64,000 nt of DNA from a virus. Position 1 is the stretch's first letter; each line of letters opens with the position of its first letter. Where the stretch lies: the IMG/VR virus record IMGVR_UViG_3300025892_000009, one strand, 5' to 3'. A program made the position numbers and the translations under genes. The notes under the pieces were generated by a model. That model was not told the origin of the DNA, did not search any database, and worked only from the letters and a program-made list of their open reading frames with translations. Below are positions 1 to 64,000 of the stretch, piece by piece.

Positions 1-117
<117 letters not shown>

Positions 118-122
118 TTACC

Positions 123-353
123 TTAGTTGTTAAGTTCCAAATAGAATTTTGTTTGATCTACTGGCAATTTGGGTGACGGATCGTAGATAGATGAGTCACC
201 ATAAGTTTTATGATCTTTATATCCTACCATACGTCCCTTTGTGTTCTGAATAGCACCCATCATTGCAATGATGAGGAAGATGGCAGGGGGACCGATGATG
301 AGAGCACCACCAATCACATAGTAAGTGAGCAATTCGATTAGATCAGTAGACAT
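123..353 (-). CDS. Small single-TM hypothetical protein between psbA and psbD
   Basis: 76-aa ORF with hydrophobic N-terminal segment; fills the psbA-psbD gap. Confidence 0.75.
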   Translation of the reverse strand: MSTDLIELLTYYVIGGALIIGPPAIFLIIAMMGAIQNTKGRMVGYKDHKTYGDSSIYDPSPKLPVDQTKFYLELNN

Positions 354-372
354 AAAACTTTACAATGATGAA

Positions 373-399
373 GAAAAAGAAAGGGACCCGAAGGTCCCC
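373..399 (-). terminator. Rho-independent terminator after psbA
   Basis: Minus strand GGGGACC-TTCG-GGTCCC followed by TTTCTTTTT. Confidence 0.85.
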
Positions 400-423
400 T
401 TTATTATACCACAGGTTGAGTGA

Positions 424-1500
424 TCAACCGACAGAAGGAGCAATCAAGGCCACAGGTGTGGACTCAGCTGCTGCAAGATCAAGCGGGAAGTTGTGCGCGT
501 TTCTTTCGTGCATGACTTCCATTCCGAGTCCTGCACGGTTGAGCACATCTGCCCAGGTGTTGAGGACACGTCCTTGTCCGTCGAGGATGGACTGGTTGAA
601 GTTGAATCCATTGAGGTTAAATGCCATGGTGCTTACGCCCAGTGCAGTAAACCAGATTCCAACTACAGGCCATGCTGCCAGGAAGAAATGCAAGGAGCGG
701 GAGTTGTTGAATGAAGCATATTGGAAGATCAAACGACCGAAGTAACCATGAGCGGCTACGATGTTGTATGTTTCTTCTTCTTGTCCGAACTTGTAACCGT
801 AGTTTTGGGATTCGGTTTCAGTCGTCTCTCTAACGAGAGAAGAAGTAACCAAACTTCCGTGCATAGCACTAAACAAACTGCCACCAAATACCCCAGCAAC
901 GCCGAGCATATGGAAGGGATGCATGAGAATATTGTGCTCAGCTTGGAAGACCAACATGTAGTTGAATGTTCCTGAGATTCCGAGTGGCATTGCATCAGAG
1001 AAACTACCTTGACCGAAAGGATACACTAGGAATACTGCAGATGCTGCAGCGACTGGTGCAGAGTATGCAACACAGATCCATGGACGCATACCTAAACGAT
1101 ATGAAAGTTCCCATTCACGTCCCATGTATGCATAGATACCGATGAGGAAGTGAAAGACTACTAGTTGGAAAGGACCACCGTTATACAACCACTCATCGAG
1201 TGATGCTGCTTCCCAGATGGGATAGAAGTGAAGTCCAATTGCGTTGGAGGATGGGACAACAGCACCAGAAATGATGTTGTTACCATACATTAGAGAGCCT
1301 GCTACGGGCTCACGGATCCCATCGATATCGACGGGGGGTGCCGCTACGAAAGCGACGATGAAACAGATGGTTGCCGCCAACAGTGTTGGGATCATCAGCA
1401 CACCAAACCAACCGACATAGAGACGATTGTTAGTTGATGTTACCCACTCACAGAAATCATTCCATGGGGATGTTTGTTGTCTTGAAAGAGTTGTAGCCAT
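424..1500 (-). CDS. psbA: Photosystem II D1 protein
   Basis: 358 aa with D1 motifs [33 protein letters not shown]; uninterrupted (no intron). Confidence 0.99.
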
Positions 1501-1502
1501 TG

Positions 1503-1600
1503 TAATTGAAAGAAAGTAAGATCATCAGGGAAATGATGGTTTTACTATTTCCTCGCCACCCTAAGGCAAGGATATGAAAGACGTGTTTATACACCCTATA
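1503..1600 (-). ncRNA. Structured psbA 5' leader, PhotoRC-II-like RNA motif
   Basis: Leader of about 160 nt with hairpins CCTTGCC-N7-GGCGAGG and ATCAT-N7-ATGAT just upstream of the psbA ATG. PhotoRC-II is an established motif at cyanophage psbA; boundaries approximate, no covariance search run. Confidence 0.6.
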
Positions 1601-1663
1601 GGTCTTGGTTTGAGGAGTGTTACAAACAGTGAAGAAATGTGTTGGTTTCTTGACCCGTTGATA

Positions 1664-1697
1664 TATTTATAATAACAGGATTTACACATCCTGTCAA
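1664..1697 (-). promoter_or_regulatory. Overlapping sigma70-type and T4-late promoters of psbA
   Basis: TTGACA(1697-1692)-17 bp-TATTAT(1674-1669), overlapping TATAAATA (1671-1664). Confidence 0.85.
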
Positions 1698-3169
1698 CCC
1701 CCTTCGTAGTTGAATGTGCCAGAAAGGAATTCGTACATCGTGGGCAAGGTGCCAGCAAGTTTCTTCCTTGCTTCCCAATTAGTATACCACATATCCACCG
1801 TCTTCTCAGGGACTGTAATGGGGTATCCAAAATATTCGTAGTGTCTCTTATTGATATTCGTGAAACCAGATCCTGCAAGGATAAATGCGATCGGCATATG
1901 CCCTGTTGGTATAGGATCTCCCGAGACCATCATGTGACGCACTGCTTCGTGAGTGCCTTCCTGCTTATACTCAACCTCATCGGTAACTGCTCTCCAAAAT
2001 GGAGTGTCTCTACGAGTTGAGTAGTAGTAATGTGCTTCAACAAATTCTCTCCACCCATCCATGTGCTCGGCAAGATCATGATTGAAACGATCTCTAGCAA
2101 ACTGACCAGGTAGTTTTTCTACCATAAGGATATCCATTAGTCCAAGGATGCCATGGTGAGTATTAAAGAGAGATGTAGATTCTAAGGGCTCAATAAAACC
2201 ATAAGACAATCCAATAGAGACACAGTTACCTGTCCATGCTCTCTCATGCCTACCATTCTCAAACTTAATAAGTTTGGCATCATCATATCCAAACTCTTCC
2301 CTGGCAGCTTCTTCTTTCTGAAATCTAGAAGAGAATACATATCCACGACTAATGAAATCATATGTGGGAATAGTCCACTCCCATCCAGAAGTCAAACCTT
2401 TAGCATTGGTGTAAGGCACCATCTGCTTCTTTCTATTTGTATACTCAGTCTTAACTACCAGAGCACTATCAGTAAGAATAGTATCAAAAGGATTCCACTT
2501 ACTTAAAGACCCTGAGAGGACCCTCTGCTGCCCTGTACAATCGATATAGAGATCACCATATACTTCATGAGGTTTGATATCATGTAGTCCTCTATCAACC
2601 AAGACAGATGTGACGTTTCCTTTGGCAATACGTACTGACTTAATTTTACTTTCAACCACTGTGATATTTTCACAGAAGGTATCTTTAAGATACTCTGAAA
2701 ATGCTTTAGCATTGATGTGAAAAGACCTGTCTTTTGCAAGGTCATATGGAGAAAGTAATTGATCGTTAAGGGGCATCCTCCCTTCCTCCGCTACCGACAC
2801 AAACGGCATGAAGACTTCTGCAAAGGGTGGTGTCTTATCAGGATAGAATGCTTTAGCCTGCATCCAGTCATGATACTTAACATCACTGTTTATTGATTGA
2901 CCATTTGGATAATGAAATACTTTTCCCTCAGCAACAAAATCCTCAAATCTAGAGGAAGATTTAAACGTTGCTCTTGCTGCAGGAAGGAATACATGATCAG
3001 GTATTCCCATGTATTTTAAATACTGATTGATATGGGGAGTAGTAGACTCACCCACACCAATAGAATCACCACCTGAGATGATAGTCACATCCCAGTCAGG
3101 AAAAGTTTTACAAACTGCAGCGGCGGTCATCCAACCAGAAGTACCACCACCTGCGATCACAATTTTCAT
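1694..3169 (-). CDS. Flavin-dependent (tryptophan halogenase/PrnA-like) halogenase
   Basis: GGGTSGW FAD motif, GVGEST, ATFK (PrnA K79-equivalent), WEWTIP (WxWxIP), FIEPLEST (E346-equivalent). Confidence 0.92.
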   Translation of the reverse strand: MKIVIAGGGTSGWMTAAAVCKTFPDWDVTIISGGDSIGVGESTTPHINQYLKYMGIPDHVFLPAARATFKSSSRFEDFVAEGKVFHYPNGQSINSDVKYHDWMQAKAFYPDKTPPFAEVFMPFVSVAEEGRMPLNDQLLSPYDLAKDRSFHINAKAFSEYLKDTFCENITVVESKIKSVRIAKGNVTSVLVDRGLHDIKPHEVYGDLYIDCTGQQRVLSGSLSKWNPFDTILTDSALVVKTEYTNRKKQMVPYTNAKGLTSGWEWTIPTYDFISRGYVFSSRFQKEEAAREEFGYDDAKLIKFENGRHERAWTGNCVSIGLSYGFIEPLESTSLFNTHHGILGLMDILMVEKLPGQFARDRFNHDLAEHMDGWREFVEAHYYYSTRRDTPFWRAVTDEVEYKQEGTHEAVRHMMVSGDPIPTGHMPIAFILAGSGFTNINKRHYEYFGYPITVPEKTVDMWYTNWEARKKLAGTLPTMYEFLSGTFNYEGG

Positions 3170-3318
3170 TTATCCTTGTCCTTTTTATGTTGTTTATGGT
3201 TATACAACCACGTTTTTATTTGAAGAATCTCATCCCAACTATACCAATTGGGATGTTTCTTAATGTTTTTGAGTAGTGTCTTAGCTGCTCTCTTGTCTGA
3301 TAGCGGCTTCTTCTTCAT
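3166..3318 (-). CDS. Small basic hypothetical protein (50 aa)
   Basis: Not in track. MKKKPLSDKRAAKTLLKNIKKHPNWYSWDEILQIKTWLYNHKQHKKDKDK; stop overlaps halogenase ATG (ATGA). Confidence 0.7.
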   Translation of the reverse strand: MKKKPLSDKRAAKTLLKNIKKHPNWYSWDEILQIKTWLYNHKQHKKDKDK

Positions 3319-3577
3319 AGACCAACCTCCAACTTTCCAACTCTGACTTCACCTTAGACTTCATCATCGCAACAATGTCTCCGCCATGCTTCTTGAGTTC
3401 TTCAGTCTTAGGACTTTCATCAGTGGGAAGCAGATCACCAAACAACCCGTTGCTGGTGAAGTAGTGGCAGAATTCGTAGATAGAAGTATTTATCTCCTCA
3501 TCTAGTTGGATGCAGCATAGTAGACATAAAGATCTTTTCTCAAGATTCTCATCAGAGTAACGCCAGTCTTCAATCAT
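3281..3577 (-). CDS. Hypothetical protein
   Basis: Track ORF 3281..3589; start re-placed at MIEDW, which overlaps the upstream stop. Confidence 0.7.
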   Translation of the reverse strand: MIEDWRYSDENLEKRSLCLLCCIQLDEEINTSIYEFCHYFTSNGLFGDLLPTDESPKTEELKKHGGDIVAMMKSKVKSELESWRLVYEEEAAIRQESS

Positions 3578-3722
3578 GGGGCACAACACGCAATTTGGTT
3601 TCAGGTTTATTCATTTTGATACAGAGAGCCATTAGAAACTCTGCTTTTAGTTTAGACAATCCTGTGTAATTTTTAAGTGCTACCCAGGAGTCTTTGTCTA
3701 ATAATTCAATGCGGTAAGTCAC
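3570..3722 (-). CDS. Small hypothetical protein (50 aa, GTG start)
   Basis: Not in track. MTYRIELLDKDSWVALKNYTGLSKLKAEFLMALCIKMNKPETKLRVVPHD; fills the gap and is coupled to the next gene. Confidence 0.6.
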   Translation of the reverse strand: MTYRIELLDKDSWVALKNYTGLSKLKAEFLMALCIKMNKPETKLRVVPHD

Positions 3723-3728
3723 CGATCT

Positions 3729-4307
3729 CTAGGCAAACACGAGTTTATTTAGGTATTGATATGCATATACTTCACGGTTACCTTTGATGCCCCATCCCAA
3801 CCATGTATATGCAGATCCCATGTACTGAGGGATCGTATCACCATGCCCTTCAAACTGAGGAAGGACACGTTGAAAGATAGGCTCGTTAACCATATAATGA
3901 AGTTGCCCTTCCAAACTACTAGGATCGCAATTAAACTTTGCACAGAAGTTTCCAAGACCCTTGTAGCGTCCAATGGAAGTCCACTGGATCAAACCATATC
4001 CACCAACCTTACATTCAGTGTAGGAGACACGAGCACCACCTTCACAAATATTAGGGATGAACTTACTCTCCTGCTTGATGTTACCCATGATCGTAGCAAG
4101 GGCATTCTTATCAGTAATTTTTGTTTTTGTTTGTAAATATTCAACAGTTTTTGTTTCTGCAGGACTACACCCCACACATACCCATTGTGGATCTTTCACA
4201 ATCACTTGAATAGGTGCGGTCTCTGTAGCATTGTTTAGATCTCCAGGAGAAGGAGATGCACAAGCAGGCACTGCTGCCATCAGCATCGCCATCGACTGTT
4301 TCAACAT
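3729..4307 (-). CDS. Phage tail-lysozyme-family muramidase with signal-peptide-like N-terminus
   Basis: GNIKQESKF and GYGLIQWT motifs; hydrophobic N-terminus MAMLMAAVPACA. Confidence 0.8.
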   Translation of the reverse strand: MLKQSMAMLMAAVPACASPSPGDLNNATETAPIQVIVKDPQWVCVGCSPAETKTVEYLQTKTKITDKNALATIMGNIKQESKFIPNICEGGARVSYTECKVGGYGLIQWTSIGRYKGLGNFCAKFNCDPSSLEGQLHYMVNEPIFQRVLPQFEGHGDTIPQYMGSAYTWLGWGIKGNREVYAYQYLNKLVFA

Positions 4308-4317
4308 TTTGAATCTC

Positions 4318-4377
4318 CAAAAAAATAAGGGTCCTTATGGACCCCAGTACTATAGGTTATCTAGATGAGTCTGTCAA
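4318..4377 (-). promoter_or_regulatory. sigma70-type promoter overlapping a terminator hairpin
   Basis: TTGACA(4377-4372)-17-TATAGT(4354-4349), then GGGTCC-ATAA-GGACCC-TTATTTTTTT. Confidence 0.75.
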
Positions 4378-4384
4378 GACTTAT

Positions 4385-4492
4385 TCACCAGATACCAGGA
4401 ATAATCTGACCTGTCATAGCATATGCTCCAAGAGCGGCGACAATGCCTAGCATTGCTGCCATGCCATTAATGCGTTCTGCGTCGTCATTCAT
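4385..4492 (-). CDS. hli: High-light-inducible protein (35 aa)
   Basis: MNDDAERINGMAAMLG carries the AExxNGxxAMxG chlorophyll-binding motif; GGAGG RBS upstream; track start extended too far. Confidence 0.92.
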   Translation of the reverse strand: MNDDAERINGMAAMLGIVAALGAYAMTGQIIPGIW

Positions 4493-5009
4493 CTGAATTT
4501 CCTCCATTGTGGGTTGTGGACTGTAGATATTGTAGCACAGTTTCTGGTGAAGAGACTGTGTAAGGATCAGTATCAGCGTTACTGACTTGACCCTCTTCTT
4601 CAAAGAGTTGCTCAATATTTCCTCGGTCAACTACCATAGCATATCGCCATGATCGATAACCAAATCCAAGATTGGACTTCTCTACTTGCATACCCATGGA
4701 CCTGGTGAAATCACCATTACCATCAGGTATCATCTTAACACTCGTGATGCCTAGAGTTTCTCTCCAAGCATCCATAACGAATCCATCGTTAACTGAGATG
4801 CAATATACCTCATCAATATTATTCTCCAGCAACTCAGGATACATCCTTTCATATGCTGGAAGTTGAAAGTTACTACAGATGGGAGTGAATGCTCCAGGGA
4901 CAGAAAATACAACTACCCTCTTGTCCGCAAAAAATTCTGCAGTGCATGATTTAATAAAAGTTTTCTTCGACCAATCGTAATAGGTAAAGATAACGTCAGG
5001 AATTCGCAT
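4485..5009 (-). CDS. Peroxiredoxin (Prx5/redoxin type)
   Basis: VPGAFTPICS peroxidatic Cys motif, CISVND, RSWRYAMVV. Confidence 0.92.
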   Translation of the reverse strand: MRIPDVIFTYYDWSKKTFIKSCTAEFFADKRVVVFSVPGAFTPICSNFQLPAYERMYPELLENNIDEVYCISVNDGFVMDAWRETLGITSVKMIPDGNGDFTRSMGMQVEKSNLGFGYRSWRYAMVVDRGNIEQLFEEEGQVSNADTDPYTVSSPETVLQYLQSTTHNGGNSDE

Positions 5010-5262
5010 GATGTGGTTTGTGCTCTCGGTTTAGTGGTTGGGATGGCTCAAATGGTGAACGGGAAAGGTTCTTAATTACAACGAATGCATCCTTATTATA
5101 TTTACGCACACCGTATGGTGTTGCCCATTTTTTGTTGTAATCCTCACCTTGGTGGATACCAGAAACAACTGTGCCACCAACTTCAATTACAATGTTGTCA
5201 TGTCTGACATCCCATCCAAGATCATGGATGGTATTCCAGAGATCCTCTTGTGAAAAATCCAT
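4996..5262 (-). CDS. Conserved hypothetical protein in hli cluster
   Basis: Track ORF 4996..5283; probable start MDFSQEDL just after the hli stop. Confidence 0.7.
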   Translation of the reverse strand: MDFSQEDLWNTIHDLGWDVRHDNIVIEVGGTVVSGIHQGEDYNKKWATPYGVRKYNKDAFVVIKNLSRSPFEPSQPLNREHKPHHANS

Positions 5263-5269
5263 ACAAGTT

Positions 5270-5479
5270 TCAAATAATACCAAAGAATAGTTTACCAGTA
5301 AATGCGTATGAAATCAATGCTGCAACGAATCCCATCATAGCAGTGCGACCGTTTAACTTCTCTGCCCTCTCTGCGTATGATTCATAACCATAACGCTCTG
5401 CATCAGTTTGAGAAATATACATTTGAGGTTCCTTAGCAAACAGGTTTTGTTGTCCTTGCTCGTTTGTTGTAACAGTCAT
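5270..5479 (-). CDS. hli: High-light-inducible protein (69 aa)
   Basis: AEKLNGRTAMMG motif and TGKLFFG C-terminus. Confidence 0.93.
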   Translation of the reverse strand: MTVTTNEQGQQNLFAKEPQMYISQTDAERYGYESYAERAEKLNGRTAMMGFVAALISYAFTGKLFFGII

Positions 5480-5532
5480 TTGTAAAGTTTCGTAACGGTC
5501 ATAATTATATATAAAAGATTAAGTTTTGTCAA
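5479..5532 (-). promoter_or_regulatory. Consensus sigma70 promoter with HLR1-like direct repeat
   Basis: TTGACA(5532-5527)-17-TATAAT(5509-5504); GTTACGAA-AC-TTTACAAA at 5496-5479. Confidence 0.85.
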
Positions 5533-5535
5533 CCA

Positions 5536-5841
5536 TCAAGTGTAGTTGTCAAATGAGATCACGTCAGCACCCTCTGACCCAAACGAGACTGACTGTGCTG
5601 CCCCCTGAGAGTATCCTCCAAAACCAGGGTCAACATACTCACTACTAAGATTAAAATTGTAATCGCTAGGGAAGTTTGCTGTAAGATCTGGATCCTCAGG
5701 ACATGCTTCATAGATGTGAAGCATCCCATTGTAGTGCCTCCACATCTCAGAGAGATGCTGAGGAGGAAAGTTTGTATCATCAATAGCACTATGAAGAGCA
5801 ACCTTCAGAGCATTAACTGCGATCTTCAATTCAGATTTCAT
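5536..5841 (-). CDS. Hypothetical protein
   Basis: 101-aa ORF tiled with its neighbours. Confidence 0.7.
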   Translation of the reverse strand: MKSELKIAVNALKVALHSAIDDTNFPPQHLSEMWRHYNGMLHIYEACPEDPDLTANFPSDYNFNLSSEYVDPGFGGYSQGAAQSVSFGSEGADVISFDNYT

Positions 5842-6088
5842 TTCTAATTACCTCATTTTTTACATAGCATGGTACACCAGCAGGATCTAACCATTTGGTA
5901 TACTCAAAGTCAGTCATAGCAGTATCTAACTGCATTGCATTATCACACAGATACATATCCCTATACTTTCCAGTATACGAATCAATCTTCTGGATACGAT
6001 AGTCTGGTTTACCATTGATCTCAAGGATACCAGACTGGACATAGCGATAGGGGAATCGCTCTAGGAAGACAATAGGCTTGTGCATCAT
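5831..6088 (-). CDS. Conserved cyanophage-type hypothetical protein
   Basis: 85-aa ORF (NGKPDYRIQK...YLCDN...EYTKWLDP); start overlaps upstream stop. Confidence 0.75.
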   Translation of the reverse strand: MMHKPIVFLERFPYRYVQSGILEINGKPDYRIQKIDSYTGKYRDMYLCDNAMQLDTAMTDFEYTKWLDPAGVPCYVKNEVIRNEI

Positions 6089-6249
6089 TTCCGAAGTGTC
6101 TGTAGATATGATAGCACAGTTTCTCGGACTGTCATCAGATCATCGAAACATTCTTGGTTGTGAGCACATGATCGTAGCTTAGGGTCAGGTTTGTGGACAG
6201 ACTCCATAAAGAGATGCACTGCCCTATTCCATTTTTCATCTTGATCCAT
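6085..6249 (-). CDS. Small hypothetical protein (54 aa)
   Basis: Not in track. MDQDEKWNRAVHLFMESVHKPDPKLRSCAHNQECFDDLMTVRETVLSYLQTLRK; TGATG coupling to the next gene. Confidence 0.75.
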   Translation of the reverse strand: MDQDEKWNRAVHLFMESVHKPDPKLRSCAHNQECFDDLMTVRETVLSYLQTLRK

Positions 6250-6261
6250 TTAAATTTTTCC

Positions 6262-6870
6262 TCAGATAAACGAAAACCAACCAGTGATAATTGTTTTTTC
6301 AGACGTGGGTGATACTCTACCTCTATGGGTATGGGTCCAGTCTGCTGGCCAAATAACAGTATATCCCTTTTGGGCAGGGACATATTTATCTTGATGATAC
6401 CATTCCGTGCCACCATCAGGCACATCATTTAGGTATGTCATAAAGACTAAATGCCTGAAAGTATTTCCAGGCAAAGCATTTGATCTCTCAGTATGCCACT
6501 TTTTAAACCCACCATCAGGTGGGTAGCATTGCATACTGAGAGGCTCATCAACACGAAAACGAGAGGTCTCACAAAAAGGATACCTCTCAACATAATTATT
6601 TAAAACTCCCTGTAGGGCATTCATATAATTTTGAATCTCAGGAATAGCAAGTTGAAAAGGGATGTGTAAGTCTAATGACTCTTTGTAGTCTCGGTCAACT
6701 ACAACATCACCTTCTCGATATACTTGCCCCTCCTGAGGATTCAACAGGTTTTGATTGCGCCAGAAAAATATCAATCCATCAACGACAGACTCATCGATAA
6801 AGTCGCCCCAAATAAAATCGGATCTCTTTTCGCAAAATCTATTTTTGTAAAGTGTTATTTCTTCTGTCAT
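6262..6870 (-). CDS. 2OG-Fe(II) oxygenase (prolyl-hydroxylase-like)
   Basis: WHTE...MTYLND...GGTEW...WTHTHRG: Hx(D/E)...H...R pattern. Confidence 0.88.
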   Translation of the reverse strand: MTEEITLYKNRFCEKRSDFIWGDFIDESVVDGLIFFWRNQNLLNPQEGQVYREGDVVVDRDYKESLDLHIPFQLAIPEIQNYMNALQGVLNNYVERYPFCETSRFRVDEPLSMQCYPPDGGFKKWHTERSNALPGNTFRHLVFMTYLNDVPDGGTEWYHQDKYVPAQKGYTVIWPADWTHTHRGRVSPTSEKTIITGWFSFI

Positions 6871-6941
6871 AATCCATCCCGACCAGGGTGAGTTTTGTGC
6901 CGTCCCAAGGCAGGGTCAAAATGACTCCACCAGGGTAAGAT

Positions 6942-7166
6942 TTACGTCGTTTCCAGGACGCCATCTGCAATCAAATTATCAATTAGAATCGTGTAATCTT
7001 CTTCAACATTAATCCCCCAGAAGTGGACATGTCTATTGCAGTTATCGCTATAAAAACGACATAGTGCAGCGAAGAGAAAAGGATACTCAGTGTCAAGGGC
7101 AATATTACCATTAACAGTATCTTTTAGTAGTTGAAGACTTTCTCCAAATCGATCTCTAACAGTCAT
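6942..7166 (-). CDS. Hypothetical protein
   Basis: 74-aa ORF with GGAG RBS upstream. Confidence 0.75.
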   Translation of the reverse strand: MTVRDRFGESLQLLKDTVNGNIALDTEYPFLFAALCRFYSDNCNRHVHFWGINVEEDYTILIDNLIADGVLETT

Positions 7167-7207
7167 GACTGCTCTCCTTTTTTGGTTTGACCAACGCCCG
7201 AAGGCGA

Positions 7208-7281
7208 CGATTCAGGTAGGATTCGAACCTACGACCGAGGCATTAGAAGTGCCTTGCTCTATTCCACTGAGCTACTGAACC
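7208..7281 (-). tRNA. tRNA-Arg(UCU)
   Basis: Cloverleaf: GGTTCAG/CTGAATC acceptor, GCTC/GAGC D-arm, AGGCA-CT TCT AA-TGCCT anticodon arm, GTAGG-TTCGAAT-CCTAC T-arm; CCA not encoded. Confidence 0.96.
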
Positions 7282-7289
7282 AAAGATGG

Positions 7290-7895
7290 TCAGTCCTCAG
7301 GGTGAGCAGCATAAACTTTAACAATAGGATCGCCTTGCCACATACTACGTTTTACTCTATCCACTTTACCTCTCAAATTGAATGATACAATGGTGCGTCG
7401 TTTGTCTGTGTTGTTTGCCAATGCTTCATGTGCAATAGTTGATGGGAAAATAATTAGTTGACCCTCATTTACAGGTGGCTCAAACACTTCAAGTCTACCA
7501 TTCCAAGGATTTAACCATGGTGAATAGAATTGAGTTGCCGAATGAAATCTAGGATCAAACTCAACATACATTATAGCAGACCATCCACTATGCCCATGGT
7601 TATGAATGCCATGGTTGTGTCCTTGATATGCCTGCTGAAACCACATGTCAGTAAACTCTACCTTACGTTGATCTGTAAAGTCTTTCAGGTATGGAGTAAT
7701 GATGTCAATGATAGTGTCTCCATAAGAAGGCACATCTTCATCTTCCATATTCAAAAAGAAATCCGTATAGACATTGCCATCAAGCATGGCATCTGTCAAC
7801 TCAGGGAGAGCATCAAGGATTCTTTTTTTATTTGTGGGCCAGTTGTTGATCTCATAATGAATCAACGGCACCGAAAACATACTGTGTACTGTCAT
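7290..7895 (-). CDS. Putative 2OG-Fe(II) oxygenase (TIGR02466-like)
   Basis: MWFQ...HGIHNH...WSAIMY...LIIFPSTIAH...RRTIVSFN. Confidence 0.82.
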   Translation of the reverse strand: MTVHSMFSVPLIHYEINNWPTNKKRILDALPELTDAMLDGNVYTDFFLNMEDEDVPSYGDTIIDIITPYLKDFTDQRKVEFTDMWFQQAYQGHNHGIHNHGHSGWSAIMYVEFDPRFHSATQFYSPWLNPWNGRLEVFEPPVNEGQLIIFPSTIAHEALANNTDKRRTIVSFNLRGKVDRVKRSMWQGDPIVKVYAAHPED

Positions 7896-8023
7896 GAAAT
7901 TTCTTGTAACTCTCGAATACGAATTGCTAATGCTTCTGCGTTAGCTTGATTACCTTCTTCAATTTCCAAATGGAGTTGATCAACTAAAAACTCCACAATC
8001 TCTTCTAGAAATTGAGTGTCCAT
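7892..8023 (-). CDS. Small acidic hypothetical protein (43 aa)
   Basis: Not in track. MDTQFLEEIVEFLVDQLHLEIEEGNQANAEALAIRIRELQEIS; ATGA overlap with the next gene; own promoter upstream. Confidence 0.7.
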   Translation of the reverse strand: MDTQFLEEIVEFLVDQLHLEIEEGNQANAEALAIRIRELQEIS

Positions 8024-8045
8024 GCTTCCCCTGCGTAACTCTTCA

Positions 8046-8074
8046 ATTATATATGAAGAATAAGATCAGGTCAA
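8046..8074 (-). promoter_or_regulatory. sigma70-type promoter
   Basis: TTGACC(8074-8069)-17-TATAAT(8051-8046). Confidence 0.75.
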
Positions 8075-8403
8075 CCCTTAAAATTTTTAATAAACCATTC
8101 GGCATCCACTACAACCAGAGCCTTCTTACGATTCTTTTTCATAAAAAGAATGGGCTCATAGTCTCCTGAGTTGGCAGTTGCCTGATCGTATGCATCGTAT
8201 ACATTGAGTTTCTCTACATTCTTACACTCAATACTGAATGGAAATTTCTTTCTGGCATCTCTTGCCATGATTAGATCTTCTCCACCTGCACCCATAGATC
8301 TAGATTCTATGTCTTCTGGGTGGACATCCCTGTGCTCTATCAACATGTCCCTAACCCATTTCTGGAAATTCCTTCCTTTAGCTTTCGCACTTTGAGGTTT
8401 CAT
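8071..8403 (-). CDS. PD-(D/E)xK nuclease, Holliday-junction-resolvase-like
   Basis: KAKGRNFQ...GEDL...SIECKN pattern. Confidence 0.7.
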   Translation of the reverse strand: MKPQSAKAKGRNFQKWVRDMLIEHRDVHPEDIESRSMGAGGEDLIMARDARKKFPFSIECKNVEKLNVYDAYDQATANSGDYEPILFMKKNRKKALVVVDAEWFIKNFKG

Positions 8404-8419
8404 TTACACATACTCTATT

Positions 8420-8442
8420 AAAAAAGACCCCTTGTGGGGTCT
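8420..8442 (-). terminator. Rho-independent terminator after DUF4278 gene
   Basis: AGACCCC-ACAA-GGGGTCT-TTTTT. Confidence 0.85.
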
Positions 8443-8468
8443 CTCTATTTAGTCACTACGTGGATCGC

Positions 8469-8615
8469 TTATCGCGATGCAACTGCATACTTACGCTCGA
8501 CCTTAACACCACGATACATAAGATCGTGATTACGAGTTTGGGTTTGCTCTGACAGTACCTTTGCCTTGTAAGTTTCAGCGTTGTACTGTTGTCCTCGGTA
8601 TGTGATCTGTGTCAT
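8469..8615 (-). CDS. DUF4278-family small protein (48 aa)
   Basis: MTQITYRGQQY...LMYRGV duplicated YRG motif; AGGAG RBS; lies downstream of a glutamine-II riboswitch-like RNA, its known context. Confidence 0.85.
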   Translation of the reverse strand: MTQITYRGQQYNAETYKAKVLSEQTQTRNHDLMYRGVKVERKYAVASR

Positions 8616-8646
8616 GTTATGTACTCCTGAAAGTGAGGTGGTTAAA

Positions 8647-8831
8647 CCCCGTTCCTTCAGTCGTGTGCGTCCCAAGGGTAGCAATCAGGTGTTGATTCCT
8701 TCATGACCTCAATCAATTCTACCTTCATTTCTGGAGGAAGATTCTCATTTGTTCTCATCCGAAGCATAACTGCATCAGCTTGAGCACATGTGAGTGATGA
8801 ATAGAATAATAATTCTAGCATGGGATGAACG
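8647..8831 (-). ncRNA. Glutamine-II (Downstream-peptide) riboswitch-like aptamer 2, split by an ORF
   Basis: 5' half CGTTCATCCC (8831-8822) and 3' half GGGACGCACACGACTGAAGGAACGG (8673-8649); CGTTC/GAACG and TCCC/GGGA are complementary. Confidence 0.7.
8657..8821 (-). CDS. Small protein (54 aa) embedded in riboswitch-like aptamer
   Basis: Not in track. MLELLFYSSLTCAQADAVMLRMRTNENLPPEMKVELIEVMKESTPDCYPWDAHD; GGAG upstream. Confidence 0.75.
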   Translation of the reverse strand: MLELLFYSSLTCAQADAVMLRMRTNENLPPEMKVELIEVMKESTPDCYPWDAHD

Positions 8832-8834
8832 GCT

Positions 8835-8909
8835 CCGTTCCGCGACTTACTTGCGTCCTGTGGCGTCTTTCTATGCTATGTGCATAACGAATACCACCAT
8901 GGATGAACG
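8835..8909 (-). ncRNA. Glutamine-II riboswitch-like aptamer 1
   Basis: CGTTCATCC...(42-nt hairpin insert)...GGACGCAAGTAAGTCGCGGAACGG. Confidence 0.65.
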
Positions 8910-8934
8910 TATGGATAGTATACACCATCCAATA

Positions 8935-9108
8935 CTATTTATCAAGTTTTCCTTTTTTTCGACTTCGTGCTCTTCTTTTTAGTGGTCTTACCCTCTTCAA
9001 CTCTTGCTTCAGACTGCACAAAAACTTCAAGTGGTCCCGTATACCACTGGTCGGGTCCTGGCCAGGTGATCCTGGCACTTTCTTTTCCCAACTTCTTTTC
9101 CTCCCCAT
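8935..9108 (-). CDS. Small basic hypothetical protein (57 aa)
   Basis: Not in track. MGRKRSWEKKVPGSPGQDPTSGIRDHLKFLCSLKQELKRVRPLKRRARSRKKGKLDK; starts just after the nrdB stop, unlike track ORF 8942..9214. Confidence 0.6.
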   Translation of the reverse strand: MGRKRSWEKKVPGSPGQDPTSGIRDHLKFLCSLKQELKRVRPLKRRARSRKKGKLDK

Positions 9109-9122
9109 TATTAAAGCACTTC

Positions 9123-10259
9123 TTATAATTTAAAATCCGAGAAAGTAGTTGCTTCCACATCTTGTTTGATGCCCCCAACAATATAGGACTCAATCTCAGT
9201 TTCCTGAGGAGCATTCTGTTGACCTTTACTATTCAACCAATGCTCAGTCCATGGTAGGGGATTATTTTTAGCAGGGATATCATAAACTGGATCAATACCA
9301 ATCGCTTTCATACGACGGTTAGCAACCCACTCAACATATTGTGCTAGTAGTCTTTCATTAAGACCAATCATAGATCCCTCAGCAAACAAATAATTTGCCC
9401 ACTCTTTCTCTTGCTCCACTGCATCTATAAACATCTTACGGACATTCTCTTTCTCCTCTCCTGCAATCACTTGCATGTCGGGATCATCACCCTCTATCCA
9501 CTTCTTCATAATCTTTTGAGTCAATACAAGATGTTGAGATTCGTCTCTTGCAATGAGAGAAATGATCTTGGCAGATCCTTCCATAAGTTTGAGCTCACCA
9601 AATGCAAAACTGCAAGCGAAAGAAACATAAAAACGAATACCTTCCAAGATATTGACATTGGCAATAGCAAGGTAAAGTTTACGCTTTACTTCCTTAAGTG
9701 TGATGTCACGAGTTGGTGAACCAATCCAATCTTCACTCCACATATCACCTGCTGCCCACTCAGTAGCAGCATCTATGAATTCATTGTATGCTTTACATAC
9801 AGACTTAGCACGAGAGAGGATCTTATCATTATCCAAGACAGAATCAAATACTTCTGAAGGATCAGGATAAATGTTTTTGATAATATGAGTATATGATCTG
9901 GAGTGAATCTGCTCCATGAATTCCCATACACCCATAGCACCTTCCAACTCAGGCAATGAGCAGTATGGAGAGAATGCCATTCCAGGACCACGACCTTGCA
10001 CTGAGTCTAGAAGGATTTGGTATTTAAGATTTGATGTATAGATATGCTTCTGTTGATCTGAAAGAGTTTTATAGTCTGCCCTATCTTTCTGCAAAGAAAC
10101 TTCTTCAGGTCTCCAGAAATATCCAAGTTGAGTTTGTGTCAACTTATCAAAATCTGGATACTTGTATTCATCGTATCTTTGCATTCCAAGAGGAGCACCA
10201 AAAAACATAGGTTGCTTTTTAGTGTTGACCTTCTTGTCGTTAAATACCGTTACTCCCAT
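9123..10259 (-). CDS. nrdB: Class Ia ribonucleotide reductase beta subunit
   Basis: FWRPEEV, EQIHSRSY (radical Tyr), LEGIRFYVSF, RDESQH, NPLPW, PQETE. Confidence 0.97.
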   Translation of the reverse strand: MGVTVFNDKKVNTKKQPMFFGAPLGMQRYDEYKYPDFDKLTQTQLGYFWRPEEVSLQKDRADYKTLSDQQKHIYTSNLKYQILLDSVQGRGPGMAFSPYCSLPELEGAMGVWEFMEQIHSRSYTHIIKNIYPDPSEVFDSVLDNDKILSRAKSVCKAYNEFIDAATEWAAGDMWSEDWIGSPTRDITLKEVKRKLYLAIANVNILEGIRFYVSFACSFAFGELKLMEGSAKIISLIARDESQHLVLTQKIMKKWIEGDDPDMQVIAGEEKENVRKMFIDAVEQEKEWANYLFAEGSMIGLNERLLAQYVEWVANRRMKAIGIDPVYDIPAKNNPLPWTEHWLNSKGQQNAPQETEIESYIVGGIKQDVEATTFSDFKL

Positions 10260-10426
10260 GTAGTCTCCTTTGGTTGTGCGTTGGTGCCAAAATTATTGAC
10301 GTAATTTAAAAAACTATTGATTCGTGGATTAATACCAAATGAGTCACACACTGCAAGCCAGGACTCGAAGTCCTCTTGCAGATCTTTTGTTAATTCAAGT
10401 GTTACTATTCTTGGAGCATCAGACAT
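10250..10426 (-). CDS. Small hypothetical protein between nrdA and nrdB
   Basis: Probable start MSDAPRIV overlapping the nrdA stop. Confidence 0.65.
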   Translation of the reverse strand: MSDAPRIVTLELTKDLQEDFESWLAVCDSFGINPRINSFLNYVNNFGTNAQPKETTWE

Positions 10427-12725
10427 TGCAGGCATCACATTCAGATTCTTCTCCCATAGATTCAATCTCAGAAAGAATACTGTTAGTATCAGATGTTACT
10501 ACAGGTTCTTCTTCCCCGTCTTTTTTATTATCATAAGTATTCTGATAATAAGAGGTCTTCCAACCATACTTATATGTAGTTAAAAGATCATTTGCCATTA
10601 CAGTCAGTGGGACTTCATTGTTTGGATAATTTTCAGGATTGTAACTCCAGTTTCCACTGATTGCCTGATCGAAGAACTTCTGCATAATTGCAACGATCTT
10701 AATATACCCTTCATTAGATTTCATATCCCATAGAAGAGTATAGTTATTCTTCAATGTGGTGAAAGACGGAACAATCTGCTTAAGAGGTCCCTTCTTTGAT
10801 TTTTTAACGGACAGGTATGCTCTAGGTGGTTCAATTCCATTGGTTGCATTTGACACAACGGAGCTGCTCTCCGAAGGCATCTGTGCGGACAGTGTGCTGT
10901 GTCGCAGTCCGTACTCATTGATAGATGCGCGAAGACTCTCCCAATCATAATTTAATTCTGGCGATACAATTTCATCTACTTCCTTTTTATAAGTATCAAT
11001 TGGAAGAATTCCATCACAATACTTAGTCCTATGGAATGCTTCACATGGACCCTTCTCTCTAGCAATCTGGTTAGAAGACTTCAGAAGATGGTATTGGAAT
11101 GATTCAGTAAGATCATAAACTAATTTATGAGCCTTAGGATCATCATAATGCTCACCATTCTTTGCTAGGTAGTGTGCTAGACCGATAAATCCAATGCCTA
11201 GAGAGCGTCGTGCAAGGGTGCTACGACGTGCTGCAGAGACAGGGTAGTCTTGGTAATCAATCAACTCTTCTAGACCCCTCACAGCGAGATCACAAAGGTT
11301 TTCCAACTCATCCAGTTTAGAAATCTTACCTACATTAATAGCAGAAAGAATACAAAGAGCAATCTCACCATCAGAATCATCAATATGACGGATAGGATCT
11401 GTAGGTAAAGTGATCTCCTGGCAGAGGTTACTCATATTCACCTTATCTTTAAAGGAGGAGTGACTGTTGCAGTGATCAATATTCATGATGTAAATACGAC
11501 CTGTCTCTGCTCTTTCTTTCAAGAGACTTAAGAAGAGCTCTTGAGCTCCGATTGTGGTGCGAGGGATTCCAGCATCTGATTCGTAAGCACAGTAGAGACT
11601 GTCAAAGTCATCAGTCCCGAAAGTATCATAAAGACCAGGGACATCATGAGGACTGAAAAGTGAAATCTCTTTGTTGTCGATGAAACGTGCATAGAATAGT
11701 TTTGAAATTTGGATTGAGTAGTCAAGTTTCCTCACGCGATTATCTTCAGTGCCCTTATTATTCTTAAGGACTAGGATGTCTTCTATTTCTTGGTGCCAGA
11801 TAGGAAAGTGAACTGTAGCAGAACCACCTCTGATGCCGTTTTGAGTGCAGCATCGTACAGTTGATTCAAACTTTTTAAGGAAGGGGACCACGCCTGTGTG
11901 CTGTACCTCTCCGCCTCTGATTTTAGAGTTGATGCCACGGACTCTACCTGCGTTGATACCGATTCCTGCGCGTTGTGCAACGTAGTAACCAATAGCCATA
12001 TCACTGCTAAAGATACTATCGAGGGTGTCATCAACATCAACGAGAACACAACTCGCAAACTGACGGAGAGGCGTTCGCACTCCTGCCATGACGGGGGTTG
12101 GAATGTTGATTCTGTGTCTGGAGATGGCATCGTAATATTTCCTAATGTATTCTAGTCTCGTCTCTTGTGGATAGTCTCTGAAGAGAGTCAGAGCAATCAT
12201 GATATACATCTGTTGCGGTGTCTCAAAGACTTTACCATTACTACGATCTTGAACAAGATATTTATCAGAAACTTGTCTCAGTCCAGCATAAGTAAACAGG
12301 AAATCTCTACTGTTATCGATCATAGAATCGATTTCAGTCCACTCATCATCAGTATACTTATCAAGAATACTGCTGTCATAGATTCCCTTGTCAACACAAT
12401 CCATAACATGGTCATGTAAGTATGGACGGAAGTCTGGATGATCTCCATACACAGACTTACGAAGACCAAACAAAAGCAAACGTGCTGCAACGAATTGATA
12501 GTTTGGTGCTTCTAATGATATCAAATCATTAGCAGATCGAATAAGAATCTCTTGAATATCTTCCGTCTTAATACCATCAAAGAATTGGAGATTGGCATTC
12601 ATTTCAACTTGTGATTCAGATACACCTGCAAGATCTTTACAAGCGTGCTCTACCATCACATGAATTTTTTCTAGATGGAGTGCTTCAACTCCACCACTAC
12701 GCTTAACAACACTGATCCCACTCAT
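10419..12725 (-). CDS. nrdA: Class Ia ribonucleotide reductase alpha subunit
   Basis: ATP cone (VVKRSG), QFASCVL, SNLCQEI, ALCILS, TSYY, C-terminal CDAC; start placed at MSGIS overlapping the primase stop. Confidence 0.97.
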   Translation of the reverse strand: MSGISVVKRSGGVEALHLEKIHVMVEHACKDLAGVSESQVEMNANLQFFDGIKTEDIQEILIRSANDLISLEAPNYQFVAARLLLFGLRKSVYGDHPDFRPYLHDHVMDCVDKGIYDSSILDKYTDDEWTEIDSMIDNSRDFLFTYAGLRQVSDKYLVQDRSNGKVFETPQQMYIMIALTLFRDYPQETRLEYIRKYYDAISRHRINIPTPVMAGVRTPLRQFASCVLVDVDDTLDSIFSSDMAIGYYVAQRAGIGINAGRVRGINSKIRGGEVQHTGVVPFLKKFESTVRCCTQNGIRGGSATVHFPIWHQEIEDILVLKNNKGTEDNRVRKLDYSIQISKLFYARFIDNKEISLFSPHDVPGLYDTFGTDDFDSLYCAYESDAGIPRTTIGAQELFLSLLKERAETGRIYIMNIDHCNSHSSFKDKVNMSNLCQEITLPTDPIRHIDDSDGEIALCILSAINVGKISKLDELENLCDLAVRGLEELIDYQDYPVSAARRSTLARRSLGIGFIGLAHYLAKNGEHYDDPKAHKLVYDLTESFQYHLLKSSNQIAREKGPCEAFHRTKYCDGILPIDTYKKEVDEIVSPELNYDWESLRASINEYGLRHSTLSAQMPSESSSVVSNATNGIEPPRAYLSVKKSKKGPLKQIVPSFTTLKNNYTLLWDMKSNEGYIKIVAIMQKFFDQAISGNWSYNPENYPNNEVPLTVMANDLLTTYKYGWKTSYYQNTYDNKKDGEEEPVVTSDTNSILSEIESMGEESECDACNV

Positions 12726-13717
12726 ACTTTTTTCCACTGAATAAACTTAACTTGTGCTTCCATACCTGAATAGGTATTCGATTTTACTATACTTTGGACA
12801 TCTAGTCCAGCTAACACCATGTCATTGATGTCCTTTTGTTTTATCTGACTTGGCCAGATTACCACCTGCTCTTTGTTTCTTATAGTAGTCTCGAGCCTCT
12901 GCACGATCTGCGTGTTTCTGGGTTCATTATCGTATACCCAGACCCTATATCGATAATCAAGAGAGCGGTGGTCAACATCGCTGCCACACATAGCAACAGA
13001 GTTGTCAATGAAATGGGAGTCGAAGGGTCCTTCCGTGACATAAACAGTTTCCTCAGGATTAATTTGATCTTGTCCATATAGTTTGAGTCTATCGTCAAAC
13101 ATAATGGTTATGTATCGTAGCGTTGCATTTGGAGACAGAGATCTACCCTGAATACCAAACCAGTTGCCATCTGAATCTATGAAAGGGATAATAATTCTAG
13201 GTCTATCATTCTGAAGATTGTCAAAAGAGTTTGGTTTTTGTGTATTGACCCAACGCTTAAACCTATCAGTATAATATAAAGACTGTAGTTTATTCTGAGG
13301 AATTTTCCTACCCTCTAGGTATGCCCTTGCTGGATGCTCACTATTTAGCTCTGTGATTGGTGTTAGGTTTGATACCTTATTAGCGAAGTGTGGTTTTGCA
13401 GACTTATATTCTGGATTGGGAGTATACCTTCCACGCCCTGTGGTGCCATTCTTATACTTCTCCATGATGAATTGGTCATGGAGATCAGGAGCATGATCTT
13501 TTAAAAAATTAGACAGAGATCTACCAGTGCTACAGTTATGGCACTTGAAAATATACTCTGATTTTTTTAAGAAAAAGTATCCCCTTGCTTTATTCTTGTG
13601 CTTCTGGGAATCTCCACAGTATGGGCACCTGAAATTGTAAAGACCATTCTTTACATGTTTAAATTTCTCTAGACGTGTGCTGAGAAACCTGACGTATTTG
13701 TCCTCAACGTAGTCCAT
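12722..13717 (-). CDS. gp61: DNA primase (T4 gp61-like)
   Basis: Zn finger CPYCGD...CHNC; TOPRIM TEGPFDS, DNE, KDINDM. Confidence 0.95.
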   Translation of the reverse strand: MDYVEDKYVRFLSTRLEKFKHVKNGLYNFRCPYCGDSQKHKNKARGYFFLKKSEYIFKCHNCSTGRSLSNFLKDHAPDLHDQFIMEKYKNGTTGRGRYTPNPEYKSAKPHFANKVSNLTPITELNSEHPARAYLEGRKIPQNKLQSLYYTDRFKRWVNTQKPNSFDNLQNDRPRIIIPFIDSDGNWFGIQGRSLSPNATLRYITIMFDDRLKLYGQDQINPEETVYVTEGPFDSHFIDNSVAMCGSDVDHRSLDYRYRVWVYDNEPRNTQIVQRLETTIRNKEQVVIWPSQIKQKDINDMVLAGLDVQSIVKSNTYSGMEAQVKFIQWKKV

Positions 13718-14100
13718 TTACTAGATCTCACTTCAGGTATCTTAACCGAAGTTTTATCATCTGTCAAGGTACGCAGCAATGCTTGACCTGGCGAACTGAT
13801 TATGACTGAGATCACAGTCAATGCACCTGCAACTGTCCACATCTTTTTCTCCATTTCCCTGAGTCTATTATCTACAAGACGAATGTCTCTCTCACATCCT
13901 TTCTTGATTATGTCTGTCTCCTTAGTGAGATCTGAATGAAGTCTATCTATTTTTTCAAATAGAATTCCATCAACTTCACTCTGTGTAGATAATTTTTCAT
14001 TATGTACAGCAAGTAGTTGACCCATCTTTACAGAATTATCCTGCAACGAATCAACTACTCTTTCTAGTCTTTCTAAAATAGCAGAGTTTATATCTGACAT
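13669..14100 (-). CDS. Coiled-coil protein with C-terminal hydrophobic segment
   Basis: 143-aa ORF, heptad-rich, MWTVAGALTVISVII. Confidence 0.7.
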   Translation of the reverse strand: MSDINSAILERLERVVDSLQDNSVKMGQLLAVHNEKLSTQSEVDGILFEKIDRLHSDLTKETDIIKKGCERDIRLVDNRLREMEKKMWTVAGALTVISVIISSPGQALLRTLTDDKTSVKIPEVRSSKWTTLRTNTSGFSAHV

Positions 14101-14477
14101 TATTCTATCCCTAGTGCCTTTTGTCTTTTATTCCAATAAAATTTAATAACATCATTAGGATATAGTCTTTTAACTTTTAACTTCTTAAAATTTTCTGGGC
14201 GATAAATCTTTCTCAGTTCAATCTTCAATGCAGATTCAGATTTATTGTATAGCACATATTGCTCCGCCCCATCATAAGAAATTAGAAACGGATAGTATGT
14301 GCTTGCCTCTTGACCCTCCGTCTTAACCATGTCCTTCTGAGACATAGCATACCTACGCCTTTTCTTCGGACCTTTCTTGGTTAGCATTGGATCAAATCCC
14401 GATACGGGACCTTGGGGATCAGCGGATCCGCTGAAACCACCATCACCTGCAGACATAGTTGGCGCTTCTTCATTCAT
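14100..14477 (-). CDS. Hypothetical protein
   Basis: 125-aa ORF tiled with neighbours. Confidence 0.7.
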   Translation of the reverse strand: MNEEAPTMSAGDGGFSGSADPQGPVSGFDPMLTKKGPKKRRRYAMSQKDMVKTEGQEASTYYPFLISYDGAEQYVLYNKSESALKIELRKIYRPENFKKLKVKRLYPNDVIKFYWNKRQKALGIE

Positions 14478-14842
14478 ATGCTTCTAAGTTGCAGAGCAAC
14501 TTCAGTGTCGATACTTACATTAGAAAGACACCCTGCAATCTCTGGATATCTCTCCAGATAAATTAAGAATGTCTTGATGATTGACCAATATTCTTCTTCT
14601 AATTTGTACATTAATAATGGAATAGTCCCATCATTAAATACATTGAAAAGAATAATAAGGTGATTTAGTATTAAGTTAACACGGAGGACCCGAGTCTTAG
14701 TATATCGTTTAAGTAACCGTTTAAGATACTTAAACTTTTTCATGTCCTCCATGAAATCGTCAACTGTAACTGATTGTGGATTATCGTAATGCTTAATAGC
14801 AAACATTAAATAATTTTTTTCATCTAGATTTTCAAAATGCAT
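14474..14842 (-). CDS. Conserved T4-like hypothetical protein
   Basis: 122-aa ORF (AIKHYDNPQ...LNHLIILFNVF). Confidence 0.75.
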   Translation of the reverse strand: MHFENLDEKNYLMFAIKHYDNPQSVTVDDFMEDMKKFKYLKRLLKRYTKTRVLRVNLILNHLIILFNVFNDGTIPLLMYKLEEEYWSIIKTFLIYLERYPEIAGCLSNVSIDTEVALQLRSI

Positions 14843-14858
14843 TACGAATCAGTTAATA

Positions 14859-15479
14859 TTATGTGCCGAATGTCAATGTCGCTGCACCATCGGTGATCAC
14901 TTCTTCCGTGCCACCCGCTGAGGTAATCTTGACGCGATACTTATAGCCGTCCAGAGTGTCAGCAGCGAGACCACTGTAAGCAAGAGTTGCGGTCGTGAAG
15001 TCTGCATAAGTTACACCAGCGTCAAGAGATGCAGTAATGTTAACCCAACGGGTCGTTGCTGCTGCGGTCTGACGTTGCCAGACATAAGACAGAGCACCAG
15101 GTGTGCCTGTGGTAGTTGTGGTAAGGGTGAATGTACCAGCGCCAGAGGAAGAAGTAGAATTAGCAGGTTGTGCTGAAACTGTTACAGCAGATGCAACGTC
15201 TGCTGCGATGGTGTCATCTGTTTGTGTCTCGGTGCCATCAGGATTAGAGATGAAGGCAAGTTGCTCTGCCTTATGGCGAGTGTCACCATTGGCAGTGGTG
15301 TAAGTGCTGTATGCCCACCAACCAGGACTACAAAGTCCCCGAGTCTTATTCTCGTTTAACTCTGCTTCTGCAGCATCAATAAACACAATTGTCTCGGAAA
15401 CGGATCCGCTACCGTTACCACGGGCGAGTCCTGCTTGAGTTTTATTTGCGTTACTGTCAGTTCTCCCGTAAAGAGACAT
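14859..15479 (-). CDS. Probable virion structural protein with Ig-like C-terminal domain
   Basis: T/A/G-rich; QPAN...LSYVWQRQ...YKYRVKIT Ig-like pattern; late promoter upstream. Confidence 0.65.
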   Translation of the reverse strand: MSLYGRTDSNANKTQAGLARGNGSGSVSETIVFIDAAEAELNENKTRGLCSPGWWAYSTYTTANGDTRHKAEQLAFISNPDGTETQTDDTIAADVASAVTVSAQPANSTSSSGAGTFTLTTTTTGTPGALSYVWQRQTAAATTRWVNITASLDAGVTYADFTTATLAYSGLAADTLDGYKYRVKITSAGGTEEVITDGAATLTFGT

Positions 15480-15506
15480 GGTTTACTCCGTTAATTCCAG
15501 TATATT

Positions 15507-15535
15507 TATTTATAATAAAAGGGGCTTCCGCCCCC
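15507..15535 (-). promoter_or_regulatory. Terminator followed by T4 late promoter
   Basis: GGGGC-GGAA-GCCCC-TTTT, then TATAAATA (15514-15507). Confidence 0.8.
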
Positions 15536-15541
15536 TAAGTA

Positions 15542-15742
15542 TCACGCCTTGCGACTGTTGATTGATTGCTCAACAACGGCAAGAAGTTTGTCATCCATAT
15601 CAGTCTTGGTCAGAGTAACTGCTTTCTTGAGGATGATCAAACAAATCTCGACTAGTTTCTCGCCAAGTTCTTCATTATCAGGGACTTTTGCAACAGCATC
15701 AGAAATGATTTTCGATGCCAGTGGTAGTAGAAAAGATAGCAT
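15542..15742 (-). CDS. Small conserved hypothetical protein
   Basis: 66-aa ORF ending at the terminator. Confidence 0.75.
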   Translation of the reverse strand: MLSFLLPLASKIISDAVAKVPDNEELGEKLVEICLIILKKAVTLTKTDMDDKLLAVVEQSINSRKA

Positions 15743-15774
15743 GGTCAGACAATAGATACTCTGATCTATATATC

Positions 15775-16176
15775 TTACTTCATGCCCTTAGCTTTACGAT
15801 CATGATCGACCGTTGCCTGAATCATCTTCTGCTTCATGCGATCTTTCGATTTTGTTTTTGCTTCTGAGTCATCAGACTTAGGTGCCTTCATATCTTCAGG
15901 AGTAGCATCACACTCTTCCTTTTTGACATCCTGACCAGGCTCATACCATTTGCCATCGCCGTCAGAGTCTTGCCAACGCTTACCTGCTTTAGCAGCAGCG
16001 ATGTGCTTCTCTTTTGATTTCTTCTTTGCTGCTTCTTTCAAGTCAGCAACGCTTCCCTGTAGGCGCTTTCTTAAATTTTCAGACATGAGATCTTCTTTCT
16101 TAGGATTGATAATTACGTTTCCTTTCTTAGAGGTTTTTAGATATGAATCTTCACTACTCTTGCCGTTGGGTTTCAT
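15775..16176 (-). CDS. K/E-rich hypothetical protein (possible internal head protein)
   Basis: 133 aa, highly charged. Confidence 0.65.
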   Translation of the reverse strand: MKPNGKSSEDSYLKTSKKGNVIINPKKEDLMSENLRKRLQGSVADLKEAAKKKSKEKHIAAAKAGKRWQDSDGDGKWYEPGQDVKKEECDATPEDMKAPKSDDSEAKTKSKDRMKQKMIQATVDHDRKAKGMK

Positions 16177-17054
16177 TGCATACCCTCCACCATGCTCAAC
16201 AATTCTGCTTCAGTAAACAGTCCAGAATCAGACAGTTTAGTCAGAAAATCCTGCTCTTCTTTCTTCAGTGCTGCTTTACGGAACTGAAGATCAATGCGTG
16301 ATCCTCTGTCCATCTTACCCTGACTTGCAGGTTTCTTAGAACCACCAGCAGGTTGAGGACCAGCATCGCTACCAGTTCTTCTACCCTGAGCATACTTAGA
16401 TCCACTGGACTTAGAGTCACCAGAGATCATCTTACCAGCATCAGAGCGACCATCTTGATACTGCTTCTCAGTCTGACCGTGCTTACCTTTGTAGAGTTCA
16501 CCCAACTCTTCTTCTTTGACACAATTGTTAACTTCTTTACCACCCTTTTTCTTGGTGCCTTGCTTCTTGTATCCTTTCCAGCAGGAGGTAAACCCATTAT
16601 CATCTTTGCCATCCATCTTAACTTCAAGCATTTGCTGATGAAGATCTTCGATATCAATACCAATTGCTTCACGCTGCATGTTGAGACCAATATCACCAGG
16701 ATCTTTAGCAGACTTCTCGCCTTTCTTACCTACAACAATATAACGACCATCTGATTTCTTACCAGTAATGACAAAGGAGGATCCACCAGACTGGACAACA
16801 CGACCTACATTACGGTCATCAGAAAACTTTTCTTTCTTTTTCTGAATTTGATCCTTGTCAACAGGGAATCCAGCATACCCTTCAATGGTAGGCTCCCAGT
16901 CATCAAAGATCTCTGTTACTTTCTCAGCACCCTCTTTCAATCTCTTGGACGGGAGATCAGATTCTGTGCCAGCTTCAATTGAAGCAAGGATTTTGGTCTG
17001 CTCTTCCATCGTGTAAGACATCAAGGCAGAAGATACAAGAATTTCTAAGGTCAT
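16173..17054 (-). CDS. K/E/G-rich hypothetical protein (possible internal head protein)
   Basis: 293 aa, modular, charged; CTAAATA late-type box at 17091-17085. Confidence 0.7.
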   Translation of the reverse strand: MTLEILVSSALMSYTMEEQTKILASIEAGTESDLPSKRLKEGAEKVTEIFDDWEPTIEGYAGFPVDKDQIQKKKEKFSDDRNVGRVVQSGGSSFVITGKKSDGRYIVVGKKGEKSAKDPGDIGLNMQREAIGIDIEDLHQQMLEVKMDGKDDNGFTSCWKGYKKQGTKKKGGKEVNNCVKEEELGELYKGKHGQTEKQYQDGRSDAGKMISGDSKSSGSKYAQGRRTGSDAGPQPAGGSKKPASQGKMDRGSRIDLQFRKAALKKEEQDFLTKLSDSGLFTEAELLSMVEGMQ

Positions 17055-17083
17055 TGTTTTTGGTCGAATGGTTTTCGATATTA

Positions 17084-18178
17084 CTATTTAGATACGGAGA
17101 TATTTCTAATCTCATGATTAAAATCACAAAACTTTTTGGTTGCTTGACCAGGAGTCATGTTTTGTAATGCCTCTCGGTAAGCATCAGTGCCAATCTTCCA
17201 AGTATTTCCACTGCCATCATCGGCAGATTTGTTTGATTGATTTCTGGCAATAGGATCTGAAGTAGCAACTTCTGTTATATGCTGCAACCATGCACGATGT
17301 TGTCCATCATACTGATCTTTAAAAATAATATAATTTGGTCCCCGATGTATAACTTCACCACGGACACCACTATCATCATGCTCTACAATAGCCCCCACCT
17401 TAAAGATGTGATCGAGCATGTAGTGATCACGGAATGCCTCATAATCTAATATGGGAGCATACTCCCAAACAGATTGCTCATGAATTTCACTTTTCTTTTT
17501 ACTCGCTTTCGGTGGTGGTGTCATACCTTTGATGACATCATCCATCATTGCTTTACTGTGCTTTGCGCTGAATCCTTTGGGCATACCAGCATGGTAGGAA
17601 TCATGATCCCCAGATTGAGCATGGTCTCGCATCTTGCTGGCAGAAAGATTTTCAATAGGATCATCGGAGTCATCAGACCTAGCGCCAGCAGACTTAATAT
17701 TAATGGACTTGAAAGCATAGTGCTTACCATTATATTTGGATGTAAGTTTTTCAAATTCCTTTACTCGATCATCACCAACCACCATAGTGACATGCTCATG
17801 ACCTTCATCATGCAAGTCTCTAAGAACATCAAAGATATTCTTGTGTGCTTCGTTGTTTTGAATCTTGTCTGCGTGATGCTTAAACATCTTACGCATATGA
17901 TCTACTTTTTGATTAGGATGTAGAGGATTTTTCTTATGGTCCTGGCTTCGGCTGGGGTAGATACGGTAATTACCCGAGTCGCCCGAGTGCGCTTTGACCG
18001 CATCCAGTAACTTACCATGACCAGCGTGGGGAGGATTAAACCTACCAAAAGTAATGGCGACATGTTTGTCTTCTAATTGTTTACTTTGTGCGGAAGATGA
18101 TTTAGCACCCTTCGATGAAGTAGCAGGTTTCTTAGTAGCAGTTTTTGTTGCTTCTTTCAAAAATTGAATAAATTTCAT
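17084..18178 (-). CDS. HxGH nucleotidyltransferase (cytidylyltransferase/NMNAT-like superfamily)
   Basis: TFGRFNPPHAGH, MVVGDDR, SASKMR. Confidence 0.85.
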   Translation of the reverse strand: MKFIQFLKEATKTATKKPATSSKGAKSSSAQSKQLEDKHVAITFGRFNPPHAGHGKLLDAVKAHSGDSGNYRIYPSRSQDHKKNPLHPNQKVDHMRKMFKHHADKIQNNEAHKNIFDVLRDLHDEGHEHVTMVVGDDRVKEFEKLTSKYNGKHYAFKSINIKSAGARSDDSDDPIENLSASKMRDHAQSGDHDSYHAGMPKGFSAKHSKAMMDDVIKGMTPPPKASKKKSEIHEQSVWEYAPILDYEAFRDHYMLDHIFKVGAIVEHDDSGVRGEVIHRGPNYIIFKDQYDGQHRAWLQHITEVATSDPIARNQSNKSADDGSGNTWKIGTDAYREALQNMTPGQATKKFCDFNHEIRNISVSK

Positions 18179-19374
18179 TTGCCCCAGTCTTTTGCTACGG
18201 TAAAGTTTGCTCTAGAAAATTCTAATCTATCGACGAGTTTGATAGCAGTGCCATCTTTGATGGCAACAAATCCCTCAGGACTCGTGACACGGTAACCATT
18301 CTCATCTTCTAGGAAGGTGCCAACACCCTCAATCTTATTAAGTTTATTAATCACCTGCTCCTTAGCAGAAATGAGTCCTTTGAATCCACTGAGTGCGTGG
18401 ATCATTACAGACTTATTACTATTTAGATAAGACAGAGCTTTAGTTTTACGATCATTCCATTCCTTCTGTGCTTTCTCAGTTTTTTTCTTCTTAATCTCCT
18501 CATCATACTTTTTAATTACAAAGGCACCATACCCTGCAGCAATACCATTGGCATCAGGGACTGTATTACCACCACGAATAACTTGATTAAAATATACCTT
18601 GAATAATGCAGGGGGAGAGAATGACTGTGGACCTTCTGTTTTCTGTATGTCATCTAAGAATTTCCTACCCATCTTCAGAGATCTATCTGCAGCAGCAATG
18701 GATCGATTCAAATTATTAACCTCACCAGGGGTTAGATTTGCCATGCCGTTGACATTCTCAAAGGTAGATGAGAAGACAGCAACATCTTTGACTCCCTGCA
18801 TACCACTGACATTGACACCGAATCCAGCACTCATTTCACCAATAGTATCACCTGAATATGTGGTGTGAAATACGATACCCAGCTTACTAGAAGCAACCTT
18901 CTTACCCAACTCAGAGTACTTAGGAATCACATAAGTGATGGTGTTGGGTTTGAATCTGTAGCATGGTTGTCCCCTCATCGCAATGACATCAGGACGTTTA
19001 GTATAGAGCAGATCTCCCTGCACAACTCCCTTAATGGGCACCTTCTTCAACTGGTCTAGACACTGCTTCATGATCGGATTAAGACTACCACTATACCAGT
19101 GGTCAATGTCAGCATGAGAATAACAAATCTTAGGGGTTGTCTTGTTGAAGACAGACTTGTTACCTACAAAGAAGAGACCAGTCTCAGGGTCAGTGCCACA
19201 GATAATAGCAGGAGCACCGTCCCACTTGACAGTCACCTTAGTGTTGTTACCACCCTTTCCAGAAGACAGCATGTCCCTGAGGGACTGCAGAAAGTTGAGA
19301 GCGTTGGTAGCACCAGCGTATCCTTGGTTAAAGATGTCGTCTTCTAGGTGCTCTAGGTGTGTGTTTTTTGCCAT
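18175..19374 (-). CDS. Conserved protein with ATP-dependent ligase-like nucleotidyltransferase motifs
   Basis: TVKWDG (motif I), VQGDLL (III), PEGFVA (IV), AIKLV (V); fold call is inference. Confidence 0.65.
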   Translation of the reverse strand: MAKNTHLEHLEDDIFNQGYAGATNALNFLQSLRDMLSSGKGGNNTKVTVKWDGAPAIICGTDPETGLFFVGNKSVFNKTTPKICYSHADIDHWYSGSLNPIMKQCLDQLKKVPIKGVVQGDLLYTKRPDVIAMRGQPCYRFKPNTITYVIPKYSELGKKVASSKLGIVFHTTYSGDTIGEMSAGFGVNVSGMQGVKDVAVFSSTFENVNGMANLTPGEVNNLNRSIAAADRSLKMGRKFLDDIQKTEGPQSFSPPALFKVYFNQVIRGGNTVPDANGIAAGYGAFVIKKYDEEIKKKKTEKAQKEWNDRKTKALSYLNSNKSVMIHALSGFKGLISAKEQVINKLNKIEGVGTFLEDENGYRVTSPEGFVAIKDGTAIKLVDRLEFSRANFTVAKDWGK

Positions 19375-19381
19375 GACCTTA

Positions 19382-20392
19382 TTATATCTCCTCTGCGCCG
19401 CTGCGGTTACTTACGAGTGCCACTGGGTAGATTGCCACACGGGCTCCACTGAAACGTTTGCCATCGATATCAAATCCTCTGCCTGCCCTGTATGTAGCAG
19501 CGAATGCTGCACGGTATCCACCAGTAGAAAAGTACTGTGTGTCACCATTCCAAGAGACATGATCAGAGAAGTTTAAGTTGAAACATGCTTCCTCTCCCCT
19601 CTTGGGTTTGAGTATGGGGTTACCTTGAGCAATCATATTCACATTATCAATACCATACTTGCCACCATATGAAGGTCCGTAAACAGACTTATTGATTAGG
19701 TCTTTATTTGACACATAGGAATACACTGGATTGCTTAGTTTGCCTTCAACGATATACCCAGCAACTTTTCTCAGGAAGTTTTTAACTTCAGGATCATCAT
19801 AGATAAGAGTTGGATTACTAGCACTACCAGACTTAGGAGAGACACCACCATATTGCTGATATGCTGCAGGACCACCTGCCTTCTTATGTGAGATGAAGAT
19901 TACATCCTCTCCTTTGGAATTAACAATGGCAAAGTCTGCCTTCGCTTCTCTACCCAAGACCTTCTCAGTAATGTTTTTGACACCTACACAGTTTGGGAAA
20001 TCCCCACTAGGTGTACATATTTTAATAGGACCCAGTTGTTTAACTAGGTCCTTAATGAGTTTATCTAAGTCCTTGATAGCAGCTTCTTCTGCTGCCATGA
20101 CATTTGTTTTTGTAGGTTTCCTGATTTTATTGAGGGCAACATACCCTGTCTTGGATCCTACTTTTACTTTGGCAACTTTCAACCTACCAACAGTGTCTTC
20201 GGAATTGCCTGCCAACTTAAACTCAGTGCCTGCTTCCAGCACACCATGAGTATCTTTCTTGTTTGTTTTGAAGAAAGTAGCATTCATTTTGTCTTCGACT
20301 TTCAGCGTGAGGTCTTTCCACATGCTGTTGTTTTTGACATACTTATCGAATGCACTTTCTCCAGATGTTGACTTGCCTGATAGGGTTGCCAT
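19382..20392 (-). CDS. Hypothetical protein, possible SH3-like plus PD-(D/E)xK-like nuclease domains
   Basis: KVKVGSKTGYV; KADFAIV...FISHKK; GATAAATA box upstream (20423-20416). Confidence 0.55.
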   Translation of the reverse strand: MATLSGKSTSGESAFDKYVKNNSMWKDLTLKVEDKMNATFFKTNKKDTHGVLEAGTEFKLAGNSEDTVGRLKVAKVKVGSKTGYVALNKIRKPTKTNVMAAEEAAIKDLDKLIKDLVKQLGPIKICTPSGDFPNCVGVKNITEKVLGREAKADFAIVNSKGEDVIFISHKKAGGPAAYQQYGGVSPKSGSASNPTLIYDDPEVKNFLRKVAGYIVEGKLSNPVYSYVSNKDLINKSVYGPSYGGKYGIDNVNMIAQGNPILKPKRGEEACFNLNFSDHVSWNGDTQYFSTGGYRAAFAATYRAGRGFDIDGKRFSGARVAIYPVALVSNRSGAEEI

Positions 20393-20414
20393 CTATTAGA
20401 GAAATTCTACCTAA

Positions 20415-20612
20415 TTATTTATCAATACTTTTTAGATAGTCTTTTTCATCTTGATATGGTTTTGTTTTACCAGACCAAATTTCATATCCAGATATCAAGT
20501 CTGGAAGTAACCACTGATCCACCCTAATACATTGATTCCAGTTAGTAGGATGAGCACAACTCACAACTACTACTGTAAAAAATGTCCTCAGATGGATCCA
20601 GAGGGAGAGCAT
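20415..20612 (-). CDS. Small hypothetical protein
   Basis: 65-aa ORF coupled to the mazG stop. Confidence 0.7.
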   Translation of the reverse strand: MLSLWIHLRTFFTVVVVSCAHPTNWNQCIRVDQWLLPDLISGYEIWSGKTKPYQDEKDYLKSIDK

Positions 20613-21274
20613 CAGATATCACCAGGGACACGATTCTCAGAGTATCCAACATCAAACATACCTTGAGGGTAGCGAGCAGCCAACTTCAAAGTATTAATAT
20701 AAAGGACTTCATCCAGACGCACATCCAAAGCAAGACATGCTTGAGCAACATACCACATGATATCACCCAACTCCTTTGTCAGATGCTCTTTGTTTGCATC
20801 ATCATAGGGTTTGCCTTGAAACTTAATCTTCTTAACAATCTCTGCAAATTCACCACCTTCAGCAGAGATACCAGAAGCAGCAGTATCTAGACGTGCAATA
20901 TTACACTTTGCTTTATCCAACTCCCGATACCTTTCAATCAGAGTATTCAGATCTTTGCTGGGATCTGAAGTAACACGATCAACAAACGAAGCATACTTAT
21001 CCAAATCGACAGTAAACTTTTGTGGGACCTTAGAATCTGCTTTATCATCACGATCCTTAAGACGCTCTTTCAAACGCTTCTTAGACCTAGGAGCACCTTG
21101 AAGATAATCATCACCCAACAATTCTTCTGCACTTTGAGGAACGTCGTCAGAAACTTCCTTAGCACCTTCTACTGCTGCTTCAACCTTGTCCCGTGCTCGA
21201 CTATTAATTTCTTCAGCGGCGGCGTCTGCTGCACCACTATCGTTAGCATCATTAGTGTAATTAATCTCGGTCAT
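20612..21274 (-). CDS. mazG: MazG-like nucleotide pyrophosphohydrolase with N-terminal extension
   Basis: GISAEGGEFAEIVKK...KELGDIMWY...NTLKLAARYP. Confidence 0.9.
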   Translation of the reverse strand: MTEINYTNDANDSGAADAAAEEINSRARDKVEAAVEGAKEVSDDVPQSAEELLGDDYLQGAPRSKKRLKERLKDRDDKADSKVPQKFTVDLDKYASFVDRVTSDPSKDLNTLIERYRELDKAKCNIARLDTAASGISAEGGEFAEIVKKIKFQGKPYDDANKEHLTKELGDIMWYVAQACLALDVRLDEVLYINTLKLAARYPQGMFDVGYSENRVPGDI

Positions 21275-21276
21275 AA

Positions 21277-22659
21277 TTAAATCTTGAATCCTGTGAATTT
21301 TTCTTTGGTCTCGGTAAAGGTTGATCCTGCACTACCGATGTTACCAGCATCGATAATATCGTCTTGCTCAGACTGATCACAATCATACAACCTCATCTTC
21401 GCCCTGTCAATACCAACAACAAAACGTTTGAATACTGTAGGGTCATTATATCTATTCTTCAATTGCTTGACCATAATCTGACCCATCTGCTCCATGTCTT
21501 CTGTAGAAATAAGAGCAATCATAAGGTCAGCAGTGGCTGGAAGTCCGAAGGATTCCGATGTGTCTGTAATATCCACATCACTATTACCATAACCACTACG
21601 AGTGGTTTGGGTAGCAGAAACGATAGGGACATTATGCTCACCAGCAAGTCCCCTCAACTCCTCAGCAATTGCTTTCACATAGGTATATGAGTTAACAATA
21701 GTGCCTTTATATCGAGATGAAGCACAAATGTTTAGATAGTCAATGAAAATAATATCAGGTTGAAATCCTTTCTTCAAAGACAACTCATTTAAGAGTGCCT
21801 TGAAGTGTCCAACATGAGCAGAAGCAGTGGGGTATTCTTTAATAACAAGTTTACCCTGAGTCTTTTTCTTCAACCTATCCATTCTAGCCGTATAGTGATC
21901 CTTAGTGAAGATAGGGTCACTCAGTTGTTGGATCGGGAGGTCCAAAAGGTTGGCGTCAATTCTTTCAGCAATGCGCTCTTCTGCCATCTCCATTGTAATA
22001 TAGAGAACGTTTCTCCCTTGGAGCAGCACGGAGCTAGCGACATGGCACATGAATAAAGACTTGCCGACACCTGTACCAGCAAGCGCGATATTAAGAGTTT
22101 TGTTAGGTAAACCACCTTTTGTGATTTTGTTGAGATATTCGATATCGAAGGGGATCTTCTCTTCGGTTCTATGATAGAAGTCATATCGGTCATTGGCATC
22201 TTGAATGTAATCGTGTCCTACATGGTCATCAAAACACACCCCAAGTGCCTCACTCATGATGTGAGGAATGGCGTCTTTACTACGAGTCTGGTCTTGACCG
22301 TCTGCGATCTTAACCGACTCCATTAGTGCCAAGTATATAGCACGTTCTTTACACCACTTTTCTGTGGTGGCAACTAACCAATCTTCATTGTATTGATCGT
22401 GATCTAGGTTATCTAAAAATTTTTCAATGTCATGGAAAACTTCTTCACTAATATCACGACGTTTTTCAACTTCGATCTTTAATGCATTGGGCTCTGGTGT
22501 AGTATCATACTCACTAATATACTCACTCAAGGTGTTGAATAGTATACGATTAGTAAGCATGTCAAAGTACTCATCCTTAAGGAAGGGTAGCACTTTACGA
22601 CAGTAATCTTCTTGGAGAATTAACTTACTTAGTGCAACTTCTTCGATCTTTAAGCTCAT
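21277..22659 (-). CDS. gp41: Replicative DNA helicase (T4 gp41-like)
   Basis: AGTGVGKS Walker A, IFIDYLN, SATQTTR, SESFG, KNRY. Confidence 0.96.
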   Translation of the reverse strand: MSLKIEEVALSKLILQEDYCRKVLPFLKDEYFDMLTNRILFNTLSEYISEYDTTPEPNALKIEVEKRRDISEEVFHDIEKFLDNLDHDQYNEDWLVATTEKWCKERAIYLALMESVKIADGQDQTRSKDAIPHIMSEALGVCFDDHVGHDYIQDANDRYDFYHRTEEKIPFDIEYLNKITKGGLPNKTLNIALAGTGVGKSLFMCHVASSVLLQGRNVLYITMEMAEERIAERIDANLLDLPIQQLSDPIFTKDHYTARMDRLKKKTQGKLVIKEYPTASAHVGHFKALLNELSLKKGFQPDIIFIDYLNICASSRYKGTIVNSYTYVKAIAEELRGLAGEHNVPIVSATQTTRSGYGNSDVDITDTSESFGLPATADLMIALISTEDMEQMGQIMVKQLKNRYNDPTVFKRFVVGIDRAKMRLYDCDQSEQDDIIDAGNIGSAGSTFTETKEKFTGFKI

Positions 22660-23216
22660 TGATAATGTAGATAAGTGGTGAGAATGTACTTGTCATCACT
22701 CTTAGGAGTGATTCCTGCATGTGGGTATTGCCATGTTGGTGGAAACATGACTATCCTACCACGTTTTGCTTTGACTGCATAGTCACAGTATTTGAAATAT
22801 GTTTCTCCCCCATCTTCAACATCATTCAGATAGCAGAAATATGTGAGAAACCTACGAGCAGATGGATAGTCACCCACATCAATATGCTCGTCAAACTTAC
22901 CATCATTAGCAGAGTATTTTACAACTTTGATTTGCTCTAAACCATTCTTCTGCGGCATATATTTCTCACAGTCAACATCAATGATGTATTGCTGACCACA
23001 TGCTTTCAATGCAGTAACGATCTGATTCTGCATGATACCCCACTCATGATCATTAGCATTTTCTGCTAAGTCTGTCATATTCAATGCTGCAAATTTAATT
23101 GCAGGCTCATCCATTAAAACTTTATTACTATCTTTATCGAAATTATAAATGATATTCCTACAAAGATTTTCATCAAGAACGTCATCGTAGACTTTAATAA
23201 AATTCTTAAGATCCAT
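22656..23216 (-). CDS. 2OG-Fe(II) oxygenase
   Basis: EHIDV...[13 protein letters not shown]...WQYPHAG. Confidence 0.88.
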
Positions 23217-24219
23217 AACAAAACTCCTGCTCAGCTGCCTTATCTAGTTGTGCCATAATTTCAGGTGTGAAGTATTTCTCAGGGTCGGCAAGAATAGTTT
23301 TAGGATAGACAGAGGATCCATCAATCTTGATACGATTACCAACACGATCAAATACTCCATACTTTTCACCCAACTCCAAGAGTCCATAGTATCGATCAAG
23401 TCCTCTATCATCATAGAATAATCTAGTTTCAACTGTAGTATTCTCTTTTGTCAGTCTAGACTTTGCTGTCTTTGCTTTGATGATATTACCTACAATATCG
23501 GTGCCATCTTTTTCTTTCTTCTTACCCAGATAGATGATAGTAGAAGCAGCATATTTCAGACCACTACCACCACCCATCTCTTTGGTAGGGACATATGCAC
23601 CAACAACATCATAAGTATGATTAGTAACAATCATAGGCACGTTTGCTTTACCTAGTTTTAGGGTTAGCACACGGAAAATAGACTTGACCACCTGAGCACG
23701 GGTCATATCTCTGGTCTCTTTACCTGCTTCAGAGTCTTCAATCTCCTTAGTAGTTGATAGCATACCTAAGGAGTCAAGCACAAACAACAAAGGTTTGCGT
23801 TTATCTGCAGGTTGCTCAAGATACTTATCAAGTATACGAATTGCTTGCAATCTAAACTCTTGTACCGTAGTGACAGGCACAACAACCATACGCTTACTGT
23901 CAATGTTTCTCGTTTCAATCATCTCACGAGAGATGGCAGACTCAGATTCAAAATAAATTACACCTGCATCAGGATCAGTCTCAAGAAAATGCTTAACAAT
24001 ACCAAGACAATAAAAAGTTTTACCAGTCGAGGACTCGCCAGCAATTGCTGTAATTTTATTCGATGGAATACCACCGTATATAGATCCAGATACTAGAGCA
24101 TTAAAGATGTAGGATCCAGTATCAATGTAAGCAGTTGTATCACCTGCCGATACGCCGTCAGAAACTAAACCAGCATATTCATTATCAATTTCTTTTACAA
24201 TGTCCGATAAAAAATTCAT
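23206..24219 (-). CDS. uvsX: RecA-like recombinase
   Basis: [26 protein letters not shown]; start at MNFLSD overlapping the gp43 stop. Confidence 0.95.
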
Positions 24220-26723
24220 GACCAAAGTGCCTCTAATGTGTTTACTTGTTCTGCTTTCCACCCGATATTATCGAGAATTTTCTTGAGAGGATCTAGGAAA
24301 CTCTTTGTAAACTGTTGGTCATAATCAACTGAGTTGTCAAGACCAAACTCCCTAGGGAGTGTTTGAAAGAAAGATACTACATTCTCATTAATTTTGTTAG
24401 GTGTCCTCAAGTGCAGATACTTGATCTTTTCACCCTCTTGAATCAAAGGATATTTGTGGGACAACTTCTTTTTCTTGATCCAAAAATTATATAGAAGTGC
24501 TCCCCGCACATGTATAGGGCATGCCTTACCGTAGATAGTAACAGGAGAAGAATTCTTTGCGATATTATTACATCCCCTAGGGAAAGCAATATCTTCTGGT
24601 GCCATAGATTCAAATTCCTTACGGAAGTTTTTAATAAATTTTTGAGTTGCTTCCTCACTTCCTGTCATAATAACATTAAGTGCTTCCTTAATTGCTGTGC
24701 GGCAGGGTGCAGGAGTAGAAGACTTAACTGCTTCGATGCCCATCATCTTGAGTTTCGGCTCAGCATACTGGACACCTTCACTATTCCACACGTTAAGAAT
24801 GTATCGCTTCTTAGCAGTCCAGATGCCCTTGTTAGCGATATTCTCACGCTTCATAAACATCTTCTGATCATAAGCACTTACATAGGTTGCCAACGTTTCA
24901 TAAGAATTTCGTATATACTTCTCAAATTCCACTTCACACACCTTGTCAAGGAACCTAACAATACTCTCATCGCTCGCCTCTCTGCCCTTGAATACCTCGT
25001 GTACAAAAGGACCCAGATTGAGATAAATGGAATCAGTATCAGAAGCAATAACATAGTCAACATCCTCAGTTTTCAATAGTTTATTTAAGTATTCATTCAT
25101 TCGGTCTTCGATCCACCGAATCGAGACCTGACCCGAGAGGGTAATCGCTTCAGCATTTGCCAAAGAGTAGTATCTGAAGTATTGGTTTCCAATGGCACCA
25201 TAGGCAGAGTTGAGTTGGATCTTTCTTGCCATTTGGATGTTGTTGAATTTTGACACATCCTTTTGTAGTGCCAAGGTCTCTGCAGGTGTGGTGGCATTTT
25301 CGAGATTCTGCTTAGAGACCAGCATTCGTTTCTTGTAAATGGTCCTTTCATCATAAATCCTCTGCATCATTTGGGGAAGAAATCCGTGAATGTCTTTACG
25401 ATATTGAGCACCATTAGCACACACGGCATATTCACTATCAAAAGTTGACTCTTGATTTAGAATTTTATCGACAGTTATCGTAGGGTGTCTCCTCTCAACC
25501 AACGTCTCTGGCGAGATGTTGTATTGCATAATGAGGTGAGGGTATAGTGAGTTGAGGTCAAAAGAAACAACCCAGTCATACAATCCTGGAATAGGGTCTT
25601 TAACATACGCACCTTCATACTTTTCATCCTTCTTAGAAGTTAGTTTAGGAGGGACAACAATGTTGCGTTTAGTAAGATCATTATAGATCAAAGTATCCCA
25701 CATACGTACTTGCGAGTATACATCTTCAAAGTTAACCTTAGCATCAAATGCCATGGCAACTGCCAACTCAATGAGTTTCATCTTGTCTTCTAGTTTATCA
25801 ACTAGATTCACATCATGGATGTTGTATTCAACAAAACGTTGCCAATCAGATGTATAGAAGTCCTTGAAGTTTTCAAACTCCGAGTGGTCCAACTTATTAT
25901 CATCCAACTCAACCATAGCAATATGATCGAGACGATATGATTCCTGATTGGTGTAGGTAAACTTCTTGTAGAGATCCATGTAATCAAGAATATTGATACC
26001 TGTCAACTCATATGCAAGGTTAGTCCTACCTTTAACCTTAATCTCCCGATCAATCACCCTATTCCAAGGCGAGAGACTCTTCTTCCACTTCTCTCCCAAT
26101 ACCCTTTCAATACGGCGGCAAATGTATGGAATATCATAGAAATTACAATTCCAACCTGTCACAATATCAGGGGTATTATGGACCCACCATGCATGGAAAT
26201 CTGCTAGCATCTCATGCTCTGTCCAGAAGACACGATACTCAACATCCTTAGGAGTAACAAACTCTCTAGTGCCCCAAGTAATAGTTTCCTTAGTATTAAA
26301 ATTCTTGATAGTAATACAAAGCATTTCCTCTGCCGATGCTTGCACATCAGGGAAACCATTCTCACATGCAACCTCAATGTCAATCGTATAGATCTTCATC
26401 TTAGACATGTCATAATCAATTTCACCAGGAAACTTCTGACCGATATGCTGATAGACATACCTTTCATATCCATGGACTTCCATGCCCACAGCATCCATGT
26501 ACTGATTAACAAACTCTCGTGCTTCACGAGCACCATCAAAACGCTTAGGATAAGCACGTCGTCCATCTAGAGTATGGAAGTCTGATGGTTTAGTTTGTGC
26601 AGATGGCACCATAAACATAATGGGAGATGACTTCTCGCGATACTTAACGGGCTGTCCGTTTTCATATCCACGGTAAAGAATGTCATCTCCCAAGAGCACG
26701 AGACTAGTATAAAAATTACTCAT
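24216..26723 (-). CDS. gp43: Family B DNA polymerase (T4 gp43-like)
   Basis: Exo [28 protein letters not shown]; no intein or intron. Confidence 0.98.
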
Positions 26724-26961
26724 TCACCTCTTTGTACTTTACCACGATAGTGGGGGATGGATCCAGTATAGTCATAACATCAGAGGTTGTCAAGAAAAGA
26801 AACCTCTGATCCGTATGCAATGGGTACTGTATCAATTCGTTTTCAGGTGAGATTGCATAACAATCCTCCAACAGGAGACCTGGCTCATCATCCATCTCCG
26901 TTAGTTTCCCCAACAAGTAGGTCTGTGGGTGGTGTTTGAGAATAATCAATTTCAGCATCAT
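26716..26961 (-). CDS. Hypothetical protein
   Basis: 81-aa ORF coupled to gp43. Confidence 0.7.
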   Translation of the reverse strand: MMLKLIILKHHPQTYLLGKLTEMDDEPGLLLEDCYAISPENELIQYPLHTDQRFLFLTTSDVMTILDPSPTIVVKYKEVNE

Positions 26962-27316
26962 TTTTAGGGCGGTTGAGTGTTTTGTATTGCTCTAGGACTT
27001 GTTGATATCCTGTAAGCACATTAGCATGCGGTTCTGACATTGACACTACAGACAACAGTGTAACAATGTTACGACCTGTTGATAGAGGTGCCCAAGGAAA
27101 GAATTCTAGTTTCATATCTTTAAGAGATTCCAATGAAGAACTAGATTCCTCATTCTCTTCTACCAAAAACATATCTCCAACGGGTCTCTGAATCATAACA
27201 CTGAATGAATCTTCAAATTCATATGCAAGTGCAACTGAAGACTGAGCATTCTCCCGAATTTCTTTCACATTAGCAATTACGTCTTCCCCGTTTTGCATTC
27301 TTGCGATTTTGATCAT
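26888..27316 (-). CDS. Hypothetical protein (possible Sm-like fold)
   Basis: KIARMQNGEDVIANV N-terminus. Confidence 0.65.
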   Translation of the reverse strand: MIKIARMQNGEDVIANVKEIRENAQSSVALAYEFEDSFSVMIQRPVGDMFLVEENEESSSSLESLKDMKLEFFPWAPLSTGRNIVTLLSVVSMSEPHANVLTGYQQVLEQYKTLNRPKNDAEIDYSQTPPTDLLVGETNGDG

Positions 27317-27509
27317 AACTTTTCTCCATTAAATTTTCAAAAGTAAACTTCACCATGTCCACAAAGGCACGGCGGGATGTAACATTTCTTTCATCCGCAA
27401 TGACATTAACCATCCTCATAAACTCATCCATATATTCAGGAGGAAGATCTACGGTAAGAGTCTCAGGTTTATCTGTATATGGTGGACACAAATTCACGTA
27501 ATGATTCAT
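27270..27509 (-). CDS. Small hypothetical protein
   Basis: Track ORF to 27521 (TTG); ATG start MNHY preferred. Confidence 0.7.
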   Translation of the reverse strand: MNHYVNLCPPYTDKPETLTVDLPPEYMDEFMRMVNVIADERNVTSRRAFVDMVKFTFENLMEKSYDQNRKNAKRGRRNC

Positions 27510-27525
27510 AGTATTCTCCAAATAA

Positions 27526-27547
27526 AAAGAGACCCTAGGGTCTCTTT
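27526..27547 (-). terminator. Palindromic terminator after hsp20 unit
   Basis: AAAGAGACCCTAGGGTCTCTTT perfect palindrome plus T-tract. Confidence 0.8.
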
Positions 27548-27569
27548 AGTTGTACATTATATAGGTTGA

Positions 27570-27791
27570 TTAGTAGTCCATGTTTCCACCATAACTGATA
27601 CAGGTCTTTTTGTTTTCTGCTGATGATCTACACCACTGTCTAACATAAGAATTTGCATCCATATTCATTGAATAGTGAGCATAGTTATGTAATCCTCCGA
27701 TTACAATCAGCGTTCCAATCGTGATCAGATTATAGTGTGTCGCTGGATGGCACATCATCACTTTCAGGTAGTTGAGAATTTTGGATTTCAT
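27570..27791 (-). CDS. Small membrane-associated hypothetical protein
   Basis: 73 aa with LITIGTLIVIGGL segment. Confidence 0.7.
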   Translation of the reverse strand: MKSKILNYLKVMMCHPATHYNLITIGTLIVIGGLHNYAHYSMNMDANSYVRQWCRSSAENKKTCISYGGNMDY

Positions 27792-28224
27792 AAACCTTTA
27801 ACTGCTGGTGCTCAGGGATGATCTTCCGTAATTCTACCACAAGTAATCCATTATTAAAACTGACTGTGCCAATTTCTACATCATCTGAAAGGTTAAACCC
27901 TCTAGCAAAAGTGCGAGTGGAGATACCTCTGTGTACATATTCCTCCTCACCTTTATTCTTTGGTGCAATCGATCTGATTAAAAGAACATTACTCTCTGTA
28001 GTAACTTCAATTTGATCCTGTGCCCACCCTGCCAGTGCTAATTCAATTCTCCATTTAACATTAGATTCTTGAACAATATTATATGGAGGGTATGCTTCAT
28101 TAACACTTCCCATCCCGTAGGAATGTAGTCTGTAAAACAGATCATCAAATCCTACTGAGTATTTTTCTGCAGCATCTACCACTGCATTAAGATCTTTCGT
28201 CGTGAACTTTCTAAGTCCCGTCAT
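27730..28224 (-). CDS. hsp20: Small heat-shock protein (Hsp20)
   Basis: YPPYNI...IELALAG...YVHRGIS.RTF.R.F.L...NGLL alpha-crystallin pattern. Confidence 0.95.
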   Translation of the reverse strand: MTGLRKFTTKDLNAVVDAAEKYSVGFDDLFYRLHSYGMGSVNEAYPPYNIVQESNVKWRIELALAGWAQDQIEVTTESNVLLIRSIAPKNKGEEEYVHRGISTRTFARGFNLSDDVEIGTVSFNNGLLVVELRKIIPEHQQLKVYEIQNSQLPESDDVPSSDTL

Positions 28225-28232
28225 TTATTATG

Positions 28233-28289
28233 CTCCTAATTAAAGCGAGTTTGTTTGTGTGGTCCCCGAAGGCAACCGAAAATATTTAG
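28233..28289 (-). promoter_or_regulatory. hsp20 leader: late-type promoter, UUCG hairpin and SD-sequestering hairpin
   Basis: CTAAATA (28289-28283); GGTTGCC-TTCG-GGGACC; CTCGCT-TTAATT-AGGAG. Confidence 0.65.
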
Positions 28290-28372
28290 CAAGTTTGTAT
28301 CACATTGGACGTTCGGTTATCCCCAAATGAGGACCATGCCTAAATAGGAACAGACACCCTCACAAGACAAGA

Positions 28373-28867
28373 ATGAAAAAATTCATCCCTGTCGTTATGC
28401 TACTGATGACCGCCTCTGCTGCTCAAGCAGGTGGACTTGTATCAAAACAATCTTCTAGTGTTCAACTGACTGTTGATGCTGCTAGATCAACTGCCGTAAG
28501 AGTGGGCAATTCTTATAGTATTTCAGGCAGTGGTATCAATACTACGGATGGCAGCACATCAGGAGCTATCTCTGCTGGCACTATTACTAGTGGCATCTAT
28601 TCTCCTGGAACTATCTCAGCAACACAGGCAACAGACGGAAATGCTTTTACATATAGCACCTCCTTTACTCAAGGTGATGCGATCCCAACTGCTGCTGCCA
28701 CTACAGGTGATATTCCTAACTTCAGTAATGTAACTTCTTACACTGCTGGTGTTGCTGGATCATTAGCAGGAACTGTAGCAACTTCGGGTGCTCTTACTGT
28801 GACGGCTGGTGGTGCTGGCACTACAGCAACAGGACAATTTGTAAGTGAGATCACTGTAATTGACTGA
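28373..28867 (+). CDS. Exported S/T/G/A-rich protein
   Basis: Signal peptide MKKFIPVVMLLMTASAAQA; CTAAATA at 28340-28346 upstream. Confidence 0.8.
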   Translation: MKKFIPVVMLLMTASAAQAGGLVSKQSSSVQLTVDAARSTAVRVGNSYSISGSGINTTDGSTSGAISAGTITSGIYSPGTISATQATDGNAFTYSTSFTQGDAIPTAAATTGDIPNFSNVTSYTAGVAGSLAGTVATSGALTVTAGGAGTTATGQFVSEITVID

Positions 28868-28878
28868 GGATAATAACG

Positions 28879-29313
28879 ATGAATATCATTCGTTGGTCTG
28901 TCCTAAGTGTGGTGGGTGCAAGTGTCACACTTGCTCCTGCCCTGGCGGTCCCTGTGGTCCCAAATTTCACCCAGGGATCAATGACCTCCAGAACAGAGAC
29001 GACACAAAAGATAACTGAGACAATAAATAGCATGGACTATAACACTGGATACCAGTATTCTGCTACTGGCACTGGTGTAACAGCATCTGGCAACCTCTCA
29101 CCAGGAACAGGTGCTACTAATGTAACTATTAATGGAGTGACTTCATCATGGACTGGAGTAACAAGCAAACCTCAATTCACACAAACAGTGCCAGGAGCAG
29201 CGTTTCAGTTCACAGAAACTTATCGAGGACCTGGTTTAAGCAACCAAACGATTATCCAAAGAGTGACCGAGGTGGAAAGCGCCACAGACACCACAAGTAT
29301 CTTCTCCCAATAA
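28879..29313 (+). CDS. Exported T-rich protein
   Basis: Signal peptide ending ALA; GAGGA RBS. Confidence 0.8.
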   Translation: MNIIRWSVLSVVGASVTLAPALAVPVVPNFTQGSMTSRTETTQKITETINSMDYNTGYQYSATGTGVTASGNLSPGTGATNVTINGVTSSWTGVTSKPQFTQTVPGAAFQFTETYRGPGLSNQTIIQRVTEVESATDTTSIFSQ

Positions 29314-30074
29314 CTCTATGTCTAACATCAATTGCGACTGCCCCTGCCACTCTGGCGGAGACTGTAGGGGGTGTAAGTGCAACAGCAAATCCAGTAGCTA
29401 ATAGCTCAGGCTCAGTTACGAACCAAGCCATTCAGGTTTTACAAGGACCATACATCACCAACACATATGGTGGAGGGATCCAATGTCAAGGTCCCACTCG
29501 CAATTTCACACCCTATGTAACAGGTAGTGTCTCTGCTTCTAAACCATATGAACCTTACTATATGGATCCTGTTTACGATGTCACCGATAACTTTGGTGCC
29601 TTTGATGGTGATGGAGAGCCCGTAGGCGATGGCATCTTAGATAATCCTGGTGATGTAAGTTTCTTTAAACGAACTAGGACAGGACAGAAGGATAACTATA
29701 GTTTAGGTGTAGGTTTCTCTATGACGTGGAGCACACCTACAGATAAAAACTTACAAGATCTATGTAAGAGAGCAGCAACAACACAGATTGAATTGAACAG
29801 TCAAATTGTTGCCAATAAAAGATTGGACTTTGAAATTGCTCGTCTTAAAAATTGTGGTGAGTTAAAATTAAAAGGAATTCAATTCCACCCCAAGAGTCCT
29901 TACTATAAAGTGTGTGCTGATGTTGTGGTAAACAATCCACCAGGACATAAGCATCCACACTACCATGAGATTCCTAGCGTTTCTTCTTCCGTCTCGGAAA
30001 CACAGAACGCAATGCCTTCACTGCATGATTCATCTGACGCTGCTCTGCTCGGCGCTCCCCTGACGACAAGATAG
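29148..30074 (+). CDS. Exported protein; start codon uncertain
   Basis: Long ORF; signal-like KYLLPITLCLTSIATAPATLA begins about 50 codons after the only ATG. Confidence 0.7.
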   Translation: MDWSNKQTSIHTNSARSSVSVHRNLSRTWFKQPNDYPKSDRGGKRHRHHKYLLPITLCLTSIATAPATLAETVGGVSATANPVANSSGSVTNQAIQVLQGPYITNTYGGGIQCQGPTRNFTPYVTGSVSASKPYEPYYMDPVYDVTDNFGAFDGDGEPVGDGILDNPGDVSFFKRTRTGQKDNYSLGVGFSMTWSTPTDKNLQDLCKRAATTQIELNSQIVANKRLDFEIARLKNCGELKLKGIQFHPKSPYYKVCADVVVNNPPGHKHPHYHEIPSVSSSVSETQNAMPSLHDSSDAALLGAPLTTR

Positions 30075-30786
30075 GAGGTTTCTTACCACGTAAGGTAGCA
30101 ATCTTTTTCATAACTTTCTTAACCGCTGGTTTGACTGCTTTCAATAGTAGATCTGCCAGCGGTTTTGCTAGTAGTGCTGATGATGTAGCGATGACAGCAA
30201 TACCACCCACTTGTACTATCTGACCACCACTAGGTAGACCAGCAAGTATTTGTGTCGGAAGTCCTACTGATTCTGTTATCTGAACACATGTCTTATCAAT
30301 GAGTTCGTAATCAATAACTCTCTTTCTAAAACCTTCTACTAATGTTCCTACAGGTTCTTGTGCTTCTTGCACTGGTGTAGGACATTCTACGACAGCACTA
30401 ACAACAGGTTGTTTTGTTTGTGGTGGTTTAACTTCAGGTGGTGTTGGTGTATCTGGTGATCTAGTATCCACTTTTGGTGGACCAGTCATAATCATCTGGT
30501 TTGGTTCAAAAGAAAGAGGATTAAAATTGGGAACACCAGAATCGCAGTACGTAACCAAACCATTAGAATCATCCTCTCTCAATTGATTATTTTTAGCACT
30601 ATTAGTTTCAGTTGCCTCAACACATCCTGGTATATTAACCACAGGCACACCAATGTTTACAACTACTGGAGCTGCTAATGGTAAAGAGGTTGAAGTGTTA
30701 TTAAAGTCATAGGTGGGTATAGTATTGATTTGAATATCATTAATACTAATATCACCACCTGTAATCAAAGGTATGTCCATCAGCAA
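29974..30786 (-). CDS. Pro-rich membrane protein
   Basis: 270 aa, Pro-rich linker, TM GGIAVIATSSALLA, basic C-terminus. Confidence 0.75.
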   Translation of the reverse strand: MLMDIPLITGGDISINDIQINTIPTYDFNNTSTSLPLAAPVVVNIGVPVVNIPGCVEATETNSAKNNQLREDDSNGLVTYCDSGVPNFNPLSFEPNQMIMTGPPKVDTRSPDTPTPPEVKPPQTKQPVVSAVVECPTPVQEAQEPVGTLVEGFRKRVIDYELIDKTCVQITESVGLPTQILAGLPSGGQIVQVGGIAVIATSSALLAKPLADLLLKAVKPAVKKVMKKIATLRGKKPPILSSGERRAEQRQMNHAVKALRSVFPRRKKKR

Positions 30787-31352
30787 TCATTAAATACACT
30801 TCCGACTGTAGATCCAAGACTGGACCCTGCTTTTTGTCCTAGCAACAATGCCCATCCACCTGCCAACCAACCCACGTAGGGGATGCCAACAACAGCAGGG
30901 ACAGCAACTCCAGCAGCAATAGCACTACCTGCCATCGCACCTTGTGACCGTGCTCCAGCGTCCGCCACGAGACACTCTGCTTCTTTTGCAGTTAACTTTC
31001 CCTCATCATCTGTTGCACCTCCCAGATTTCTGGTGCCTTCACGGGTGAATTGATCACGACGCCATTCGTTTCTGATTTCAGATCCACCACCAAAGAATCC
31101 ACGCTTCTCTTTATCAACATCTAGAGTCCTTTCGGACTCCAAAATCTTAGGATCGTCAGCACGGAATTCAATTTCATAACCATCCTTACCTGCCTTAATC
31201 CTATAAGAAGAATAAGGACCACGAGGAAGATTGAATGTAGGAGGTTGAATCACAGGTTCAGGTTCCTGCCTGAAAACATATCCAAGCAAACCTATATGTG
31301 CTACAACAATTACCCCACCAACTGAAGCGGCGGCGATCTTAAGTTTATTCAT
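30780..31352 (-). CDS. Membrane protein with glycine-zipper-like C-terminus
   Basis: N-terminal TM; GAMAGSAIAAG...GSSLGSTVG. Confidence 0.75.
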   Translation of the reverse strand: MNKLKIAAASVGGVIVVAHIGLLGYVFRQEPEPVIQPPTFNLPRGPYSSYRIKAGKDGYEIEFRADDPKILESERTLDVDKEKRGFFGGGSEIRNEWRRDQFTREGTRNLGGATDDEGKLTAKEAECLVADAGARSQGAMAGSAIAAGVAVPAVVGIPYVGWLAGGWALLLGQKAGSSLGSTVGSVFNDC

Positions 31353-31354
31353 GG

Positions 31355-31594
31355 TTAGAATGGCATGACAGGACTAGATACGGCAGGACCAGTTACCTCA
31401 GGGACTCCTGGAATAGCAGCATCTACCATTCCTGGTAGTGCTTCTGTAATTGCTTCTGTGATAGCAGCAGTTACTCTCTCCCTTGATTGCTCAATTAATG
31501 TATCCTTTTGAACGTAAAGATAAGCACCACCCCCTAAGACAGCTAAAGAAACTAGACCAGACAATAACGCGACACCATTAATCAATTTTTGCAT
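31355..31594 (-). CDS. Small membrane protein
   Basis: N-terminal TM ALLSGLVSLAVLGGGAYLYV. Confidence 0.75.
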   Translation of the reverse strand: MQKLINGVALLSGLVSLAVLGGGAYLYVQKDTLIEQSRERVTAAITEAITEALPGMVDAAIPGVPEVTGPAVSSPVMPF

Positions 31595-31874
31595 CTTTCT
31601 TCTCCAGTGTAGGTGCTTGCTTTGATTCGTCCTTCTTCTTAGAAGGCATGACCCCGAACGTAGCTAGCGTTCCTGTGAAGACGCTGGCAATAAAAGTTGG
31701 ATCGATATTTTTCTGAGGAATACCAGGAACAGTTACATAGTTAAGAGTCAGAATTGCTGCTGACCAACCAAGAATAACAACTCGGACGAGAGTCGATACA
31801 CCCTCATCCGCCCACTCAAATTTATTTTCCTTTTTTGATTCCTGCTTCTCTTGAGACTCAGGAGTTTGTGCCAT
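31578..31874 (-). CDS. Two-TM membrane protein
   Basis: VRVVILGWSAAILTLNYV and FIASVFTGTLATFGV. Confidence 0.75.
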   Translation of the reverse strand: MAQTPESQEKQESKKENKFEWADEGVSTLVRVVILGWSAAILTLNYVTVPGIPQKNIDPTFIASVFTGTLATFGVMPSKKKDESKQAPTLEKKDAKID

Positions 31875-31875
31875 T

Positions 31876-32298
31876 TCAGACCTCTACAGATTGTTTCTTC
31901 TTCCCAATATTATACTTAGACTCAAGTGTCCATTCACTTTTGTCTTTAAAAGACAAAACTTTAATTTGGTTAAGAGGTGCTAGGTCTTCGGCTTGCTCTT
32001 CAACAACAATGTCCACTAGACCCCAATCGGAAAGTAGTTTTGCAATACGATTACGACGTTGTAAATCATTCTGCACAATATTAGTTGGCTTGCCATCTAA
32101 AGCAAACAACTCTTTAAAGTGGACAATGTAATACTTACCGCGTTTATGCAAAATATGGCAAGACTGATACAATTTACGCTCTTTGCGTGAAGCAACGCCA
32201 ATTCTAGTTAGAGTTTCTCTGACTTTCAAAAAATCATCAGGCTCTTTAAGGCTAACTTCTAGCATCATATCTTGAGACCAGTTGATCTCATCACTCAT
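31876..32298 (-). CDS. regA: Translational repressor RegA
   Basis: DFLKVRETLTRIG...LYQSCHILHKRGKYYIVHFKELF. Confidence 0.96.
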   Translation of the reverse strand: MSDEINWSQDMMLEVSLKEPDDFLKVRETLTRIGVASRKERKLYQSCHILHKRGKYYIVHFKELFALDGKPTNIVQNDLQRRNRIAKLLSDWGLVDIVVEEQAEDLAPLNQIKVLSFKDKSEWTLESKYNIGKKKQSVEV

Positions 32299-32690
32299 CG
32301 CTTTCCTCCAGTATCTAACTTAGTTTTAATAACCTCAATCTGCTCCTTAGTCAAAATTCTCATTGCCTGACGAGCATGTTCTGTAGTGTATCCATAGTAT
32401 TTCTTAACTAAGTCAAGATCACTATCTTTGGACTTCTTATCCCAAGGAGAAAATCTTTTGGATTTCCTGATACTATATAGGTAAAACTGATATTGAAGAT
32501 CATTGTCTAAATGAGACGCTGCATTCATTTGATTAGCATGCATAACAGTATCAAGATGCTGTGCAAGACACTTGTTAATAACGAATGCAGGGTATTTCTT
32601 CATCGCTCTCTCATCTTCGGTAAGATCACCTTGCTTCAGATTAATACTGTTAAGGTAATCCTTGAGAGGAATCTCATAATCTTTACTCAT
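32295..32690 (-). CDS. gp62: Clamp loader small subunit (gp62)
   Basis: YPAFVINKCL...YSIRKSKRFSPW...VKKYYGY; precedes regA. Confidence 0.92.
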   Translation of the reverse strand: MSKDYEIPLKDYLNSINLKQGDLTEDERAMKKYPAFVINKCLAQHLDTVMHANQMNAASHLDNDLQYQFYLYSIRKSKRFSPWDKKSKDSDLDLVKKYYGYTTEHARQAMRILTKEQIEVIKTKLDTGGKR

Positions 32691-33519
32691 TGTACAATGA
32701 CTCTAATGGTGAAATGTCTCTATAGTTAGTAACCAACAACTCAGTCTTGAGTTTATTATCAGGACGATGTTTCATACCATACGTGATACGAAACTCCTCT
32801 TGGTTAAACTTAGAATATGATTTCTTCAATTCTTCATTTACATTATAAGTTACTAACCAGTTGTTAGGTGACTCATGGCACAATTCAATAAACCTGTCAT
32901 GCTTAAACTCTTTATGCATTTCTGCTTTGGCACCATACAAGTAACTACTAATCATATATGGTGGATCCAAGAAACAGAATGTCCCATCACCTTCATGCAT
33001 TAATAGTTCTGAGTAATCATGGTTAGTAATTTCCCAGTGTTGAATAATTTCAGAGACTTCCTTTAATTTTTTAGCACCACGAGTAGAAAAGTTTTGGTTG
33101 GATGCAGATGCAGAGAAAGAAGAGTTTTCCGTTAACCCACTATAACTGCACTTATTAAGAATCCAAAACAACACTGCTGAACGAAACGTGTCTGCTTCGG
33201 AAATCTCTTCTTTAGCAGAGAGAAATAACTCTTTTGCCTTTTCTTCTGTGCTGTTTTCTTCTTTGATTGCAACAAGGATATCAGATAATTCGTCACCATG
33301 ATCTTGTAAGGTGATCCAGAAGTCATATAAATTGTCATACTTATCGTTTACCCATACAGGGATATCGGGATACTTCTGAGAAAACAGAAGTGCTACAGAC
33401 GCGCCACCGAGAAAAGGTTCTCGGAATTCTTTGATATCCCTAGGAAATTTTTCGAGTAACATAGGTGCTACTCTTGATTTTCCACCAGGATATCTCAGAG
33501 GTGTTTTCAAGTATTTCAT
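32683..33519 (-). CDS. DNA N6-adenine methyltransferase (D12/Dam-like class)
   Basis: RYPGGKSR, EPFLGGAS, VND, FLDPPY; start at MKYLK. Confidence 0.9.
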   Translation of the reverse strand: MKYLKTPLRYPGGKSRVAPMLLEKFPRDIKEFREPFLGGASVALLFSQKYPDIPVWVNDKYDNLYDFWITLQDHGDELSDILVAIKEENSTEEKAKELFLSAKEEISEADTFRSAVLFWILNKCSYSGLTENSSFSASASNQNFSTRGAKKLKEVSEIIQHWEITNHDYSELLMHEGDGTFCFLDPPYMISSYLYGAKAEMHKEFKHDRFIELCHESPNNWLVTYNVNEELKKSYSKFNQEEFRITYGMKHRPDNKLKTELLVTNYRDISPLESLYNE

Positions 33520-33529
33520 AGTAAAGATT

Positions 33530-34201
33530 CTACCCATTCATATTACCACGGACCTTGGGATGTTGCAATATCACATTGAGTTGTGCCATATCCCATGGTC
33601 CTACATTGACGGGACCTACGGGAAAAGCATTGAATGATACTGACCAACGATCAAAATTTTCAACTTGCCTTCCAGAATAATGCTTCAACCAAGATGGAAA
33701 AATAATTAACTTACCTGGCTCAGCATCAATCTTTGCATTGATACCCCAATCATTATCTAAACTCTCATGATGAAAAATATCTAGAGTATCATTTGTCCTA
33801 GGTGTGCATGGATCTTCAAAAAATGTAGGAGCACCATCAGTGAAATAATAGATAGCACTTAGATATGCCATTGGGTGCCTATGTAATGGATGCCCATAAC
33901 CACTATTTGCTGGAGCATAATTATACCAGCACAATGACAATGCTAAGTCATCACAATATAGTTTATAAACTTCTCTCCATTCACCTAAACAATCTTCAAA
34001 AAATTCCATGAGTAGTTGTGTCTCTGGATGATCCGTATAATGAAGATCTGGTGCTGATGTAAATACACCTTCAGGAAAGTTACTTTGCTGTGAAGGTAAA
34101 GTCTTAAAGTGCTCAATAATTTTTGAATGATTCTCAGCATCAGGATTATGATATTCTCTAACAACTACTGGAAATAAATTAATCTCTTTACCAAATGTCA
34201 T
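33530..34201 (-). CDS. Putative 2OG-Fe(II) oxygenase (TIGR02466-like)
   Basis: HPLHRHPMAYLSAIYY...LIIFPSWLKH...RWSVSFN. Confidence 0.82.
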   Translation of the reverse strand: MTFGKEINLFPVVVREYHNPDAENHSKIIEHFKTLPSQQSNFPEGVFTSAPDLHYTDHPETQLLMEFFEDCLGEWREVYKLYCDDLALSLCWYNYAPANSGYGHPLHRHPMAYLSAIYYFTDGAPTFFEDPCTPRTNDTLDIFHHESLDNDWGINAKIDAEPGKLIIFPSWLKHYSGRQVENFDRWSVSFNAFPVGPVNVGPWDMAQLNVILQHPKVRGNMNG

Positions 34202-34854
34202 ACAATATCACCAAGATTTAAAGCACCCAAAGTAGTCCAACCATTTACTGAAACTTCAGCCATGGGACGATCATAACCACCTTTGTTAATAATTCCCGAT
34301 GGAAAGGTATTGAAAGCAATAGTATATCTATCAATGTCAGAAGTATTCTCAACACTAGAGTGGACAACGTAACTAGGAAAAATTACAAGACCACCTGCAC
34401 CTGGATGCACAAACGCTCTAGACTCAGATGCAGGTCCACCATCAAGATGCATCTGACCCCACTCACGATCGCGAAGTGGATCTAAGAATACTGTAGGTGG
34501 TCCTTCAGTGAGGTAGAAAATTGCACTGAGATATGACATAGGATGTCTATGTGGAGAATGACAATCTCCACTCTTAGCATCACTTCGATTGACCCAAGAC
34601 TTATTGACTATCAAACGATCGCAGTGCCAACCATTATCGGCATGTAACTGATCAACACATCGTTGAAACCATTTATGTAGATCATAAAAATTAGGATCCG
34701 AATGAATTTGATCACTGGTGCCTACACCAGAAGGCTCATTATATCTACGGTATTCTAAAAGTTTAGCTTTCTCTAAAGTTTCTTTTGTTAGTTTTTCTGG
34801 TGCTCTAAAAGTAAAAAATCTAACTGGGAAAAGAAAATCATTACTATACTTCAT
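34198..34854 (-). CDS. Putative 2OG-Fe(II) oxygenase (TIGR02466-like), paralogue of neighbour
   Basis: HSPHRHPMSYLSAIFY...LVIFPSYVVH...RYTIAFN. Confidence 0.82.
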   Translation of the reverse strand: MKYSNDFLFPVRFFTFRAPEKLTKETLEKAKLLEYRRYNEPSGVGTSDQIHSDPNFYDLHKWFQRCVDQLHADNGWHCDRLIVNKSWVNRSDAKSGDCHSPHRHPMSYLSAIFYLTEGPPTVFLDPLRDREWGQMHLDGGPASESRAFVHPGAGGLVIFPSYVVHSSVENTSDIDRYTIAFNTFPSGIINKGGYDRPMAEVSVNGWTTLGALNLGDIV

Positions 34855-35798
34855 TTATATTCACACCTCACCATCAACTCTGTTAAAAATGCAACCATGT
34901 TGATCTCTTGATCAACAACAAAACTAGACTTATACTGATACTCACTAATAATTAGGACTGCTTCAGGAATAGTCTCTGGTTTAAAATAGGTGTAGAGATG
35001 ATCATAGATTTTCCTCATAATAACAGTAGGCTCATTATCAAGATTCTGAGTAACCCACTTCTTCATATTGGTAAACTCTTTCTGCTTGAGATATCCCACT
35101 ACTGAGGAAATATTAATGTCATTACTAATACCTAGTATACCAGTATCTATACTTCCAGATGATGCATACCTCTGCAACTCATTAAGAGTGCGACGGAAAT
35201 CAGGGAAGTACTTCTGGACTACTTCAGCAACTACCTTCTTATCATATTCAACATTTTCTTTAGAGAGGATATCAGTAACTCTACCAAAGAATGCAGCTGC
35301 TTGATGCTGCTTCTCCTTACCCTGCTGAGAAAACTCAACTACTGAGCATCGAGAATGTAGAGGGGAGATGATCTTATTCTTATAGTTGCAAGTAAAGATG
35401 AATCTACAATTCCCAGAAAACTCCTCCATGCAAGCACGTAGGAGCAGTTGCACATCAGGTGTAGTGTTGTCTGCCTCATCAATGATGATGACCTTGTGAC
35501 GTGCCTTAGAGGTCAGAGAGACCGTCGATGCATAAACCTTGGCACGATTGCGTACCGTATCCAGAAAACGACCTTCATCAGATCCGTTAATAACCATACA
35601 ATCGGTCCCCAACTCGCTGCAAAGGGCTTTTGCAATCGTCGTCTTTCCAACACCAGCAGGGCCAGCGAGCAAGAGATTGGGAATTTCACCTTTCTGTAGA
35701 AATCCCTCAAAGATTTTCTTAGTGGAATCTGGAAGGATGCAGTCATCGATAGTTTTCGGACGATACTTTTCAACCCAAAGGAAGAGTTTATCAGACAT
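34851..35798 (-). CDS. gp44: Clamp loader large subunit (gp44)
   Basis: WVEKYRP, GPAGVGKT, IIDEAD, SRC. Confidence 0.96.
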   Translation of the reverse strand: MSDKLFLWVEKYRPKTIDDCILPDSTKKIFEGFLQKGEIPNLLLAGPAGVGKTTIAKALCSELGTDCMVINGSDEGRFLDTVRNRAKVYASTVSLTSKARHKVIIIDEADNTTPDVQLLLRACMEEFSGNCRFIFTCNYKNKIISPLHSRCSVVEFSQQGKEKQHQAAAFFGRVTDILSKENVEYDKKVVAEVVQKYFPDFRRTLNELQRYASSGSIDTGILGISNDINISSVVGYLKQKEFTNMKKWVTQNLDNEPTVIMRKIYDHLYTYFKPETIPEAVLIISEYQYKSSFVVDQEINMVAFLTELMVRCEYK

Positions 35799-36321
35799 AG
35801 TTTGAATTAAGAATCACGCGGGTTTGATGGTTGACAGGAGAGTGTCCTGTATGAATTATATCCCCATCAAAGATAATAACACGGTTTGGTTTGGGCTCGA
35901 TCACTTGAGAGACAGTTAGAGTATCGGGATACTTACCATCCCATCTCTCATTATACATGACAGTTTCCCCATCACTCTCATTGACATAAAAGACAGAAGA
36001 GTAATGAGGAAACTGAAAATCAACATGAGGTGGATGTTTGATCTTGTCAGGGTGGACTACAGTCATGTCTGCTCTACACCTGAGCAACTCTTTAGCACCA
36101 CAGATATCTTTTACCTGATACATGAAAGGTAAGATCAAAGCACAATGAGGACTTCTAACCTCTTCCATGTAGAAGTTATGACTGAAGTTTACCCGTGGTG
36201 GTCCTGGAAGACCAGGAGCAAGATTGGGTTGACAATACCAGTCAAAGTCCCAACTGATGAGGAGACGATGAATCTCCTCAAAGTAAGAAGGGGTCAGAAA
36301 GTCGTCAATAACTTTGATCAA
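35791..36321 (-). CDS. 2OG-Fe(II) oxygenase-like protein
   Basis: PHVD...FYVNESDGET...FDGDIIHTG...RVILN. Confidence 0.8.
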   Translation of the reverse strand: MIKVIDDFLTPSYFEEIHRLLISWDFDWYCQPNLAPGLPGPPRVNFSHNFYMEEVRSPHCALILPFMYQVKDICGAKELLRCRADMTVVHPDKIKHPPHVDFQFPHYSSVFYVNESDGETVMYNERWDGKYPDTLTVSQVIEPKPNRVIIFDGDIIHTGHSPVNHQTRVILNSNYV

Positions 36322-37025
36322 TTAGTCTCAAGTGCAATAAAGTAATCCAGATTTGAATGCGTCAAGGAGTTGAAGTTAGCAATATTCTTATTGCTAATAC
36401 AGACATGATAACTACCATCCAAAAGTCTGAGGTTTTCAACCTTGAAACAATAGCAGAAGTTTTGAGAATCACCCTGTGCTTCCTTATCAAAGGTAACTTT
36501 CTTCAAGGGGAGAGAGAAGACATTAGATGTCTCATTCTTTTTATCCTTGACACAAACACTATACTCACCCTCATACCCATAGATACAAAGATCCTCTACA
36601 CCATAAACCTTTGCTGCTTGATTAAGTTGGAGCAGATCTTGCTGGGGGAGATCAAAGTGAATCTCTTTGCCAGGAAGATTGTAATCAAAATCAGGAGGAG
36701 TTAGAATGAAATCAGGATCACTGTAATAGAAGGTGGTTTTCCCCTTAGTATCTTCATCAAAGATGATGACTCGCTTACTATCAGGGAAGAAAAGTGTAGG
36801 ACTCTTGAATAGAGAAAGAGCACCTAGGAAAAGAGGAAGATCATAGATCGCCATCTGCTCAGGAATTCCTTCACGAATTTCAGTTGAAGCAATAATATTC
36901 TTATTGACCGAAATTGTCCGTAGCAATTTGCCTGGCTCGATCAAGATAGACTTATTGATTGTGCTGAAATTACGCAGAAAGTCGATGGTCTGCTTGCTGA
37001 GTTTGATCGTCTGTTGGTCTTGCAT
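36318..37025 (-). CDS. gp45: Sliding clamp (gp45)
   Basis: LSKQT..FLRNFSTINKSI...IYDL..FLG...FKVENL; position before gp44. Confidence 0.93.
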   Translation of the reverse strand: MQDQQTIKLSKQTIDFLRNFSTINKSILIEPGKLLRTISVNKNIIASTEIREGIPEQMAIYDLPLFLGALSLFKSPTLFFPDSKRVIIFDEDTKGKTTFYYSDPDFILTPPDFDYNLPGKEIHFDLPQQDLLQLNQAAKVYGVEDLCIYGYEGEYSVCVKDKKNETSNVFSLPLKKVTFDKEAQGDSQNFCYCFKVENLRLLDGSYHVCISNKNIANFNSLTHSNLDYFIALETN

Positions 37026-37028
37026 AAT

Positions 37029-37316
37029 TTACTGAGGGTAGATTTCGGTGTTGGCGTTAACGTCGTTGAAGTGCATGAGCAACACAGCATAGTGTAACAC
37101 CTTCATGATGTCACGTCTAGATGTGCCTTTCTTATCGTATCGAGATGCATACTTAAGAATGTTGGATCTACAAAATGCCTCACCGTCTCCAACTGCTTGG
37201 ATAAGATCAAGTGTTTGAATACCGTCCATCCCTCCAGAGGAGTAGTGCTGATTGTATGTGGCAGTGATATAATCCTTCAACTCTTGAAGGATCTTTTCTT
37301 CATTGTAGCGATTCAT
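37029..37316 (-). CDS. DUF3310-like protein
   Basis: HYS...QTLDLI...FCRSNILKYASRYDKKG...DIMKVLHY; start MNRYNEE. Confidence 0.75.
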   Translation of the reverse strand: MNRYNEEKILQELKDYITATYNQHYSSGGMDGIQTLDLIQAVGDGEAFCRSNILKYASRYDKKGTSRRDIMKVLHYAVLLMHFNDVNANTEIYPQ

Positions 37317-37338
37317 AATGTACGTGGTTTGTATAGGA

Positions 37339-37367
37339 ATAATATCATGATGACAGCAATGTGTCAA
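37339..37367 (-). promoter_or_regulatory. sigma70-type promoter for the DUF3310-gp45 operon
   Basis: TTGACA(37367-37362)-17-TATTAT(37344-37339). Confidence 0.8.
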
Positions 37368-38433
37368 CAGTTTCAATATCAACTTCGCCATCAATCTTGT
37401 CATACAACTCCAAGAAAGATTGCTTAGTCTCATCATCAAATCGATTGAGACACATCTTGATTGCCTTCACTCGATCAGAAAAGATACTGTAAGCACGGAT
37501 GATATGGACTAGACGACGAGTAGAGATCACTTCATCAACACCACCATCATCAAAAGTCTTACGGATGATGTCTGCCCAATTAACTAAATTGGCAATGAAT
37601 TTATCATCACAGCAATCTAGATCGGAGCAGTAGTTATTGAGCATTTTAGATTCGATCTTTGGAGTAGGATACTCTTGCTCAAAGGTTAAAGGGAAACGCT
37701 CAAGGAATGCTTCATTGAGCACATTGGTGCCAATGAAACGACCATCTTCACTACCCTTACCCTTAGTATTTGCAGTTGCAATAACAGTAAATCCATCAGC
37801 AGGTTCTACATAACGACCAATCTTTTTCAGAAAGATTCCCTTACCCTCAAGAATAGATTGAAGACAGAGAATTTTATTGGACGCCAGATCAATCTCATCC
37901 AGAAGGAGGACACATCCTCTCTCAAGAGCCTCAATGACAGGACCATTGTGCCAGACAGTATTACCATCAACCAAACGGAAACCGCCAATAAGATCATCTT
38001 CATCAGTCTCAATAGTAATGTTGACACGAATCATCTCACGTTGAGTGCGAGCACATGCTTGCTCAACGCCAAGAGTCTTACCATTACCAGACATACCAGT
38101 AATGAAGATTGGATAAAAAAGATTACTAGATACTACCTTTTTAAGGTCAGCAAAGTTGCCGAAGGGAACAAAGTTTTTATCGTTAGATGGGATCAAGTTA
38201 TCGCTAGATGTGAGAGTTACAGTTTCTTCAAGAGTCTCACGCATTTCTTCAATGGTAAGAGTCCACATGCCCCTACCAGATTTATACGACTCAAGACGTT
38301 TGGTGATGAATGGATATGAAACTTTAAAGTGGTCAGCAGCATTTAGAAGTTTAGGGACAGTTACCTTTTCGCCGTAGTTTGAAAACAGATAGTCAACAAT
38401 GAGGTCAGTGGTGATATCAGACTTGGCAGGCAT
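37345..38433 (-). CDS. MoxR/CobS-like AAA+ ATPase
   Basis: GMSGNGKT, LLLDEID, ATANTKG, NEAFLERF, STRRLV. Confidence 0.9.
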   Translation of the reverse strand: MPAKSDITTDLIVDYLFSNYGEKVTVPKLLNAADHFKVSYPFITKRLESYKSGRGMWTLTIEEMRETLEETVTLTSSDNLIPSNDKNFVPFGNFADLKKVVSSNLFYPIFITGMSGNGKTLGVEQACARTQREMIRVNITIETDEDDLIGGFRLVDGNTVWHNGPVIEALERGCVLLLDEIDLASNKILCLQSILEGKGIFLKKIGRYVEPADGFTVIATANTKGKGSEDGRFIGTNVLNEAFLERFPLTFEQEYPTPKIESKMLNNYCSDLDCCDDKFIANLVNWADIIRKTFDDGGVDEVISTRRLVHIIRAYSIFSDRVKAIKMCLNRFDDETKQSFLELYDKIDGEVDIETVDTLLSS

Positions 38434-38456
38434 GGTGTTTCTCGATTACCTTGTAA

Positions 38457-38993
38457 TTATAGAGCAGGTTGCAAGGCATATTGGTCAACCCAGGACGGTT
38501 TGTGATGTGGCACCCTTAGATAGTTTGATGCAACCCAAGGTTTGCTAGCAATGTATCGTTGATATGCTTCTTGAGTAGAGATAGAATCATCCAGTTTCCA
38601 TTCATCAGGCATTGCCCTGGCAAAAGGTGTATGCTTTTCAGTGCATCCATGCTGATAAATTAGTCCAGCCATGGATAAACTTCTCTTACATGCATGGACT
38701 TTATCATATCGAAACTGATATTCATCACATAATGAAATACCATGTTGAAGTAGCCACGCTATATTATGATCACTTTCTGCTACCCACTTAGTGCATGGAT
38801 GATTACGGAAAGCACCTTTCTCAGTGGCATAAGGACTACCATTTGCTTTAATGATAGGTCCGATATTCTTATACCAAGTACTGTATACAACCGCCAACAT
38901 TTGACAGCACTCTAGTGGCATTTTAACTATGTGCTTGTCTGGTAATTGGTGTGCTGATAAGGTTGGATCATCATCAACAGCAAAAATATTCAT
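38457..38993 (-). CDS. Pyrimidine-dimer DNA glycosylase (DenV-like) family protein
   Basis: MNIF...DKHIVKMPLECCQML...HPCTKW...EY..RY.K.H. Confidence 0.75.
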   Translation of the reverse strand: MNIFAVDDDPTLSAHQLPDKHIVKMPLECCQMLAVVYSTWYKNIGPIIKANGSPYATEKGAFRNHPCTKWVAESDHNIAWLLQHGISLCDEYQFRYDKVHACKRSLSMAGLIYQHGCTEKHTPFARAMPDEWKLDDSISTQEAYQRYIASKPWVASNYLRVPHHKPSWVDQYALQPAL

Positions 38994-41146
38994 GCAATTT
39001 GACCAATAAATGAAGAGAGAATCTTTTTGTTGCCTGCCTTTGATTTCAAAGACTTTTTAAAAGCACTTCGGATCTGAGATTTAGTTGCATCTTCAGCAAC
39101 ATCAAACTCAGCATCCATATTTATATGACTTGCGGATAAGAAATACAATTCCTGAAACCCGCCCATATTAACACAAGCACTTTTGTTTTTACTAAATTCC
39201 CGTGATGCTTTTTCTCTCAACGGAGACTTTATCCCAGAGGAATTTAGTTTGGTTGAAAACTCACGAGGAGTGCAAACACGGAAACCAAGGAAGTTACATT
39301 GTGGGAAACGTCCTTTCATATACCTTAGCAGTTGCTCAGTCAAGTAACCATAAGAAGGAGCATAAGTGTAACCTTTCTTACGATCACGAATAATAATGCC
39401 ATCACCATAAAATCCAAGTGAAGATCGAAGATGCACATCTTCACCTCTGTGATTAACAACAACCCACTTACTAGATGCCTGTGCTTCACCATCAGTAAGA
39501 ATAGTCACATGGACTTTCTCGGCACCACATTGCTTTTGAAAATTTGGAATGATAGATTGCAACGTAACAATTGCCTCATTCAACGGAGTGCCTGAAAGAC
39601 CTAATACGGGGGGCAATTCCCTAGGCGTCTTAGATACTAACTCCCAATGGTTTTCTCTATTCCTAGATGCCTGACCATAATAGATGTGGTAGTTGTAAGT
39701 AACACGCCACAAATATTTTGCCATCAGATCAAAAGTAGAATTATTGAGTTTACTGCTCAACAAATTCATAAGGAAGAAGTGCTCTGGTATAGAAAATGAT
39801 TCTGGTTTACCTTTAGCATAGAATTTTTCGCGATCATAACCTTCTGGCATTAGTGCTGCATCACACACAAAACTATACACGTCAAAAGGTATATCACTTT
39901 TGCGACAGAAATAGCAGAGAGATAGCAATTGACTATAGGTATCGTGAATGGTGGTTGCCATAGATCCAGACCAGTCTAACAGAAATATCATACCGTGATT
40001 TTTACCATCAACAGTTGAAGTAACTTTTCGGAATAGATCTTCGTTAAATTTATAAGTATGCAATTTTCTAGTATCTAAAACGCCAGTGCGAGAAGTAGAT
40101 TGCCTTGAATATGCAGTCGCTGCTTTCTTCATCTCAAACTCTTTCGCGAGATAGTTTACTTCACGACTACATTCACGTTTGAATTTAGAAAATTCAGAAT
40201 CAACAAAACTCCAATCTAATCCTCTATACATTTCTTCCTTAGGGTCAGTAAAGATTGGTCTATTCCAGTACTCTTCAATCTGATACATAACTTTTTCAGT
40301 TGAAACAACATGGTAGTCCAGATCAGTATCTAAGATGTCTACATATTTTGGATTGCCATACTGTCTAGTAATATCTTTTAGATTTTCTTGGAGAGCAGTA
40401 TCAGTATCTGATTCTAAGTCGCTATCAGACTCACCACCAGAATCAGAATAACTAGGAGTATCAAGATCAGATTGATCATCTCCTTCCGAGTCTGCATCTC
40501 CTGGTTGAGAAACCTCTTCCTCAGATTCCCCTTCAGTTTTATCCATGGGAGTATCTCCAGTGCTTCCCGTTGGACTAGTCATTGCAGGGATTTTATTTTG
40601 CTCCTGGATATCCTTCTGATAATTGAATATAGCAACAGCAGCGTCGATCGCATCAGAAAAGGTTTCAGCAATCCCTACAGCGTCTCTCAGGGCAGTCTCA
40701 GCAGCATCAAAAGGTAAGAGTAGATATGCTCCTACTTTATAGTAAAGATTAATTTTATCTACAAGTTTCAGGGTATTAAGATCTGTGTCTTCAACACTAA
40801 AGAAATCTTCATCATTAAGGTGACGGTATCCAGCATAGAAATCCTTACTAAGACCTGGAAACTTACGCTTCATTAATTTTTCAATACGAGCATCTTCAGT
40901 AACATTGACGTATGATTTGGGACATGGAAGATTATCAAGAGAGTCGTCGTCAGGGGTATACAGTGCGTGACCAACTTCATGCCCTACAAGCATGGTGTAA
41001 ACTTGATCTGTCGTATCCCATATAGGCAACGTCAGTACGCGAGTGCTAACGTTAAAGGATGCTGTTGAGCAGTTTTTGTGCTCGATCAGAAGATTCTCAG
41101 TCGCCAGTAGTTTGGCAAGTTGCCCTTTGACTTCGTTGAATTCCAT
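38990..41146 (-). CDS. HExxH metallopeptidase-like domain plus vWA (MIDAS) domain protein
   Basis: GHEVGHALYT...NVTEDARIE; LLDWSGSM, GTPL, LTDGE; start at MEFNEV. Confidence 0.82.
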   Translation of the reverse strand: MEFNEVKGQLAKLLATENLLIEHKNCSTASFNVSTRVLTLPIWDTTDQVYTMLVGHEVGHALYTPDDDSLDNLPCPKSYVNVTEDARIEKLMKRKFPGLSKDFYAGYRHLNDEDFFSVEDTDLNTLKLVDKINLYYKVGAYLLLPFDAAETALRDAVGIAETFSDAIDAAVAIFNYQKDIQEQNKIPAMTSPTGSTGDTPMDKTEGESEEEVSQPGDADSEGDDQSDLDTPSYSDSGGESDSDLESDTDTALQENLKDITRQYGNPKYVDILDTDLDYHVVSTEKVMYQIEEYWNRPIFTDPKEEMYRGLDWSFVDSEFSKFKRECSREVNYLAKEFEMKKAATAYSRQSTSRTGVLDTRKLHTYKFNEDLFRKVTSTVDGKNHGMIFLLDWSGSMATTIHDTYSQLLSLCYFCRKSDIPFDVYSFVCDAALMPEGYDREKFYAKGKPESFSIPEHFFLMNLLSSKLNNSTFDLMAKYLWRVTYNYHIYYGQASRNRENHWELVSKTPRELPPVLGLSGTPLNEAIVTLQSIIPNFQKQCGAEKVHVTILTDGEAQASSKWVVVNHRGEDVHLRSSLGFYGDGIIIRDRKKGYTYAPSYGYLTEQLLRYMKGRFPQCNFLGFRVCTPREFSTKLNSSGIKSPLREKASREFSKNKSACVNMGGFQELYFLSASHINMDAEFDVAEDATKSQIRSAFKKSLKSKAGNKKILSSFIGQIA

Positions 41147-41168
41147 ACGCTTTGCGGTCGATGCATAT

Positions 41169-41224
41169 ACTATAAGACCCCATGGAGGAATTTCCATGGG
41201 GTCTGTGACGCTTCTTAGACTGTC
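41169..41224 (-). promoter_or_regulatory. 12-bp inverted repeat abutting a TATAGT -10 box
   Basis: AGACCCCATGGA-N6-TCCATGGGGTCT (41204-41175), then TATAGT (41174-41169). Confidence 0.6.
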
Positions 41225-42924
41225 TGGAGTTTTGAGAAATCATTAACTTTCTCAAACTGGAGGGTAGTTTCAAACTTATCTAAGAGGACCTCACCCTTGT
41301 GAGATATCACAAATAGATTAGTATTCTTATCAAGACCCTTCAGGATCTTCATCAACTCATCTGTAGCAGTCGAGTCTAAAGATGAATCGAAAATTTCATC
41401 CAGAATCAAAAGATTTGTGGATGCTGAGTTTTTCATCTTAGCAATATCACGCCATGTAAACAACAGTGCTAGATCAATCTTTTGCTTCTCACCCTCTGAG
41501 AAAGAGGCATAAGAAAACTCATCACGAAACCGAGACCTAATGATCTCATTGAATCCTTCATCCAGAGTGAAGTTTACGAAGAAGTCCATACTCTGAAGAT
41601 ATTTATTAATCTGCAGATTAATAACAGGAATAAACTTACTAATGATCTTAGATTTAATACCAGTATCTTTTAGAAGATTTGATACTAATGAAAAATTTGC
41701 AAAGTCGGTATTAACATTTGCACATTTTTGCATGGTGCTATTCAACTCATCTTCATAAGATTTGAGTTTTGATTCTTCAACATCAATACCAGGAGTATCT
41801 TGATTGACCATCTCCATGATGCTAGCATTTTCTTTAAGAAGTTTAGTATTCTCCTTCTGTCGTGATGTAGTATCAAACTGCAATTCATTAATGAGTTTCA
41901 TTTTTTCCTGATACTCATTAATAATTTTAGATACTGTAGATATCTTATCACTAATTTGAGATACTCCTGCAGTAAACTTTTCTTTTTTATCTTGTGATGC
42001 TGTGATTTTATTTTTTTTAATTTCTAAAGATATATCCTGAGAGCATGTTGGACATGCATCATGATTCTCATAGAAAGCAATTTCTTTAGTTGCTTTATTT
42101 AAATTTTGATTGATCTTAGATCGCATGTCATTAAGTTGATCTTTCTCAGTATTAAACTTAGAGAGATCTGCAACCTCAGAAATAAACTGTGCTGAGTTTT
42201 TTTCATTTGCATTGACTGCATTATTATTGACAATCATACGCCGCTCATTGTCATCAAAACTTGTTTGAAGTTTAGTGATGTAATTTGAATTCATCTTCTT
42301 CAAACTATCACACGATGAACGTTGCATGTTTACCTTAGATTCACACAAAGAAACTTCATGCTCACATGATTTAACCGATTCCTTTACATCTTTAATACGA
42401 TCCTTAAGGATCATATTCATCCTAGAAAAGATTTGAATGTCAAGCAGATCTTCGATAACTTCTCTTCTATGTGCAGCAGGGAGTTGCATAAAAGGAACAA
42501 AAGTGCTACTTCCAAGAATAACAACTTGAGTGAAAGACTTGAAATTAAATTTAAGAATTGATTGCTCCAGATATTTCTGGTAGTCTCGGTTTGCAGCATC
42601 TTGATCGATTAAAGAATCGTTACGGTAGATTTCAAAGATACCAGGTTTGATACCCCGAATAATTTTATACCCCACACTACCAACAGAGAATTCAATTTCA
42701 ACTACACATTCTCTTTCGTTTATACTGTTAACAAGTTGCGGTTTATTAATTTTACGAAATGGTTTATTGAAAAGACCAAAGCACAATGCATCTAACATTG
42801 TAGATTTACCAGCACCATTAGATCCTACAATCAGATGTGTTGGAGAATCCTTTATAGCAACTTCAGTAAATTCATTACCAGTGGAAAGAAAATTCTTCCA
42901 ACGAATCTTTTCAAATAGGATCAT
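41215..42924 (-). CDS. gp46: SbcC/Rad50-like recombination ATPase (gp46)
   Basis: GSNGAGKS, CPTC hook, FSEGEK, ILDE, ISH. Confidence 0.96.
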   Translation of the reverse strand: MILFEKIRWKNFLSTGNEFTEVAIKDSPTHLIVGSNGAGKSTMLDALCFGLFNKPFRKINKPQLVNSINERECVVEIEFSVGSVGYKIIRGIKPGIFEIYRNDSLIDQDAANRDYQKYLEQSILKFNFKSFTQVVILGSSTFVPFMQLPAAHRREVIEDLLDIQIFSRMNMILKDRIKDVKESVKSCEHEVSLCESKVNMQRSSCDSLKKMNSNYITKLQTSFDDNERRMIVNNNAVNANEKNSAQFISEVADLSKFNTEKDQLNDMRSKINQNLNKATKEIAFYENHDACPTCSQDISLEIKKNKITASQDKKEKFTAGVSQISDKISTVSKIINEYQEKMKLINELQFDTTSRQKENTKLLKENASIMEMVNQDTPGIDVEESKLKSYEDELNSTMQKCANVNTDFANFSLVSNLLKDTGIKSKIISKFIPVINLQINKYLQSMDFFVNFTLDEGFNEIIRSRFRDEFSYASFSEGEKQKIDLALLFTWRDIAKMKNSASTNLLILDEIFDSSLDSTATDELMKILKGLDKNTNLFVISHKGEVLLDKFETTLQFEKVNDFSKLQTV

Positions 42925-43187
42925 TTAGAATTGGGTGGTGGAATAACAAAATCATCTGTAGAAATAATTGTGTACTTATAACCGTATGTTTTACAGTTTT
43001 GCTTTACACTATCTTCTTCTACCTCAGTGACAACTAACTCTTTTCTATAGTTAGCCGACACTAGCATATCATAATAGCGGGTTGCATCATCTTTGTCAAC
43101 GAAGATCTGGACAACACGATCGATAGTGTCATCATCTCTGACAGCATAGACGCCCCCACTACTTTCGTCAACTAAGACAAACATCAT
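42921..43187 (-). CDS. Small hypothetical protein (DUF3110-like)
   Basis: F..KDDATRY...C...GY pattern; family call tentative. Confidence 0.65.
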   Translation of the reverse strand: MMFVLVDESSGGVYAVRDDDTIDRVVQIFVDKDDATRYYDMLVSANYRKELVVTEVEEDSVKQNCKTYGYKYTIISTDDFVIPPPNSK

Positions 43188-44215
43188 ACCTCCAATGCTT
43201 CGACATATAATGACTTGAGAATTCCATATATTTGATCTTTATTATCAAATTCAGAAACACAAGTTTCAAGAATAGACAAAGTATCTTCAATTTCAATATC
43301 ACTGTTGACTTCTTCTAGATCATATGAAAGATCTTCAATGATCTTAAGATCTGCAAGGTTGGCAGATTGTAATAGTCTAACAACTTTATCAAACTTAACT
43401 TGATCTTCTTTAGATTCTACTACTAGTTTGACAAAAGATCCTTCAAGTTTTTGAAGGTCAGTGTCTGACAAATAGATTGAATCATTATAATAAACTTTAT
43501 TAAAAATATTATATGTGTTTTGAAAAAATTTCAAATCAACAGTATCAGTATTTAGTATATGAAACCCCCTTCTCTGCTTATAGTCATTCCAGAAGAGTTG
43601 GTAGGGATTACCCAAATAATTGATATGGTTTTTACGACTCTTCATATGGAAGTGTCCAGAGCATACCAGATCAAATTTCTCAAAGGGTGATGGATCGTCA
43701 CCATGCTCCATCAGATGACCAGGCACTGCTTCAAATCCATTCAATTCCAGATGCCCCATACAAATCTTAGCATCAGTATCTTGCAAGAGATTAGTTGCTT
43801 GCTCACGATTGCCATCACAGATCCAAGGAAGCAATAGCATCTTTGTGCCATCAAAATCTTTTTCAACTGGAGATTCAATGATATCGATGTTGTCATACCC
43901 ACCTAAGAGGAGACTTGGAGCATTGACCTTTAATGTATTACGATAGTAAATATCATGATTACCACAGAGCATGGTCATCTGAATACCACGATCTGCTAAT
44001 GGTTGAAACCACATCTCCTTAGCAGCATCTAGAGAATTAAAATTAATACTCTTACGTTTATCAAAAGTATCACCCAAACATAAAATGTGAGTAATACCTT
44101 GCTTATCGATTTGTGGTAAAACTATCTCGGAATAAAATTGCTGATACTTTTTGATGAAGTGTTGGTTATCATTACGGACACCAAAGTGCTGATCAGTTAT
44201 CAATAAAAGTTTCAT
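43184..44215 (-). CDS. gp47: SbcD/Mre11-like nuclease (gp47)
   Basis: TDQHFG, LGDTFD, GNHD, MGH, SGHFH. Confidence 0.96.
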   Translation of the reverse strand: MKLLLITDQHFGVRNDNQHFIKKYQQFYSEIVLPQIDKQGITHILCLGDTFDKRKSINFNSLDAAKEMWFQPLADRGIQMTMLCGNHDIYYRNTLKVNAPSLLLGGYDNIDIIESPVEKDFDGTKMLLLPWICDGNREQATNLLQDTDAKICMGHLELNGFEAVPGHLMEHGDDPSPFEKFDLVCSGHFHMKSRKNHINYLGNPYQLFWNDYKQRRGFHILNTDTVDLKFFQNTYNIFNKVYYNDSIYLSDTDLQKLEGSFVKLVVESKEDQVKFDKVVRLLQSANLADLKIIEDLSYDLEEVNSDIEIEDTLSILETCVSEFDNKDQIYGILKSLYVEALEV

Positions 44216-44378
44216 ACTGAATTACGAAGCGTTTGTATTGTGTAATACCTTTGTCATTGACCACTGTATGTGTAACGACTTTACTTTTTAGTAGCGATGC
44301 TGCCTGATTAAGTAGTTGCACTGCTTTATCTTCTGTGGAAGATGTTGGTTTAGACCAGTAATCTTGAATAGAATCCAT
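44193..44378 (-). CDS. Small hypothetical protein
   Basis: 61-aa ORF between gp55 and gp47. Confidence 0.7.
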   Translation of the reverse strand: MDSIQDYWSKPTSSTEDKAVQLLNQAASLLKSKVVTHTVVNDKGITQYKRFVIQYETFIDN

Positions 44379-44860
44379 CAGTACCTCATATTAGTTTCGA
44401 TTCTATTCTTGATAGAATTCAAATCGGAATGGTTGTCATTGTCATCACTATGAAAGACTTGATCATAACCATTTTTCTCAATTAGTTTATCACGAATATC
44501 CATCTGTCGTTTTTCTTTTGCAATACGACGGAGGAATGCATAATAAATGATTTGTGTAAAATATGCAAATGGATTCTTTGACTTCTCAGGATCAAAGTTA
44601 TCGATATACTGCACACAGTTTTCAACACCATCACTAATCATGTCTTCTTTAAACATGTAGTTAATGAAGTTAGGGCGATAAGAAAGATGAGTAGCAATCT
44701 TCAGAAAGCATTCTGCTAGGTAATGTGTGATCAACGGTTTAGGTTTATCCAACATCTTTGCTTCTTTAACCTCCTGCCTATATGCAGTGATTGCTTTTAG
44801 AAACTCTTTATTATCAACATAGTGTTGTTTCTTTTTTGGAGACATTACTTTTGCTAGCAT
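44378..44860 (-). CDS. gp55: Late-transcription sigma factor (gp55)
   Basis: HYVDNKEF...NFINYMFKEDMISDG...NPFAYFTQI.YYAFLRRI.KEK. Confidence 0.95.
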   Translation of the reverse strand: MLAKVMSPKKKQHYVDNKEFLKAITAYRQEVKEAKMLDKPKPLITHYLAECFLKIATHLSYRPNFINYMFKEDMISDGVENCVQYIDNFDPEKSKNPFAYFTQIIYYAFLRRIAKEKRQMDIRDKLIEKNGYDQVFHSDDNDNHSDLNSIKNRIETNMRY

Positions 44861-44882
44861 ATCTTTTACATATCATGAAACC

Positions 44883-44942
44883 ATAATACTAACTAATCAA
44901 TCATATGTCAAGCTTGACTATTCTAGTAATTATTATTATAAT
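44883..44942. promoter_or_regulatory. Back-to-back divergent sigma70-type promoters
   Basis: Minus: TTGACA(44911-44906)-17-TATTAT(44888-44883). Plus: TTGACT(44914-44919)-17-TATAAT(44937-44942). Confidence 0.75.
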
Positions 44943-44970
44943 CAACCATGTAAGGGTTGAAAAGGAACTC

Positions 44971-45393
44971 TTAAAGGTTCTTCCATTGGTCTTCTAGTTT
45001 CTTTCTCATCTCTGAAACTTTACCGACTAGACCCATATTTTCATTGATGGGTGTTTCAAACTCAGCAGTATCTTCACCTGATTCTTTTCTCAACCAAAAT
45101 TTATACATAATAATTGCTTCCATTGACATGGGTGCAATAGTCACAATATCAGATTCTCTTACAATATAAAAGTCTTCATCCGACCACATCATCCATTTAG
45201 ATAATCCCATTGCCATAACAATTTGACCATCCTTTTCAATAGGATTCATTGATGGTGTTGCTGGATCTGAAATGAAAAGTATACTCTCATCATTTTCTTC
45301 TGTAGCAATTAGATTGCCCAAGATCTCTTCTCCAGATACTAACTTAATAGTCCCGTAGAATTCGTTGTCGTGGCGGATATAATTAATTGTCAT
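44971..45393 (-). CDS. Conserved hypothetical protein (possible Sm-like fold)
   Basis: TIKLVSGEEIL N-terminal motif. Confidence 0.7.
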   Translation of the reverse strand: MTINYIRHDNEFYGTIKLVSGEEILGNLIATEENDESILFISDPATPSMNPIEKDGQIVMAMGLSKWMMWSDEDFYIVRESDIVTIAPMSMEAIIMYKFWLRKESGEDTAEFETPINENMGLVGKVSEMRKKLEDQWKNL

Positions 45394-46853
45394 TTCCTAA
45401 AATTTATTTTAGTAACTTCATAGTTAAATTTTTCTTCATCATATATTTTCATTCTTTCGACAAGATGTCTTAAAGTATAATTATGATGATTACCTTTGGA
45501 GCAATCATCTGCAATGTCATACAGCACTGCTTGTGCTTTGTTATCCCCTTTACGCAAGACACGTCCAATAGACTGGAGGTTTCTTACTCGTGATTTGGAT
45601 GGACTTGCAAAGATTACATTATGTAGATTACGAATGTTAATGCCTGTAGAGAATGTGCCATAGGATGCAAGAATGATTGCATCTTTTTCCTGCTCACATA
45701 TCCTGCGAGCCTCTTCTCTTTCAACAGCATCTACACCACCATGAATAAAGAAGATCTTTCGATTTTCATTCACCTTAGTATTTAGTAACTCCCAAAGAGG
45801 GTCTCCGTGCTTTTCAATGTAGTTGAATAGAATCAAAGTGTTACCATCCAAATCATTCGCTAAGTTACAAATTAACTTATTTCTCTTTGGATGTGATATT
45901 ATATAATCCATCTCCTGTTGATAGTGATCAAATGGCACATGACCATGTTTTAGTAGAAGGATCTTTACCTGAAGGGGAGTCAGTTGACCTTTTGCCATCA
46001 ACTCTGCCGTTGAGGTCACCTTGTCGCAGCGCCCAAATAAACCCTCAAGAACCAGTTGATGAGTGTGCATCCCATCCAACGTGCCTGTCAGCCCAACTCT
46101 ATACTTTGCGTCATAACATTTCGTCAAAATGCCAGTAAGACTTTTTGCTTTGTATAGGTGTGCTTCGTCTCCAATAACTACATCAAATTTTGCAAAAAAT
46201 TTACGAGATTCTTTATAGATGCTTTGCCATGTAGAAATTACAACAGGGGCATCAGTATACTTCTCACGTCCTCCCATAATTTGATGCACATAAGAGTCTG
46301 CTGACCACCCATAATCTTTAAAGTCATTTGTTAGTTGAGACACCAAAGATGTAGTAGGCACAATGATAAGTATTTGTCTATCCTGTTTCAGATGCCAACG
46401 AACTAATGCGTAAATAATTAATGATTTGCCTGATCCCGTGGGGGATAGTAAAAGTTTGCGACGATATTTAAGTGCTGAGAAAACTGCCTTGAGTTGGTAA
46501 TCTCGGATCTTGAAAGGTAATCCCAGAGTCCTAATAAAAAACGCTGTGCTTTCAGGTGTGACATAATCTTCCTCTACATCAGGTAATCCATAGTAGTTGT
46601 TATCTTTTATGATATATTCATACCCTTTATCTTCTAGGTATTCACACAGATAATCGTAAAGACCCACATATATTTCCCCAGTGCCAGGAGAATATAAGCG
46701 GATCTTTCCATCCCATACTCGATTTTTATATTGGGGCATAAACTTTGCACCAGGAACATCAAATGAAAAGTGCTCACTTAATTCCTTATGCAGATGCTGC
46801 TCCCCTTCAACTTTTAGGTAAACTTCATTCTTCTTACTGATAGTAACAGTCAT
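45390..46853 (-). CDS. uvsW: SF2 helicase UvsW
   Basis: SPTGSGKS, GDEAH, LTGT, TFSTGINI, QSIGRVLR. Confidence 0.96.
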   Translation of the reverse strand: MTVTISKKNEVYLKVEGEQHLHKELSEHFSFDVPGAKFMPQYKNRVWDGKIRLYSPGTGEIYVGLYDYLCEYLEDKGYEYIIKDNNYYGLPDVEEDYVTPESTAFFIRTLGLPFKIRDYQLKAVFSALKYRRKLLLSPTGSGKSLIIYALVRWHLKQDRQILIIVPTTSLVSQLTNDFKDYGWSADSYVHQIMGGREKYTDAPVVISTWQSIYKESRKFFAKFDVVIGDEAHLYKAKSLTGILTKCYDAKYRVGLTGTLDGMHTHQLVLEGLFGRCDKVTSTAELMAKGQLTPLQVKILLLKHGHVPFDHYQQEMDYIISHPKRNKLICNLANDLDGNTLILFNYIEKHGDPLWELLNTKVNENRKIFFIHGGVDAVEREEARRICEQEKDAIILASYGTFSTGINIRNLHNVIFASPSKSRVRNLQSIGRVLRKGDNKAQAVLYDIADDCSKGNHHNYTLRHLVERMKIYDEEKFNYEVTKINFRK

Positions 46854-47293
46854 CTAATACCATAATACTTCACAATATCAATAGTATTCTTAATAGCAAA
46901 TCCACGACTGTCGATCTGTTTAAGTATCCTATCAATACAATTTATACAAGTTTCAAGGTAGTCAATTTTCTGTTGTGCTTTAGTTAAGTCTGGATCGCTA
47001 TCAATGTAAATACTCAGATCACCTTTCAATACTTTCAATAGGAAGGGTTTCTCTTTATATACCGAGGCAGGTGCTTTACCTGAATAGTATTCAAACTTCT
47101 CACGCAGTAATACCTTGCGCTTTACGTCTGCTTCTGATAGCATCAGTTTGAATTGATTATAAAATTGGATATATTTTGCATGTAGTCTAGGTGTTTCCAT
47201 GCTATCATTTGCCAATAGTTCAGGCAACTCTCTATGATCAAAGAATGATTCTGAATCCTTTGCCCACATCTCCTCAATTTTTTCTAGATTCAT
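46850..47293 (-). CDS. uvsY: Recombination mediator UvsY
   Basis: P.LHAKY...EYYSGK...RGFAIKN.ID; adjacent to uvsW. Confidence 0.88.
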   Translation of the reverse strand: MNLEKIEEMWAKDSESFFDHRELPELLANDSMETPRLHAKYIQFYNQFKLMLSEADVKRKVLLREKFEYYSGKAPASVYKEKPFLLKVLKGDLSIYIDSDPDLTKAQQKIDYLETCINCIDRILKQIDSRGFAIKNTIDIVKYYGIR

Positions 47294-47847
47294 TAACTAA
47301 GTCTCTTATCGCGAGTATTCAATTCACCTTGTCGGATTTCATATCCAAGATATCTAAATTGGACTGATGCCATGGCATACTCTGTGCCATCAATTGTAGC
47401 ATTAAATTCGAGTGCTGACAAACTTATAGGGAATAAGTCTTTAAACACCACGTTAAAATTCATGTTGAAGTTACTGTTGAGCACAGTCAACGTGCCATCA
47501 GCATATAGATCATTGTTTCCAAATAGTGCTTGCATCTTTGTGCGATACTCGGATCTTTCAAAGACCGTATCTGGAGTACCTAGACCACGCAACCAGTTGT
47601 GGAGAATCATAAAATTTTCAAGATCCTCATCAATAATAAATTGAAGTTGGAAAGGATCATATTCTGCAAACCCTTCTATTGGCAATCCACGCAGCGGTGT
47701 AGATTGATTTGCTACGTTGACGTTAATAGAAGGGATGTTTGCTGACTGAGCAAAGTAGGCAATCTTTGGGAAACGAGCTAAACTAAACTTAAATCCAATT
47801 GGAGATAAGAAGTTTTGATTCTCAATCTGTTTATTCCAGGTTGCCAT
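47293..47847 (-). CDS. gp3: Tail completion / sheath stabiliser (gp3-like)
   Basis: NFLSPIGFKF...IDEDLENF...DLFPISLS; GATAAATA box at 47876-47869. Confidence 0.88.
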   Translation of the reverse strand: MATWNKQIENQNFLSPIGFKFSLARFPKIAYFAQSANIPSINVNVANQSTPLRGLPIEGFAEYDPFQLQFIIDEDLENFMILHNWLRGLGTPDTVFERSEYRTKMQALFGNNDLYADGTLTVLNSNFNMNFNVVFKDLFPISLSALEFNATIDGTEYAMASVQFRYLGYEIRQGELNTRDKRLS

Positions 47848-47867
47848 AAGACATACTATGCTACATC

Positions 47868-48035
47868 TTATTTATCTTCATTATGCCAGAAGTCTTCCCA
47901 GTCTTCTTTAGTTACTTCTACTTCCTTCCAACTTCCACCAACACCACCATCCATGTTGACGACAATATCTTTATCTGGTTTGATACCTTCTGGAAGTAGA
48001 TCATCAATAAAATCTAAGTCTCTCATGTGCGCCAT
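47868..48035 (-). CDS. Small acidic hypothetical protein (55 aa)
   Basis: Not in track. MAHMRDLDFIDDLLPEGIKPDKDIVVNMDGGVGGSWKEVEVTKEDWEDFWHNEDK. Confidence 0.65.
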   Translation of the reverse strand: MAHMRDLDFIDDLLPEGIKPDKDIVVNMDGGVGGSWKEVEVTKEDWEDFWHNEDK

Positions 48036-48187
48036 TCTTGTAGGATGTTTAAGACTTCATTATAGGCATTATGAGCACCTTTGTGGAATTCTTCATTTTT
48101 ATTTTCAGATTCCCGATCATACAATGATGTCTTCAACTTATGTATCCTACATTCTAATTCATTTTTATTCATAGGATTTCTAGGCAT
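48023..48187 (-). CDS. Small hypothetical protein (54 aa)
   Basis: Not in track. MPRNPMNKNELECRIHKLKTSLYDRESENKNEEFHKGAHNAYNEVLNILQEWRT; GAGGA RBS. Confidence 0.7.
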   Translation of the reverse strand: MPRNPMNKNELECRIHKLKTSLYDRESENKNEEFHKGAHNAYNEVLNILQEWRT

Positions 48188-48215
48188 ACTGTCCTCACAT
48201 TATACAGTATTTAAC

Positions 48216-48239
48216 AAAAAAGCACCCACTAGGGGTGCT
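48216..48239 (-). terminator. Rho-independent terminator
   Basis: AGCACCC-CTAGT-GGGTGCT-TTTTT. Confidence 0.8.
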
Positions 48240-48266
48240 GTCACAGGGTTTACTGTTAGGACATTC

Positions 48267-48425
48267 TCATATAAGTAACTCCTTACAGATTTTTTTACAT
48301 GATGTATGATTTTGAATATCGCACTCAATTAGGCATTCATAATAATCATTTAAGTTTGCCTCTTCAACAGTTTCCTCAAAATGTCTCCACTCGTTGAGTT
48401 GATTTCTTGATGTTAAATTGTGCAT
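48267..48425 (-). CDS. Small Cys-rich protein (52 aa)
   Basis: Not in track. MHNLTSRNQLNEWRHFEETVEEANLNDYYECLIECDIQNHTSCKKICKELLI; GGTGG RBS; CTAAATA at 48501-48495. Confidence 0.75.
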   Translation of the reverse strand: MHNLTSRNQLNEWRHFEETVEEANLNDYYECLIECDIQNHTSCKKICKELLI

Positions 48426-48534
48426 TTCTTCCACCTTAAGTTTAAAATATAATGTAAAGGATTTTCAGATCATGGTAGTCTCTAATTCTGTTACTATTTA
48501 GTCAGCGTATGCTAACTTAATGAAGAAAAGGCAC

Positions 48535-48560
48535 AAAAAAAGAGACCCCGTAGGGTCTCT
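48535..48560 (-). terminator. Terminator after gp23
   Basis: AGAGACCC-TACG-GGGTCTCT-TTTTTT. Confidence 0.88.
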
Positions 48561-48580
48561 GTGAAGATTGTGATCTCTGA

Positions 48581-49948
48581 TCACATGAGGTTGGTAACCT
48601 TAACGCGACGGTAGTAGCGGTTGAGGTTAGCATTGAGAGCGCCTTGACCCTGTGTGAGACCTTCAGCGAAGGGATTTGCGACCATGCCGTAGCGGGTCTT
48701 AAATCCGATCTTGGGTTGGAAGGTGTCCTGACCCACTGCACGGACCATCTGGAGAGGCACGTAAGGGCAGTAGAAGAGACCTGCGTCATAAGCACTGCTG
48801 CCTTTGTAACCAGACACGTAGAAGTGGTTATCGGAAACGTTAGCAGAGTAAGGATCGACATACACCTTGATGCGACCGTTGAGGGTGCCCACCAGAGTGG
48901 AGGAGTTGTCGTCAACTTGACCCAATCCACCAACAGCACCAGAGATGCCACTGGAGTAGTCGAGCACGCCAGCCATGGAGAGAGCAGATGCCACATCAGC
49001 AGAGCAGATGAGGATGTTGCCTTTCCCGCGACGAGTCTCATGACCGATTGCATTCATGTCTCTCTCAATTTGGAAGAGAAGACCTTTGAATTTCTCAACA
49101 GACCAGCGACCGTTGGAGTCAACGTCGAGGTCAAACGTGCCTGCAGTTGCAGTGTTGTTCTGAGCACCAGGACGAGCAATCTTGTAAACAGTACGGACAA
49201 CCTCACGGTTGATCTCTGCCAGCACTTCAGTGCTGAGGATGTTTGCAAGCTCGCTTTCGGCATCCAGACCATGGACTGCCTTAAGGTCCTGAGCAAGCTC
49301 AAGACTGTATTCTGCTTTCAGAGCGCGTGACTTCGCAGTAACGGTGACCTTCTCGATCGAGAAGCCCATTTCGTTGAAGTGGTTGGAAGCGCCATCACCC
49401 AGTGCTTCAGACTGAGCGGTTGTCATGCCCTGACCACCAATGGTGTAGTTACCAGCAGCGTCAGCAAGCAGACCAGGATTAGATCCAGTCTGAGTGTTGG
49501 ATGCAAGACCGTTTGCACTATTCTCGGAAGAATGCTCAGAGTTAGCTTCGTTGAAGAATGCCTCAACAGCACTGTTGTTGATGTCTCTGTTGGTGCCCTG
49601 TGTGGAGCGCATCGCGAAGATGAGTCCAGTAGGACCTGTCATAGGCTGGACGCCACAGATGTCATAAGCAATAAGCTTAGGCATCGAGCGACGGATGAGA
49701 CTGATCAGCACAGGGTCGAAACCTGCAACAGGACCAGTTGCGGTGCTACCGCCACTGAAACCAGTACCGCCCAAGCTGTTGGTAGGTGCTGCTTCGTTGA
49801 TCATCCCACGCTCTTCGCGGAGGAAATTTTCTTGGTTTTCCAGGAGGACCGAGGTAACCGCCTTTCTGTATGAATCCTTAATAGGATCGAGCTCCGAATG
49901 CTCAAGAATGGGGTTCCACTTTTCCTGGAGATGTTCTGCGTTAAACAT
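48581..49948 (-). CDS. gp23: Major capsid protein (gp23)
   Basis: GVQPMTGPTGLIFAMR, KSRALKAEYS.ELAQDLKA.HGLDAE.EL, YCPYVPL, FQPKIGFKTRYG. Confidence 0.99.
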   Translation of the reverse strand: MFNAEHLQEKWNPILEHSELDPIKDSYRKAVTSVLLENQENFLREERGMINEAAPTNSLGGTGFSGGSTATGPVAGFDPVLISLIRRSMPKLIAYDICGVQPMTGPTGLIFAMRSTQGTNRDINNSAVEAFFNEANSEHSSENSANGLASNTQTGSNPGLLADAAGNYTIGGQGMTTAQSEALGDGASNHFNEMGFSIEKVTVTAKSRALKAEYSLELAQDLKAVHGLDAESELANILSTEVLAEINREVVRTVYKIARPGAQNNTATAGTFDLDVDSNGRWSVEKFKGLLFQIERDMNAIGHETRRGKGNILICSADVASALSMAGVLDYSSGISGAVGGLGQVDDNSSTLVGTLNGRIKVYVDPYSANVSDNHFYVSGYKGSSAYDAGLFYCPYVPLQMVRAVGQDTFQPKIGFKTRYGMVANPFAEGLTQGQGALNANLNRYYRRVKVTNLM

Positions 49949-49986
49949 TGGATCTCCTAGTTATTCTTTGGAATTTGGATTAGTAA

Positions 49987-51027
49987 TTACTTGCCCCAAC
50001 GGGACAGTGCCTGGACATAGACAGACATTGACTCATTGATAGGACCATTCTCAACTTGCACATCCTCAGTTACGGTAGTAACTTCTGGTTTTGTTGAGAA
50101 ATATGATTCACGGAGGGTAGAAACTTTCTCACGGAATGCTTCTTCATTTTCAAACTCAACAGCTTCTGCCAAGGATCCGAGTTTCTCACGCTGAGTGAGA
50201 CTCAAACCTTCGGAGATTTCTGTCACAATCCCATTCTTGATATAGTTGCCGACGCTCTTATTGAGACCGACGTTTTCTTCAATAGACTCGTTGAGTTTTG
50301 TTTCCATGGTCTGAAGTTGCTCTTGCATTTCGTCTACAAGATCAACTTTCTCGTCGGGAAGATCGATGAAATTCTCGACGAAAACTTGCTTGATTCCGCT
50401 CAATACAGACTCAGCCATCTCAGACTTAATGCCGTGCTCGACCGCGAGCTCGTTATTCTTCATCCAATTGGATACGGCATAAGTGAGATACTCATCAACT
50501 GATTCAGCCAGTTGAGTCTTGACGGTATCAATTTCTTCTTCAAGGACCTTTGCATAGTCCTCGTGCATACGCTCCAGTTCTTCATTGATTCTGGAAACGA
50601 CCGCTGCTTCAAAGATAGTCTTTGCTTTCTCTTTGAATTCTTCGGTAAGGTCTTCACCTTCTGTGAGTGCAGCAACATCAGCAGACAGATCCACCTCAAT
50701 GACGGTCTCTGTTGATGCTTCTGTTTCTGCGATCACTTCGCCCTCAGGCTCATGACCTGCCTTTACATCACCCTTAGCAGCAAATTCTGCTTTAGCGCCA
50801 GATGCATCAGAAGGCTTAGTTGTAGGAGCCGAAGCAAACCCACCAACTACAGTCTTCATCTTATTGCTGTCGTCATCAGGCTTACTGTTAAAGGGTGTTG
50901 GACCTCCGAGGTCTTGTACTCCAGCGAGACTACTACCGTCAGAACCCAGTTTTTGCTGAGGGTCGGCAGGTTTAGCGCCAGCAGTTACACTCGATTCATC
51001 CAGAGTTGTTTCAATCTCTTGTGACAT
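49987..51027 (-). CDS. gp22: Prohead core scaffold protein (gp22)
   Basis: EEFKEKAKTIFEAAV...YAV.NW..N; TATAAATA at 51074-51067. Confidence 0.92.
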   Translation of the reverse strand: MSQEIETTLDESSVTAGAKPADPQQKLGSDGSSLAGVQDLGGPTPFNSKPDDDSNKMKTVVGGFASAPTTKPSDASGAKAEFAAKGDVKAGHEPEGEVIAETEASTETVIEVDLSADVAALTEGEDLTEEFKEKAKTIFEAAVVSRINEELERMHEDYAKVLEEEIDTVKTQLAESVDEYLTYAVSNWMKNNELAVEHGIKSEMAESVLSGIKQVFVENFIDLPDEKVDLVDEMQEQLQTMETKLNESIEENVGLNKSVGNYIKNGIVTEISEGLSLTQREKLGSLAEAVEFENEEAFREKVSTLRESYFSTKPEVTTVTEDVQVENGPINESMSVYVQALSRWGK

Positions 51028-51075
51028 TATAGTCTCCGTGGTACAAACGTGCGATTTGCTATGAATTATTTATAC

Positions 51076-51723
51076 TTATAAATTTTTCAGGAATTGATGA
51101 AACGCGGAAAGTTTCATTTCTTCTAACTGATTTTGGTGGGCATTGTCAATTCTATGTTTGATTTGCTCAATGCTTTGCTCTCGGACTGCGCCTCCAGCAA
51201 GTACCCACTCCCTACCTTCCATAATGCCATTCACAAAAGCATCTGGTGCAGATGGATCTGCTACAATATCTGCAGCAGTTGCCAGCATGAAGTCGTCTGC
51301 GACAACTTTCATTCCATTTTCTTCTCTAATAGATCCTAAACCTCTAGAAGAGACGCCAAGTTTCACACCCTCATCGAGCAGAGACTTAGCAATGTTACCC
51401 ATAGGGGTATCAAGAATACGTGCTTTACCCATAAAATTATTACCCTCTCTTGTTAGAGATGTAATAAGATGAGAGACGCGATCAAGATTAAGAGTAGGAC
51501 CATCGGGATGACCCAACTCACCAAGTGCGCGACCTTTGGTAATGTAGTTCTCATTATATTTATAGACTTCTCTTTCGAGAGTTTCTACAGGATACATTCT
51601 ACCGTTACGGTTTTTGATTGCACCTTGAAGAAAAACCCCTTCGATGAAGTGATTCTTCTTACCATTTTTGCCCTCAGTAATAACTACTTTGGCAGTTTCA
51701 ATTTCTTCCCTAATCAGTTTCAT
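51076..51723 (-). CDS. gp21: Prohead protease (gp21)
   Basis: IKNRNGRMYP, GELGHP, GVSSRG.GS, DIVADPSAPDA. Confidence 0.96.
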   Translation of the reverse strand: MKLIREEIETAKVVITEGKNGKKNHFIEGVFLQGAIKNRNGRMYPVETLEREVYKYNENYITKGRALGELGHPDGPTLNLDRVSHLITSLTREGNNFMGKARILDTPMGNIAKSLLDEGVKLGVSSRGLGSIREENGMKVVADDFMLATAADIVADPSAPDAFVNGIMEGREWVLAGGAVREQSIEQIKHRIDNAHQNQLEEMKLSAFHQFLKNL

Positions 51724-51934
51724 TGTTTTCCTCTGGTGGTGCAGCGTCTACAGGTTGCTCAGTATTCTCAGGACCGTCTTCCTGTGGGGCAAATAGTTTT
51801 GCTCCCATTTCTTTTTTCTTCGCATCAATCTGGTCAACAGCAACATTTTTCATTGCAGTATCAACAAAATCTGAAAGATCTTTTTGACCTGCAAACAAAG
51901 CATTTACAATATCAAGCGCGGAATCGGTAGGCAT
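51710..51934 (-). CDS. Probable prohead core protein (gp67/68 position)
   Basis: 74-aa acidic ORF between portal and protease; CTAAATA at 51963-51957. Confidence 0.7.
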   Translation of the reverse strand: MPTDSALDIVNALFAGQKDLSDFVDTAMKNVAVDQIDAKKKEMGAKLFAPQEDGPENTEQPVDAAPPEENNETD

Positions 51935-51959
51935 AATTAAAATTAATTTGTAATACTAT

Positions 51960-53564
51960 TTAGATATTTCCTTTTTCATAGTCAGCGGGATCCAATCCTT
52001 CTTCCTCTTCAGGTTCAGGAGGTTGCAGACTTAGTGCCATTTGCTCATGCTCCATTTGCTGCATTGCCATTGGATCAATGAGTTTCCCATCATCAATTTC
52101 TTTCGACATCTGCTTGTCGATCTCATTCAACTCAGCATCAGTTTGGCGCAATATTTGACGCCGAAGATATTCCAATGAGAAATACTTACCAGCAAAGGGA
52201 TCCATCTGCTGCAGAAGAGCAAGACGAGCATTCATAATCTCTTGCTCTTTCAACTCACTGAAGTAGTTGTCGGCAACAAAATCAAATTGGATGTGCTCTT
52301 TCATGTCATCCCACTCTTCAAGAGTGGCGACACCTTTCAACACAAGTTGTGTTTTTAAAATGTCAAGGAAGAGGTCACTAAACCTCTTGCGAAGTCTAAT
52401 AACAAATTTTTGGAATTTTACTTCATCGCGGGTGATCTCTGCAGACCTACCAACGTTAAATGATGTATCTGATTCTAAACGTGACTCAGGTACGTTGAGT
52501 GATCTGTAAAGTTTCTTCTGGAAATACTTGACATCCTCCAACTCGCCTAGGTTTTGTCCACCAGGAAGAGTAGTAATTTCTGTGCCGCGTCCACCCTCTC
52601 TACGAGGTAGCCAGAAGTCTTCTAGCATAGACATGAATTTTTTATCATCACGAATCTCACCAGTGTCAGCGTTATACACCAACTTGTTTCTATAGCGAGA
52701 CATTACCTCACGAAGGTATTGCTCAGCTTTTTGTTTGGGGAGATTACCAACATCAATATAGAAAATACGACGCTCAGGTGCTCTACTTAAACGATAGATC
52801 ACCAAAGAGTCTTCAATCATTCGCAGTTGATTGACTGCTTTAATTGCTTTGTGGAGGTGTGACAGCACATAGTTGCGCTGCATATCAACTTGCCCTGAAT
52901 GGGTAAAGCAAATTGCATCAGGTGCAATTTTGATCCCATGATTCTCATACCCACGAAGACCTTTGGGTGAGTAGATAAAATACTCAATTGCTTTAGGGAC
53001 AAGAGTATTCATTGCAGGATCTGAAGGTGACAACCTATCCTTAGGCTTGTCATACTCAATAACCTTTTTGATCTTGCGAGGATCGATATATCTTAACTCT
53101 GTAATTCCTTCGGCAGGATTATCAGGGTTGATCATCTTATGATAAAAGAGGCGACCGTCGATATACCAACGACGGAAAATATCATACGCCTTCCTATCAA
53201 AGTCAAGGAGTGAAAGTACATTCCCAAACTCTTCTCTAATTCTTGTCTTGACGGTATTTGAAACTTTGAGATTAGATAACTCAATGTCTACAGGATGATC
53301 GTCAAGGTCACCTGCAATTGCTTCATTTACAATATCTGCAATTGCGGCATCTGCTTCTGGATGAAGTGACATCTCGCGGTATCTACCGACAAGATCAACT
53401 TCACTAGATTTATTAGCAGAATCTCCAAGGTCAACGTATTGACCAAAATAACCGCCAGCGGCTATGGGTTGGGCAGCATCGTCAGAATCTTTATGCACGA
53501 AAGAAGGACCCTTGTTGGAGTCCTTCTTCTTGCGATCAAGTGAATAACCAAATAGTTGTGACAT
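51960..53564 (-). CDS. gp20: Portal protein (gp20)
   Basis: FRRWYIDGR, YR.SRAPERRIFYIDVG, EDFWLPRREGGRGTEI.TLPG; TATAAATA at 53597-53590. Confidence 0.98.
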   Translation of the reverse strand: MSQLFGYSLDRKKKDSNKGPSFVHKDSDDAAQPIAAGGYFGQYVDLGDSANKSSEVDLVGRYREMSLHPEADAAIADIVNEAIAGDLDDHPVDIELSNLKVSNTVKTRIREEFGNVLSLLDFDRKAYDIFRRWYIDGRLFYHKMINPDNPAEGITELRYIDPRKIKKVIEYDKPKDRLSPSDPAMNTLVPKAIEYFIYSPKGLRGYENHGIKIAPDAICFTHSGQVDMQRNYVLSHLHKAIKAVNQLRMIEDSLVIYRLSRAPERRIFYIDVGNLPKQKAEQYLREVMSRYRNKLVYNADTGEIRDDKKFMSMLEDFWLPRREGGRGTEITTLPGGQNLGELEDVKYFQKKLYRSLNVPESRLESDTSFNVGRSAEITRDEVKFQKFVIRLRKRFSDLFLDILKTQLVLKGVATLEEWDDMKEHIQFDFVADNYFSELKEQEIMNARLALLQQMDPFAGKYFSLEYLRRQILRQTDAELNEIDKQMSKEIDDGKLIDPMAMQQMEHEQMALSLQPPEPEEEEGLDPADYEKGNI

Positions 53565-53604
53565 TGCTGTCTCGTGTTACATTATCAATTATTTATAATA
53601 AATA

Positions 53605-54288
53605 TCAGACTGCATTTCCAGCATTGACATCGCTAGCATAAGTCCAGTATTGTACCTGGAATTCTACTGTATACTCTTCTGCTGTATCGTTGCTATCCCA
53701 TGCCAGGTCAATGGCAGAGATATTAGAAGGCCAAATGCCTTCAAACAAATACGTTCTGACTGCACCACCTTGGCGATCATACTGACGCACGTATGCGTTA
53801 GCTTGATACTCAGCAATGGTGCGAGGATCCTGCAGGTTTTGCTGCAGTGCCTGGATTCTGGTGGACCACTCTTCAAATTTGGAGCGAAGTGCAAAACCTT
53901 GATCGTTAAGCACAGTCACTGTCCAAGGTTCGAAGGTGCGATCACCAGCGATCTTGAGTGTGCGACCTCTGTAAGGCACTTCAATCACACCCACTGTAGA
54001 AGCGGGGATGTTTGCTGCCTTCACGAGGAAGGTGGACAAAGACAGCGAAGAGCTGCCACTGCCTGCTTGAGAAGCACCAGCAGATTCTTGAGACCTCTGC
54101 TCCTGAGAGCCAGGGGTGGCACCCGATGCAGGGGTGCCAGAATCTACGATGCCAGGGAAACCGATTTCAACTTGAAATAGGTTGGGGCGTGCCAGGTCAC
54201 CAATACGGTTACGGAAGTCAAAGATAGGTGCATTAATTTGTTTCCCTTCCGTTTGCCCTGGATAGACAGATGAATCGAATTGAGCCAT
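53605..54288 (-). CDS. gp19: Tail tube protein (gp19)
   Basis: ARPNLF.V, RGRTLKIAGDRTFEPWTVTV.ND, WPS.IS.IDL. Confidence 0.95.
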   Translation of the reverse strand: MAQFDSSVYPGQTEGKQINAPIFDFRNRIGDLARPNLFQVEIGFPGIVDSGTPASGATPGSQEQRSQESAGASQAGSGSSSLSLSTFLVKAANIPASTVGVIEVPYRGRTLKIAGDRTFEPWTVTVLNDQGFALRSKFEEWSTRIQALQQNLQDPRTIAEYQANAYVRQYDRQGGAVRTYLFEGIWPSNISAIDLAWDSNDTAEEYTVEFQVQYWTYASDVNAGNAV

Positions 54289-54327
54289 TGAATGTTACTC
54301 CTGTTTGATGATAATAGGAAAGGGTAG

Positions 54328-57099
54328 TTACGAAACGATTTCAGCGAAACTTGCGCCAGTTCTCGTTGCGGTGAATGTGAGAGAGATGAAGTTAATCGAG
54401 CGGGTAGGCTTAATGAAGATCTCAGCAAAGAATTCGCCACGGTCAATAGCATCTGCAGGGTTGTTGGTGCCGTCGCAAACTACAAGGAAGTCTACGATAC
54501 CACGACGGGATTGCACCGAGCGGAGGAAAGGCTCAACAGTATTCTTGAATTGTTGACGAGTAAATTCATCATTCAATTCAAACAGGATGGACTTGGCAGA
54601 ATCTGAGATTGCTTCTTCAATTACGAGGAAGAGACGACGGACATTGATCCGATCGAATGCAGACTGGAATCCCAGACCTGTCTTATCACCAAAGAGCACA
54701 ATTCCTTGTCCAGGGAATGCTACGATTGGATTCACTCTGGCAGCATATAGGAGATCTCTATGATCCTTGAGTGGTGAGTATGCAAGTTTAATTGCATTTC
54801 TCAGACGACCACGGTTGAAACCAGCAGGAGAGAACCAAGGCTCGGAATTGAGAGTTGCACTCAAGACCAGACCTGCCATATCAGCATTACATGGGAGATA
54901 ACGATAAACATCGTTATACTTGTCGTAGATATACTTGTAGTTGTTATCAAAGACAGCATACGAAGATGATGTCAGTTGATCGTAGTAGTTGACTGTCCGA
55001 GAAACAATCGTTGCAGTATTTGCTTGTCCAACAACATCTGGCTTATAGGGCGAGATGAATGCCATACAATCTTTACGTTGCTCTGCAATCGAGATGATGT
55101 GCTGTGCCTTAGCAACTGTATCAGCACTGCTATTCATCGAAGGACCCATCAGGATGTAGTCCAGTTCCACTGTTTCAGCATCGTTGAAGAGGCTGTATGC
55201 ACCGAGAATGTCAGGACGTGAGATGGTATAACCATCAACACCACCTTGCAGTGAATAACGTAACGTTGCGCGATTCTTAGTACCTAGGAGAGGCTCTGCT
55301 AATGGATTAAGTCCTGTAGGATCATCCAAGTTGTTAAGAGACTCAGCAGACTTGATCAGGTCAAACTCTTTGTTGACACCTGAGATACCCCAAGCACCAT
55401 TAGTGGTAGTGTCCTTATCATAGATGTTAGCAGTCTCATGAGCACCCCAATAGAGGTAGTTGGAATACGTCTTAATAGCATCCTTATAGTAAATGTTATC
55501 ACCTTGAGGTGATCTAGCATCATTTGCCTTAGAAACATTGAGATGCTTCTCAAGCAGAGCACCAGGAGATCCTGTCAGGGATCCGTCGCCATCGAGGACG
55601 AGGATGTGCATCAGGTCATTGTGACCGCCACGATCAGACACCCATGCGGATGTTGTAGGACGAGCAGCGATATTAGACCAACGCTGACCCTTGCCATAGA
55701 GACGGGTCTCATAATCGGAATCTACGTTAGCAACCTGCAAACTTGCAGCGTTAGCATCGGTAATAGTTTGGTTTGCTTGGAATTGAGGTGATCCTTGATT
55801 CAGAGCAACACGCAATTCGCGAGAAATTGCTTCAACATCACCACTATCTCCAGTTGCACTACCAGCAGATCCGCTGTTGTTTGCCAACTCGGAAATGGTA
55901 TCGTTAACTTCCAAGATATCGGAAGATGTGCCATCAACTGTAATTTCCAGTTTACGTGTTACAGGATCCCATGCAACAATTCTTCCAGTGAAACCACCAG
56001 AAACGGCAGTGATGAAATTATCTTTTTCAAAAGATCCGATCAATGTCGAATCATTCTTGAGGGTTACAGTGAAGGTGTAACTATAAACTTTACCGTAGAT
56101 GTTAGCAGAAGAGTATGCAACTTCAGCGTTGTTGGTAAATTCCCACTCAGTAGTAGTAGGGGCTGCCAAATACAGGACCTGATCAGGACCAGCATCGGTC
56201 ATTACAACACGAACTGAGTTGCCATACTTACCAGCAGTTTTAGATGCCCACTTCCAGTTGTTTGCTGCATTTTCTACACTGGTTTCATACTCAGCCTGAT
56301 TTTTGATCAGAGGAGCAGCAACACCAGTTGCAGTAGATTCTGCAACTTCGGTCTTGTTAGTAGTTACAGTTTGAAGAGTAACAGATGATGCATCGGTGTG
56401 TGCGCTAGCAGTAGATCCCAATACGCCACGAGTGACGCTAAGGTTATTTCCAGAAACACCTGTGATCTGCAAAAACTCGTCATCAATTCTGATGTAGGAG
56501 TTAGTGCCACCAGCAAGAGCAGTAGCAGAAGTAACAGTCAGAGTAGCATCTGCTTCTGAGAAGGTGCCACCTTCGTTGACTGTGCTGCTAGTGCCTGCTG
56601 CTTCAATCAGAGTAATCTGAGATGCAGCAGCGTGGGATGCAGCAGATGTTGCCAACTCACCGCGAGAAACAACAACGTCGCTACCAGAAATGGATTGGAC
56701 AGTCATCAACTCGGAGTCAATGAGCAACACATCAGTAACATCAAAATCAGTAGAAGATAGCACTGTAAGAGTGGTATCTGATGCACTGAAAGAAGTAACC
56801 GTAAACTGAGCGGTGTCGATTGCGTTTTTGAGCGATGCATTCATCGCACGGACAAGTTTTAGTGTGCCACCATAGAGCAGATACTGCGCGGCGGAAAACC
56901 AATACTCGTAATTGTATTCGGTAGGGCGACCAAAAATAGCGAGAAGTTCCTTCTCACTTGTAACTGTTGTGATACTTTCTACGGGACCTTTTTCAAAGGC
57001 ACCAACCATAGCGGCTACGTTATCAACGGTAGCGTTTACGACGTTGGTTAGATCCCTTTCAAGTACAACAACCCCTGGTGAAAGCTGTGTAGATGCCAT
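54328..57099 (-). CDS. gp18: Tail sheath protein (gp18), enlarged
   Basis: SPGVVV.ERD, GDKT...SAFDRINVRRLF, FFAEIFIKPTRSINFI; CTAAATA at 57146-57140. Confidence 0.96.
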   Translation of the reverse strand: MASTQLSPGVVVLERDLTNVVNATVDNVAAMVGAFEKGPVESITTVTSEKELLAIFGRPTEYNYEYWFSAAQYLLYGGTLKLVRAMNASLKNAIDTAQFTVTSFSASDTTLTVLSSTDFDVTDVLLIDSELMTVQSISGSDVVVSRGELATSAASHAAASQITLIEAAGTSSTVNEGGTFSEADATLTVTSATALAGGTNSYIRIDDEFLQITGVSGNNLSVTRGVLGSTASAHTDASSVTLQTVTTNKTEVAESTATGVAAPLIKNQAEYETSVENAANNWKWASKTAGKYGNSVRVVMTDAGPDQVLYLAAPTTTEWEFTNNAEVAYSSANIYGKVYSYTFTVTLKNDSTLIGSFEKDNFITAVSGGFTGRIVAWDPVTRKLEITVDGTSSDILEVNDTISELANNSGSAGSATGDSGDVEAISRELRVALNQGSPQFQANQTITDANAASLQVANVDSDYETRLYGKGQRWSNIAARPTTSAWVSDRGGHNDLMHILVLDGDGSLTGSPGALLEKHLNVSKANDARSPQGDNIYYKDAIKTYSNYLYWGAHETANIYDKDTTTNGAWGISGVNKEFDLIKSAESLNNLDDPTGLNPLAEPLLGTKNRATLRYSLQGGVDGYTISRPDILGAYSLFNDAETVELDYILMGPSMNSSADTVAKAQHIISIAEQRKDCMAFISPYKPDVVGQANTATIVSRTVNYYDQLTSSSYAVFDNNYKYIYDKYNDVYRYLPCNADMAGLVLSATLNSEPWFSPAGFNRGRLRNAIKLAYSPLKDHRDLLYAARVNPIVAFPGQGIVLFGDKTGLGFQSAFDRINVRRLFLVIEEAISDSAKSILFELNDEFTRQQFKNTVEPFLRSVQSRRGIVDFLVVCDGTNNPADAIDRGEFFAEIFIKPTRSINFISLTFTATRTGASFAEIVS

Positions 57100-57187
57100 C
57101 TGTTAATCTCCTGAATTAATCAAGTTCGGATGCTGAAACTATTTAGAATAATGCGTTATTTCAGAGGGGAAACAGAGCAGGAACACA

Positions 57188-57442
57188 CTACCAATCAGGA
57201 TAAATGTCTGGTCCGAATCTAGGGACAGGATCGTATGGTATATCTGGTTTGCTCTTTCGGGATTGAGTTACTCTTTTTATAGTGCATGTCTTACACACAT
57301 ATGAGTATGCAGATGCATTCTTACCACGATCAGGACGACTCTTGTAAAAGTTATCAATCAAAGAAAGTGTACGTAAACATTTTCTACATCTCCTGTCAAC
57401 AAACAGAAAATGCTCTAACTCAAACTCATTCTGAAAGTCCAT
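57188..57442 (-). CDS. Small Zn-binding hypothetical protein
   Basis: CRKC...CKTC; coupled to the gp17 stop. Confidence 0.75.
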   Translation of the reverse strand: MDFQNEFELEHFLFVDRRCRKCLRTLSLIDNFYKSRPDRGKNASAYSYVCKTCTIKRVTQSRKSKPDIPYDPVPRFGPDIYPDW

Positions 57443-59103
57443 TACTTATAGTCCCACATAAAGGACATGTCTCCATAATCCCCTACAGTTTCATCGGTAT
57501 GCCAAACTTGCCCTTCGGGATCAACTATTACTTCATCACCTAAACCATCATCCATAAATCCAAAAGGTGCCATGTCTGCTTCGATTGCTTCTTTCTGCTC
57601 GGTATACATTCTGGCACGGACATCACTATCGTGCAATTCTCTAAAGTAATCTGATGTTGCTAACCATGAAAATATAACCAGGCACATAGCAAGGTCATCA
57701 TTACACCCCTCTTCTGCTTCCCATGCTTGACCTTTTTGGATGAAAGTAGTTAACTCTGCAATAATATCATAGTCATTAAAAATTAATTTATCATCCTCAA
57801 TCAATTGCTTCATGTTTGCACATCCAGTTTTCTTAACTGTAGTGGACATCTTCACACCTAGTTGCACCTTAGACCCAGAAAATCCCTGCCCCACAACCTG
57901 ACCAGCACGTCCCCGCATTGAGCACATAAGAAGATTATCATACTCAAGATCAAACTGCATAGTGTCTGCTACTTGACCACCAATATCATTAACCTCAATC
58001 ATTACATATGCATGATTGTAATTAGACGCAACCTGATTAATAACATTGGGGAAGAGCAACGGTTTAATAGTATTGTTTCTATATTTGGCAACCATTGTAT
58101 ATGGGATAGTTGTTGTATCCATCACAACAAATGCAGAATAGTCTTTTGTCAATCCCCTAGCAACGTCAACTGTCATGCAGTATGTGTGCTCTGGTATTGG
58201 TGGTGTGAATACATCTAACCCCCCACTACGAGTTATAGGATCTTCATATACTAATGTCTTAAGTTTAGATGATGTGATCAAAGTATTAACAGATCCTAGG
58301 AATTCACATTCAAACTCTTGATTAAACTGCTCTGCCGATGTATTACGAATGGTCTGCTCTTTCCACGCAGCATCACGTCCTGGTACTTCTGACCAGTGGA
58401 CTTCAGTGGTAGTATATTCATTCTTACCTTTCTCTGCATCATGCCAGAGTTTGTAAAACATATTCATCCCCTTAGGCGTGGAGATGATAATTACCTTTGT
58501 GCTTTTACCAGAAGATATAGTAGGATAGACAGATGAAAAGAACTCATCAGCAATGTGCGTCGGAATAAACGCGAATTCGTCCAGAAAAATGATATTAAAA
58601 GACATGCCCCTGACGGCAGAAGCGGAAGTAGAGGCAGCCATGATCTTACTGCCGTTTTCCAATTCCAGACTGCCCCTGTTCCAGTTGACGACACCTTGCT
58701 GCAGCCAGTTGGGGAGGTTTTCATAACTTAATTGTAATCGTTGTAGCATCTCGCGAGCAGTCGCTGCTTTGTTGGCAAGGATTGCTACATTAACATTGTC
58801 ATTAAAAATGATATACCACAACAGATATGCAGTAACCACTGTTGACTTACCTGACTGTCGTGGTAGTTTTGCTATATTGAATCTATTCGCATGGAATCTT
58901 TCAACCATCGACTCCTGAAAGTCGTACAATGTAAATGGAATCAGACCACGATCCAGTGAGATAATTTGGATGTAGTTTTTAATAAAGTAAACGGGATCCT
59001 TAGAGCACTTGATAAATTCTTTAACGTGTTCTTCAGTAAAATCCTGTGCAACGTTAGCCCGTTTTAGATTCGGATTACCAAGATAGATTTCATTCTGAGC
59101 CAT
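57442..59103 (-). CDS. gp17: Terminase large subunit (gp17)
   Basis: PRQSGKST, FLDEFAF, ISTPKG, DVARG, DDLAM. Confidence 0.98.
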   Translation of the reverse strand: MAQNEIYLGNPNLKRANVAQDFTEEHVKEFIKCSKDPVYFIKNYIQIISLDRGLIPFTLYDFQESMVERFHANRFNIAKLPRQSGKSTVVTAYLLWYIIFNDNVNVAILANKAATAREMLQRLQLSYENLPNWLQQGVVNWNRGSLELENGSKIMAASTSASAVRGMSFNIIFLDEFAFIPTHIADEFFSSVYPTISSGKSTKVIIISTPKGMNMFYKLWHDAEKGKNEYTTTEVHWSEVPGRDAAWKEQTIRNTSAEQFNQEFECEFLGSVNTLITSSKLKTLVYEDPITRSGGLDVFTPPIPEHTYCMTVDVARGLTKDYSAFVVMDTTTIPYTMVAKYRNNTIKPLLFPNVINQVASNYNHAYVMIEVNDIGGQVADTMQFDLEYDNLLMCSMRGRAGQVVGQGFSGSKVQLGVKMSTTVKKTGCANMKQLIEDDKLIFNDYDIIAELTTFIQKGQAWEAEEGCNDDLAMCLVIFSWLATSDYFRELHDSDVRARMYTEQKEAIEADMAPFGFMDDGLGDEVIVDPEGQVWHTDETVGDYGDMSFMWDYK

Positions 59104-59564
59104 TATTCAACCAACGTACCGTGTGCTCTCCTGATTTCTCGTAGTGCCTCAAGATTCATATCCTTGGTGCCACCATCATAGGCATGAGCATAACCTTCTG
59201 CAATCATTTGCTCGTTAAGGGACACACTGTCGTCCCCAATGTAAAGCCAACCCAGAAGACGCCCGTATTTCCCAGTGCCACCAACAAGTTCAGTCCTAAC
59301 AGACAACTCATCATCACCAGCCAACGTGCCTTCGAGTTTTTCTTTGAGCCAGTTGGTTGCGTCGATTCCAAGTGCTTTCTCCTCTAGGTTTCTGGTCCTC
59401 TTCTCTGGCGTATCAACTCCTGCAACTCTAACTCTTTCTTTCTTGTATAGATCAAACCCGAGGTCAATAGTGACATCAATAGTATCACCATCAAGGACAC
59501 GATTGATCTCCGTCACTCGGAAGTTGTAGCAGCTCTTCCTGCTCGGTGGTGTCAATGCTCCCAT
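59103..59564 (-). CDS. Staphylococcal-nuclease (SNase/thermonuclease)-like protein
   Basis: RVLDGDTID...RVAGVDTPE...KYGRLLG...N..MI.EGYA. Confidence 0.88.
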   Translation of the reverse strand: MGALTPPSRKSCYNFRVTEINRVLDGDTIDVTIDLGFDLYKKERVRVAGVDTPEKRTRNLEEKALGIDATNWLKEKLEGTLAGDDELSVRTELVGGTGKYGRLLGWLYIGDDSVSLNEQMIAEGYAHAYDGGTKDMNLEALREIRRAHGTLVE

Positions 59565-59700
59565 CTTCTAACTCTGCAAACGCTATCCTTAATATGTATA
59601 CGATACAATAGAATGCTCCTGCAACTGCAAGTATCACCATAACGATCACTGACCACACAGGGTCAGCAACATTATCTAGTGGGCGCAAGAATAAATTCAT
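59491..59700 (-). CDS. Small membrane protein
   Basis: TM WSVIVMVILAVAGAFYCIVYIL. Confidence 0.7.
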   Translation of the reverse strand: MNLFLRPLDNVADPVWSVIVMVILAVAGAFYCIVYILRIAFAELEDGSIDTTEQEELLQLPSDGDQSCP

Positions 59701-59888
59701 AATTCATGAAATTGATAATCTAAGATCATTCGGTAAAGAGAATCTCTCATATACCATAAGTGCTCTTGCTCTTCTGGTGGTCTGGCAGGAGATCCCTCCC
59801 ACATTTCTAGTCTCTTTATTACACATTGATGTAATAAACGTATATCTTCTATGGTCAAATCAACATTGTAATCAGGTTCCTGATTCAT
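59697..59888 (-). CDS. Small hypothetical protein
   Basis: 63-aa ORF with ATGA overlaps at both ends. Confidence 0.75.
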   Translation of the reverse strand: MNQEPDYNVDLTIEDIRLLHQCVIKRLEMWEGSPARPPEEQEHLWYMRDSLYRMILDYQFHEL

Positions 59889-59965
59889 TTCTTAACAGGC
59901 CAAGTTAACTCCATTCCTACTGTAAGTAATAAAACAAATCCAAATACAAATATTCCACTCATCAT
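59885..59965 (-). CDS. 26-aa membrane micropeptide
   Basis: Not in track. MMSGIFVFGFVLLLTVGMELTWPVKK; exactly fills the gap with ATGA overlaps at both ends. Confidence 0.65.
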   Translation of the reverse strand: MMSGIFVFGFVLLLTVGMELTWPVKK

Positions 59966-60138
59966 AATCGATTCTTGCTATCAGGACTTGGAATCAATTG
60001 ATATGCTAGTTTATCACGTAACGCATTGACACGATCCTCATTGTATTGTTTAAAGTTTCCTCGCTTCTCAACTTTCTTGTAGTAGTGTAATGCATTAAGA
60101 ATGATTGCATAATCATCCATGTCCAATTCAAAATTCAT
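59962..60138 (-). CDS. Small hypothetical protein
   Basis: Start re-placed at MNFELD, overlapping the upstream stop. Confidence 0.7.
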   Translation of the reverse strand: MNFELDMDDYAIILNALHYYKKVEKRGNFKQYNEDRVNALRDKLAYQLIPSPDSKNRL

Positions 60139-60287
60139 TTGTGGAATGGTTGCCAATGTTTCCATCCGTATTTATGAACTAACTGCATACCTATAGTAGG
60201 TACTACAATTAGTGAGTAAGATAAGACCCCAACACCCAATGGGTTATTGAGGACCCTACCACAAAATCTTGCTACTTCTAAAATCAT
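60135..60287 (-). CDS. Small membrane protein (50 aa)
   Basis: Not in track. MILEVARFCGRVLNNPLGVGVLSYSLIVVPTIGMQLVHKYGWKHWQPFHK. Confidence 0.7.
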   Translation of the reverse strand: MILEVARFCGRVLNNPLGVGVLSYSLIVVPTIGMQLVHKYGWKHWQPFHK

Positions 60288-60292
60288 TGATT

Positions 60293-60883
60293 TTACCAGT
60301 CTCTATAGATCCAACCATAATCTTGAGGATACATTACATAATCATTTTTGGTAGAGGAAGGTCTAATTCCCATTGAGATAGCATCGAAGATTGTGCGGCA
60401 TGTATCGACTGCATACTTTCCACCAGTAACCACAAGACCGTATCCATGGTCCAAACCAGAAATACCACCAACAACGCCAACATCAATATATTGCATACCC
60501 ACTTTTGGTAAGTATTCTGACCATTTCCTACTAACGTTAGCATCGCAATTGCAATAATTAATAATAATATCTCCTTCACTACAAAACTGTAGTAACTCAT
60601 CCATCACTCCACTAATTGATTCTTTAGGCATGGCAAGTTGAAAGATACCAGGATTACGTTGCACAACAGTGTCCCCTGATTTTTCACCATAGATCCAAGA
60701 TTCTTTTACTGATCTTACAAGATATTTAATATTGGTATTGACACCAGTATAATATTTCTTGTCGTATGCGTCTGAAGCCTTTTCATAATTTCTACGATAT
60801 CCATGGACTTCAATCTTATTTGAAATCAACCTACGGGAGATACTCTCTCCCAGTTGACCAAGACCAATCATTCCAACTTTCAT
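60293..60883 (-). CDS. Truncated, divergent 6-phosphogluconate-dehydrogenase NAD(P)-binding domain
   Basis: MKVGMIGLG.LG...YRRNYEK...PGIFQL...EGDIII...YID.G..GG..G; ends at YGW before the catalytic helix. Confidence 0.8.
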   Translation of the reverse strand: MKVGMIGLGQLGESISRRLISNKIEVHGYRRNYEKASDAYDKKYYTGVNTNIKYLVRSVKESWIYGEKSGDTVVQRNPGIFQLAMPKESISGVMDELLQFCSEGDIIINYCNCDANVSRKWSEYLPKVGMQYIDVGVVGGISGLDHGYGLVVTGGKYAVDTCRTIFDAISMGIRPSSTKNDYVMYPQDYGWIYRDW

Positions 60884-60892
60884 AATGTTTAA

Positions 60893-61237
60893 TTAATTTA
60901 CGTGAATTACTCCAGTCATACCTGCGCCCTGATGAGGACCACAGAAGAAATTATAGTCTCCTGGATCAGCAAATACAACATCCTGTGTTTCTCCAGGAGC
61001 AAACAATAGTGCTTCTCTGGAAAGATCTGCACGACCTTCTACAATAATGTTATGTGGAGGTAGTGCTTCATTGATGAAGTGGACCGTATCGCCTGCCGAG
61101 ATTGTAATCTCGTTAGGTTCAAATACTAGGTTGCCACCAGCACCCATTGATACATCCAAAGCGTATGCTGTCTTAGGTAGAAAGAATACCAACGCTGCGA
61201 TCGCTGCTAAAATTGTAAACCGAATAAGACTTTTCAT
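60893..61237 (-). CDS. petE: Plastocyanin
   Basis: Signal peptide; Cu ligands PHN, FCGPHQGAGM. Confidence 0.96.
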   Translation of the reverse strand: MKSLIRFTILAAIAALVFFLPKTAYALDVSMGAGGNLVFEPNEITISAGDTVHFINEALPPHNIIVEGRADLSREALLFAPGETQDVVFADPGDYNFFCGPHQGAGMTGVIHVN

Positions 61238-61274
61238 ACTAGTTTATGCGTCTATGGTATCTATACTATCACAT

Positions 61275-61568
61275 TTAGATGTTATGATCTGCTAACTCTT
61301 CAAGCATTTTCTTTCGAGTGTCTATAGCACCTTGCACATATCCTGATCTAGATTCCCAGGTTTGTCCACCTTCGATACCTTTTTTAGGATTGATACATTG
61401 CTCATTGCCGAACCTATTACACACCAAACCAGCAAGATCTAATTCACTACTGTCATAAGATGCAGCTGTGCCTCTAAAGATATGCTGCCCATTAATCCAT
61501 GTAGCACCACACTTCTCACATTCTGATCTACTCATAGTCAGATCGGAGACTTCCTTATTACTTTCCAT
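61275..61568 (-). CDS. Cys-containing hypothetical protein
   Basis: CEKCGATW...LAGLVCN...CINP. Confidence 0.75.
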   Translation of the reverse strand: MESNKEVSDLTMSRSECEKCGATWINGQHIFRGTAASYDSSELDLAGLVCNRFGNEQCINPKKGIEGGQTWESRSGYVQGAIDTRKKMLEELADHNI

Positions 61569-61770
61569 AGGTTTTAAAGTGATGTAAAAAACTTGTTTTG
61601 GGAAATCCCAATTCCTTTTCTAATTTTCTTCTAATGAAAAAAGTGCGGAACAGGATAATATGCCAGCGTATTTCTAAATCTACAAATGCAAATAACTGCA
61701 TAGTAGATTCAACGCCTGCGTATGCAACCATACAGACTAAGATTGCAATTGTTAAGTAGAATGCCAACAT
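61558..61770 (-). CDS. Small membrane protein
   Basis: Start at MLAFYLTIAIL, since the track TTG lies at the predicted transcription start. Confidence 0.65.
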   Translation of the reverse strand: MLAFYLTIAILVCMVAYAGVESTMQLFAFVDLEIRWHIILFRTFFIRRKLEKELGFPKTSFLHHFKTYGK

Positions 61771-61792
61771 AGTATCAAGGGGATACAAATGA

Positions 61793-61838
61793 AGTATAAT
61801 ACTATTTACCCAAATTGTCAGTTACAATGTATTACGAT
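61793..61838 (-). promoter_or_regulatory. sigma70-type promoter with adjacent HLR1-like repeat
   Basis: CTGACA(61821-61816)-17-TATACT(61798-61793); plus-strand GTTACAAT-GT-ATTACGAT at 61821-61838. Confidence 0.6.
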
Positions 61839-61856
61839 GTTAGCAATTCCAAGCTC

Positions 61857-62129
61857 TCAGTTTCTGCACTTCCATTTGCGACGGGCTTTCCGTAAACGAC
61901 TGTCTGGATCTTTAGCAGCTTTCGGCCACATTTTCATTTGTCCTTTACTACGAGCACAGTAAGAGTCTTTTCGTTTACCACCTTCAGGTTGAGGAGGTTT
62001 GATGTCTTGGCCTTGAGCACGTAAGGATGCACGACCTTTGTCATTTAAACCGCCTTCAGGGTTCTGACCTTCTTTTCTTGTCCAGGCTGCTCCTTCTGTT
62101 AGTTGCAAATATTCGCCAAAAGAATACAT
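61857..62129 (-). CDS. Small basic conserved protein
   Basis: AWTRKEGQNPEGGLN.KGRAS...SYCARSKG...SRLRKARRKWKC. Confidence 0.8.
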   Translation of the reverse strand: MYSFGEYLQLTEGAAWTRKEGQNPEGGLNDKGRASLRAQGQDIKPPQPEGGKRKDSYCARSKGQMKMWPKAAKDPDSRLRKARRKWKCRN

Positions 62130-62249
62130 TATTCTCTAACCTCAGGATTTTTAGGGCAATTGGATTCATGCTTTTTGATCCACGCATCAGGTCTATGATG
62201 ACCTTTAGGTGAAGTCAATCCGCAATACTTACAAGTTTTTACTACCATA

Positions 62250-63206
62250 TCATCCTCCAACAAAGTTGCCAAATGACATCATAGATTCTTTCGCATCCTT
62301 TGCATCCTTTTTGGCATATCCCTTAGGTGCAGGATTATCTTTAGTGTGAAGTTTCATCAATTTCTTGTCACTATCAAGAGCCAACTCAATAGGTGACTTT
62401 TCCTGAAGATTTACTTCTTCTTTTTTAAGACCCAATCTACCCAACAAAGATTTTTTCTTAGGTTTGATGTTGGCACCCATCGCATTCAATCTGCTAGTAG
62501 CAGTGCCAGACTTTTGCTTTGATGCCTTCTGACGCTTGGAGTAATCCATATAGGACTCACCCTTCTTCAGTTTTTTGGGATCTTCTTTGGGTTTTGCTGC
62601 ATCAGCACGATCTTCACGAGCACGAGCATTAGCACCAGGACCACCTAGTTTTTTATCCTTCTCAGGATCAGGATGCCAATAGTCACCACGCTCAGTAATT
62701 ACTTCTTCTTTTGTCAAACGTGCTTTACGTTTTGCTGCTGCCTTGGCAAGGATTCTTGCACGAGCATCATCCTGATCCTTCTTGGGGATAGGAGTTACAG
62801 CACCAACTTTCTGATCAACATCACCAGGGGCATAACCCTCAGTCTTAGTTGCTTTCTTTCTGCGATTCATTTCCTTCGTCACTCTCTTCAACATGAATTG
62901 ATTAGAGGGAAGACTCTGGTCAGCACCACTGACTTGCTTATGCAACGCTGCCAGTTTCTCATCAGACTGCTTACCCATCTTGGCATCTTCTTTGATGGCA
63001 CCTTCACCATGCTTGGCACGGATATCTGCTTTCACTTTTTCAAGTGCAGACATACCATCATATTTTGGTTTTTTCTTACCAAATGTATTCGGTGTGTTAC
63101 TAACTGGTTTGTTGTAACGTTGGTTGCCACCAACACCACCACGCTCCATGCGTCTGTCTTTGAGACCGTCCGATCCCTCTTCGTGCATTTGTGAAAAACT
63201 TTTCAT
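62250..63206 (-). CDS. K/E-rich modular protein (possible internal head protein)
   Basis: 318 aa, MKSFSQMHEE start, repeated xxE(E) junctions. Confidence 0.7.
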   Translation of the reverse strand: MKSFSQMHEEGSDGLKDRRMERGGVGGNQRYNKPVSNTPNTFGKKKPKYDGMSALEKVKADIRAKHGEGAIKEDAKMGKQSDEKLAALHKQVSGADQSLPSNQFMLKRVTKEMNRRKKATKTEGYAPGDVDQKVGAVTPIPKKDQDDARARILAKAAAKRKARLTKEEVITERGDYWHPDPEKDKKLGGPGANARAREDRADAAKPKEDPKKLKKGESYMDYSKRQKASKQKSGTATSRLNAMGANIKPKKKSLLGRLGLKKEEVNLQEKSPIELALDSDKKLMKLHTKDNPAPKGYAKKDAKDAKESMMSFGNFVGG

Positions 63207-63210
63207 TGGA

Positions 63211-63753
63211 TCAACCTGATACTTGGACTTCGTTGATATACATGGTCATGCCATTAGTGCTATCACCCTTTGCCTGAATCTTGATGCTGTTAGCAACAGT
63301 AGCGGCACCTGCAAAAGCAGCACTGGCAGACTGGTCGGAAGTGACTGTAATAGTTGTGTTAGTAACAGCAGTTACTTCAACATGAGTTACGTTGTAAGCA
63401 GCAGTATCACCACCTGTGAGAGTAACGTAATCACCAACCACGAAAGGATGAGCGGGAGTGCCACCACCACCAACAGTCAGCACACAGGGACTAGCAGCAG
63501 TTGCATCAATAATGTTTGCTTTCTTAGGTTTGGCAAGTTTGAAGATTTCAGCACCATTGACGGGCATATGGACCACCAGGTCCGTCGTTATATCAGGAGC
63601 ACCACCCCATGAAAAATGATTGCTATGACTATCAGTATTGATAAATCTGTAATATCCAGTTTTCACTGTATATGCAGCAGTTGTTTGAGCAGTATCACTA
63701 TTATCAGTGAGACTACCCAAATCCTGCACGGGTACGGTTACATTTGATGCCAT
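63211..63753 (-). CDS. Probable virion structural protein
   Basis: T/A/V-rich, beta-strand-like; GATAAATA box at 63785-63778; AGGAG RBS. Confidence 0.6.
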   Translation of the reverse strand: MASNVTVPVQDLGSLTDNSDTAQTTAAYTVKTGYYRFINTDSHSNHFSWGGAPDITTDLVVHMPVNGAEIFKLAKPKKANIIDATAASPCVLTVGGGGTPAHPFVVGDYVTLTGGDTAAYNVTHVEVTAVTNTTITVTSDQSASAAFAGAATVANSIKIQAKGDSTNGMTMYINEVQVSG

Positions 63754-63776
63754 GGTGATTGATTACTCCTACGATT

Positions 63777-64000
63777 CTATTTATCTTGTTGTTGTTTTAA
63801 AAACTTGGCGAGATCTGCTGTGCTACCCACAAACATTGTGTTATTAGTAGTATTGACTTCCTTAGTTTTCTTGGGGTTTTCAATCTCAGAAACCTTCTTC
63901 TGAAGATCAATTAGTTTGTCAGCAACATCACCCACATGTTTGATCAGCTGACCAGCAACTTCAAATGCTCTTGGTTGATCTGACTCTTGTGCTAATTCTA
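63777..64000 (-). CDS. gp16: Terminase small subunit (gp16), 3' end
   Basis: Not in track. ...ELAQESDQPRAFEVAGQLIKHVGDVADKLIDLQKK...NNTMFVGSTADLAKFLKQQQDK. Confidence 0.85.
   Translation of the reverse strand, partial: ELAQESDQPRAFEVAGQLIKHVGDVADKLIDLQKKVSEIENPKKTKEVNTTNNTMFVGSTADLAKFLKQQQDK

Follow-up and report, generated by a model that had tools for sequence, protein, structure and literature searches.

The leader of a small cyanophage operon is probably a single composite glutamine riboswitch, rather than two separate ones, in which one hairpin closes around a complete 54-codon gene. The DNA analysed, here called the window, is a stretch of 64,000 nt of IMG/VR virus record IMGVR_UViG_3300025892_000009, from a T4-like cyanophage; the composite element lies on its minus strand at 8909-8649, and all coordinates are positions in the window (Table 1). 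A preliminary description had noted two sets of glutamine-riboswitch core motifs, with a 54-aa gene between the halves of the second, and had taken them for tandem glutamine-II aptamers. The motifs are all present on the minus strand, the gene does lie in a hairpin loop, and the same arrangement recurs in 409 cyanophage records and more than 120 IMG/VR contigs, with recurrence and covariation far beyond chance. The tandem glutamine-II assignment was not supported: a covarying helix, AGUCG:CGACU (P3), joins the two units, relatives without the open reading frame (ORF) align as one aptamer of family RF01739, and the units taken separately score mostly below threshold.

Table 1. Features of the composite leader and its operon (positions in the 64,000-nt window)
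Feature	Position	Strand	Details
Promoter region	8917..8945	-	sigma-70-like: -35 TTGATA 8945-8940, 17-nt spacer, -10 TATACT 8922-8917
Late-type-like box	8943-8936	-	GATAAATA; overlaps the sigma-70-like promoter
8-bp inverted repeat	8912..8931	-	TGGATGGT/ACTATCCA; spans the -10 box; hairpin in the computed fold
First core set		-	CGTTCA 8909-8904; TCC..GGA 8903-8901/8858-8856; CGCAAGTAAGTCGCGGAACGG 8855-8835
a1, outer P1 5' strand	8904..8909	-	CGUUCA; partner GAACG 8654-8650; invariant in 76 loci
b1, outer P2 hairpin	8856..8903	-	UCC with GGA; 42-nt loop insert
c1, linking strand	8848..8855	-	CGCAAGUA; glnA-type J2/3 and AGUA half of loop E; (nearly) invariant
P3 5' strand	8843..8847	-	AGUCG; partner CGACU; 100% paired in 76 loci
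Inner P1 hairpin	8826..8841	-	GAACG 8840-8836, loop GAGC 8835-8832, CGUUC 8831-8827, then A8826
Second core set		-	CGTTCA 8831-8826; TCCCATG 8825-8819; CTTGGGA 8676-8670; CGCACACGACTGAAGGAACGG 8669-8649
b2 5' strand	8819..8825	-	UCCCAUG; contains ORF ATG 8821-8819; partner 8676-8670
Embedded ORF	8821-8657	-	54 aa, phrog_504; ends W-D-A-H-D-stop; between CGTTCATCCCATG and TGGGACGCACACGACTGAAGGAACGG
b2 3' strand	8670..8676	-	CUUGGGA; also codes part of C-terminal P-W-D
c2, inner-core linking strand	8664..8669	-	CGCACA; Ala-His codons; near-invariant
P3 3' strand	8659..8663	-	CGACU; overlaps Asp codon and first base of the TGA stop
GAAG (loop-E half) and d2	8649..8658	-	GAAG 8658-8655; d2 GGAACGG, outer P1 3' strand and closing G, invariant in 76 loci
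Alternative stem-loop	8627..8660	-	CUGAAG 8660-8655 with UUUCAG 8632-8627; encloses GGGGU/ACCUC 8650-8646/8639-8635
DUF4278 Shine-Dalgarno	8624..8628	-	AGGAG; first two bases within the alternative stem
DUF4278 (IF17-like) gene	8469..8615	-	48 aa; PF14105 26.0 bits (cut-off 25.3); phrog_5049
Intrinsic terminator	8420..8442	-	AGACCCC-ACAA-GGGGUCU, then UUUUU; hairpin also aligned in the covariance-model search

Pairing was examined over 76 distinct phage loci, with 500 shuffles and slid controls for comparison. Across the helices 94.9% of cells were paired, with two-sided changes at 10 pairs; none of the 500 shuffles matched this level of pairing, and the slid controls were 30-51% paired. The b2 helix, which joins the start region of the embedded ORF to its end region across about 150 nt, covaries among these loci (UCCCA/UGGGA, CCCCA/UGGGG, UCCUAUG/CAUAGGA, UCUAUG/CAUAGA), and the pair changes alter the protein too, WDAND becoming WGAND, QDAND or KDAND. 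For P3 the compensatory variants AGUCA:UGACU, AAUCG:CGAUU and AGACU:AGUCU were found, and at two loci 3-nt insertions are matched in both strands. All three pairs of b1 show two-sided changes (UA/AU/GC, CG/UA and CG/UA/AU). Both P1 helices are invariant, with identical copies of their strands at 8840-8836 and 8831-8827 besides 8909-8905/8654-8650. Because of this invariance, covariation cannot separate a nested assignment (a1:d2 with d1:a2) from a side-by-side one (a1:d1 with a2:d2), and the nested assignment is drawn from the P3 helix, the match to the loop-E consensus and the scores against the family models.

The outer core is built like the glnA motif, RF01739, first described in PMC2864571. 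Complementary strands for a P1, CGUUC and GAACG, are present; a P2 hairpin comes right after CGUUCA and is followed by a CG(G/C)AAGUA-type strand, then by P3, then by GAAG, which makes loop E with AGUA, and then by the P1 3' strand. Strand c1 agrees with the RF01739 consensus CGGAAGUA, and GAAG with d2 agrees with GAAGGAACG; AAAG replaces GAAG at 26 of the 76 loci, about one third of the relatives. The b1 insert of the window is non-coding. A 9-codon ORF in it (ATG 8900) was considered and rejected: it is not conserved, since the same insert lacks the ATG at locus L019. In some 30 related contigs b1 holds an ORF of its own, 65-68 aa long, whose start codon pairs with its stop codon.

The gathering thresholds are 35 bits for RF01739 (glnA RNA) and 33 bits for RF01704 (Downstream-peptide). 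No Rfam family passed gathering on the window. At E-value 10, the native sequence matched RF01739 with 13.5 bits, over 8832-8911 only, and gave no match to RF01704, the family that the preliminary description had in mind. The low RF01739 score is explained by the insert of about 180 nt in P3, which the model cannot span. In place of a loop-deleted window sequence, natural ORF-less relatives were scored with both models. Locus L119, whose core is one base and one extra loop C apart from that of the window, reached 46.4 bits on RF01739, and L252, L255, L257, L259, L260 and L263 reached 38.4-43.6 bits; a1 was aligned as P1 of the family, and all seven relatives align as one aptamer, which begins at the first CGUUC, ends at the last GGAACG and has a P3 insert of 38-41 nt. 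Separate units gave 25-30 bits on RF01739 and RF01704, mostly under both thresholds, including 26.4-29.7 and 28.1 bits for compact units of relatives on RF01704. The a2-d2 unit of L260 scored 34.0 bits on RF01704, a score that makes a glutamine-II-like fold of that unit possible.

The inner P1 hairpin, GAACG-GAGC-CGUUC, is present in the unconstrained minimum-energy fold. Its loop differs in sequence and length among loci and, with G8836, forms GGAG, the Shine-Dalgarno of the embedded ORF. The loop GGAG was found at 75 of 78 ORF-bearing loci and at none of 10 ORF-less ones (Fisher test, uncorrected for the shared ancestry of the loci). This hairpin had been proposed as a structure that excludes the aptamers. 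It is real and holds the GGAG, but the exclusive role was not supported; most simply, it is the inner P1 of the folded state. The inner core may not bind ligand, because the loop-E consensus is missing from it and a 3-4-nt loop holds its closing G.

The codon-position pattern, the suppression of synonymous change in the end codons, membership of phrog_504 and a confident predicted fold support the embedded ORF as a real gene. Its entropy at the three codon positions was 1.05, 0.55 and 1.46 bits, and in its body the ORF evolves as protein genes do. The last five codons, where the 3' half of the second motif set doubles as the WDAxD codons, lack synonymous variation, and the third-codon-position entropy in c2 is 0-0.17 bits. 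No variation was seen at C12 or C47 among 69 sequences, and in its AlphaFold model (pLDDT 85.7; helices 12-24 and 30-43) the protein is a two-Cys helical hairpin. It matched no Pfam family, its PHROG annotation is 'unknown', every source name listed for 68 homologues is 'hypothetical protein', and a fold search of the PDB gave none reaching E 0.001.

Just upstream of the DUF4278 gene, CUGAAG/UUUCAG forms an alternative stem that reuses the CU of P3 and the GAAG of loop E and excludes both. The stem is 99.6% paired; its third pair is GC at 36 loci, AU at 26 and GU at 14, and never A-C. Both the minimum-energy fold of the window and a consensus fold computed from 71 tails contain it. Mutually exclusive helices had been expected in this RNA, and P3 and the alternative stem, both conserved, are such a pair. 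In the DUF4278 Shine-Dalgarno GG is invariant, and AGGAG is present at no fewer than 90% of the 76 loci. Because CUGAAG/UUUCAG covaries, abuts this site and excludes P3, we infer that the RNA is a two-state switch. The stem covers only two of the five bases of the Shine-Dalgarno, and enforcing the nested fold gave no rise in the predicted accessibility of the site (0.36 vs 0.35, 71 loci). Nearest-neighbour energies were -81.8 kcal/mol for the nested fold, -92.7 for the minimum-energy fold and -89.6 for a1:d1 with the alternative stem. Neither the accessibility nor the energies lend support to the ON-switch logic given below.

In the nested riboswitch that we favour, the outer core would be a glnA-type (type 1) aptamer composed of P1 (8909-8905/8654-8650), b1 as P2, c1, P3 and the loop-E half GAAG, and P3 would enclose a second, circularly permuted core where a small loop is expected. 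This inner core would consist of the capped P1, a P2 of UCCCA..UGGGA that loops out the 54-codon gene, and the strand CGCACA. In the folded state the ORF's Shine-Dalgarno would sit in the 4-nt inner P1 loop and its AUG in the P2 helix, while the inner linking strand, P3 and loop E would take in its last codons and its stop. In the alternative state CUGAAG/UUUCAG would remove the 3' end of P3 and loop E from the aptamer and would end in the DUF4278 Shine-Dalgarno. Glutamine would stabilise the nested fold and so free the DUF4278 ribosome site, giving an ON switch as in cellular glutamine riboswitches; the same fold would hide the start of the embedded gene, and ribosomes initiating, translating or terminating in that gene would keep the sensor open. 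Because the hairpin closes around a 54-codon gene, sensor folding and ORF translation should compete on one RNA, and wherever genes lie in hairpin loops with their start and stop regions paired, ligand and ribosomes would vie for the same RNA. From this architecture we infer that ligand binds, at how many sites it does so, and in which direction and how strongly it controls the genes. Tentatively, the RNA might even be a ribosome-gated two-site glutamine sensor, in which two binding cores share a helix and the embedded Cys proteins and the IF17-like gene come under reciprocal or hysteretic control during infection.

It is unlikely that the leader instead carries two side-by-side aptamers, with unit 1 (8909-8835) sensing glutamine and freeing the ORF's ribosome site and unit 2, a glutamine-II pseudoknot, controlling DUF4278. 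Unit 2 would pair CGUUC 8831-8827 with GAACG 8654-8650, would have its P1 around the ORF, and would use CUGAAG/UUUCAG as its P2; GAACG-GAGC-CGUUC would then be the ligand-free alternative. Each unit does have conserved core bases, unit 1 is made first in transcription, c2 (CGCA..CGAC) is similar to the glutamine-II linker consensus CGCAGUUcGAc, and the covarying CUGAAG/UUUCAG sits at the place of the glutamine-II P2. The L260 score on RF01704 points the same way, as does the stability of a1:d1 with the alternative stem, 8 kcal/mol above that of the nested fold in the secondary-structure model. However, the covarying P3 that joins the units would be a pseudoknot without counterpart in either family, and loop E would be split, its AGUA half in unit 1 and its GAAG half in unit 2. 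The scores of the separate units compare with 38-46 bits for the nested reading. As for the P2, a 9-nt loop, AUGGAACGG, forms the pseudoknot with the 5' CGUUC in RF01704; here the covarying helix does flank GGAACGG, but it closes a loop of at least 25 nt that contains a further hairpin, and it shares part of its 5' strand with P3, which covaries as well.

The use of both folds in turn is more doubtful still. The side-by-side fold would form during transcription and permit ORF translation, and the nested fold would form later, or at high glutamine, and shut the ORF off. The outcome would be a device with three states or with hysteresis, where ribosome traffic determines how available the sensor is and DUF4278 translation is partly coupled to termination at the UGA in the alternative stem. 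Such a device would account for the conservation, with covariation, of two mutually exclusive helices, and it agrees with the finding that 108 of 115 ORFs have their stop codon in the alternative stem, on its 5' strand, and with AUG and Shine-Dalgarno positions that are fixed relative to the core; but the accessibility model is without effect, and with coupling the output of DUF4278 would be almost constitutive, an odd property for a sensor. That the ORF is a passive passenger, in loops that tolerate insertions, with pairing kept only for the DUF4278 sensor and ORF translation of no regulatory meaning, is highly improbable. All four ORF placements do exist, namely b2 only (the window), b1 and b2, b1 only (L246-L249) and neither (L119 and others), and b1 of the window has a non-coding insert. 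Against this, the AUG is fixed at +10 from CGUUC, inside a helix, in almost all loci, the Shine-Dalgarno in the inner P1 loop goes with the presence of the ORF, stop codons lie in paired 3' strands, the start of the b1 ORF pairs with its stop, and ORF-bearing forms make up about 89% of a less biased sample.

The late-type box, the 8-bp hairpin repeat and the downstream DUF4278 gene of the preliminary description are all present. As for the box being the promoter, a sigma-70-like promoter with 10 of 12 consensus matches appears, by its sequence, to fit the locus at least as well. The pattern TTGAnn-N16-18-TAnnnT occurs at 74 of 104 related loci, its -10 element ending 7-9 nt upstream of the first CGUUCA, and 68 of the 104 have an NtcA box; an NtcA box was looked for upstream of the window's promoter and is absent. 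The palindrome around the -10 box is kept in relatives, in differing sequences. Only if transcription starts at the late-type box would the repeat be an RNA 5' hairpin; with the sigma-70-like promoter in use it would lie in the DNA and be absent from the RNA.

IF17-like proteins inactivate glutamine synthetase in cyanobacteria. The Synechocystis gifB (IF17) leader is a type 1 glutamine riboswitch that turns translation ON with glutamine, and glutamine riboswitches upstream of DUF4278/IF17 genes are ON switches (PMC6212724). The phage element is likewise upstream of a DUF4278/IF17-like gene, and its ORF-less phage relatives score above the RF01739 threshold. It differs from RF01739 in its phage host, in the low score of the window, in a P3 whose short loop is replaced by about 180 nt that include a second, permuted core and a complete gene, and in containing the ribosome site of the embedded gene. 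With RF01704 it shares the binding-site bases and a helix flanking GGAACGG that abuts the DUF4278 start region, and its inner linker CGCA..CGAC resembles that of the family; unlike RF01704, it is without a compact P2 on a 9-nt loop, and its unit is joined to the upstream one by a helix that covaries. Since a glutamine-II aptamer can assemble from two separate RNAs (PMC6698751), a split of 150 nt is plausible. Two-core (tandem) leaders also have two copies of a ligand-binding core, whereas the phage copies share a helix and are most simply nested, a comparison that leaves aside the published tandem glnA cases (Ames and Breaker 2011). Within that scope, full-text literature searches turned up no account of a glutamine riboswitch with a gene in it. 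When bacterial and archaeal genomes were searched with the pattern GGAACGG-N2-3-CGTTCATC, the 120 matches listed looked chance-like, with the flanking motifs in none of those checked.

ORFs in structured RNAs, where translation and folding interfere, have precedents in mgtL, a 17-codon regulatory peptide ORF in the Salmonella mgtA Mg2+ leader, and in the homing-endonuclease genes that occur in loops of phage group I introns. Unlike the phage embedded gene, mgtL is not a conserved folded protein, and the host RNA of the intron ORFs is a ribozyme, not a ligand sensor; in neither is a helix of a ligand-binding aptamer built from the start and stop regions of the ORF, as is proposed for the phage RNA.

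To our knowledge, riboswitches in phages have been thought rare. In a 2017 survey, cyanophage genomes yielded just two glutamine aptamers, and the conclusion was that riboswitches are seldom used by phages (PMC5473149). The sensor described here occurs in hundreds of cyanophage records and contigs, and it escapes standard covariance models because whole genes lie within one or two of its hairpins. It offers natural aptamer helices made from the start and the end of a protein-coding gene; the RNA dictates the last residues of the embedded protein, translation must unfold the sensor, and the element makes the interplay of ribosome and riboswitch folding accessible on a 300-nt RNA. These results suggest that members of other RNA families may be hidden by long inserts in 'variable' loops. 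We know of no riboswitch class with ribosome-gated two-site coupling; if that reading is true, it would be a coupling of metabolite and translation new among them. The leader also suggests that phages control the nitrogen status of their hosts by means of IF17-like proteins.

The minus-strand locus tabulated below is well supported as a composite glutamine riboswitch of the glnA type, one of whose covarying helices encloses a gene; in the table, a, b, c and d denote the core motifs in 5' to 3' order and the suffixes 1 and 2 the first and second sets. All of the elements listed in the preliminary description were recovered where it had placed them. The window's source is a T4-like cyanomyovirus; its nearest relatives are Synechococcus phages, and it carries nrdB, a 2OG-Fe(II) oxygenase gene, a PhotoRC-II RNA (1537-1632, minus; 74.2 bits on Rfam RF01717), which is a known cyanophage element, and a tRNA gene (7208-7281, minus; 68 bits). 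Directly 3' of the riboswitch operon terminator, a 110-aa protein (8071-8403, minus) scores 25.5 bits against a phage PDDEXK endonuclease family, just short of the cut-off of 27.

Layout of the riboswitch locus, in order of transcription
Feature	Coordinates or position	Strand
Promoter region	8945-8917	minus
a1, CGUUCA	8909-8904	minus
b1 hairpin, UCC..GGA, 42-nt loop	after a1	minus
c1, CGCAAGUA	after b1	minus
AGUCG and a single C	between c1 and d1	minus
d1, GGAACGG	8841-8835	minus
4-nt loop GAGC (final G of d1 plus AGC)	8835-8832	minus
a2, CGUUCA	8831-8826	minus
UCCCAUG, including the start of the 54-codon ORF	after a2	minus
Embedded ORF, 54 codons	8821-8657	minus
ORF end: CUUGGGA, CGCACA (c2), CGACU, GAAG, then d2		minus
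d2, GGAACGG	8655-8649	minus
Small hairpin, then UUUCAG, then AGGAG	downstream of d2	minus
DUF4278 gene, 48 aa	8615-8469	minus
Intrinsic terminator	downstream of the DUF4278 gene	minus

The block from GGACGCAAG onward is common to 409 cyanophage records, and two IMG/VR pattern scans gave at least 120 matches each. Among six isolates with only about 70% identity over the ORF body, the GGACGCAAGUAAGUCGCGGAACGGAG-CGUUCAUCCCAUG block is invariant, as is UGGGACGCAmACGACUrAAGGAACGG. The proposal that the distant halves of an aptamer pair around the ORF was borne out by covariation in b2, the enclosing helix, whose halves lie 140-195 nt apart. In an alignment of 76 distinct loci, 94.9% of cells were paired and 10 pairs had changes on both sides; none of 500 shuffles matched either value, and sliding the partners by 1-3 columns left pairing at only 30-51%. 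The first b2 pair was UA in 72 loci and CG in 4, the third CG in 73, UA in 2 and UG in 1, and the fourth CG in 55, UA in 15, UG in 3 and AU in 2. Complete variants of the helix were UCCUAUG/CAUAGGA, UCUAUG/CAUAGA, UCCUCAU/AUGAGGA, UCCCU/AGGGA and CCCCA/UGGGG. These pair changes and whole variants argue that selection keeps the two halves complementary.

The ORF is genuinely protein-coding, and its final codons are part of the RNA structure. Among 41 distinct 53-codon versions, codons 5-47 had entropies of 1.05, 0.55 and 1.46 bits at positions 1, 2 and 3, a pattern that identifies a protein gene under purifying selection. Synonymous variation, which the preliminary description had suggested comparing, was suppressed across the stop and the five codons before it, with third-position entropies of just 0-0.17 bits versus 0.7-1.0 bits at the fully conserved residues elsewhere (C12, E35 and C47). 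A changed RNA pair here brings a protein change, WDAND becoming WGAND, QDAND or KDAND. The protein belongs to phrog_504 (function unassigned in PHROG), its two cysteines are invariant, and its confidently predicted fold (pLDDT 85.7) is a helical hairpin that has a flexible tail. Fold comparison against the PDB gave no significant match, and the source records of its homologues were found to carry no naming. Many database versions (homologues P0001, P0002, P0007, P0008 and others) are 79-82 aa long; the gene callers probably read upstream through the riboswitch and took a wrong start.

The preliminary description had called the two units tandem glutamine-II riboswitch-like aptamers. That label was abandoned, as a covarying P3 joins both units, single units mostly score below the gathering thresholds (33 bits for the type 2 model RF01704, 35 bits for the type 1 or glnA model RF01739), and ORF-less relatives pass RF01739. 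Alone, the compact first unit of relatives gave 26-30 bits on RF01704 and 25-27 on RF01739. The related contig L119, with both hairpins and no ORF, gave 46.4 bits on RF01739 in a match that begins at the first CGUUC and ends at the last GGAACG, with the AGU-to-ACU interior placed as a 41-nt insert in P3; six further ORF-less contigs gave 38-44 bits in the same register. A single base and one additional loop C separate the window core from that of L119. The P3 predicted from this alignment has 5 bp, AGUCG:CGACU, and was 100% paired in the 76-locus count; its covariants are AGUCA:UGACU (4 loci), AAUCG:CGAUU (1), AGACU:AGUCU (1) and several G-U intermediates, and in two loci a 3-nt insertion is matched in both strands. 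Loop E is divided, with its AGUA half in the first unit and its GAAG half in the second.

The copies of CGUUC and of GAACG are identical and invariant, so covariation cannot tell which of them pair; P3, loop E and the model scores were used to assign the P1 partners. A side-by-side fold, a1:d1 plus a2:d2, is possible, as is the sequential use of nested and side-by-side folds, and the second unit of one relative just exceeds the type 2 threshold. Given the L119-type alignment, the covarying P3 and the split loop E, the nested structure is the simplest. Its outer glnA-type junction would comprise P1 a1:d2, P2 b1 and P3, and P3 would open onto an inner junction of GAACG-GAGC-CGUUC (d1:a2), the ORF-bearing hairpin b2 and strand c2. 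The order of the inner junction is that of a circularly permuted type 1 core, with the conserved binding-site bases kept and loop E not.

The embedded AUG lies inside b2; in almost every locus it is found 10 nt past the C of a2. The inner P1 loop varies between loci (GAG, GAGC, GAGU, GAU, GGUA, GAA and others), and forms GGAG in 75 of 78 ORF-bearing versus 0 of 10 ORF-less loci, in a sample free of the first search pattern's bias (Fisher 6e-11, uncorrected for ancestry). This association identifies the loop as the Shine-Dalgarno of the embedded gene; the nested fold should bury both it and the AUG.

A second conserved structure was found just upstream of the DUF4278 gene, where CUGAAG (8660-8655) pairs with UUUCAG (8632-8627). 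This alternative stem is 99.6% paired across the 76 loci, and both the window's minimum-energy fold and the consensus fold computed from 71 tails contain it. Its third pair, which includes the second base of the UGA or UAA stop codon, is GC in 36 loci, AU in 26, GU in 14 and never A-C. Since it recruits CU from P3 and GAAG from loop E, it excludes the folded outer core, and the last two bases of its 3' strand are the AG that opens the DUF4278 AGGAG. Such a pair of conserved structures that exclude each other is the hallmark of a switch. About one-fifth of loci (L003:~905-945 in S-SSM5, L010, L026, L029, L034, L042, L078, L119 and others), the window not among them, have an extra module between GGAACGG and the 3' strand of the alternative stem, consisting of ACGGAUC, a covarying GNRA- or UUCG-capped hairpin and (U/G)AAAGG(A/U)G.

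In about 30 of 116 loci (L010, for example at 7821-8018, L012, L014, L022, L045, L246-L249 and some 20 more from IMG/VR) a gene likewise occupies the outer hairpin b1, and all four combinations of filled and empty b1 and b2 exist. This gene encodes 65-68 aa of phrog_6471, again with two cysteines; its N-terminus is hydrophobic. The 5' strand of b1 holds its AUG and the 3' strand its stop codon, and the two covary (UCCUAUG/CAUAGGA, UCUUAUG/CAUAAGA, UCUCAUG/CAUGAGA). Given the sigma-70-like start site, its leader would be just about 10 nt. The window has a 42-nt insert in the b1 loop (8859-8900, minus), common to contig L019; its 9-codon ORF occurs in the window only and is therefore not conserved, and the insert may be left over from a lost gene or may just be tolerated. 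The gene after the switch is DUF4278 or phrog_545, the latter in most contigs (L005, L008-L014 and many others). Phrog_545 proteins are 54-56 aa long, with the N-terminus MNTL..IKKQI.KA.ALHDAQI and two YRG motifs, and match DUF4278 weakly (18 bits, cut-off 25.3).

The late-type box of the preliminary description is present, and is overlapped by a sigma-70-like promoter, TTGATA-17 nt-TATACT (10/12 matches). The accompanying 8-bp inverted repeat was likewise found, but with this promoter it would be a DNA palindrome around the -10 and not an RNA hairpin. The relatives' promoter consensus is near TTGACT-N17-TATAAT, with the -10 ending 7-9 nt upstream of a1. In related loci the -10 box is central in a covarying palindrome, which could be an operator. 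An NtcA-type box, GTA-N8-TAC, is present upstream in 68 of 104 relatives and absent from the window; it lies 45-60 nt upstream of the first CGUUCA, just 5' of the promoter (e.g., L023, L041 and L045).

In our full-text literature search, cyanophage glutamine riboswitches appeared just as Rfam hits (PMC9964418), and no description of a gene inside a glutamine aptamer or of a nested double core was found; a 2017 survey had only two phage examples (PMC5473149). Published work showed that both aptamer types bind glutamine, that both, placed upstream of DUF4278/IF17 genes, switch translation on (PMC6212724), and that splitting the type 2 aptamer into two RNAs does not prevent its assembly (PMC6698751). 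The proposed regulatory logic finds no support in simple modelling: the nested fold is predicted to be 8-11 kcal/mol less stable than the alternatives, ligand and tertiary energy not being counted, and in secondary-structure modelling it did not change the predicted accessibility of the DUF4278 Shine-Dalgarno. A logic linking glutamine, ribosomes and the two genes is plausible. By homology, glutamine would stabilise the nested fold, which would open the alternative stem, free the DUF4278 ribosome site and bury the start of the embedded gene. A ribosome terminating on the embedded ORF would cover c2, P3, loop E and d2, and ribosomes on this gene would hold the sensor unfolded.
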